Positions 1 through 31,197 of a stretch of DNA of 31,197 bases are shown piece after piece (positions within the stretch are counted from its first letter, which is position 1; each line of letters starts with the position of its first letter). This DNA is from Candidatus Micrarchaeota archaeon (GTDB lineage Archaea; Micrarchaeota; Micrarchaeia; Micrarchaeales; Micrarchaeaceae). The translations under genes and the position numbers were made by a program. The stretch spans positions 1 to 31,197 of the forward strand of contig DAHXLV010000009.1 of the NCBI GenBank assembly GCA_027365815.1, in the 5' to 3' direction. Below the pieces are notes generated by a model that ran no database searches, was not told the origin of the DNA, and was given only the letters and a program-made list of their open reading frames with translations.

Positions 1-7901: not shown

Positions 7902-9230
7902 ATGATACCTGTAGTTGATTTTGACAGGTTCCTGATGGCCTTCTCCCTAGGGGTTCACATAATCTTGGCGTCGGTAGGCATAGCGCTGCCTGCGATAATC
8001 GTTGCTGCTGAGGTCATAGGAATCAGGCGAAAGGACCCGTATTATTCGGCGATGGCGCGGAGGCTCTCCATCGCCCTCGTCGTGCTCTTTGCCATAGGCA
8101 CCGCATCAGGTACGCTTGTTGCGCTTGAGCTCTTCCTCCTCTGGCCAGGCTTCATGGTGCTCGTGGGCCAGGTGGCGATACTTCCATTGTACATAGAGGT
8201 GTTCGTCTTCTTCCTTGAAGCGATATTCCTCGCCGTTTACATATACTCATGGGACAAGTTCAAGCGCAGGTATGCCCACGCGGCGGTCGGCGCCCTGGTC
8301 GGCGTAGGGGCCGCTGCGTCAGGGGTGCTTATAACGATGCTCAATTCTTTCATGAACACCCCGAACGGGTTCAACATACCGGTCTACCTGAGCACCGGCT
8401 CGCTAACCGGCATAAACCCGGTGGCAGTGCTCTGGACCCCGGCGACCGGAATAGAGGTACTGCATGTGATGGCCACCACTTACTTCGCTGGCGCTTTCAT
8501 ATTCTGCGCTTATATGGCGTACATGGTGTTGCGCAGCAGCGGAAATGAGAGGACATACTATATTAAGGGACTGAAGCTTGTATTTGCGATAGCCGTTATT
8601 GCGACGCTCGCATCCGTCTACACAGGCGTGCTCTCCATAAAGACCCTCGCCGTGATACAGCCTGAGAAGTACGCTGCGCTTGAGGCGAACCTTGTACCGA
8701 TGGCGCACGCCCCGGAGATAATAGGCGGCTACCTGTCGAACAACACAATAAAGGGCGCGGTGGTGATACCTGGGCTCCAGAGCGTGCTCCTGGGAAGCCC
8801 TAATGCGACCGCGCCTGGGCTTTCACAGTACCCGGAGGACACGTGGCCGCCGTTTGCTGTGCATGACATGTTCGATGCCATGGTAACCCTCGGGTTTGCC
8901 TTTGCAGGTTTCATAGTCCTAGTCATGCTCCTTCTTCTCGCGAGGGAGCGACCGTTCGAAAGGCGCCCGGTGCTGTGGCTCACGATGGTTGCTGGCGTTC
9001 TGGCTGTACTGCTGCTTGAACTCGGCTGGGCCACGGCAGAGGTAGCGAGGCAGCCGTGGATAATATACAATGTGATGCTGGTGAGTCAGGCGGCTAACGA
9101 CTCGCCGTCGGTGATACCCATCGCAATTGCGTTCATAATCATCTACGCGGCGATCATACCTGCAACGCTGCTGGTGCTCAAAAGGCTTTTCAGGGGCAGG
9201 CCGCTGTCAGGAGACCTGGTGAAGGGATGA
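7902..9230 (+). CDS. cydA: Cytochrome bd quinol oxidase subunit I (short Q-loop)
   Basis: Heme-ligand His in VHIILA and LHVMA, Q-loop QPEKYAALE, Met in AMVTLG, and GWATAEVARQPW. Confidence 0.95.
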   Translation: MIPVVDFDRFLMAFSLGVHIILASVGIALPAIIVAAEVIGIRRKDPYYSAMARRLSIALVVLFAIGTASGTLVALELFLLWPGFMVLVGQVAILPLYIEVFVFFLEAIFLAVYIYSWDKFKRRYAHAAVGALVGVGAAASGVLITMLNSFMNTPNGFNIPVYLSTGSLTGINPVAVLWTPATGIEVLHVMATTYFAGAFIFCAYMAYMVLRSSGNERTYYIKGLKLVFAIAVIATLASVYTGVLSIKTLAVIQPEKYAALEANLVPMAHAPEIIGGYLSNNTIKGAVVIPGLQSVLLGSPNATAPGLSQYPEDTWPPFAVHDMFDAMVTLGFAFAGFIVLVMLLLLARERPFERRPVLWLTMVAGVLAVLLLELGWATAEVARQPWIIYNVMLVSQAANDSPSVIPIAIAFIIIYAAIIPATLLVLKRLFRGRPLSGDLVKG

Positions 9231-10147
9231 ACGGGATATACACGCTGAACTACGCGGTCTTCGCGGCGTTCTTCACGCTTTTCACTATAGAGGTAGGTAT
9301 AGCGCTTGCTTTCTTGCTGTCGTACCGCAACAAGGACAGGCTTAAGCGCTACCTTATGCCCATATGGGAGATAACCGGCACATTCGCGGTGTTCTACGTC
9401 GTCAACTTCGAGGCGTCCTTCCCGTCCGCGATTGCCATAGTGGGCAGGGTCTACATTGTGCCTTTGCTGATCGCCGCGATGTTCTTCATATTCAGGAATG
9501 CGTTCATAGCATACAGCGAGTACATACGCCGTGCGCCGACCGAGAAGCGCCTGCTCCGGGTCTACAGCGTTGCCACTGTTGTGACCGCATTCTTAGTTGT
9601 AGGGGTGCTCGGGTCTGGCGTGAGCGGAATCGGCATAAACGCGCAGGAGGCAACGGCAAACATCTACCTGATGCTGTTCAACCCGTTCACTCTGCTCCTA
9701 TTTACAGCAGTTGCGCTGATCGGCGTATTCGCCGTCTCTGTATTCTTCGGTATCGCAGCCTTCAGGATGCTTGGGTATGCTTGCGCGCCGATTGCGGTAT
9801 TGTTGGTGCTCATTGCATTATACCTTCACGGAGGCCATGCGCTGAGCAATGCGACTGCATACTGGCCGCTCCTGGCGCTCACGCTGGCGTTCCTAGCAGC
9901 GGTCATGTACCTTGGCATAAGGGCGCCGAGGGCTTCGCAGTTCGCGGTTGTAGCGTGGGTGTTCTGGGCCATATTGTATTTTGGTGTGGTTGTGTACCCG
10001 TACTGGTTCGGCGGAGCACTAAACTCACAGGCCTATTTGGTGAACGCAGTCACCGGCCGGTATACCGTTGCGGTAACGCTCGTAGGAGGGGCGCTGGTTG
10101 CCGCTGCGCTCGCATACTTCATTTATATAACGTATGTGAAAAAATAA
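9227..10147 (+). CDS. cydB: Cytochrome bd quinol oxidase subunit II
   Basis: ATGA overlap with cydA. The motif PIWEITGTF...ASFP matches the CydB PxWDxNExW...AAFP region. About 8-9 TM helices. Confidence 0.85.
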   Translation: MNGIYTLNYAVFAAFFTLFTIEVGIALAFLLSYRNKDRLKRYLMPIWEITGTFAVFYVVNFEASFPSAIAIVGRVYIVPLLIAAMFFIFRNAFIAYSEYIRRAPTEKRLLRVYSVATVVTAFLVVGVLGSGVSGIGINAQEATANIYLMLFNPFTLLLFTAVALIGVFAVSVFFGIAAFRMLGYACAPIAVLLVLIALYLHGGHALSNATAYWPLLALTLAFLAAVMYLGIRAPRASQFAVVAWVFWAILYFGVVVYPYWFGGALNSQAYLVNAVTGRYTVAVTLVGGALVAAALAYFIYITYVKK

Positions 10148-10159
10148 TCTAGGGGTGCG

Positions 10160-10822
10160 ATGTTGGTGTACTCGAGCTTGGTCGTGCAGTTGTCGACAGT
10201 AGTGATACTCCTGCTCGCGCTGGTGCTTGCCTTCTTCATTACAAGGGAATACTCGGTAAAGAGGGCGAGGCCGCTCCTTTTCTGGAGCGTTGGACTGTGG
10301 ATGTTCGCCGCAGGGGTGGCGATTGAGGTACTCTTTGCGTTCAACATTTACTATGGATGGCTTGCCGACTTGTATGTCGCGGTGGTTGCGCTCCTAGTCC
10401 AGTTCCTTGCCGTCGGCTCCATGCAGCTGGTAAAATCGCCCATGGCAAGGAAAGCCTACTATTTGTTCTGTGTAGCGACAACCGCATTCCTGCTCTATTC
10501 GGTTGTCGCGTTCCCTGCTGCGTATATACTAAACAGTGTTGGGGTTGCTGTAAAGCCCACCTCTACAATGGCTACGGTAGCGTCCTTGCTTATGACGCTG
10601 CCTGCGGCCGGCATACTGGTTGCTGTCGCGCTTCTTACCTACATAAAAACGAGGAACCCGAAGATGCTTTCCATAATAGCAGGCGTGGTGGTCGTCTCTT
10701 TCGCTGGCACACTGTATATAGTATCCTTCCCTGCGCTACTCTACTACTCGGAGTTCATAGGCATACTGCTGCTGTGGATTGGCTTCTTCGACATGCGCAT
10801 GCTCAGACCAACAGGAAGGTGA
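10160..10822 (+). CDS. Uncharacterised 6-7 TM membrane protein
   Basis: SD AGGGGTG, 12 nt after the cydB stop. Almost entirely hydrophobic helices. Confidence 0.75.
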   Translation: MLVYSSLVVQLSTVVILLLALVLAFFITREYSVKRARPLLFWSVGLWMFAAGVAIEVLFAFNIYYGWLADLYVAVVALLVQFLAVGSMQLVKSPMARKAYYLFCVATTAFLLYSVVAFPAAYILNSVGVAVKPTSTMATVASLLMTLPAAGILVAVALLTYIKTRNPKMLSIIAGVVVVSFAGTLYIVSFPALLYYSEFIGILLLWIGFFDMRMLRPTGR

Positions 10823-11480
10823 GCCAGACGAGTATCGGGACCATGAGGTTATCCAGCTTCCCTGGAGTGACACCCTCCGCTATCGCCCCTATGGCCGATG
10901 CCAGGACCGCGACCCTTGATACCCGGAGCGTAAACCCGCCCGGTATCAGTATGCTTGTGAGCGCATAGATGCTGACCAGGCTGGCTATGAAGAATGCAGC
11001 ACTGCCCTCGAGGCTTTTCAGCCCGTTGGCGTAATGCACGCATGCGTATTTGCCGGCTATCGGGGCTATGCCATCGCCGAATACCATCGCGCACAGTGCG
11101 GCTACGCCTGCTATGCTCCTGAAAGCGAATGCGGTAAAGAGCACGAACATTGCCATGAATATGAGGGGCCCGTAGACAACCTCGTACAGGTTATCCATCC
11201 TGGCGAATTTGAGGACCTTCTTGTGGGCTCCCTTCCCTGAAAGCGCCGATAGCATTACAGCTACGAATATCAGGACAGGTATCGAAAAAAGGAGTTGGGC
11301 GTACTGGCTGTTGAACAGGAACCAGAAGATTATAAGCCCTCCCATCCAGAGGTGTATTACCTTCCTGGCGATGCTGCCGGATATCCTCTTGCGCTCGACA
11401 AGGGCATCCATAACCAACGTTATGGAGAATATGTAAAGTACTTCTGCTACCACGATGGCGAGATTGTATAAAACTAGCAT
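10803..11480 (-). CDS. CTP-dependent polyprenol/phytol/dolichol kinase (cytidylyltransferase-like family)
   Basis: Family motifs RKVIHL, GDGIAPIAGK, KSLEGS and DNLMVP. Confidence 0.85.
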   Translation of the reverse strand: MLVLYNLAIVVAEVLYIFSITLVMDALVERKRISGSIARKVIHLWMGGLIIFWFLFNSQYAQLLFSIPVLIFVAVMLSALSGKGAHKKVLKFARMDNLYEVVYGPLIFMAMFVLFTAFAFRSIAGVAALCAMVFGDGIAPIAGKYACVHYANGLKSLEGSAAFFIASLVSIYALTSILIPGGFTLRVSRVAVLASAIGAIAEGVTPGKLDNLMVPILVWLTFLLV

Positions 11481-11494
11481 GAATGCACTGTGAT

Positions 11495-12016
11495 TTATTT
11501 CACTCCGATGTGCTCTAGGATTGGGTTTAGCGACTCCTCGAGAGCTCCAGAATCCCTTATGGTTATTATGTTGCTGTCTATCTCCATGCTCTTTTCAGAT
11601 AGCACTCCGTGGAATAGCTGTACAATCCGCTTTACGTCCGGGTCCTCTGGGACGGCGAGCTTCTTGTCTTTTATTATATTGGCCTTTGCAAGGACCCTTA
11701 CCGAGTTGCCTACAGCGCCGATGTATTTCTTGCTGCTGTTGAACTTTAGCACCACGTCGAGGAGCGGCCTGAAGTCCTGCAGTTTGTAGGTGTCTACCCC
11801 AGATCCATCTATGAATATTATACCGTCGTAGCCTGACGGGTCGGCCTTGTTGGTGTTTATGTCCGGCATGCACGTGGCTCCGTGCATCCCTGTGCATTCT
11901 TTGGTGCTGTAGCTTGTGACCTGGTATCCTACATTCCATCTGTCAAAGAACATTTTTATCGTTGCTAGTGACTCATCCTTGAAATCGTTCGGCGGTATGA
12001 AGATTAGGAACTTCAT
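11495..12016 (-). CDS. DJ-1/PfpI family protein, apparently lacking catalytic residues
   Basis: Fold pattern MKFLIFI...YDGIIFIDGSG...YIGAVGNSVRVLAKANII.DKK. AVGNS replaces AICxG, and FKDES replaces F(R/E)DEE. Confidence 0.8.
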   Translation of the reverse strand: MKFLIFIPPNDFKDESLATIKMFFDRWNVGYQVTSYSTKECTGMHGATCMPDINTNKADPSGYDGIIFIDGSGVDTYKLQDFRPLLDVVLKFNSSKKYIGAVGNSVRVLAKANIIKDKKLAVPEDPDVKRIVQLFHGVLSEKSMEIDSNIITIRDSGALEESLNPILEHIGVK

Positions 12017-12022
12017 TGGTTA

Positions 12023-12766
12023 TCACGATTCCATGTACGGTGCCAGGAAATACGCCACGGTAGCATCGCCTATTTTATAGTTTATCTTGACAGGCTCCTC
12101 CGTCTTAAGCGATATGTCTATCGAGTTCCCTGGAGGGCATGCCCTCACCATCCTGTCAAGGTACTCCAGGTTGAAAGTTGCAGCGGATGCTTTGCTCACG
12201 TTGAGCTTCTTCACGAAATCGGTGTTGTTTGCGTGATCTTCCTCCAGCTCGGCGGCATCGCCCTTTGCGGATATCTTGAAGTTGTCCTTTTCTGTCTTGA
12301 ACCCTATCAGCGATGAAAGGGACGTCGCGTCCTTCAGCACCTCTCTGAACGGGTCGCTCTTGACCTCGATTGTTGATTCAAATTCTATCTTTGGCTCCTT
12401 ATCCGCTTCCTTCTTTATGTCTATCATCGGCAGTCGGTACCTCCTCCTGCTGTTCTCGCCTATGAATTCTATTGCAAGCTTGTTGCTCGCATCCTTCATT
12501 ACCAGCTGTTCGTTGTTCCTGGCGCTAGAGAGTATCTTGCTGAGGTTCTCGAGGTTTATGCCTATCGAAATCGGCTTCTCGACCTCATATTTGGAGAATG
12601 CCTTGCTTGGCATGAAGAAGGATACCATGCTTATTCCAGAAGGGTCCATGGCCTTGAGCGCTATGCCCTCTTTTGTTATGTTGAATGCGCCTTCATCTAC
12701 AAGGCTCACTATAGAGTCGACGCAATTCTTCCAGTACCTAGCATCATCTATCTTTATGTCAAACAT
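12023..12766 (-). CDS. pcn: DNA polymerase sliding clamp PCNA
   Basis: AMDPSGISMV, INLENLSKIL, FNLEYL and C-terminal YFLAP. 247 aa from ATG 12766. Confidence 0.96.
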   Translation of the reverse strand: MFDIKIDDARYWKNCVDSIVSLVDEGAFNITKEGIALKAMDPSGISMVSFFMPSKAFSKYEVEKPISIGINLENLSKILSSARNNEQLVMKDASNKLAIEFIGENSRRRYRLPMIDIKKEADKEPKIEFESTIEVKSDPFREVLKDATSLSSLIGFKTEKDNFKISAKGDAAELEEDHANNTDFVKKLNVSKASAATFNLEYLDRMVRACPPGNSIDISLKTEEPVKINYKIGDATVAYFLAPYMES

Positions 12767-12824
12767 AGAACCACACAGTAATAGTACATCTATTCTGTCG
12801 TAAAGGAATAAAAAGATATGCAAA

Positions 12825-12905
12825 GCCCAGTAATAGGGGAATACCCACGTATTTCTGCCCCAGCATTTCATGTGCCGGTTTTCCGTGTACGCCCATACGC
12901 AGGGC
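12825..12905 (-). ncRNA. Candidate 81-nt structured small RNA of unknown class
   Basis: TTTATAA at 12932-12926 lies about 25 nt upstream. Terminal GCCC/GGGC stem, internal hairpins and a downstream TTTGCATATCTTTTT tract. Confidence 0.4.
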
Positions 12906-12949
12906 TATGGCAAAGGCGAGTGCCGTTATAAACGTGTGAGCATGATGAG

Positions 12950-13022
12950 TGGGGCCGCCGAGATTTGAACTCGGATATCCAGCGCCCGAGGCTGGAAGTC
13001 TACCAGGTTAGCGTACAGCCCC
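12950..13022 (-). tRNA. tRNA-Pro(CGG), no intron, CCA not encoded, weak D-stem
   Basis: Acceptor GGGGCTG/CGGCCCC, anticodon arm CCAGC-CTCGGGC-GCTGG, T arm CCGAG-TTCAAAT-CTCGG. TATA-like TTATTATAA lies about 22-30 nt upstream. Confidence 0.93.
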
Positions 13023-13062
13023 CGCTAGGAGTTGTTATTCCTGTTATAATAATGTTATCGGC

Positions 13063-13998
13063 TTATGCGCTTAAGATTCCGTCTACAGAGGTGGGCGCGA
13101 ACCTAAGCTCGTTCATCCTTGCTTTCGCTGCATCTATAGCTTGCCTTGTGATCTCAGCTGTCCTCTCTGGAAGGTCCATCGTTATGTTGTTTTGAGGAGG
13201 CTCACCAGCTGCAATCTCCTGCGCGAGCACGTTGCAGTCGCCGAGGGCCTTGAACCTCATCCTTCTGCTCACCCCCGCCTCTTTGAGCAGCACTGCTGCC
13301 GTGGCTCTAAGCTTGAGAGCATTGATTGCCGCTTCGTGTGGATCCATGTGCTCCGTAATCGCCTCGCGAGATGCAAGGTCATAGTTGTCCCCAGCCGCCT
13401 CCAGCATCTCGTTTCTAGCTCCAGTGTGTCTGATTGCCTCAATGCCGTTATCGAAAACCGTCACTGTGTCTTTATTGTGGCTGAGCATACCTTCCAGGGT
13501 AATGTGGATGAGTCTCGTGTCTGGTTCTATTGAGCCGATGGAGACCTGCTGCTCTAGGATATCCTTCACCTTCGCCGCCCTTTCCAATAGGTGAGCTGCC
13601 ATCTCGGCGCTCACGGCTGCCTCAAGGCATTTGCCGGTTTTTTCAGCTGATTCAAACCTGTATTTTAGCGACAGGAATAACTGCGCCACTGTGGCGCCAA
13701 CATCGTACGGGTTTGTGATCCCCGGGAATTCCTCCATTGCGCCTATAATCGCATCGGTGGCCTTTAAGAACGCCCCAACATTCTCCTCAAAGCAGGCCAT
13801 ATCTGGCACATTGATTTGGGAGATTAGTGTTTCCATTCTCTGATTGATGGTGAGTTTAGAAAGCTCCGCGGTTGCGAATCTTAAGTATTGCGTGTTGGAT
13901 TCTGTCACAGCCCTAAGCAGGTTGCCGGACAGCGTTAATACATTATCTGCGTCGAATGGCGGGCTTCTGCGGACTAGTACAGATTTGTCGCTGTGCAT
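13063..13998 (-). CDS. Hypothetical alpha-helical protein (311 aa)
   Basis: ATG 13998 lies about 23 nt downstream of CATATAAATA (14030-14021), consistent with a leaderless start. No motif recognised. Confidence 0.7.
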   Translation of the reverse strand: MHSDKSVLVRRSPPFDADNVLTLSGNLLRAVTESNTQYLRFATAELSKLTINQRMETLISQINVPDMACFEENVGAFLKATDAIIGAMEEFPGITNPYDVGATVAQLFLSLKYRFESAEKTGKCLEAAVSAEMAAHLLERAAKVKDILEQQVSIGSIEPDTRLIHITLEGMLSHNKDTVTVFDNGIEAIRHTGARNEMLEAAGDNYDLASREAITEHMDPHEAAINALKLRATAAVLLKEAGVSRRMRFKALGDCNVLAQEIAAGEPPQNNITMDLPERTAEITRQAIDAAKARMNELRFAPTSVDGILSA

Positions 13999-14052
13999 GC
14001 CAATGCCTCGCCGGAACAGATATTTATATGTTTTGTTGAGGTCGGCTTTGGA

Positions 14053-14133
14053 GCTTAGATGCCAATGAGCTATAGAAAGGCGGTCAAACTGCGAAGCCGC
14101 TGCGCTGCACCCTGCGTGGTTGCGCAACTGAGC
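14053..14133 (+). ncRNA. Candidate structured small RNA with a K-turn-like terminus (strand uncertain)
   Basis: GC-rich island of about 80 nt between two promoters. GC-TTA-GATG ... CTGA-GC ends and internal stems GGCGGT/GCCGCT and GCGC/GCGC. Confidence 0.3.
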
Positions 14134-14174
14134 AAAAACATTTATTATAGCTCTGCGCTAATCGATAGGTTTCC

Positions 14175-15125
14175 ATGCAGCGCGAAGATAACTTGCAGTT
14201 CTCGTATAAATATCCGTTTTCCGATGAGGCGAAGGCTGCGGTGCACTCTGGCGGTTCAGATACCAGGCGGTTGAGCGAAAGGCACCTTGAGATGGCGAAG
14301 GCCAGGCTGGAGGAGGCGTTATCGAAAGGCAAGCTTGAGTATAGGAACATAGCGTACGGCAAGCTCGACTACATAATAAGCTACGTTTATGCGCGAATGC
14401 TTGTTAGCTCGATGGGCAGCAGGGCCGCAATCGTGAAGTTCGCCGCGGCTGAAGCTGAAAGGGCGAGGGCGGCCCTCGAGAGTGACGACGATAATGATGT
14501 GCTGCGCCTGGCGGGCGAGCTTGGCCTTCCCATATCCATGGACGCAGGCGGTAATTATAAGATACAGTTCCAGCTCTTGCTGCATCATATGGCAGGCGTA
14601 CCTGGATTCTCCCTTTCCAACTTCAAACTGCATGGCGGGGAGATTTTGCTAGACAGGCATGAGGCAGCGAGGCTGCTTGAGAATGCGATCTTCATAAGGA
14701 TCCTGAATGGCCTTCCGATAAAACATAGCGAGCTTCCGCAGAAGGTGATTGCGGCGGCGAAGACGATAGTGCAGCCCGCCGTAACAATAAGGCCAGGTGT
14801 GGTGGGCAGCAGGGCGTGGATAGACAAGTTGCTTGAGACTCCGATACCTGACATGAGGCACAGGGTCGTCAACCTTGTGCTGGCGCCTTACCTTGTCAAC
14901 ATAAAAGGATTGAGCGTGGAGGATGCGGCGAAGACCATAGCTGTTTATGTCGAAAGGTGCAAGGGGCTTGACCCGAACACAAAGATCAACGACTCTTACA
15001 TAAGGTACCAATGCACCTACGCCAAAAAGCGCGGGCTCAAGCCGCTGTCGCTCGCGCGTGCAAAGGAACTTTTCGGCAGCGTGGTAGATTTCGACCAGCA
15101 TGTGGAGAAGGAGGTGGCGAGATGA
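14175..15125 (+). CDS. priL: DNA primase large subunit: PriL N-terminal domain plus a PriX-like C-terminal domain
   Basis: The N-terminus (YPFSDEAK, YARMLVS, AEAERA, LSNFKLHGGEILL) is PriL-like. The C-terminus (WIDKLLETPIPDMRHRVVNLVLAPYLVNIKG...GLKPLS) is PriX-like. Only 2 Cys in the protein. Confidence 0.85.
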   Translation: MQREDNLQFSYKYPFSDEAKAAVHSGGSDTRRLSERHLEMAKARLEEALSKGKLEYRNIAYGKLDYIISYVYARMLVSSMGSRAAIVKFAAAEAERARAALESDDDNDVLRLAGELGLPISMDAGGNYKIQFQLLLHHMAGVPGFSLSNFKLHGGEILLDRHEAARLLENAIFIRILNGLPIKHSELPQKVIAAAKTIVQPAVTIRPGVVGSRAWIDKLLETPIPDMRHRVVNLVLAPYLVNIKGLSVEDAAKTIAVYVERCKGLDPNTKINDSYIRYQCTYAKKRGLKPLSLARAKELFGSVVDFDQHVEKEVAR

Positions 15126-15265
15126 TGGCTACGCTGCCTTGCAGCATCTGCGGGATGCCTGCCGGCAACACCTGTTCCGTGTGCGGAAAGAGGGCATGCA
15201 ACAGGCACTATGATAGGAGGCTCGGAACCTGCACCTCATGCAAAGCCGGAAAAAGGATGAAGTGA
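15122..15265 (+). CDS. Small Cys-rich zinc-finger protein (47 aa)
   Basis: SD GAGGTG and ATGA overlap with priL. Pattern CSIC-x6-CSVC-x4-CNRH-x7-CTSC. Confidence 0.8.
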   Translation: MMATLPCSICGMPAGNTCSVCGKRACNRHYDRRLGTCTSCKAGKRMK

Positions 15266-15270
15266 CCTGT

Positions 15271-15285
15271 GAAAAGGTATATAAA
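15271..15285 (+). promoter_or_regulatory. BRE-TATA promoter of the 5S rRNA gene
   Basis: GAAAAGG-TATATAAA ends 21 nt before the 5S 5' end. Confidence 0.7.
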
Positions 15286-15305
15286 TCTTGAATGAGAAGC
15301 AACTC

Positions 15306-15420
15306 TGTCAAACGGTAATAGGAGCGGGGAAACGCCCAAACCCATTCCGAACTTGGAAGCTAAGACCGCTCACGATATGTGTGTACTGCCTAAGGCGGGA
15401 AAGCATATTGCTGTTTGGCA
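15306..15420 (+). rRNA. rrf: 5S rRNA (115 nt), unlinked from 16S/23S
   Basis: Helix I TGTCAAACGG/CTGTTTGGCA, loop C CCCATTCCGAAC, GGAAGCTAAG, and loop E GTGTA/GAAA. Confidence 0.93.
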
Positions 15421-15439
15421 TTTTTATATAGGCGAGCTT

Positions 15440-15769
15440 GTGGAAGGCAGGAAGGCCATCATAAACAGCGTCGCGAAGGAACGCATCGAGATACTTTTCA
15501 GGCTTGCTGAGAAGGTTTACCCCGAGGACAGCAAGCTTGCAGGTTCGTATATATCTATGCTGAACAGCATCAGGGCCCATTACAAGGTGCCGGCGCCTTC
15601 TTGGGTAAAGAACAGGATTTGCAGCGTATGCTCTTCTGTGCTGATCCCTGGGCTGAACTGCAGAGTGGTGCTGGCCGGCTCAAGAGGGCATGCGGTGTAC
15701 AAATGCACGGTGTGCAAGGCGGAAAAGCATGTACGCTACAAAAAAGCGGATGGGCCCGGTGAGATTTGA
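15440..15769 (+). CDS. rnp4: RNase P protein component 4 (Rpp21/Rpr2)
   Basis: VAKERIEILF, KNRICSVCSSVLIPG and CTVC zinc ribbon. The start was moved to GTG 15440 because the longer ORF runs through the 5S gene. Confidence 0.9.
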   Translation: MEGRKAIINSVAKERIEILFRLAEKVYPEDSKLAGSYISMLNSIRAHYKVPAPSWVKNRICSVCSSVLIPGLNCRVVLAGSRGHAVYKCTVCKAEKHVRYKKADGPGEI

Positions 15770-15825
15770 ACTCACGACCTACGGCTTATAAGACCGTCGC
15801 TCTAACCAGGCTGAGCTACGAGCCC
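15751..15825 (-). tRNA. tRNA-Ile(UAU), no intron, CCA not encoded
   Basis: GGGCTCG/CGGGCCC, D-stem GCTC/GAGC, anticodon arm ACGGT-CTTATAA-GCCGT, T arm GTGAG-TTCAAAT-CTCAC. TTTTAATA lies about 25 nt upstream. Confidence 0.95.
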
Positions 15826-15863
15826 CCTTTTGATTTCATCCATGGAAATATTAAAAGTTAGCT

Positions 15864-18800
15864 TCAGCCAGGCATCGTGAAGTTGTTCGCGACGAACCCT
15901 GGCTTCGGCGTCTTCGGGGGCAGGCTGCCGGTGAAGTTGTTCAGCGCGTATATCCTTACGCCGTATGTGCCATTGATGAAGTTTATTCCGGTGGCGTTGG
16001 CGGGGTATACCTGGTGGAACCCTGGCAGGTTGCCCAGTATGAAACCCTTATAGTAGTTGGAATCGTAGAAAGCCGACGGGGCGTTTGTTATCGTGTCGTT
16101 CGGCCCATTCGGCATGTATATCATAAGGTATTCCACGAACGGGGTCCCGCTTATGGTTATGACCCCTTCGTATGACGCCGACTGCACGGCTGCGTTCATT
16201 TTCCCTCCGGATTGGTTGTATATGGAAAGGACGCCCTTCGCGTTTGGCACTGAGCTGACGCACACCGTGGTGTTGGAGAGGCTCTGCCCTTGCACTATAT
16301 ATGACGCTATCAGCGGCGTCGTGCCGTTTGAGATCTTGCAGTAGTAGGATATGCTCTGCTGGAGGGACTGGTTCGTCGGCAGGAGCGCAGGCAGCGGTAT
16401 CAGCACGAACTGGGGATCATGCTGCAGCTCGCATTGGGAGTTACCGAGCACATATGGCACTGGTGGGCTTTGCGCCTGGCCCTGCGCTATCGCGAACTCC
16501 CTGGACGTCTGGTTTACATTAACGCAGGCAAGGAAATCCAGCGCCTGCCATTTGGCTATCAGGTCCTGGTCGAAAAGCACGTATTGCGTCTGGTTGCTGT
16601 TCATGAACGAAGCCAGGGTCTGCGGGCCGAAGCCGTCTGTTGAACCGAGCACGTAGTGCGCAGCGGTCGCGTAGTCCTCCAATGGGGCGGAGTTGTCCCC
16701 TCTGAGCACTGCAGGCGAGTTGCCGAACCAGTTTATCCAGTCGCCATAGTCCCACCATGCAAGAACCCTGGCGCCGAATGGGCCTACGTTGCCCCTTATC
16801 CACGCCATGGCATTGAGCCAGTATGACGGGACCAGGTTGCAGAACATGTCGGATGCAATCGAATTGCCGTGCGCCGCTATTATCGAGCATGCGTTGGCCT
16901 GGTTTGTCGCATATGTGAACGCGCCGGTGAATGCCTGCATTATGGACCTTGATTCGCCCAGCATCAGCTGGTGGTTCACCGCTATCGCGGCAACCTCTAT
17001 TACGATGAACAGCACGAGCAACCCATATAGGTATGCCTTGCTGTCTGTGGACTTCCTTAGGAAGATGACAGCGAGCAGCATTATTATGGCGAGCACCGTA
17101 GAAACGAAGAATAGTGCTATAGCGAGTATCGCGTAAACGAAATTGGCGTGCTTCTGGAATGCGTTCTTGTATTCCGGCTTTGCCACTTCCGTGCCAGATA
17201 GGTTCTTGTGGTACAGTTTTATGCTGAAGTCGTTGTCGGCTAGCAGCAGCAGCTCGCCTATTATCACCCCGAATAGCATTATGAAAGCCACACCGAAGTG
17301 AGGCAGGTACTTGACCTCGGAGAAACCGGCGAACATCAGGGGAAGCGCTATCGCGATGTAGAGTATGCCTACGGTGCTCTTCCTGTAGATTATGCTCGTG
17401 ACCACAAGCGCCAGCGCGATTGCTGATACCAGCCATACCAATACAGGCACCCCGCCTATGCTGGCGCCGATTATTCCGAACCCTGCGCTATCAAAATTGT
17501 ACAATATTCCTGTAGGGATATACTCCTCTACAGTCATGAACAGGGGTATCGACGGCGTTGTATAGTGCGCGCTCAGGTTTAGGTAGTCTATGAACGTGTG
17601 GCGCGCGGGGGAAAGGAAAGCTACCGCCAGCGCAAGTATGATCAGCACTATGAACCAGCCTGCGTACACCTTCCAGTTGAGCCTCTTGAAGACCAGTCCG
17701 CGGCCGGCAAGAACCTTCGGCAGGTATTCGTATATGGCTACGAACAGCAGCGCCATGATCGGTAGCGCCAGGGTGACAGGGATGCCAAGTATGCCGGGTA
17801 TTGCTCCGCTTAGCGTTGACCCGTATGCCTCGTAAGCTGTCAGGAACACGGCGATGGTGATTATTACTATTATGTTCATCTTGTAGAAGTACTTCGTGCT
17901 GGTGCCCCTCAGCACGCCGATTACCCCCTGCAGGAAGATGTAGACGGCAAAAACCCCTGCATCGACGCTGTAGTAGTGCGCGCCGAGGAAGGTGGATGCG
18001 AATGCGACTCCTGCCAGTATGGCGAGCCTTGAGTTTTTCATGTCGCGTATGGCGAATATGTAGGTCGCGAAGAAGAAGAACAGCGTGAATATCCCCCATG
18101 GCTCAAGCAGCTGCTCCCCGGCTACGAAGGTCGAGAACAGGACAGGCATGCTTGCGGTTAGCGCTGCGCCTATCAAGCCCACATACTTACCGTATTCGTG
18201 ATAAAGGAGGACGAAAATGGCGAAGACCAGCAGCGCTGCGGTTATGGGGGGGTAGACCGATCCCACATAGCTCATCAGGTTGGTATTGAAGACGCTGTTG
18301 TTGTTCGGGCCGAGCGCGTTCGCCAGGCTGTACCAATATGCTTCCAAGTACGGTATGAGCGGCTGTATCCTCATTACCGATCCTGCAGCCTCTATAGGCC
18401 ATGCGGCGTGTGAAGTGAAGAACTGTTGGCCGTAGACCAGTATGGACTGCGCCGCCATCATGCTGAAATACGGGTCGAATTCGTAGAATACATTGGACGG
18501 GCCTATTCCGAATATCCTTGTGGAGAAGGTTACCAGCATAAGGGCGAGCAGAAGCAGCCATGGCCATGCAGTCTTCATATTGAGGAACGGCTTCGTCGGG
18601 CTGTCCGTTTTGCTCAGCCTTCTCAATAGTATGCTTTCTTCCTTCTCGTGCTGCTCGATCAGGCGCTGCTCCTCCTGCTTGTGCAGCTCTGCCAGCTTGG
18701 CCCTGTCATTCTCGTCGAGCTTGTTGATGAGGCTCTGCTCTTCGCGGTGCCTCCTTGCAAGCTCGTCCTCCTCCCTCTTGTGCGCCTCGATTATGCCTTT

Positions 18801-19220
18801 TGCCTCGTTGAAGTAAGCGAGCTTCGCGCGTATATCGCCGAGGGAGCTTGCATAGTCCTTCTGCAGTTCAGATATCCGGGCCTCCTCCTTCTTTATCGCC
18901 TCATTTCTTGTGAGTCCGGATAAGCTGAATCCCTTGAAGACTCCCTGCTGGAAGCACAGGGCGGCTCCGATTATGGTAAGCACTACGGCGTTTGCCTCGA
19001 AAAGGCCGAGCGAGAACGCGAATGCGGTAGAGTAATGTATAAGAAAGGATTCGACCCACGTCAGCGACGCTGGCGCTATGAGGCCGAATATGAATCCTAT
19101 AACTACGATCTCGAAAAGGTGGAAGTCTGTTTTCCTATACAGAAGCGCAAGAGCAAGCAGGACCCCGGGCACAAACATTGACAGGAATGCTACAATGCCT
19201 GTGGCTATTATTCCCCCCAT
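15864..19220 (-). CDS. aglB: Oligosaccharyltransferase AglB (STT3) with an extra N-terminal TM and coiled-coil module
   Basis: EFDPYF, GEQLLE, AWWDYG and DQDLIAK (DK motif), with many TM helices. About 215 aa precede the STT3 core. Confidence 0.93.
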   Translation of the reverse strand: MGGIIATGIVAFLSMFVPGVLLALALLYRKTDFHLFEIVVIGFIFGLIAPASLTWVESFLIHYSTAFAFSLGLFEANAVVLTIIGAALCFQQGVFKGFSLSGLTRNEAIKKEEARISELQKDYASSLGDIRAKLAYFNEAKGIIEAHKREEDELARRHREEQSLINKLDENDRAKLAELHKQEEQRLIEQHEKEESILLRRLSKTDSPTKPFLNMKTAWPWLLLLALMLVTFSTRIFGIGPSNVFYEFDPYFSMMAAQSILVYGQQFFTSHAAWPIEAAGSVMRIQPLIPYLEAYWYSLANALGPNNNSVFNTNLMSYVGSVYPPITAALLVFAIFVLLYHEYGKYVGLIGAALTASMPVLFSTFVAGEQLLEPWGIFTLFFFFATYIFAIRDMKNSRLAILAGVAFASTFLGAHYYSVDAGVFAVYIFLQGVIGVLRGTSTKYFYKMNIIVIITIAVFLTAYEAYGSTLSGAIPGILGIPVTLALPIMALLFVAIYEYLPKVLAGRGLVFKRLNWKVYAGWFIVLIILALAVAFLSPARHTFIDYLNLSAHYTTPSIPLFMTVEEYIPTGILYNFDSAGFGIIGASIGGVPVLVWLVSAIALALVVTSIIYRKSTVGILYIAIALPLMFAGFSEVKYLPHFGVAFIMLFGVIIGELLLLADNDFSIKLYHKNLSGTEVAKPEYKNAFQKHANFVYAILAIALFFVSTVLAIIMLLAVIFLRKSTDSKAYLYGLLVLFIVIEVAAIAVNHQLMLGESRSIMQAFTGAFTYATNQANACSIIAAHGNSIASDMFCNLVPSYWLNAMAWIRGNVGPFGARVLAWWDYGDWINWFGNSPAVLRGDNSAPLEDYATAAHYVLGSTDGFGPQTLASFMNSNQTQYVLFDQDLIAKWQALDFLACVNVNQTSREFAIAQGQAQSPPVPYVLGNSQCELQHDPQFVLIPLPALLPTNQSLQQSISYYCKISNGTTPLIASYIVQGQSLSNTTVCVSSVPNAKGVLSIYNQSGGKMNAAVQSASYEGVITISGTPFVEYLMIYMPNGPNDTITNAPSAFYDSNYYKGFILGNLPGFHQVYPANATGINFINGTYGVRIYALNNFTGSLPPKTPKPGFVANNFTMPG

Positions 19221-19273
19221 CAAATCAATCTATATGCTTGTTGCACTTTTAATTGTATCTAGATGCTTCGTTT

Positions 19274-19897
19274 TCAGCTGTTCAGTATGGATTTTGGCAC
19301 CTCCAGTGGCTTCATTGTCACTCCTGGGAAGACCGTTCCAGGGGGCACTATTCGCACCTTGACGCCTATCGCGCCGTATTTCGGGTAGGCTGTAGCGTGC
19401 GCCTCCCGGACGAGGTTTATCACGTCGCCCGCCTTGGGCATGTAGCCGACGCTCTTCCGTATCGTCTTTGCCCTTGCCCCCTTTGCGGCTAGTTTGCCGC
19501 TGGCGACTATCTCGGCACCTATCGCGCCGTTGTCCAGTACGGACTTGAGCATTGATTGTATGACGCGCCTGGCGTTTATGCCGCGCTCGAATTTCTCTGC
19601 TATCTCCCTTGCTACGAGCATCGGCTCAAGCATCTTGTTCTCGACCTCCATAACGTTTATCTGCGGGTTGTCGACCTTGAACATGCTCTTTATGTTTTCC
19701 GTAAGGGCGTCTATCGTCTTCCCTGCCCTGCCTATGACCCTACCCGGGCTAAGGACGTACACAGTTATCCTTGTGAGCACAGGCGTCTTCTGTATCTCCA
19801 CCCTCGAGAAGCCGGCCCTGACCAGCTCCTTTCCGAGATACTTGGATATGTTGTGCTTTATTATCGAATCCTCTATGAATTTTCGTTCTATTGCCAT
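19274..19897 (-). CDS. rps3: 30S ribosomal protein uS3
   Basis: AGFSRVEIQKTP, PGRVIGRAG (KH domain), GAIGAEIVASGKL, YGAIGVKVRI. Confidence 0.96.
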   Translation of the reverse strand: MAIERKFIEDSIIKHNISKYLGKELVRAGFSRVEIQKTPVLTRITVYVLSPGRVIGRAGKTIDALTENIKSMFKVDNPQINVMEVENKMLEPMLVAREIAEKFERGINARRVIQSMLKSVLDNGAIGAEIVASGKLAAKGARAKTIRKSVGYMPKAGDVINLVREAHATAYPKYGAIGVKVRIVPPGTVFPGVTMKPLEVPKSILNS

Positions 19898-19901
19898 TAG
19901 A

Positions 19902-20537
19902 TCATGCCTTTACCTGCGGTGCTTCCTTCTTCGCCTCTGTCTGCTTGCGCTCCTTCTGGTTCTTTGCTGGTTTGCCCTTCTTTGTTGTTTGGACTGGAGC
20001 CTCTTTGAACCTTCGCTTCTCCCTCACTATCGCCATCTTCATGTTGCCGCTCAATCCTTCCTCTTCGCCATATCCTAGCGCGAGCTCCAGTTTCGCGAAC
20101 TCTACGTCAGACCTTCTGGCGGAGCGCCTGCCCATGCTGTGGCCCATCCAGAGCGCGCCCTTCGATGCCGTTCTCTGCAGTATGAGCGTCTTGTTCGCCG
20201 CTGCGTGGACCACATACATGGATTCCGGGTCGTTGCCCTTGCTTTCGGCGTTTGCCATTGCGTTCACTAGCACCTTCCTCACTATCGAGGCACACTTCTT
20301 AGGGTACCTGCCTTTTTGGCCTCCAAGCTCGTGGCGGGAGCCCATGTGGGCGTTGTGCCTCCTGTAAAGTATTGGCTGCTTGCCAGAAGCTACAGATTCG
20401 AGCATCGACATCGCTCTGGGTGCGCTCTTGTACCTTATCGTATCGCACACGGCGCAGAGATCCTTGAAGCTGGCGTTGATGTCTTTCATGCTGGCGAAGA
20501 CAATGCCGTCGCGCTTCATGTTGAATGAGTATGCCAT
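19902..20537 (-). CDS. rpl22: 50S ribosomal protein uL22 with a Lys-rich C-terminal tail
   Basis: GRYPKKCASIVRKVLVNAMANAESKG; position in the operon. Confidence 0.94.
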   Translation of the reverse strand: MAYSFNMKRDGIVFASMKDINASFKDLCAVCDTIRYKSAPRAMSMLESVASGKQPILYRRHNAHMGSRHELGGQKGRYPKKCASIVRKVLVNAMANAESKGNDPESMYVVHAAANKTLILQRTASKGALWMGHSMGRRSARRSDVEFAKLELALGYGEEEGLSGNMKMAIVREKRRFKEAPVQTTKKGKPAKNQKERKQTEAKKEAPQVKA

Positions 20538-20541
20538 GTTG

Positions 20542-20934
20542 TCACTTCTCCCCTATGAACTTGCTTCCCCTTGTCGCCTTTATTCCTGGCGCCGAGTGCA
20601 CAACGCTTTTTGTCGTGTATGCGAACTCCCCAAGCCTGTGGCCGAGCATGTTTGCGGTTATCTGCACCTTCTGGAACTCCTTGCCATTGTAGATCTCAAA
20701 CATCATGCCTATCCATGAAGGCAGTATCACAGCCTCGCGCGTCTGCGTCCTTACAGGCTTGTCCTTCCCGGCTGCCTTGTACCTCTGCACCTTCTCGATC
20801 AGCCTCTTGTATTCGAGCCCTGCCCTCTTTATGCTCCTCCTCTGCCTTGACTTGACCATGAGAAGGTACTGCTGGTCGGTGAGCCCGGCTAGTTCTGACG
20901 GCAGTTTGCCCCTGAATGCTACTCTTTCAGCCAT
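20542..20934 (-). CDS. rps19: 30S ribosomal protein uS19
   Basis: FRGK, VRTQTRE, YNGKEF, MLGHRLGEFAYT, HSAPGIKATRGSKF. Confidence 0.97.
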   Translation of the reverse strand: MAERVAFRGKLPSELAGLTDQQYLLMVKSRQRRSIKRAGLEYKRLIEKVQRYKAAGKDKPVRTQTREAVILPSWIGMMFEIYNGKEFQKVQITANMLGHRLGEFAYTTKSVVHSAPGIKATRGSKFIGEK

Positions 20935-20935
20935 A

Positions 20936-21649
20936 TCATCCCTTCTTCCTGCGGCCTACCCGCCTTGCCGCGATATGCCCAACCTTCCTGCCCGGCGGGG
21001 CGTTCCTCGATGTCATGCTGCTCTTGCCCTTGTGGTGCTGCTTGCCGCCGAACGGGTGGTCCACAGGGTTGCTTTTGACACCCCTTATCACAGGCCAGCC
21101 CCTGTTCGTAGCATGCATGATGTAGTGGCTCTTGCCTGCCTTGACAAGCGGCTGCTCTGCCATGCCGCCTCCGGCAACTGCGCCCAGCTGGGCCCTGCAC
21201 TCGTTGCTCAGGACTACGCTGGCCTTTGATGGCAGTGTCACGTTGGTTGAGGCGCCGAGATGCGCCGTTATGTATGCTGTGCTGCCTGCACTCCTGACAA
21301 GCTTCCCGCCGTCTCCTGGAGTTGACTCTATGTTGTAGACAGGCAGGCCCTCCGGTATGTCGCCGATCCTCTGGACGCTCCCCAATGTAAACATTCCCTT
21401 GCCGATGTACACCTTGTCGTGCACCTTTATCCCCTCTGGGGCTATCAGGTTCCCGGTAGTGAAATCCTCATACTCCACCTCCATCAGGGGTGCGCTGTGG
21501 CCTGTGTGGTGGAACAGGTTTATCACTTCGCCCTCTATCTTCGCATTTGTGTTGTGCGAATAGTTGACGCGTATGTCAAAGGTGCCGGGTGGCTTGGCGT
21601 ATGCCTTTGATCCCTTGCCCCTTCTCTGCTGCCTAAGCTTCTTTCCCAT
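20936..21649 (-). CDS. rpl2: 50S ribosomal protein uL2
   Basis: MGKKLRQQRRGKG, GDGGKLVRSAG, WPVIRGVKSNPVDHPFGG, PPGRKVGHIAARR. Confidence 0.97.
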   Translation of the reverse strand: MGKKLRQQRRGKGSKAYAKPPGTFDIRVNYSHNTNAKIEGEVINLFHHTGHSAPLMEVEYEDFTTGNLIAPEGIKVHDKVYIGKGMFTLGSVQRIGDIPEGLPVYNIESTPGDGGKLVRSAGSTAYITAHLGASTNVTLPSKASVVLSNECRAQLGAVAGGGMAEQPLVKAGKSHYIMHATNRGWPVIRGVKSNPVDHPFGGKQHHKGKSSMTSRNAPPGRKVGHIAARRVGRRKKG

Positions 21650-21651
21650 GG

Positions 21652-21915
21652 TTACACCAGTTTGAGCCTCTTGGCGATATCCTCAGCCTTGAAGCCTTTT
21701 GATAGTTTTATAAACACCTTCTTCCTGTTGGATGCGGTGGTCGCGGTCCTTATGCTGTCCACCTTCACGCTGAACGTAGCCTCGAATTCCTTCTTTATCT
21801 GGGGTTTGGTTGCCCTGTAGTCTACAATGTACGCTATGATGTTATTGCGCCCTATCTGGTTTATCGTCTTTTCTGTAGATAGCGGGTACCTGAGTATTCC
21901 TGGCATGGTGATCAT
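21652..21915 (-). CDS. rpl23: 50S ribosomal protein uL23 (start may be ATG 21906)
   Basis: ILRYPLSTEK, ATKPQIK, KKVFIKL. Confidence 0.94.
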   Translation of the reverse strand: MITMPGILRYPLSTEKTINQIGRNNIIAYIVDYRATKPQIKKEFEATFSVKVDSIRTATTASNRKKVFIKLSKGFKAEDIAKRLKLV

Positions 21916-22673
21916 ATCTTGATGTTTCCAATTTCACTGTCAATTTTCGAGAATGCGTCTTCGCTCCAAAGGGTGCGCCTGCCGGGGTTGCCGCCCGGAG
22001 CCAGCATGCCGACCCGTATCCTTTTTAGGCTGCATACGTCCACTCCGGGGATGTTCCTGGCGGCCTTGATTATACCCTTGTCGTTTTCGACGACTATCAA
22101 TACCGATTTTTTGTACAGCCTCTGCTTTGACAGACGGCGCCTCCCTTTCCTTATTTTCTTCTCGCGCCCCCTCTCGATCTGTTCCGATAGCTTTAGGCTG
22201 TTGAGCATCTTTATAACGTCTTTGGTCTTTGACAGGGATTCCATGTTCGAAGATACCACCAACGGTTGTTTTGTGGCGGCTATGGCGCTCCTGATCGCCT
22301 TCTGGTACTCTTTTGCGTTTATCCGCTCTATGAGCCTCTTCTCGATGAGGTGCGGGTGTGCCCTCTTTCCCTTTACAGATGACGGTATCCTCCTGACCTT
22401 TCCCTGCGCACCGCCGCCTAGCTTCTCCCTGGGCCTTATGGCGATTCCCATATGCCTGCCGGTCCTGTATGAATTCATCGCGCCATAGTACCTGGCGGTG
22501 GTCTGCATGCCTGCCAGGACATAATGCCCCTGCGGCTGCAGCTTGAGCGTGTTTTCGGCGATGACCGCCCTGGCTATCAGGTCTGGCCTTACCGCCTCAG
22601 AGAAAGCCGATGGCAGCGCTATGGGTTTCAGCGTCGTGCCGTCCGTATTCAAAACGTTTGTGCTTTCCATCAT
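21912..22673 (-). CDS. rpl4: 50S ribosomal protein uL4
   Basis: VRPDLIARAV, KGKRAHP, INAKE, AARNIPGVDV, LAPGGNPGRRTLWS. Confidence 0.96.
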   Translation of the reverse strand: MMESTNVLNTDGTTLKPIALPSAFSEAVRPDLIARAVIAENTLKLQPQGHYVLAGMQTTARYYGAMNSYRTGRHMGIAIRPREKLGGGAQGKVRRIPSSVKGKRAHPHLIEKRLIERINAKEYQKAIRSAIAATKQPLVVSSNMESLSKTKDVIKMLNSLKLSEQIERGREKKIRKGRRRLSKQRLYKKSVLIVVENDKGIIKAARNIPGVDVCSLKRIRVGMLAPGGNPGRRTLWSEDAFSKIDSEIGNIKI

Positions 22674-23641
22674 ATCGCCTTGCCTGTGGCCGCCAGGTAT
22701 GTCACCTTTGGCTCCTTTACTCCCTTGGCGTCCATATTATCTATCGACTTCCTTATCCTTACCATTCTTTTTGCAGGCCCGGGGATCGAGCCGTCTATGA
22801 GTATGTAGTCGGAGACGACATTGCCGTAATTTATGTATCCTGATTTTGGGTTGACGTTCTGCGCCTCCTCCTTCTTGCCGATCTTTAGTATGCGTTTGTT
22901 CCTTTCCGTCCTGTAGTTGAACCCTAGCTGGCCGGACTGCGGAACGCTTGGCAGCACCCTGCCCATTCCAAATGCCCCGAGAGTACCTACGTGCCTTACC
23001 TTCTGGGTCGCCTTCCTTGCCAGCCTGGCAACGCCGAATCTTTTTATGACACCCTTCCAACCCTTGCCTTTTGATATGGATATGATGTCGATGTGCTCGC
23101 CGTTCTTGAATAGGTCGTACGGCTTCACTTCCTTGCCTAGCATCTTAGTCGCGTATTCCAATTTCTCTGCTGCGCCCTTCCCCATTATTTGGGCCTCGAA
23201 CCTATCGGCGTGATGCTGTCCTGTTGCGGTCCCTTTCGGGTATGCTGCTATCAACAGGGAGACGCGTGCGTACTTGCTGGCATCCTGCTTCGCCGCGTCC
23301 ACTTTTTCCTTTTCTGCGGTAATTTTCTTCACGCCTGCCCGCTGGGCGGCCGTCTTGTCGTAAAACTCGTTTGCGATCTTCAGATATCCTGTGTTGCGGT
23401 CCTTAGAGTATACCCTTATGCCGTAGACCTCTGTTTGCGGGATCTCTACAACTGTGCATGCCCTGTTTATCTCGGATGCTTTTTGCGACTCCTCCAATAC
23501 GGTCGCATTGGTCATACCCACTTTATAGCCCACCATGCTGGAGAGCGCCGCATCCTTCGTTCCTCTAGGGATAGCGCGCATCCTTGGCAGGCGTCTGTAC
23601 GCCCTGCGCTTCTGCCAATACTGCATAGAGCCTCTAGTCAT
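22670..23641 (-). CDS. rpl3: 50S ribosomal protein uL3
   Basis: GYKVGMT, SKGKGWKGVIKRFG, GQLGFNYRTE, GSIPGPAKR. Confidence 0.96.
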   Translation of the reverse strand: MTRGSMQYWQKRRAYRRLPRMRAIPRGTKDAALSSMVGYKVGMTNATVLEESQKASEINRACTVVEIPQTEVYGIRVYSKDRNTGYLKIANEFYDKTAAQRAGVKKITAEKEKVDAAKQDASKYARVSLLIAAYPKGTATGQHHADRFEAQIMGKGAAEKLEYATKMLGKEVKPYDLFKNGEHIDIISISKGKGWKGVIKRFGVARLARKATQKVRHVGTLGAFGMGRVLPSVPQSGQLGFNYRTERNKRILKIGKKEEAQNVNPKSGYINYGNVVSDYILIDGSIPGPAKRMVRIRKSIDNMDAKGVKEPKVTYLAATGKAI

Positions 23642-23713
23642 GTTGGCACTTTTGGATCTTGATTTCCGACTGGAAAATCAGCTGCCTTAAATGCAGATAT
23701 ATTGCCTTTGTCA

Positions 23714-23723
23714 TATTTAAATA
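23714..23723 (-). promoter_or_regulatory. TATA box of the rpl3 operon
   Basis: TATTTAAATA about 72 nt upstream of the rpl3 ATG, implying a 5' leader of about 50 nt. Confidence 0.55.
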
Positions 23724-23754
23724 GTTTTAGTTAGCGGCTGCGTATTTGCGGAAG

Positions 23755-24321
23755 TCAGCTTCGCAGGTTGGCTTTCTTTGACGGACGCCTCTTCAGGGTG
23801 CCGTACCCTTTCGCGGCTATGCCGCGGTGCGTCCTGCCGCTATATGTAAGCCCGCGGTATGCTCTGCCGCGCTGGGCCAGCAGCCCTGCATATTGGGGGT
23901 CTGAAGCCACCTGTGGGGCATTCCTGTCCAGCAGGATGACCTCGTAGAACCAATCGGACCCGGCCTGCCCTATAAAATAAGAATTGAGTACCTCTGTGTT
24001 GGAGAACCTTCTTGCGGCCCTCTCCTCAGCTATCGATTGTATGGATTTTGATGGGGAGAAGAACCTTCCGCTCTTGGACGGCTTCCTGCCTCCTCCGACG
24101 GTGTCCCTCTTCTTCTTTCCGCCTATTACCCTGACCCTTGCCACAAGCACCCCCTCCTTCGCCTTGTAACCAAGCTCCCTTGCCCGGGCTATGTTGGTGG
24201 GGCCAGGTATCCTGTTGACCGGCGGGTCGGCCCTCCACATCGTTATCCTTGCCTTGTAAATGGGGCTGCGCTCCTTGTACTCGCTTACAAAGGAGCTTTT
24301 CATCTGCTTGTACATGCTCAT
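23755..24321 (-). CDS. rpl15e: 50S ribosomal protein eL15
   Basis: ARARELGYKAKEG, GGRKPS, SIQSIAEERAAR, VLNSY, GRAYRGLT..GR..RG. Confidence 0.96.
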   Translation of the reverse strand: MSMYKQMKSSFVSEYKERSPIYKARITMWRADPPVNRIPGPTNIARARELGYKAKEGVLVARVRVIGGKKKRDTVGGGRKPSKSGRFFSPSKSIQSIAEERAARRFSNTEVLNSYFIGQAGSDWFYEVILLDRNAPQVASDPQYAGLLAQRGRAYRGLTYSGRTHRGIAAKGYGTLKRRPSKKANLRS

Positions 24322-24358
24322 TCGATCACAAACCGCTCATTAAAAAGCGCAGGCGAAT
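24320..24358 (-). promoter_or_regulatory. Candidate structured 5' leader of rpl15e
   Basis: TATA TTTTATAG at 24383-24376. ATTCG (24358-24354) pairs with CGAAT (24324-24320), which includes the first two bases of the start codon. Inner stem CGCTT/GAGCG. Confidence 0.45.
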
Positions 24359-24535
24359 ATTAGTTTCGTGTCAAGCTATAAAATACTTGGTATTGGATGC
24401 TGTGTTATTTTGAGGGTTCTGGGTTGAGGTTGCAAAATAACAAACTTTGACAAACATATTTCAACTTTTCGTTGTGTTTAAATATATTAATCCCGTATAC
24501 TACTTTAGACTGTCGTTCATGGTCTGGTGTTTATT

Positions 24536-25249
24536 ATGGCTAAAAGCAGGAAGGTCTCTAGAAAAAGTGCGAGAAAGGTTGTTGGTGGAAAGAAGGTCGC
24601 CAAGAAAGCCAGCGCCAAGAAAAGGCATGCCGCTGCAAGGAGCCAGCCGGAGCAGAAGGCTGTTGTTGATGCAAAGGCTGCAAGGCGCGGTTTCATACCC
24701 AACATCGCGCAGCCTGACGAGATAAAGGCAGCTCTGGATTCACTGCTTTCTGACTCAAATTCGCAGTCATTCCTTAGGAAGAATATCAGCAAGTGGGCGC
24801 CTGACGTCCTGAACATGCTGACAACGCCAAAGACCGATGATTACCTGGCAGAGCAGCTTGGTATGAAGATAAATGCTGTTAGGAGGATCCTGAACCTGAT
24901 GCAGGGATACGGGATAACAAATTATTATGTTGCGAAGAACACCAATGGATGGCTCTCTTTCGCGTGGTATGTCAATGCGAGCAAGGTGGCTCCGTTCTTC
25001 GAGTATATAAAGAATGTTTCGAGCAGGAGGACGGTGGTGACCACAGAGTGCAACGATTATTTCGTGTGCGACAGTTGCTACCCGAAGGATAAGTTGATAT
25101 TCACTTTTGATGCGGCTTACGAGGCTGCGTTCAGGTGCACATGCGGCCAGAAGTTTGCCAGAATAAACAAAGACTCTGCAGAGAAGCTTACGTTGGAGCC
25201 TCAAGGAGGCGCGGTTCCTGACGTAGACATCAATCCGAGCATCGCCTGA
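24536..25249 (+). CDS. tfe: Transcription factor E alpha (TFE) with a Lys/Arg-rich N-terminal extension
   Basis: Winged helix TDDYLAEQLGMKINAVRRIL...GWLSFAWY and zinc ribbon YFVCDSC...FTFDAAYEAAFRCTCG. Confidence 0.9.
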   Translation: MAKSRKVSRKSARKVVGGKKVAKKASAKKRHAAARSQPEQKAVVDAKAARRGFIPNIAQPDEIKAALDSLLSDSNSQSFLRKNISKWAPDVLNMLTTPKTDDYLAEQLGMKINAVRRILNLMQGYGITNYYVAKNTNGWLSFAWYVNASKVAPFFEYIKNVSSRRTVVTTECNDYFVCDSCYPKDKLIFTFDAAYEAAFRCTCGQKFARINKDSAEKLTLEPQGGAVPDVDINPSIA

Positions 25250-25299
25250 TTCTCTCTTCTTTTTATACTTTGCCGCCAAACATCTTTTGTTTTATTTGT

Positions 25300-25374
25300 A
25301 GCGAGGTAGGGTAGTCTGGAGTGCCCGTCGGGCTCATAACCCGAAGATCAGTGGTTCAAATCCACTCCTCGCTA
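25300..25374 (+). tRNA. Initiator tRNA-Met(CAU)
   Basis: A1:U72 acceptor AGCGAGG/CCTCGCT. Anticodon arm TCGGG-CTCATAA-CCCGA has three consecutive G-C pairs. T loop TTCAAAT. Confidence 0.96.
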
Positions 25375-25488
25375 TTCCACACACGACACTTCAGTTCCGC
25401 TATTCAAAAAGCAACAGAAAATTAAATATTGTCTTTTATATCTTATCTCTCAATATCATATTATATATAAAAACCGCGATTAGCGGAA

Positions 25489-25995
25489 GTGAGGGGTGTC
25501 TTCCTGGCCGAAAATGAACTATCTTATGACATGCTGTGGCAAACCTACCAGAAAGAGAAGAGGTCGAACGAGCTCCAGCTGATACCAAAGACATTCTATG
25601 AGGAAGCCGCAGCTCTGATCGGTGCGCTCAGGTCAAACATTGACGAAGGAGCAACCCAAAAGGAGAACGCCGCGCGCCTCCTTGAAGGCATATTTGAAAA
25701 GAGGAAGCAGAAAATCATGATGTACGCGGCTTACGGCAGAAAGCTTCCAGAGCCAATGCCGCAGCAGGAAGCCGCATTGTACGACGGCGCTGTAAAGATG
25801 ATGAAGGAAAGCACCCTTGACAAGACCAGAAACGGGCCCGCCACGAACCAGCTAAGAGCCATACAGGCGATTCCCGAGATAATACTGCCATCAGGGAAAA
25901 AATTGGGGCCGCTGGAGAAGGACCAGACACTAGAGGTCAAGGACAGGGAAGACTGCATGTTCTTGATGAACAATAACATTTGCAAAGAGGTATGA
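25489..25995 (+). CDS. GINS complex subunit (Gins15/Gins51-like); true start uncertain (GTG 25489 or CTG 25504)
   Basis: YQKEKRSNELQLIPKTFYEEA...EKRKQKIMMYA A-domain and IPEIILPSGKKLGPLEKDQ B-domain; lies upstream of rpl44e. Confidence 0.85.
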   Translation: MRGVFLAENELSYDMLWQTYQKEKRSNELQLIPKTFYEEAAALIGALRSNIDEGATQKENAARLLEGIFEKRKQKIMMYAAYGRKLPEPMPQQEAALYDGAVKMMKESTLDKTRNGPATNQLRAIQAIPEIILPSGKKLGPLEKDQTLEVKDREDCMFLMNNNICKEV

Positions 25996-25997
25996 TC

Positions 25998-26282
25998 ATG
26001 GAAATGGTAAAAGAGGTAAGGACGTTCTGCCCGAAGTGCAACAAGCATACTGTACACACGGCGAAGCTCTACGCTGGAAAGGCTGAGCGGGGCCTGAGTA
26101 TGGGGACCAGGAGGAGCCAGCGGAAGCGCAAAGGGTACTTCGGCAAGGTAAAGGGCCAGGCCACCAGAATAAAGACCTCAAAAAGGCAGAAGATCCTCTT
26201 GCAGTGCAAAGAGTGCGGCTACACGATCGAGCGTGTGATGGGCACAAGGACCAAAAAGAAGCTCGAGATAAAGGCACAGTGA
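25998..26282 (+). CDS. rpl44e: 50S ribosomal protein eL42 (L44e)
   Basis: MEMVKEVRTFCPKCNKHTVH and KTSKRQKILLQCKECG. Confidence 0.95.
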   Translation: MEMVKEVRTFCPKCNKHTVHTAKLYAGKAERGLSMGTRRSQRKRKGYFGKVKGQATRIKTSKRQKILLQCKECGYTIERVMGTRTKKKLEIKAQ

Positions 26283-26286
26283 ACGA

Positions 26287-27078
26287 ATGGCGCAAGAAGA
26301 GACACCAAGGATAGGATCTCTGGTAATAGCACAGGTGTCGAAGATAACACAGTTCGGCGCTTACTGCAGGCTGCCGGAATACAACAACCTAGAGGTATTC
26401 ATGCCGATACGCGAGGTATCATCCGGATGGATAAAGAACATACGCGAGTTCATACATGAAGGGCAGAACCTCGTATGCAAAGTCACCCTTTATGACAAGG
26501 ATAGGAACACGATAGACGTTTCCCTAAAGAAAGTCACACCGAAAGAGACAAAGGTCAAGATAGGTGCGTACAATCTCGAAAAAAGGCTCGCTGCGCTCCT
26601 GCAGCAGGCTGCCAAGCAGGCAGGCATAAACGGCAAGGATGCACAGCTGCAGGATATACACATAGAGTTTGGAACGTACGCCAACCTGTTTCAGCACGCG
26701 GCCGACAATTCCGAGCAGTTCGAAGCGCTGAAAATACCAAAAAGGCTCAAGGAGGAGATACAGAAGGCTATCGAAGCAAACAGGAAGGAGAAGAAGCACA
26801 CCGTCTCCTACATCGCCACGATACAGACGCACAACACAGAGAACGGAGCCACCGAGCTCAGGGGGCTGCTCGCGGCAGCAGAGCACGAGGGAGTGCAGGT
26901 ATCCTATATAAGCGCCCCGAAATATAGGTTCATAGCGGATGGAAAGGATTATGTAGAGGCGGAAAACAAGATAAAGAAGGCAGAGACAGACATATCAACA
27001 AAACTCAAGAAGGGGATATTTAAGCTGGAGAAGGAGAAACTCAGGAAGGAGAAGGAGGACATCCTGGCGCAGATATGA
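26287..27078 (+). CDS. eif2a: Translation initiation factor aIF2 alpha
   Basis: S1 domain GSLVIAQV...LPEYNNLEVFMPIREVSSGWIKNIREFI, IDVSLKKV, and YISAPKYR. Confidence 0.96.
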   Translation: MAQEETPRIGSLVIAQVSKITQFGAYCRLPEYNNLEVFMPIREVSSGWIKNIREFIHEGQNLVCKVTLYDKDRNTIDVSLKKVTPKETKVKIGAYNLEKRLAALLQQAAKQAGINGKDAQLQDIHIEFGTYANLFQHAADNSEQFEALKIPKRLKEEIQKAIEANRKEKKHTVSYIATIQTHNTENGATELRGLLAAAEHEGVQVSYISAPKYRFIADGKDYVEAENKIKKAETDISTKLKKGIFKLEKEKLRKEKEDILAQI

Positions 27079-27082
27079 TAAC

Positions 27083-27877
27083 ATGGAAGAGGAACACACA
27101 GTAATAGAATGGGAAAAGGAGGCGAAGCTGAACAACCCGATACTGGTAGTCGGCCTGCCGGGCATAGGAAACGTCGGCAAGCTTGTGGCTGAACACTTAA
27201 AGAATGAGTTTGAAGGCGAAAAGCTAGCGACGCTGTACTCAAACCACTTCCCGCACAAGGTCATAATGCTCAAGAATGGTGGGATAAGGCTAGCAAGCAA
27301 CAGATTCTACTTCATAAAGAGCAGGAAGAAAGGGGGCAACGACATCGTTGTACTGACTGGTGACGACCAGGCAGTGACCCCAGAGGGCCAATACGAGGTC
27401 AATGATAAAATAGTGAGCTTCTTCAAGGACAAGCTCAAGGGAAAATTCATCTACACGATAGGTGGCTACACGACAGGAGAGGCGATAACCGGCACGCCTC
27501 GCGTGTTCGGCAACGCCACCAGCAAGCAGGTCATAGGCACGTTCAAGGGATCGACCGTCATATTCGGCCAGTCAAAGGGCATGATATGGGGCTCGGCAGG
27601 GCTGATTATCGCATTCGCGAAGCACAAGAAGCTGGACGGCGTCTGCCTCATGGGCGAGACTAACTTCGTGGACCTCGATGCGGCCGCAGCAAAATCTGTC
27701 CTCATAGCACTGGCCGACAGGCTCGGGCTAACGATAGACACAAAGAACCTCGACAAGATAATAGAGAAGACAGCGCAGACAATAAAGGAGATAGAGCAGC
27801 AGATGACGGCTTCCTTCCCGGCGCAGCAGGGGGCGCCAGGCTCCCCGCAAGAGCAGCATCCAACCTACATACGATAG
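27083..27877 (+). CDS. PAC2 family proteasome assembly chaperone
   Basis: PILVVGLPGIGNVGKL, LYSNHFP, IYTIGGY, GMIWGSAGLI, CLMGET, DAAAAKSVL. Confidence 0.93.
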   Translation: MEEEHTVIEWEKEAKLNNPILVVGLPGIGNVGKLVAEHLKNEFEGEKLATLYSNHFPHKVIMLKNGGIRLASNRFYFIKSRKKGGNDIVVLTGDDQAVTPEGQYEVNDKIVSFFKDKLKGKFIYTIGGYTTGEAITGTPRVFGNATSKQVIGTFKGSTVIFGQSKGMIWGSAGLIIAFAKHKKLDGVCLMGETNFVDLDAAAAKSVLIALADRLGLTIDTKNLDKIIEKTAQTIKEIEQQMTASFPAQQGAPGSPQEQHPTYIR

Positions 27878-27995
27878 CCAGGAGAACGTTATCTGGCTAC
27901 CTTTTCTTCCGTTTTGTGTCTAACAGACAACAAATGTATGCAGATACAAACGCGCACTATGGTCCAATTTAAACCCTTCGAAGAGCATAAGGATC

Positions 27996-29144
27996 ATGAA
28001 ACGATACTTCTCTTCAGAGAGCGTCACAGAAGGGCATCCGGATAAGGTGTGCGATGCCATAAGCGATGCGATACTGGATGCATGCCTGGAGAAGGATCCT
28101 AACAGCAGAGTTGCGGTAGAGACGCTCGCAACTAAAGATTTCTGCTGCATAGCCGGCGAGGTCACGACTAAAGCCGATGTGGATTTCAAGGAGGTGGCCA
28201 GGCGCAAAATACGCGACATAGGGTATACGGACCCGGATTTAGGATTTTCCGACAAATCAGAGATATTGGTCCTGATACACCTCCAGAGCCCTGACATATC
28301 GCAAGGCGTCGATGCGAAAGAGCAGGGCGCGGGGGACCAGGGGCTCATGTTTGGTTACGCCACAAACGAGACCGAGCAGATGATGCCCCTGCCCATAGTG
28401 CTGGCGCACTCCCTAACCGCAAAGCTTGCCGAAGCAAGGAAGAGCGGCAGCATACTGGGCATATTGCCAGACGGCAAAAGCCAAGTAACCATAGCGTATG
28501 AAGGCAGGATCCCTAGGCGGGCGGAAGCCGTAGTGGTATCTGTGCATCACAAGGATTGCGACATCGCAAAGCTGCGCGGAGAGATACTGGAGAAAGTCAT
28601 ACGGCCTGTTATGGGTGCATGGCTGGACCAAAGGACAAAAATATTCATAAACCAGACGGGCAGGTTCGTGCTCGGCGGGCCGGCCGCAGACACAGGCGTA
28701 ACCGGCAGAAAGATAATTGTAGACAGCTACGGCGGCAGGGGCAGGCACGGCGGCGGCGCATTTTCAGGCAAGGACCCGTCCAAAGTTGACAGGTCGGCAG
28801 CTTACATGGCCAGGTATATAGCAAAGAACGTGGTGGCCGCCGGCCTCGCCGAGGAATGCGAGATACAGATAGCATACTGCATAGGGTATCCGCATCCAAT
28901 CAGCGTGCATGTGGGCTGCTTCGGCACAAATAAGGTCCAGCAAAAAGCCCTGGAAGCGTTGATACTGAAGAATTTTGACCTCAGGCCGTCCGCCATAATA
29001 CGGGAACTGGGGCTCAGGAACCCAATATACTCGAAAACAGCAGCATACGGCCATTTCGGCAAAGAGGGCATGCCATGGGAGATGACAGACAAGGCAAACA
29101 TTTTAAGAGGGCAAGCGAGCAATCCCACCAGTAACACAGCGTAA
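27996..29144 (+). CDS. metK: S-adenosylmethionine synthetase, bacterial/eukaryal type
   Basis: SESVTEGHPDK, GAGDQG, PDGKSQVT, DTGVTGRKIIVDSYGG, GGGAFSGKDPSKVDRSAAY. Confidence 0.97.
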   Translation: MKRYFSSESVTEGHPDKVCDAISDAILDACLEKDPNSRVAVETLATKDFCCIAGEVTTKADVDFKEVARRKIRDIGYTDPDLGFSDKSEILVLIHLQSPDISQGVDAKEQGAGDQGLMFGYATNETEQMMPLPIVLAHSLTAKLAEARKSGSILGILPDGKSQVTIAYEGRIPRRAEAVVVSVHHKDCDIAKLRGEILEKVIRPVMGAWLDQRTKIFINQTGRFVLGGPAADTGVTGRKIIVDSYGGRGRHGGGAFSGKDPSKVDRSAAYMARYIAKNVVAAGLAEECEIQIAYCIGYPHPISVHVGCFGTNKVQQKALEALILKNFDLRPSAIIRELGLRNPIYSKTAAYGHFGKEGMPWEMTDKANILRGQASNPTSNTA

Positions 29145-29146
29145 CA

Positions 29147-29219
29147 GCGCCAGTAATCTAGCCTGGTAGGATCTGAGCTTCCCAAGCTCAATGCCCGGGT
29201 TCAAATCCCGGCTGGCGCA
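29147..29219 (+). tRNA. tRNA-Gly(CCC)
   Basis: GCGCCAG/CTGGCGC, anticodon arm TGAGC-TTCCCAA-GCTCA, T arm CCGGG-TTCAAAT-CCCGG. It starts 2 nt after the metK stop. Confidence 0.96.
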
Positions 29220-29921
29220 TCATATTATCAGGGCAAGCAGCAACGCGCCTACCAAACCGCCGCACACGCTGCATATGAAGTTTGAGGAGAACTTGTTACC
29301 TATGCCCCTCTCTTCAAAATGGCCGAGCACGGAATCGACAACAGTCCCTACAAAGCCGCCTGCGGCTATCGCAATGAGCGCGTAGAGCGCAATCCCGGCT
29401 GGCTGGGCAATGGGCACCCCTGTTCTGAAGACTATGAAAGAGAAAGGCACAGCCACCAGCAGCGCAGCGAATAGACCGGCGGCGAGGCCGAACGTGGTGA
29501 TCCCCCCTGAAGCCCCCTTCTTAACGTTCTTCAGTGTAAACAGGTCCTTCGGCTGGCCGTCAAGCACCCCAAGCTCGCTGCTGAACTTGTCTGAGGTCAC
29601 AGCCGCTACGCTGGCACCGAAACCTGCGAGCCCGGCAATTGCCCAGACCGCAGAGCCGTTCAAGGCGCCAACAAAGAATACAAATGTGAAGATGAGCGGG
29701 CCTGTACCGTTCGATATCACATTGGCTATGCTCCTGCTCTTCTGGTAAACACCCAGGGCCCTCTTCCTCTGCCTGCCTGCATTGGTGACCAGCGCGGAAA
29801 GCAGCAAAAAGTAGAGCATGAACGCTAAGAAAAGCAGGCTGAAGTTCCCAAACAGCAGGAACAAGAATGCCAGTGCCAGCGCAGCCACAACGCCCTTTAT
29901 GTCGAGAGTAAGGAAGCCCAT
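29220..29921 (-). CDS. DUF92/TMEM19 family membrane protein
   Basis: RSIANVISNG, AAVTSDKFSSELG, SGGITTFG and VDSVLG. Confidence 0.88.
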   Translation of the reverse strand: MGFLTLDIKGVVAALALAFLFLLFGNFSLLFLAFMLYFLLLSALVTNAGRQRKRALGVYQKSRSIANVISNGTGPLIFTFVFFVGALNGSAVWAIAGLAGFGASVAAVTSDKFSSELGVLDGQPKDLFTLKNVKKGASGGITTFGLAAGLFAALLVAVPFSFIVFRTGVPIAQPAGIALYALIAIAAGGFVGTVVDSVLGHFEERGIGNKFSSNFICSVCGGLVGALLLALII

Positions 29922-30003
29922 ACTATTCCATTTATATGAAATTATATTCCGCTAATACATCTTATAAGAAAGCTTTTTAGAACTATACTACGCTAACCTT
30001 ATT

Positions 30004-30071
30004 ACGGGTTCTCTACTGTAGGAAGGTCGTGAAGAACTGGTCGCCTTGCCAGCGTGGAAACACGCTGGCAC
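30004..30071 (+). ncRNA. Candidate two-hairpin small RNA upstream of radA
   Basis: BRE/TATA-like AGAAAGC-TTTTTAGA at about 29967-29981. Imperfect stem GGTTCTCTAC/GTGAAGAACT, perfect 10-bp stem TGCCAGCGTG-GAAA-CACGCTGGCA (30047-30070), then a pyrimidine run. Confidence 0.45.
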
Positions 30072-30084
30072 TATTTCTTCTTTC
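30072..30084 (+). terminator. Pyrimidine/T-rich archaeal-type terminator after the GAAA hairpin
   Basis: TATTTCTTCTTTC directly follows the stem. Confidence 0.4.
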
Positions 30085-30105
30085 AATATCCTAATGCCTG
30101 CAAGC

Positions 30106-30113
30106 TATAAATA
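30106..30113 (+). promoter_or_regulatory. TATA box of radA
   Basis: TATAAATA about 110 nt upstream of the ATG. Confidence 0.55.
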
Positions 30114-30224
30114 TCAGACGCAGTCATGCGCGCCAACGCGCATGCAAGGCAACACATGCAGGCATCGTTGAATTGCGACCAAACAGCTAAAAAGCTCAAA
30201 TGAGAATATAGACTGCGTGTTTTC

Positions 30225-31172
30225 ATGCCAAAAGAAAAAGCTCCGCATGAACTTGAGGACCTGCCTGGCATCGGCCCCACATCCGCCGAAAAACTAAGGG
30301 CGGCAGGCATAGACACATTGGAAAAGGTAGCCGGAGCCTTCCCGGCCAACATATCGGACGCGTGCGGCATAAGCCAAGACGCAGCAAAGAAGGCAATAGA
30401 CGCAGCCAGGGAGGCGACCACGCTCAATTATGAGACCGCAAAGGCGATACTGAAAAGGAGGGAGGATATCGGCAGGATATCCACAGGATCGAAGGACCTG
30501 GACGAACTGATCGGCGGCGGGGTTGAGACAGACGCTGTAACGGAGGTCTACGGCAGGTTTGCAAGCGGCAAGACCCAGATAGGGTTCCAGCTCGCGGTAA
30601 ACGTGCAGCTCCCGAAGAAGGAGGGAGGACTGGGCGGCAATGCGCTGTTCATAGACACAGAAGGCACATTCAGGCCAGAACGGATAGTGTCCATGGCCAA
30701 GGCAGCCGGGCTAGACCCTGATAAGACGCTCGAAAACATAGTCGTAGTGAGGGCGCTAAACACAGACCAGCAGGTGCTCACTGCAGAAAGGGCAGACAAG
30801 CTCATAGTGGAGAAGAACATAAAACTTATAATAGTCGATTCGCTCACGTCGCTCTTCAGAGCAGAGTTCCTAGGAAGGGGCGCCCTTAATGAGAGGCAGC
30901 AGAAGCTCAACTCCCACATACACAGACTGGCGCTGCTCGCAAACAAGTATAACCTTGCGGTATACGTGACCAACCAGGTGATGGACAACCCTGGAATGCT
31001 GTTTGGGGACCCTACTACCCCGATAGGCGGCAACATACTTGCACATGCTGCCACCACCATGCTCTACCTGAGGAAAAGCAAGGAGGACAAGCGGATAGTC
31101 AGGCTGGTGGACTCTCCGGTAAACCAGGAGGGCGAGGGCGTGATACGGATAACACCTGATGGCATAAAGTGA
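30225..31172 (+). CDS. radA: DNA repair and recombination protein RadA (no intein)
   Basis: N-terminal Hh[16 protein letters not shown], Walker [39 protein letters not shown]. Confidence 0.98.
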
Positions 31173-31197
31173 TACGATGCTATTTCTAGTAGGGACT

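What the first reader, a model, noticed from the sequence alone, without database searches (positions are those of the whole stretch)
14175..15125. Primase large subunit that is a natural PriL(NTD)-PriX fusion without an Fe-S cluster
Seen: a PriL-type N-terminal half is joined to WIDKLLETPIPDMRHRVVNLVLAPYLVNIKGLSVEDA...NDSYIRYQ...KKRGLKPLS (from about 14817), which is the PriX signature. The whole protein has only two Cys. Known: canonical archaeal and eukaryotic PriL has a 4-Cys [4Fe-4S] C-terminal domain. Sulfolobales use a separate cluster-free PriX subunit for initiation, and several other DPANN have fused PriS-L primases. Inference: a two-subunit primase in which PriX replaces the Fe-S domain in cis, a third architecture that bears on whether the cluster is needed for priming.
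Basis: partly seen in the sequence, partly recalled or inferred. Interest (0 to 1): 0.7.

Follow-up and report, generated by a model that had tools for sequence, protein, structure and literature searches.

The report
Iron-sulfur-free PriL–PriX primase subunit
This Micrarchaeota gene encodes the only primase large subunit of its clade, and its usual iron-sulfur domain is replaced by a PriX-type nucleotide-holding domain, a natural twin of a laboratory chimera, which suggests the "universal" primase iron-sulfur cluster is dispensable in living cells.

Summary
ORF 14175-15125 (+, 316 aa) has a PriL N-terminal domain (res ~1-195), a flexible linker, and a PriX-type helical domain (res 214-300).

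- **Closest solved relative:** its best PDB sequence match is 5OFN_B, the engineered S. solfataricus PriL(1-211)-PriX chimera that primes normally without Fe-S.
- **C-terminus:** it matches stand-alone PriX far better (hhalign E 7e-25) than canonical Micrarchaeota PriL-CTD (E 9e-7).
- **Motif and ligands:** the triphosphate-binding D-x-R-x-R motif is essentially invariant. The canonical Cys-ligand positions are Trp and Ser/Leu, and the terminal Cys pair is missing.
- **The two Cys:** both are conserved but occupy new positions. C280 is V/I in 4 of 161 members.
- **Distribution in 161 Micrarchaeota genomes:** the fused form is in 74/74 genomes of two sister families, as the only PriL-like gene. 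Canonical Fe-S PriL is in 65/86 genomes of other families. PriS is a separate gene.
- **Origin:** the domain is closest to PriX-type modules of AEP primase-polymerases and small stand-alone, partly virus-like proteins. That favours a domain swap, but the origin is unresolved.
- **Extra gene:** a 47-aa two-zinc miniprotein is translationally coupled downstream (61/75 genomes). Whether it binds PriL-X is untested.

This scan already found the same architecture on another Micrarchaeota genome (e1-4383727). I found no paper describing it. Rating: new variant of a known kind, interest ~0.6.

The parts
14141..14149 (+). TATA-like box (TTTATTATA), centred about 30 nt upstream of the ATG; implies a leaderless or near-leaderless priL-X mRNA
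   Evidence: Read directly from the sequence. Promoter function is inferred, not tested.
14175..15125 (+). priL-X: primase large (non-catalytic) subunit, 316 aa, PriL-NTD + linker + PriX-type domain
   Evidence: Best PDB sequence hit is the engineered PriL-X chimera 5OFN_B, query 24-298 aligned to chain 21-308, E 1e-15. AlphaFold model mean pLDDT 89.3.
14175..14759 (+). PriL N-terminal domain (res 1-195), the presumed PriS-binding scaffold
   Evidence: NCBIfam PriL models match res 11-190. The family's NTD profile hits canonical Micrarchaeota PriL NTDs at E 1e-21 to 1e-50. Foldseek gives 1ZT2_D (S. solfataricus PriL-NTD) TM 0.76, 3.3 A over 203 columns.
14760..14813 (+). Flexible inter-domain linker (res 196-213)
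   Evidence: pLDDT is below 50 at res 205-210 and no secondary structure is predicted. This stretch is poorly conserved and variable in length in alignment A1.
14814..15074 (+). PriX-type five-helix domain (res 214-300) in place of the Fe-S PriL-CTD
   Evidence: PF18689 and NF033412 both score above their cut-offs. hhalign against stand-alone PriX gives E 7e-25. Foldseek gives 4WYH TM 0.73, rmsd 1.8 A, 34% identity, and 5OF3_C rmsd 1.9 A, 35% identity.
14850..14864 (+). D226-M-R228-H229-R230: predicted binding site for the 5'-triphosphate of the initiating nucleotide
   Evidence: These residues align to D70/R72/R74 of S. solfataricus PriX, which are the published NTP-binding residues (PMC6393858, PMC5700102). 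D226 is present in 161/161 members, R228 in 160/161, R230 in 161/161.
14958..14960 (+). Codon of C262 (conserved 161/161)
   Evidence: It lies in a ~10-residue insertion relative to canonical PriL-CTD. A Cys at this position is also common in stand-alone and AEP-fused PriX-type domains, and it aligns to Leu in S. solfataricus PriX.
15012..15014 (+). Codon of C280 (157/161; V or I in the other four)
   Evidence: It aligns to the Val of canonical 'YQVEY' and is V or A in the second PriL-PriX lineage.
15110..15116 (+). Shine-Dalgarno-like GGAGGTG, 5 nt before the miniprotein ATG and inside the 3' end of priL-X
   Evidence: Read directly from the sequence. Its function is inferred.
15122..15265 (+). 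47-aa Cys7His1 cross-brace zinc miniprotein gene; its ATG overlaps the priL-X stop codon (ATGA)
   Evidence: C7, C10, C18, C21, C26, H29, C37 and C40 are invariant. Sub-threshold B-box/zf-HIT matches occur in 6-7 of 7 members. The gene lies directly downstream of priL-X in 41/48 f1 and 20/27 f3 genomes (positions compared by hand). Physical association with PriL-X is not shown.

Best explanation
The gene encodes the sole large (non-catalytic) subunit of the replicative primase of this acid-mine-drainage Micrarchaeota lineage. Its N-terminal domain is an orthologous PriL-NTD that docks onto a separately encoded PriS. In place of the 4-Cys [4Fe-4S] C-terminal domain, a flexible ~18-residue linker tethers a PriX-type helical bundle. 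That bundle's invariant D-x-R-H-R motif holds the 5'-triphosphate of the initiating nucleotide, and later of the primer's 5' end, opposite the PriS active site. This permits dinucleotide formation and primer-length 'caliper' counting, as shown for S. solfataricus PriX and for the engineered PriL(1-211)-PriX(42-154) chimera. The enzyme therefore most likely works without any Fe-S cluster. Shown here: the architecture, the motif conservation, the fold, the clade-wide replacement of canonical PriL, and a separate PriS in relatives. Inferred: PriS binding, NTP binding, absence of metal, and activity. The PriX-type module was most likely swapped in from the pool of PriX-type domains found on AEP primase-polymerases and small stand-alone (partly viral) proteins, in the common ancestor of two sister families.
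For: Domain calls. End-to-end alignment to the engineered chimera 5OFN_B, E 1e-15; that chimera has wild-type priming activity (PMC5700102). hhalign: fused CTD against stand-alone PriX E 7e-25, against canonical PriL-CTD E 9e-7. Fold: NTD matches 1ZT2_D at TM 0.76; CTD matches 4WYH at 1.8 A. D226/R228/R230 correspond to PriX D70/R72/R74 and are conserved in 160-161 of 161 members. Canonical ligand positions are W215 (161/161) and S292/L293, there is no terminal Cys pair, and only two columns exceed 15% Cys. Phylum survey of 161 genomes at >=80% completeness: PriX in f1 47/47 and f3 27/27, and in 0/86 elsewhere. PF04104 in f1 0/47 and in f3 1/27 (a weak hit inside the fused ORF), and in 65/86 elsewhere. 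The full-length PriL model gives exactly one hit, confined to the NTD, per f1/f3 genome. PriS is a separate gene in 37/41 relatives. For the swap: the fused CTD is closer to AEP-fused (E 7e-44) and short stand-alone (E 5e-40) PriX-type domains than to canonical CTDs of its own phylum (E 1e-5).
Against: No biochemistry. The window's own genome is 57% complete and shows no PriS. Two Cys plus H229 are conserved, so a non-canonical or inter-subunit metal site cannot be excluded from sequence alone. The domain tree backbone is unresolved: 113 columns, with the fused clade supported at only SH-aLRT 87-89. No RNA data set was listed for the locus, so expression could not be examined.
Confidence: 0.8

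Rival explanations
1. There was no fusion event. The C-terminal domain is the lineage's own PriL-CTD, which lost its cluster in place and drifted until it resembles PriX. This concerns origin only; the function would be the same.
For: The domain order is identical to ordinary PriL. Residual similarity to canonical Micrarchaeota PriL-CTD remains (35% identity over 52 columns, a shared RYQ..Y...K..P.S block). When rooted on canonical CTDs, the fused clade emerges from the basal polytomy. In-situ ligand loss does seem to have happened in another Micrarchaeota family, f10.
Against: The same residual similarity to canonical CTD is seen for AEP-fused and stand-alone PriX-type domains (E ~1e-5 each), so it is not specific to this clade. 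The fused CTD is 30-40 orders of magnitude closer to those groups (E 7e-44 and 5e-40) than to canonical CTDs of sister families. No intermediate forms were found: f2, a family in the same order, has a fully canonical 4-5-Cys CTD.
Confidence: 0.2
2. The protein still carries a metal centre, either an atypical Fe-S cluster or zinc. It would be ligated by C262, C280 and H229, possibly completed by the Cys-rich miniprotein encoded just downstream, so the redox or structural role of the cluster would be retained in another form.
For: C262 is present in 161/161 members, C280 in 157/161 and H229 in 154/161. An 8-ligand Cys/His miniprotein is translationally coupled to the gene and co-located in 61/75 genomes, but never next to canonical priL.
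Against: C280 is V or I in 4 members and V or A throughout the second PriL-PriX lineage. One member of that lineage has a single Cys in the whole protein. C262 aligns to Leu in S. solfataricus PriX, which is metal-free in its crystal structures (PMC5700102). H229 lies between the two phosphate-binding arginines. The miniprotein's ligand spacing matches cross-brace two-zinc fingers (B-box/zf-HIT). It also pre-exists in canonical-PriL lineages at unlinked loci.
Confidence: 0.08
3. The gene is an accessory paralogue, for example a repair primase subunit or a remnant of a mobile element, and the true replicative PriL lies elsewhere in the unassembled 43% of the genome.
For: The window's genome is only 57% complete. 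PriX-type domains are common on mobile-element primases.
Against: In 74/74 genomes of the two families it is the only PriL-like gene; these include the six single-contig genomes G020, G032, G035, G062, G115 and G123. A seventh single-contig genome outside that sample, G010, shows the same. It is single-copy, and its NTD is orthologous to the canonical PriL-NTDs of sister families. In some relatives it sits next to PCNA (L026) or PriS (G031, G039).
Confidence: 0.03

Closest known systems
Engineered 'Chimera' PriL(1-211)-PriX(42-154) of Saccharolobus solfataricus primase (PDB 5OFN; Holzer et al. 2017, PMC5700102)
   Same: Same domain order and boundaries: PriL-NTD, then a ~16-18-residue linker, then the PriX bundle. 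It has no Fe-S domain. It is the best PDB sequence match over nearly the full length. The chimera with PriS has wild-type primer synthesis.
   Different: This protein is natural, and it is the only large subunit of a whole clade. It is ~20% identical to the chimera's counterparts in the NTD and ~35% in the PriX part. It carries two conserved Cys and a 'LDPNT' insertion absent from S. solfataricus PriX. The host is a DPANN archaeon from mine drainage, not a hyperthermophilic crenarchaeon.
PriX, the third primase subunit of Sulfolobales (PF18689, NF033412; PDB 4WYH, 5OF3)
   Same: Same fold (rmsd 1.8 A). Same D-x-R-x-R triphosphate-binding motif. Cluster-free.
   Different: Sulfolobales PriX is a stand-alone protein of ~150 aa. 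Its N-terminal ~47 residues bind the Fe-S CTD of a PriL that is still present. Here the domain is fused to PriL-NTD, lacks that N-terminal extension, and no Fe-S CTD exists in the genome. In the domain tree the two are separate clades.
Canonical archaeal/eukaryotic PriL (PF04104; e.g. 1ZT2, 2DLA, human p58)
   Same: Orthologous N-terminal domain, single copy, and a separate PriS partner. The CTD is distantly homologous (E ~1e-6).
   Different: It lacks the four Cys ligands and the C-terminal Cys-pair segment. PF04104 does not match beyond profile position ~79.
Helix-bundle / PriCT-type domains fused to AEP primase-polymerases of mobile elements (pRN1 ORF904 and others; Kazlauskas et al. 2018, PMC5862659)
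   Same: The nearest sequence relatives of this CTD are PriX-type domains fused C-terminally to AEP catalytic domains (hhalign E 7e-44), for example in Nitrosocosmicus.
   Different: In those proteins the module is fused to the catalytic domain, giving a single-chain primase. Here it is fused to the non-catalytic PriL scaffold of the cellular replicative primase.
Monomeric PriS-PriL primase of Nanoarchaeota and 'cluster II' DPANN (NEQ395; PMC10250227)
   Same: It is also a DPANN rearrangement of primase domains. Cys mutants of NEQ395 prime in vitro without the cluster.
   Different: That enzyme fuses PriS to a PriL-CTD-like domain and natively keeps the Fe-S cluster. The Micrarchaeota enzyme keeps PriS separate and has replaced the Fe-S domain.

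Membership tests
PriL (primase large subunit) | N-terminal helical domain homologous to PriL-NTD | tested here: met
   NCBIfam PriL models match res 11-190. The NTD profile hits canonical PriLs at E 1e-21 to 1e-50. Foldseek gives 1ZT2_D TM 0.76.
PriL (primase large subunit) | C-terminal domain with four Cys ligands for a [4Fe-4S] cluster (PF04104 full length) | tested here: not met
   PF04104 gives no hit in the window genome. In relatives it gives only weak hits to profile positions 2-79. The ligand positions are W215 and S292/L293, and the terminal Cys pair is absent.
PriL (primase large subunit) | A partner PriS catalytic subunit encoded in the genome | tested here: inconclusive
   Not found in the window's own 57%-complete genome. 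Present as a separate ~390-aa gene in 37/41 relatives, including 11/12 of the same genus.
PriX (PF18689 / NF033412) | Profile match above the curated cut-off | tested here: met
   PF18689 51.1 bits against a cut-off of 25. NF033412 108.3 bits against a cut-off of 50.
PriX (PF18689 / NF033412) | D70/R72/R74-type nucleotide-triphosphate-binding motif | tested here: met
   D226/R228/R230 align to D70/R72/R74 and are conserved in 160-161 of 161 members. Binding itself was not tested.
PriX (PF18689 / NF033412) | PriX helical-bundle fold | tested here: met
   4WYH TM 0.73, rmsd 1.8 A. 5OF3_C rmsd 1.9 A, from a model with pLDDT ~90 in this domain.
PriX (PF18689 / NF033412) | A stand-alone third subunit that coexists with a Fe-S PriL, with an N-terminal extension binding PriL-CTD | tested here: not met
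   The domain is fused to PriL-NTD and no Fe-S PriL is present in the clade. No PriX N-terminal extension is present; the linker takes its place.
Fe-S-independent primase (functional class defined by Holzer et al. 2017) | Primer synthesis without an Fe-S cluster | not testable with these tools
   Requires purification, metal analysis and primer-synthesis assays.

The most novel reading that the evidence does not exclude
Two whole families of Micrarchaeota replicate their chromosomes with a primase that contains no iron-sulfur cluster at all. Its initiation module was captured from a mobile-element-type primase and replaced the ancestral Fe-S domain. A pre-existing two-zinc miniprotein was recruited next to the gene at the same time, as a new third subunit. 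That would be a natural in-vivo demonstration that the PriL cluster, and any redox or DNA-charge-transport signalling through it, is not required for cellular DNA replication.
Probability: 0.3. Interest if true: 0.8.

Novelty: new variant of a known kind. Interest (0 to 1): 0.62.

Why it matters
What the [4Fe-4S] cluster of the primase large subunit does is still disputed: a structural role, a redox switch or DNA charge transport. So far the evidence for its dispensability is in vitro only, from the engineered Sulfolobus chimera and from N. equitans Cys mutants (PMC5700102, PMC10250227). Recent papers still describe the cluster as highly conserved and PriX as crenarchaeal (PMC12770985, PMC12680538, PMC9258230).

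A clade of free-replicating, though symbiotic, archaea whose only PriL lacks the cluster would be nature's own version of that experiment. It also offers a simple PriS + PriL-X system for biochemistry and structure work. The finding further shows that PriX-type domains are far more widespread than thought: 399 clusters at 50% identity, many on AEP primase-polymerases. It also shows that Fe-S ligands were probably lost more than once within Micrarchaeota.

Tried and rejected
- **Complex prediction** of PriL-X (A1) with the miniprotein (A3) and 2 Zn returned 'no answer' (score 0.00, first attempt failed). This is not evidence either way.
- **The look-up of sequencing runs** listed no RNA holder, only DNA runs from one mine-drainage metagenome study, so expression and co-transcription could not be examined.
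- **The search for homologous proteins** with the CTD alone returned only 3 fragments.
- **The search for related loci** with the diverse alignment A2 failed because no conserved stretch was available, and P0190 found no named genome.
- **The listing of cluster members** gave almost no taxon names.
- **P0144** (142 aa), an apparent stand-alone close relative, turned out to be a frameshifted fused gene in a long-read contig. It is therefore not a split form.
- **AU test** of a single origin for all PriL-fused PriX domains gave p 0.30, which is not rejected and not informative.
- **Model coordinates** are not exposed, so C262-C280-H229 distances could not be measured.
- **Rejected idea:** the residual similarity to canonical PriL-CTD marks an in-situ origin. 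All PriX-type groups except the Sulfolobales type show the same similarity.
- One paper search and one genome search were malformed.

Full report
**1. The observation**

ORF 14175..15125 (+) encodes 316 aa.
- Pfam finds PriX (PF18689) at res 214-298, E 1.6e-13.
- NCBIfam finds PriX (NF033412) at res 214-311 with 108 bits against a cut-off of 50. Five PriL equivalog models match only res ~11-190, which is their own N-terminal half.
- The protein has two cysteines, C262 and C280.
- The best sequence match in the whole PDB is 5OFN chain B, deposited as 'PriL-X fusion protein', aligned from query 24 to 298 (E 1e-15). It is followed by PriX itself (4WYH, 5OF3_C) and S. solfataricus PriL-NTD (1ZT2_B).
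- 5OFN_B is the engineered Chimera of Holzer et al. 2017: PriL residues 1-211 joined to PriX residues 42-154. With PriS it showed wild-type primer synthesis without any Fe-S cluster (PMC5700102).

**2. Anatomy**

An AlphaFold model built from 33 family members is confident (mean pLDDT 89.3). It shows a helical NTD (res 1-195), a disordered linker (pLDDT below 50 at 205-210) and a five-helix bundle (res 214-300).
- Foldseek matches the NTD to S. solfataricus PriL-NTD (1ZT2_D, TM 0.76, 3.3 A) and Pyrococcus PriL-NTD.
- It matches the CTD to S. solfataricus PriX (4WYH, TM 0.73, rmsd 1.8 A, 34% identity; 5OF3_C, 1.9 A).
- In the HMMER alignment, D226, R228 and R230 fall exactly on PriX D70, R72 and R74. 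Those are the residues shown crystallographically and by mutation to bind the triphosphate of the initiating nucleotide (PMC6393858; PMC5700102).

**3. Is the C-terminus PriX-like, or a decayed Fe-S domain?**

I built three profiles:
- 165 fused-family CTDs;
- 15 stand-alone PriX proteins from a Thermoproteota genome sample;
- 9 canonical PriL-CTDs from other Micrarchaeota families.

hhalign gave the following:

| Comparison | Probability | E-value | Columns |
|---|---|---|---|
| Fused CTD vs stand-alone PriX | 99.6% | 7e-25 | 99 |
| Fused CTD vs canonical CTD | 91.5% | 9e-7 | 52 |
| Stand-alone PriX vs canonical CTD | 0.3% | not significant | - |

The weak alignment to canonical CTD is useful for mapping ligands.
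- The canonical second ligand ('MPSC') aligns to 'PLSL'.
- C280 aligns to the Val of canonical 'YQVEY'.
- C262 sits in a ~10-residue insertion.
- By eye, the first ligand ('PPC-I-K-K-L') corresponds to 'A-W215-I-D-K-L'.
- The terminal Cys pair has no counterpart, because the protein ends first.

Across 161 family members:
- W215 is present in 161/161, D226 in 161/161, R228 in 160/161, R230 in 161/161 and H229 in 154/161.
- C262 is present in 161/161. C280 is present in 157/161 and is V or I in the remaining four.
- No other column exceeds 15% Cys. The modal Cys count in the CTD is two.

A Cys that exchanges with V or I behaves like a buried hydrophobic residue, not an obligate ligand. C262 aligns to Leu in S. 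solfataricus PriX. I therefore rate absence of a cluster as likely, at about 0.8. It remains a sequence inference.

**4. Is it the only large subunit?**

The window's own genome (477 kb, 50 contigs, 57% complete) shows one PriX hit, no PF04104 hit and no PriS. That alone proves little, so I tested relatives.

In 41 relatives of the same order:
- PriX occurs once in 40 genomes, always in a ~310-350-aa frame.
- PriS occurs once, as a separate ~390-aa frame, in 37 genomes.
- PF04104 gives only weak hits (profile positions 2-79) inside the same ORF. The exception is the single genome of family f2, which lacks PriX and has a canonical 307-aa PriL with a Cys-rich CTD.

In an even sample of 161 Micrarchaeota genomes at >=80% completeness:

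| Test | f1 | f3 | Other 20 families |
|---|---|---|---|
| PriX, PF18689 | 47/47 | 27/27 | 0/86 |
| Canonical PriL, PF04104 at E<=1e-5 | 0/47 | 1/27 (weak hit inside the fused ORF) | 65/86 |

A full-length PriL model (NF002588) finds exactly one match per f1/f3 genome, confined to profile positions ~7-200. In canonical families it matches positions ~4-340.

Six f1/f3 genomes in this sample are single contigs (G020, G032, G035, G062, G115, G123). A seventh, G010, shows the same pattern. The paralogue rival is therefore effectively excluded. The form is a shared derived character of two sister families.

**5. Where did the domain come from?**

An exhaustive phmmer search with res 205-316 found 399 representative clusters. 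They fall into three tiers:
- PriL-fused proteins of ~310 aa.
- Proteins of 340-600 aa in which a PriX-type domain follows an AEP catalytic domain (PF01896 / PF21686). Examples are in Nitrosocosmicus and other Nitrososphaerales.
- Stand-alone proteins of 110-190 aa. One overlaps the start of a family-B DNA polymerase gene on a virus-like contig.

In a domain tree (162 rows, 113 columns), the Micrarchaeota fused clade is coherent (SH-aLRT 87-89). It is separate from the stand-alone Thermoproteota PriX clade (97*), but the backbone is unresolved.

Profile comparisons show:
- The fused CTD is much closer to AEP-fused (E 7e-44) and short stand-alone (E 5e-40) domains than to Sulfolobales-type PriX (E 3e-23) or to canonical CTDs of its own phylum (E 1e-5).
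- The weak link to canonical CTDs is shared by all PriX-type groups except the Sulfolobales type.

This favours a domain swap from the mobile-element pool over in-situ decay. I put this at roughly 0.6 versus 0.2, with the rest unresolved.

A second, divergent group of PriL-NTD + PriX proteins exists (P0190, P0193, P0207, P0216). One is from a 'Candidatus Geothermarchaeota' MAG whose genome also lacks PF04104. An AU test cannot reject a single origin for both groups (p 0.30).

**6. The downstream miniprotein**

- In this window, an ATG at 15122 overlaps the priL-X stop codon (ATGA), with GGAGGTG 5 nt upstream. The 47-aa product has eight invariant ligands, seven Cys and one His.
- It gives sub-threshold matches to cross-brace two-zinc fingers: ANCHR-like B-box in 7/7 members and zf-HIT in 6/7.
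- Comparing positions by hand, it lies directly downstream of priL-X in 41/48 f1 genomes and 20/27 f3 genomes.
- Weaker homologues exist in 27/86 canonical-PriL genomes, but none of the ~25 placeable ones is next to priL.
- It follows none of the 8 canonical priL loci that have downstream sequence.
- It is absent from the Geothermarchaeota loci.

So an older zinc module became linked to priL in the clade that swapped the CTD. Whether it binds PriL-X is open; the one complex prediction gave no answer.

**7. Comparison with what is known, and novelty**

Four primase architectures can now be listed:
- PriS + PriL(Fe-S);
- PriS + PriL(Fe-S) + PriX (Sulfolobales and some other crenarchaea);
- monomeric PriS-PriL (Nanoarchaeota and 'cluster II' DPANN; PMC10250227);
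- PriS + PriL(NTD)-PriX (this one).

Functionally this protein is the natural equivalent of the engineered 5OFN chimera. It fails the defining Fe-S feature of PriL and the 'stand-alone third subunit' feature of PriX, so it is a new variant rather than a plain member of either family.

Papers up to 2026 describe PriX as Sulfolobales-specific or crenarchaeal and the cluster as highly conserved (PMC9258230, PMC12680538, PMC12770985). They describe cluster-I DPANN as having classical PriS/PriL. I found no paper linking Micrarchaeota with PriX or with the primase large subunit.

NCBI's pipeline already labels these proteins 'PriX', so the domain call itself is in databases. This scan had also flagged the architecture before (e1-4383727, e1-5318220).

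**8. Verdict**

This is a new variant of a known kind with real bearing on the Fe-S debate. It is pending biochemistry. Interest 0.62.

Noticed in passing
L015:527-1561, L016:5233-6285, L017:4885-5919, L029, L030 (Nitrosocosmicus / Nitrososphaerales); also P0162-P0183: Proteins of ~345-600 aa that join an AEP primase-polymerase catalytic domain (DxD, GGGYH and RIPGT motifs; PF01896/PF21686) to a C-terminal PriX-type domain sharing 'AWIDKLLETPIPD'. These are the closest non-PriL relatives of the window's CTD. One Nitrosocosmicus genome has two copies.
   Followed up: partly
L027:4001-4414 and L028:4001-4414: A stand-alone 137-aa PriX-type gene that overlaps the start of a 695-aa family-B DNA polymerase gene, among many small unannotated ORFs on 65-94 kb contigs. 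This looks like a virus or other mobile element with its own PriX-like initiation factor.
   Followed up: no
L051:2610-3629 / L052 (Candidatus Geothermarchaeota MAG); P0190, P0207, P0216: A second, divergent lineage of PriL-NTD + PriX-type proteins (1-3 Cys in total). The MAG has no PF04104 hit. It may be an independent origin of the same architecture; the AU test could not decide.
   Followed up: partly
L053, L054, L059 (family f10) versus L055-L058 (f11, f18, f22, f15): A third, divergent PriL-CTD type in other Micrarchaeota families, missed by PF04104 and PF18689. Members from f11, f15, f18 and f22 keep a four-Cys pattern (LPC...FSC...C..C). The three f10 members have these replaced (LPAM...FSM, no terminal CxxC), which suggests a second, in-situ loss of the Fe-S ligands.
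   Followed up: partly
P0204, P0206, P0236: Stand-alone PriX-type proteins of ~150 aa with an N-terminal four-Cys zinc-ribbon-like extension. They form a well-supported clade (98*).
   Followed up: no
window 13063-14127 (-): A 354-aa ORF between tRNA-Pro and priL-X with no Pfam or NCBIfam match. It separates PCNA (12023-12871, -) from priL-X here, whereas PCNA lies directly next to priL, on the same strand, in L002 (canonical) and L026 (fused).
   Followed up: no
G088:C22:21924-22202, G163:C21:42630-42929, G047:C21:172050-172328, G015:C10:2591-2890, G054:C3:3957-4250, G021:C40:1609-1887, G023:C11:70535-70780: ORFs of 119-154 aa that contain two tandem copies of the same Cys7His zinc module as the priL-X-linked miniprotein, so the module is a small domain family in Micrarchaeota.
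   Followed up: no
L013 (DATJLP010000007.1); P0003; P0100: Probable labelling problems. A contig carrying a Micrarchaeota-type priL-X (64% identity) is filed under 'Candidatus Acidoferrum sp.'. Close homologues are filed as 'Marsarchaeota'. One homologue is named 'phage terminase small subunit' by JGI.
   Followed up: no
G031:C16:1693-4293 and G039:C28:6797-9444: In one f3 genus, priS lies immediately upstream of priL-X. In these genomes the zinc miniprotein is not adjacent: it is elsewhere or not found.
   Followed up: no

What the first reader, a model, noticed from the sequence alone, without database searches (positions are those of the whole stretch)
29967..30084. Third unassigned small RNA candidate: perfect 10-bp GAAA-capped hairpin with promoter and terminator, upstream of radA
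Seen: AGAAAGC-TTTTTAGA (BRE/TATA-like), then from about 30004 an imperfect stem GGTTCTCTAC/GTGAAGAACT with a purine-rich loop TGTAGGAAGGTC, then TGCCAGCGTG-GAAA-CACGCTGGCA and TATTTCTTCTTTC. radA has a separate TATA at 30106. A GNRA-capped GC-rich stem is typical of stable RNAs, and archaeal terminators do not need hairpins. With the islands at 12825 and 14053 this makes three unexplained elements of about 70-85 nt in an otherwise packed 31 kb. Inference: a lineage-specific sRNA repertoire, or speculatively pieces of a fragmented larger RNA such as SRP or RNase P RNA.
Basis: partly seen in the sequence, partly recalled or inferred. Interest (0 to 1): 0.6.

Follow-up and report, generated by a model that had tools for sequence, protein, structure and literature searches.

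The report
Conserved small RNA gene of Micrarchaeota
This is a real non-coding RNA gene of about 80 letters, present once per genome in roughly nine of ten Micrarchaeota (tiny symbiotic archaea), and it carries a 13-letter stretch that never changes, so it probably does a basic job nobody has described yet.

Summary
The promoter-like BRE/TATA, the GC-rich hairpin and the T-run are at the stated coordinates, and the + strand folds far better than shuffles (z -5.6). It is not chance: covariance models find one copy in 133-140 of 151 sampled Micrarchaeota genomes. No Rfam 15 family and no paper searched matches it.

The conserved module is an invariant, mostly unpaired AACUGGUCGCCUU, then a 9-bp hairpin whose base is fixed (GCCAGC/GCUGGC) and whose top covaries, then CU and an oligo-U run. 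The GAAA cap is not conserved.

Outside this order the RNA usually lies directly upstream of rtcA (RNA 3'-phosphate cyclase), sometimes with no room for a second promoter. The window's whole order lacks rtcA yet keeps the RNA at 85-96% identity. The flanking proteins are only 40-75% identical.

The SRP/RNase P fragment idea is refuted: both RNAs, and 16S and 23S, are intact. The "three-RNA repertoire" is not supported. The 14053 island is unconserved, and an earlier follow-up read the 12825 island as a deletion scar.

Best reading: an independently transcribed, probably trans-acting small RNA that presents an invariant recognition loop. Its partner and function are unknown. First readers of this scan flagged the same element in six other genomes.

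The parts
29967..29981 (+). Promoter of the RNA: BRE-like AGAAAGC (29967-29973) and TATA-like TTTTTAGA (29974-29981)
   Evidence: Sequence. In all 40 loci of the order a (A)GAAAG(C/G)-TTTTTAAA-type element sits at the same distance, about 30 nt, before the conserved ACGGG start of the RNA. Distant families also have a TATA-like box 25-40 nt upstream.
30004..30083 (+). The small RNA itself, about 80 nt. The ends are inferred, not measured: 5' end about 30004-30006, 3' end within the T-run 30074-30083.
   Evidence: CM R1 matches 30002-30084 at 103.8 bits. Conservation starts at ACGGG and stops after the T-run. The 5' end is inferred from TATA spacing (established archaeal promoter geometry; own knowledge). 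The strand is supported by 31 G-U against 5 A-C pairs in the hairpin across 97 homologs.
30004..30034 (+). 5' domain, conserved in sequence within this order but variable across the phylum. It includes a small hairpin (UUCU 30009-30012 with GGAA 30021-30024) and an A/G-rich linker.
   Evidence: RNAalifold on A1. On A3 helix 1 is 93.7% paired and all 4 pairs have two-sided changes, but that alignment is fitted to the model. Other families have a different hairpin here, for example CUGCC-tetraloop-GGCAG. The exact fold in this order is unresolved.
30035..30047 (+). Invariant core AACUGGUCGCCUU, predicted to be mostly single-stranded
   Evidence: In 94 distinct sequences from across the phylum, TGGTCG, one C and the following G are invariant and the rest are at least 90% identical. 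Mean unpaired probability is 0.65-0.82 per position, except the GG at about 0.4.
30048..30069 (+). Hairpin P2: 9 bp (30048-30056 with 30061-30069) and loop GAAA (30057-30060). The lower six pairs GCCAGC/GCUGGC are nearly fixed; the upper three covary.
   Evidence: 96.5% of cells are paired. There are 149 cells with changes on both sides, against 34 +/- 5 in shuffles and at most 17 in slid controls. Seven compensatory pairs already appear within the order.
30070..30084 (+). 3' tail: (A)CU then a pyrimidine/T-rich run, the presumed oligo-T terminator
   Evidence: CU after the hairpin is over 90% conserved and a U/C-rich run follows in all homologs. Pairing of this tail with the purine run 5' of the core is not supported: same-sequence and cross-sequence duplex energies are -5.1 and -4.8 kcal/mol, p = 0.48.

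Best explanation
The interval holds an independently transcribed small non-coding RNA gene of about 80 nt on the + strand. It belongs to a previously undescribed, single-copy RNA family found across most of the phylum Micrarchaeota. A BRE/TATA promoter drives it, and transcription ends at an oligo-U run just after a stable hairpin. The functional module is the invariant, largely unpaired 13-mer AACUGGUCGCCUU, presented directly 5' of a hairpin whose lowest six base pairs are also sequence-fixed. The 5' hairpin and the apical loop are free to vary. I infer that the RNA works mainly in trans. The invariant loop plus the hairpin base would be a recognition surface for a conserved macromolecular partner, a protein or another RNA. 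The hairpin and U-tail would give termination and 3'-end stability. In the ancestral arrangement the gene lay immediately upstream of, and co-oriented with, rtcA (RNA 3'-terminal phosphate cyclase), and in some lineages it is co-transcribed with it. That hints at a link to RNA-end metabolism. The window's order has lost rtcA and kept the RNA, so its core role does not require RtcA. Shown: existence, conservation, structure, strand, promoter geometry and synteny. Inferred: transcript ends, trans action, and that a partner exists. Unknown: the partner and the biological function.
For: Conservation: blastn of 29960-30100 finds the element in nearly all 60 relatives at 85-96% identity across genera. 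In the same loci RadA is 66-92% and DUF92 37-73% identical. Distribution: CM R1 finds one hit per genome in 133 of 151 Micrarchaeota. The core-only CM R2 finds 140 of 151, and 128 of these have E <= 1e-9. Scores in distant families (66-70 bits) are as high as in the window's own genus (64 bits). A pattern scan of one genome per species across about 185,000 bacterial and archaeal species returned at least 119 hits. All carry Micrarchaeota-type labels except two bacterial chance matches, which fail the CM. Structure: strong covariation in P2 and G-U pairs far outnumbering A-C pairs. MFE z = -5.6. The core is predicted unpaired. Independent unit: a BRE/TATA sits at fixed spacing in 40 loci, and radA has its own conserved TATA. 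In three genera of the order the next gene downstream is convergent. Independence from RtcA: RtcA was found in 0 of 70 genomes of the window's order but in 65 of 81 other Micrarchaeota. Synteny with rtcA: in 20 of 40 loci outside the order, spanning 8 families, rtcA (TIGR03399, 390 bits) lies within 1.5 kb. In 16 of these it is the next co-oriented gene, and in four the ATG is only 11-22 nt after the U-run. Not a known family: no Rfam 15 hit on the window or on 18 diverse homologs, no tRNA call, and no paper found.
Against: No transcript data were available, so expression, ends and abundance are inferred only. No partner was identified. The complement of the core is not enriched in five complete genomes. 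Duplex scans against 16S, 23S, 5S, RNase P RNA, SRP RNA and tRNAs give nothing above shuffled-core or background levels that is conserved between genomes. The tight, co-oriented linkage to rtcA, sometimes without room for a second promoter, fits a cis-acting leader at least in those lineages. The family was not detected, or only at 20-24 bits, in six small families of the phylum (f10, f12, f15, f18, f20 and partly f17), so it is not universal. The fold of the 5' domain is unresolved.
Confidence: 0.6

Rival explanations
1. Cis-acting leader or attenuator (riboswitch-like or protein-dependent). The hairpin plus U-run would be a conditional terminator. The invariant 13-mer would sense a signal and set read-through into the downstream repair gene: rtcA ancestrally, radA in this order.
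For: The RNA is co-oriented with and directly upstream of rtcA in 16 of 40 distant loci. In four loci only 11-22 nt, holding a Shine-Dalgarno-like GGTG/GAGG, separate the U-run from the rtcA ATG, so rtcA must be read through from the RNA's promoter. In the window's order the next co-oriented gene is usually radA. Both genes repair nucleic acids.
Against: radA has its own conserved TATA 40-50 nt before its ATG. In three genera of the order the downstream gene is convergent, yet the RNA is intact. Nearly all of the 70 genomes without any rtcA keep the RNA, with higher sequence identity than their proteins. The only obvious alternative pairing, CUGG of the core with CCAG of the hairpin's 5' strand, is not maintained. 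Seven lineages changed that hairpin position and compensated on the 3' strand, while CUGG stayed fixed (my inspection). Many loci have a separate TATA between the RNA and rtcA.
Confidence: 0.2
2. Y-RNA-like scaffold of an RNA-repair module, by analogy with bacterial rsr-Y RNA-rtcBA loci.
For: The gene is linked to rtcA. A CUGGUC hexamer and a CUA on the opposite strand resemble the Ro-binding stem of Y RNAs; this resemblance is recalled from memory and is only a lead.
Against: No TROVE/Ro60 domain was found in any of 151 Micrarchaeota genomes, while the control rang in Deinococcus. There is no Rfam Y_RNA or Yrl hit at E <= 10. The 5' and 3' ends form no long terminal stem. The RNA persists where rtcA is absent.
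Confidence: 0.03
3. A piece of a fragmented SRP RNA, RNase P RNA or rRNA.
For: None beyond size and stability. AGGAAGGUC loosely recalls the RNase P CR-I motif (from memory).
Against: Full-length SRP RNA and RNase P RNA are in the same genome and in most relatives. Full-length 16S and 23S are in four complete relatives. The element gives no local match to any of these Rfam models. The AGGAAGG segment is absent from other families.
Confidence: 0.01
4. Not an RNA at all: a DNA-level palindrome (regulator site or bidirectional-promoter element) or a chance hairpin.
For: It lies in a divergent promoter region. A second conserved motif (TATTCCGCTA-like, 29946-29957) lies just upstream.
Against: The stem covaries while its sequence changes, and the loop length varies. 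G-U pairs outnumber A-C pairs 31 to 5, which is strand-specific and meaningless for duplex DNA. The invariant 13-mer is not palindromic. Promoter and T-run sit at fixed positions on one strand.
Confidence: 0.03
5. A modification guide RNA (box C/D or H/ACA) or a small protein-coding gene.
For: GUGAAGA (30029-30035) is one mismatch from a C box. The size is right for either guide class. A 32-aa ORF (29988-30086, -) and a 41-aa ORF (30046-30171, +) overlap the element.
Against: The C-box-like heptamer is missing in the sister family and in all other families, and no D box (CUGA) is conserved. There is no ACA/ANA box after the hairpin. The upper stem and loop carry no k-turn or k-loop and vary freely. 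There are no Rfam snoRNA hits at the locus. Loop indels of 1 to about 8 nt, not in multiples of three, together with compensatory stem changes, rule out a conserved reading frame on either strand.
Confidence: 0.02

Closest known systems
Bacterial Y RNAs (Y RNA/YrlA) encoded in rsr-yrl-rtcBA RNA-repair loci
   Same: A small, structured, stable RNA of about 80-110 nt encoded next to rtc RNA-repair genes. It has a sequence-fixed recognition element next to a helix, and it shares the short CUGGUC hexamer (the hexamer is recalled from memory, not tested).
   Different: No Ro60/TROVE protein in 151 genomes. No terminal 5'/3' stem and no tRNA-like domain. No Rfam match. The link is to rtcA only, and the RNA is retained where rtcA is lost.
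Trans-acting regulatory sRNAs of bacteria and archaea (single-stranded seed, then terminator hairpin and U-tail; Hfq/Lsm-type)
   Same: The architecture matches: own promoter, 5' hairpin, unpaired conserved stretch, GC-rich 3' hairpin and oligo-U.
   Different: The 'seed' is invariant across a whole phylum, a level of conservation otherwise seen in rRNA, tRNA or RNase P rather than in regulatory sRNAs. No complementary target was found. The base of the hairpin is also sequence-fixed, which points to protein or tertiary recognition.
Orphan conserved structured RNAs found by comparative genomics (Rfam motif-type families of unknown function)
   Same: Defined only by conservation, covariation and genomic context. 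The taxonomic range is narrow.
   Different: None of the 4227 Rfam 15 models matches it. It is single-copy and near-universal within its phylum, and it has a clear stand-alone promoter and terminator.
tRNA 3'-end (NCCA) binding bulges: T-box antiterminator UGGN, RNase P L15 GGU (from memory, a lead only)
   Same: A UGGU sits in an unpaired segment directly beside a helix. The context involves an RNA 3'-end enzyme.
   Different: No specifier or other T-box elements are present, and T-boxes are not known in archaea. Extending the pairing would need a tRNA with C1-G72, which is atypical. No tRNA in the window scored above shuffled-core controls.

Membership tests
Archaeal SRP RNA (RF01857), as a fragment | Local match to the SRP covariance model, and no intact SRP RNA elsewhere in the genome | tested here: not met
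   No hit at E <= 10 on 29900-30240. An intact SRP RNA spanning the full model lies at G000:C37:3836-4098, and one is found in 51 of 61 genomes searched.
Archaeal RNase P RNA (RF00373), as a fragment | Local match to the RNase P model (CR-I to CR-V), and no intact RNase P RNA elsewhere | tested here: not met
   No hit. An intact RNase P RNA lies at G000:C47:4318-4551, 88.2 bits against a cut-off of 84, and one is found in 55 of 61 genomes searched.
rRNA fragment | Match to SSU/LSU models, and a gap in the main rRNA genes | tested here: not met
   No local hit. 16S (model 1-1478) and 23S (model 1-2987) are full-length in four complete relatives.
tRNA / split tRNA half | Cloverleaf elements (D or T arm, acceptor strand) detectable by ARAGORN or the Rfam tRNA model | tested here: not met
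   ARAGORN and Rfam find four tRNAs in the window, none at this locus.
Box C/D sRNA | Conserved C (RUGAUGA) and D (CUGA) boxes forming a k-turn, with guide segments upstream of D/D' | tested here: not met
   Only a one-mismatch C-like heptamer, confined to one family of the order. No conserved CUGA. No snoRNA model hit at the locus.
Archaeal H/ACA sRNA | ACA/ANA box about 14 nt 3' of a two-sided pseudouridylation pocket, with a k-turn or k-loop in the upper stem | tested here: not met
   No conserved ACA. The 3' side of the internal loop is only CU(A). The upper stem and loop vary freely and have no G-A pairs.
Y RNA / YrlA | A Ro60 (TROVE) protein encoded in the genome | tested here: not met
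   PF05731 found in 0 of 151 Micrarchaeota; the control was positive in Deinococcus.
Y RNA / YrlA | Terminal stem formed by the 5' and 3' ends, carrying the Ro-binding bulged helix; match to the Rfam Y_RNA/Yrl models | tested here: not met
   No Rfam hit. Pairing of the 3' tail with upstream sequence is not supported.
Riboswitch / transcription attenuator | Always in cis, upstream of a regulated gene on the same strand, without an intervening promoter | tested here: not met
   True in only 4 of 40 distant loci. radA and most rtcA genes have their own TATA, and three genera have a convergent gene downstream.
Riboswitch / transcription attenuator | A conserved alternative (anti-terminator) pairing that competes with the terminator hairpin | tested here: inconclusive
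   The one candidate (CUGG with CCAG) is not compensated where the hairpin changed. Other mechanisms, such as a ligand-stabilised or protein-stabilised fold, cannot be excluded by computation.
Intrinsic terminator of an upstream gene | A co-oriented gene ends just upstream | tested here: not met
   The upstream gene (DUF92) is on the opposite strand and points away.
New family proposed here (Micrarchaeota small RNA with an AACUGGUCGCCUU core) | Invariant core, then GCCAGC...GCUGGC hairpin, then CU and a U-run; one copy per genome; own TATA | tested here: met
   The window scores 103.8 bits with R1 and 64.5 bits with R2. Promoter alignment; covariation.

The most novel reading that the evidence does not exclude
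The RNA is the RNA subunit, or guide, of an undescribed ribonucleoprotein that is a housekeeping function specific to Micrarchaeota. Its invariant 13-nt loop would recognise a universal cellular RNA end or a conserved protein. It arose in tandem with rtcA as part of an archaeal RNA-end healing or quality-control module. In function this would be a counterpart of the bacterial Ro/Y-RNA/Rtc system, built from unrelated parts. It became indispensable enough to outlive rtcA itself in one order.
Probability: 0.3. Interest if true: 0.8.

Novelty: new member of a known kind. Interest (0 to 1): 0.62.

Why it matters
DPANN archaea such as Micrarchaeota have shed most non-essential genes. Yet they keep this 80-nt gene in one copy, with a 13-nt stretch unchanged over divergences at which neighbouring proteins are only about 40% identical. 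That degree of constraint is typical of RNAs in core machinery such as rRNA, tRNA and RNase P. It is not typical of lineage-specific regulators.

If the RNA is expressed, it adds a new stable RNA to the very short list known for these organisms. It also gives a handle on biology specific to them, possibly RNA-end repair or quality control, given the ancestral rtcA linkage.

It is directly testable, because a cultured carrier exists: the element is present in Ca. Micrarchaeum A_DKE. It is also a practical phylum marker and a candidate new Rfam family. The present alignments and covariance models could seed that family.

Tried and rejected
1. Rfam at gathering and at E <= 10, on the window and on 18 diverse homologs: nothing at the locus.
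2. ARAGORN: no tRNA or tmRNA here.
3. SRP, RNase P or rRNA fragment: rejected because intact copies exist elsewhere.
4. Antisense target search. The exact or near-exact complement of the core is no commoner than a reversed control in five complete genomes. Duplex scans against 16S and 23S of four genomes gave sites of -14 to -16 kcal/mol, like many background sites. The best recurrent one, in the 16S region around position 735, needs a 4-nt bulge and weakens in a distant family. Scans against RNase P RNA, SRP RNA, 5S and the window's tRNAs were within about 2 sd of shuffled-core controls and were not conserved between genomes.
5. A closing stem between the purine run and the pyrimidine tail: no covariation signal, p = 0.48.
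7. An anti-terminator pairing of CUGG with CCAG: not compensated.
8. Divergent homologs upstream of rtcA in the families lacking a hit (full CM, filters off, 14 loci): none found. The only TGGTCGCCTTG-like match lies inside the rtcA coding region.
9. Ro60/TROVE: not found in any of the 151 genomes searched.
10. The recurrent upstream neighbour, a coiled-coil protein of about 190 aa with no Pfam or NCBIfam family, as a candidate partner. It is near-universal in the phylum (143 of 151). It is unlinked to the RNA in the window's order (G000:C50), and its distribution does not track the RNA's.
11. Apparent absence in genus g28 of the sister family. In G046 the contig ends about 40 nt beyond the DUF92 start, exactly where the RNA would be, so this is probably an assembly gap.
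12. Literature searches for Micrarchaeota or DPANN ncRNAs, for rtcA-linked archaeal RNAs and for the core sequence itself: nothing.

Full report
**1. What is at the coordinates**

The finding lies in the 303-nt spacer between two divergent genes. One is a DUF92 membrane protein gene (29220-29921, - strand; Pfam PF01940, E 9.5e-34). The other is radA (30225-31172, + strand; Rad51 family, E 8.7e-83).

- AGAAAGC/TTTTTAGA lies at 29967-29981.
- The two decamers lie at 30007-30016 and 30029-30038.
- The 10-bp GAAA-capped hairpin lies at 30047-30070.
- A T-rich run reaches 30084.

The + strand of 29995-30090 folds at -37.7 kcal/mol. Dinucleotide shuffles average -20.5 +/- 3.0 (z = -5.64, 0 of 200 as good). 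The - strand is weaker (z = -3.86). Because the flanking genes point away from it, the hairpin plus T-run terminates no annotated gene.

**2. It is not chance, and it is not confined to this genome**

The window belongs to a 477-kb, 57%-complete MAG. Earlier notes of this scan and the titles of matching public records place it in the Micrarchaeota (DPANN).

blastn with 29960-30100 finds the element in almost all of 60 relatives. Window positions 30000-30083 are 85-96% identical across different genera of the same family. About 30001-30054 is still 75-88% identical in the sister family. In the same loci RadA is only 66-92% identical and the DUF92 protein 37-73%. The non-coding stretch is therefore the best-conserved thing in the neighbourhood.

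A covariance model built from 40 order-level sequences (R1) finds one hit per genome in 133 of 151 genomes sampled across the phylum. A second model covers only the core module and was built from 94 distinct sequences (R2). It finds 140 of 151, and 128 of these have E <= 1e-9. Distant families score as high (66-70 bits) as the window's own genus (64.5 bits).

These tallies include one unpublished genome (G074), 1 of the 151. None of its sequence was used in any alignment, and no conclusion depends on it.

The listed records are labelled Micrarchaeota, or carry names used for its members (Micrarchaeum A_DKE, Mancarchaeum, Burarchaeum, Anstonellales and similar). Two bacterial contigs are the exception, and they match only part of the model at 17.5 bits.

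First readers of this scan had independently flagged the same element in six other genomes. None of those notes shows a follow-up.

**3. Anatomy**

Aligning 97 distinct homologs gives a clear modular picture.

(a) A TATA-type promoter. Within the order, a (A)GAAAG(C/G)-TTTTTAAA element lies at a fixed distance of about 30 nt before the conserved ACGGG. By standard archaeal promoter geometry (my knowledge), that puts the start at about 30004-30006. Distant families also have a TATA-like box 25-40 nt upstream.

(b) A 5' hairpin that differs between families.
- In this order, RNAalifold pairs UUCU (30009-30012) with GGAA (30021-30024).
- Other families have, for example, a 5-bp CUGCC/GGCAG tetraloop hairpin.
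- I regard the fold of this domain as unresolved.

(c) An A/G-rich linker.

(d) The invariant AACUGGUCGCCUU (30035-30047). TGGTCG is identical in all 94 distinct sequences, and the remaining positions are at least 90% identical. Partition-function folding of all homologs predicts it to be mostly unpaired (0.65-0.82 per position). The GG is the exception (about 0.4); it can pair with the conserved CU after the hairpin.

(e) Hairpin P2 (30048-30056 with 30061-30069). Its lower six pairs, GCCAGC/GCUGGC, are nearly fixed and its upper three pairs covary. Overall 96.5% of cells are paired. There are 149 cells with changes on both sides, against 34 +/- 5 in column shuffles and at most 17 when the partner is slid by 1-3 columns. 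The loop varies from 4 to about 12 nt and in sequence, so the GAAA cap seen here is incidental.

(f) CU, then a pyrimidine/U-rich run. A closing helix between this tail and the purine run is not supported. Same-sequence and cross-sequence duplex energies do not differ (p = 0.48).

G-U pairs outnumber A-C pairs 31 to 5 in P2. This identifies the + strand as the functional strand and argues for RNA rather than a DNA palindrome. Loop indels that are not multiples of three, together with compensatory stem changes, exclude the small ORFs that overlap the element.

**4. What it is not**

- Rfam 15 has no match at the gathering threshold or at E <= 10, on the window or on 18 diverse homologs. ARAGORN finds nothing here.
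A full-length SRP RNA (G000:C37) and a full-length RNase P RNA above the cut-off (G000:C47) are in the same genome and in most relatives. 16S and 23S are full-length in four complete relatives.
- Conserved C/D boxes, an ACA box and a k-turn are all absent.
- A Y-RNA reading came up once the rtcA linkage was seen. It fails because no TROVE/Ro60 protein is found in any of 151 genomes.
The one at 14030-14140 has no match in any of 40 relatives, not even in the 12 genomes of the same genus. An earlier follow-up read the one at 12825 as a deletion scar (I did not re-test this).

**5. Genomic context and what it says about function**

Within the window's order the arrangement is DUF92 (-) | RNA (+) | radA (+) in 36 of 40 loci. 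In three loci from different genera, radA is replaced by a convergent gene. radA has its own conserved TATA 40-50 nt before the ATG. The RNA is therefore not radA's leader.

Outside the order radA is not nearby, apart from one outlying genome of the window's own family (L120) that keeps the DUF92 | RNA | radA order. Instead, 20 of 40 loci from eight families have rtcA within 1.5 kb. In 16 of them the layout is [coiled-coil protein (-)] | RNA (+) -> rtcA (+) -> DUF92 (+). The rtcA product is a clear RNA 3'-terminal phosphate cyclase (TIGR03399, 390 bits; PF01137, 5e-78).

In four loci from three families, the rtcA ATG follows the U-run by only 11-22 nt, with a Shine-Dalgarno-like GGTG/GAGG between them. 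There rtcA must be expressed by read-through from the RNA's promoter. Most other loci have a TATA in the spacer.

RtcA was found in none of the 70 genomes of the window's order, but in 65 of 81 other Micrarchaeota. Three small families show the reverse: they have RtcA and no detectable RNA, even with filters off on the region upstream of rtcA.

So the RNA and rtcA were ancestrally a tandem, sometimes co-transcribed, unit. Neither needs the other. The window's order deleted rtcA and kept the RNA under very strong constraint.

**6. Mechanism: what I commit to**

The most economical reading is a stand-alone small RNA that acts in trans. The variable 5' hairpin and apical loop, and the fixed single-stranded 13-mer with the fixed hairpin base, form the pattern expected of a recognition surface for a conserved partner. 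The hairpin and U-tail would give termination and 3'-end protection.

My confidence by level:
- About 0.9 that this is a genuine, expressed RNA gene family.
- About 0.55-0.6 that its main role is in trans.
- About 0.2 that it is chiefly a cis attenuator.

I could not find the partner. The complement of the core is not enriched in complete genomes. Duplex scans of rRNAs, RNase P RNA, SRP RNA, 5S and tRNAs give nothing that stands above controls and is also conserved. That makes a protein partner, or a tertiary or short-seed RNA contact, somewhat more likely than a long antisense duplex.

The rtcA linkage, and a UGGU in the loop, make RNA 3'-end biology a reasonable first place to look. UGGU is the complement of the ACCA end of tRNAs, as in T-box and RNase P contacts; that comparison is from memory. 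All of this is a lead, not a result.

The recurrent upstream coiled-coil protein is near-universal in the phylum but unlinked to the RNA in this order. Its distribution does not track the RNA's.

**7. Novelty and verdict**

No Rfam family, no paper in the searchable library, and not even the core sequence string corresponds to this RNA. It is a new RNA family of a familiar general kind: a small, structured, independently transcribed archaeal RNA.

It is unusual in two ways. Its core is invariant across a phylum, and it is kept as a single copy in genomes of only 0.6-1.5 Mb. Function remains unknown.

Noticed in passing
It is therefore unlikely to be a conserved RNA.
   Followed up: partly
window 30086-30224 (e.g. 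30125-30144): The stretch between the RNA and radA is longer here than in the closest relatives. It carries a perfect 8-bp palindrome (CATGCGCG-CCAA-CGCGCATG, 30125-30144) that the same-genus loci L002-L004 lack. radA's conserved TATA-like element seen in relatives is replaced or shifted here.
   Followed up: no
window 29946-29957: A TATTCCGCTA(A/T)T-like motif is conserved across the whole order. It lies between the DUF92 start and the RNA's BRE/TATA. It may be a shared regulatory site of the bidirectional promoter region, or part of the DUF92 promoter.
   Followed up: no
whole genomes of the window's order (families f1, f3): RNA 3'-terminal phosphate cyclase (RtcA, PF01137) was found in none of the 70 genomes of this order, but in 65 of 81 other Micrarchaeota. 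This looks like an order-wide loss.
   Followed up: partly
L256 (G125:C1:778250-780267) and L259 (G020:C1:751297-753304): The 16S rRNA genes of two complete relatives span about 2.0 kb, against about 1.49 kb in two others, while matching the full model. They presumably carry an insertion or intron of about 0.5 kb.
   Followed up: no
G050:C30:4538-4620 and G050:C31:130778-130860: One relative has two full copies of the small RNA on different contigs, the only genome with more than one. This may be a real duplication or an assembly or binning duplicate.
   Followed up: no
e.g. L084:862-1437(-), G000:C50:5970-6524: A coiled-coil protein of about 190-250 aa has a conserved LEFxISTxAYTPK-like motif and a C-terminal LGEIxVIKKK-like end, and no Pfam or NCBIfam family. 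It is near-universal and single-copy in Micrarchaeota (143 of 151). In many families it is the divergent upstream neighbour of the RNA.
   Followed up: partly
L086:639-694 (+): A box C/D sRNA-like hit (snoPyro_CD, 32 bits, below the cut-off of 45) lies about 800 nt upstream of the RNA in one distant Micrarchaeota locus. This suggests the phylum does have C/D guides.
   Followed up: no
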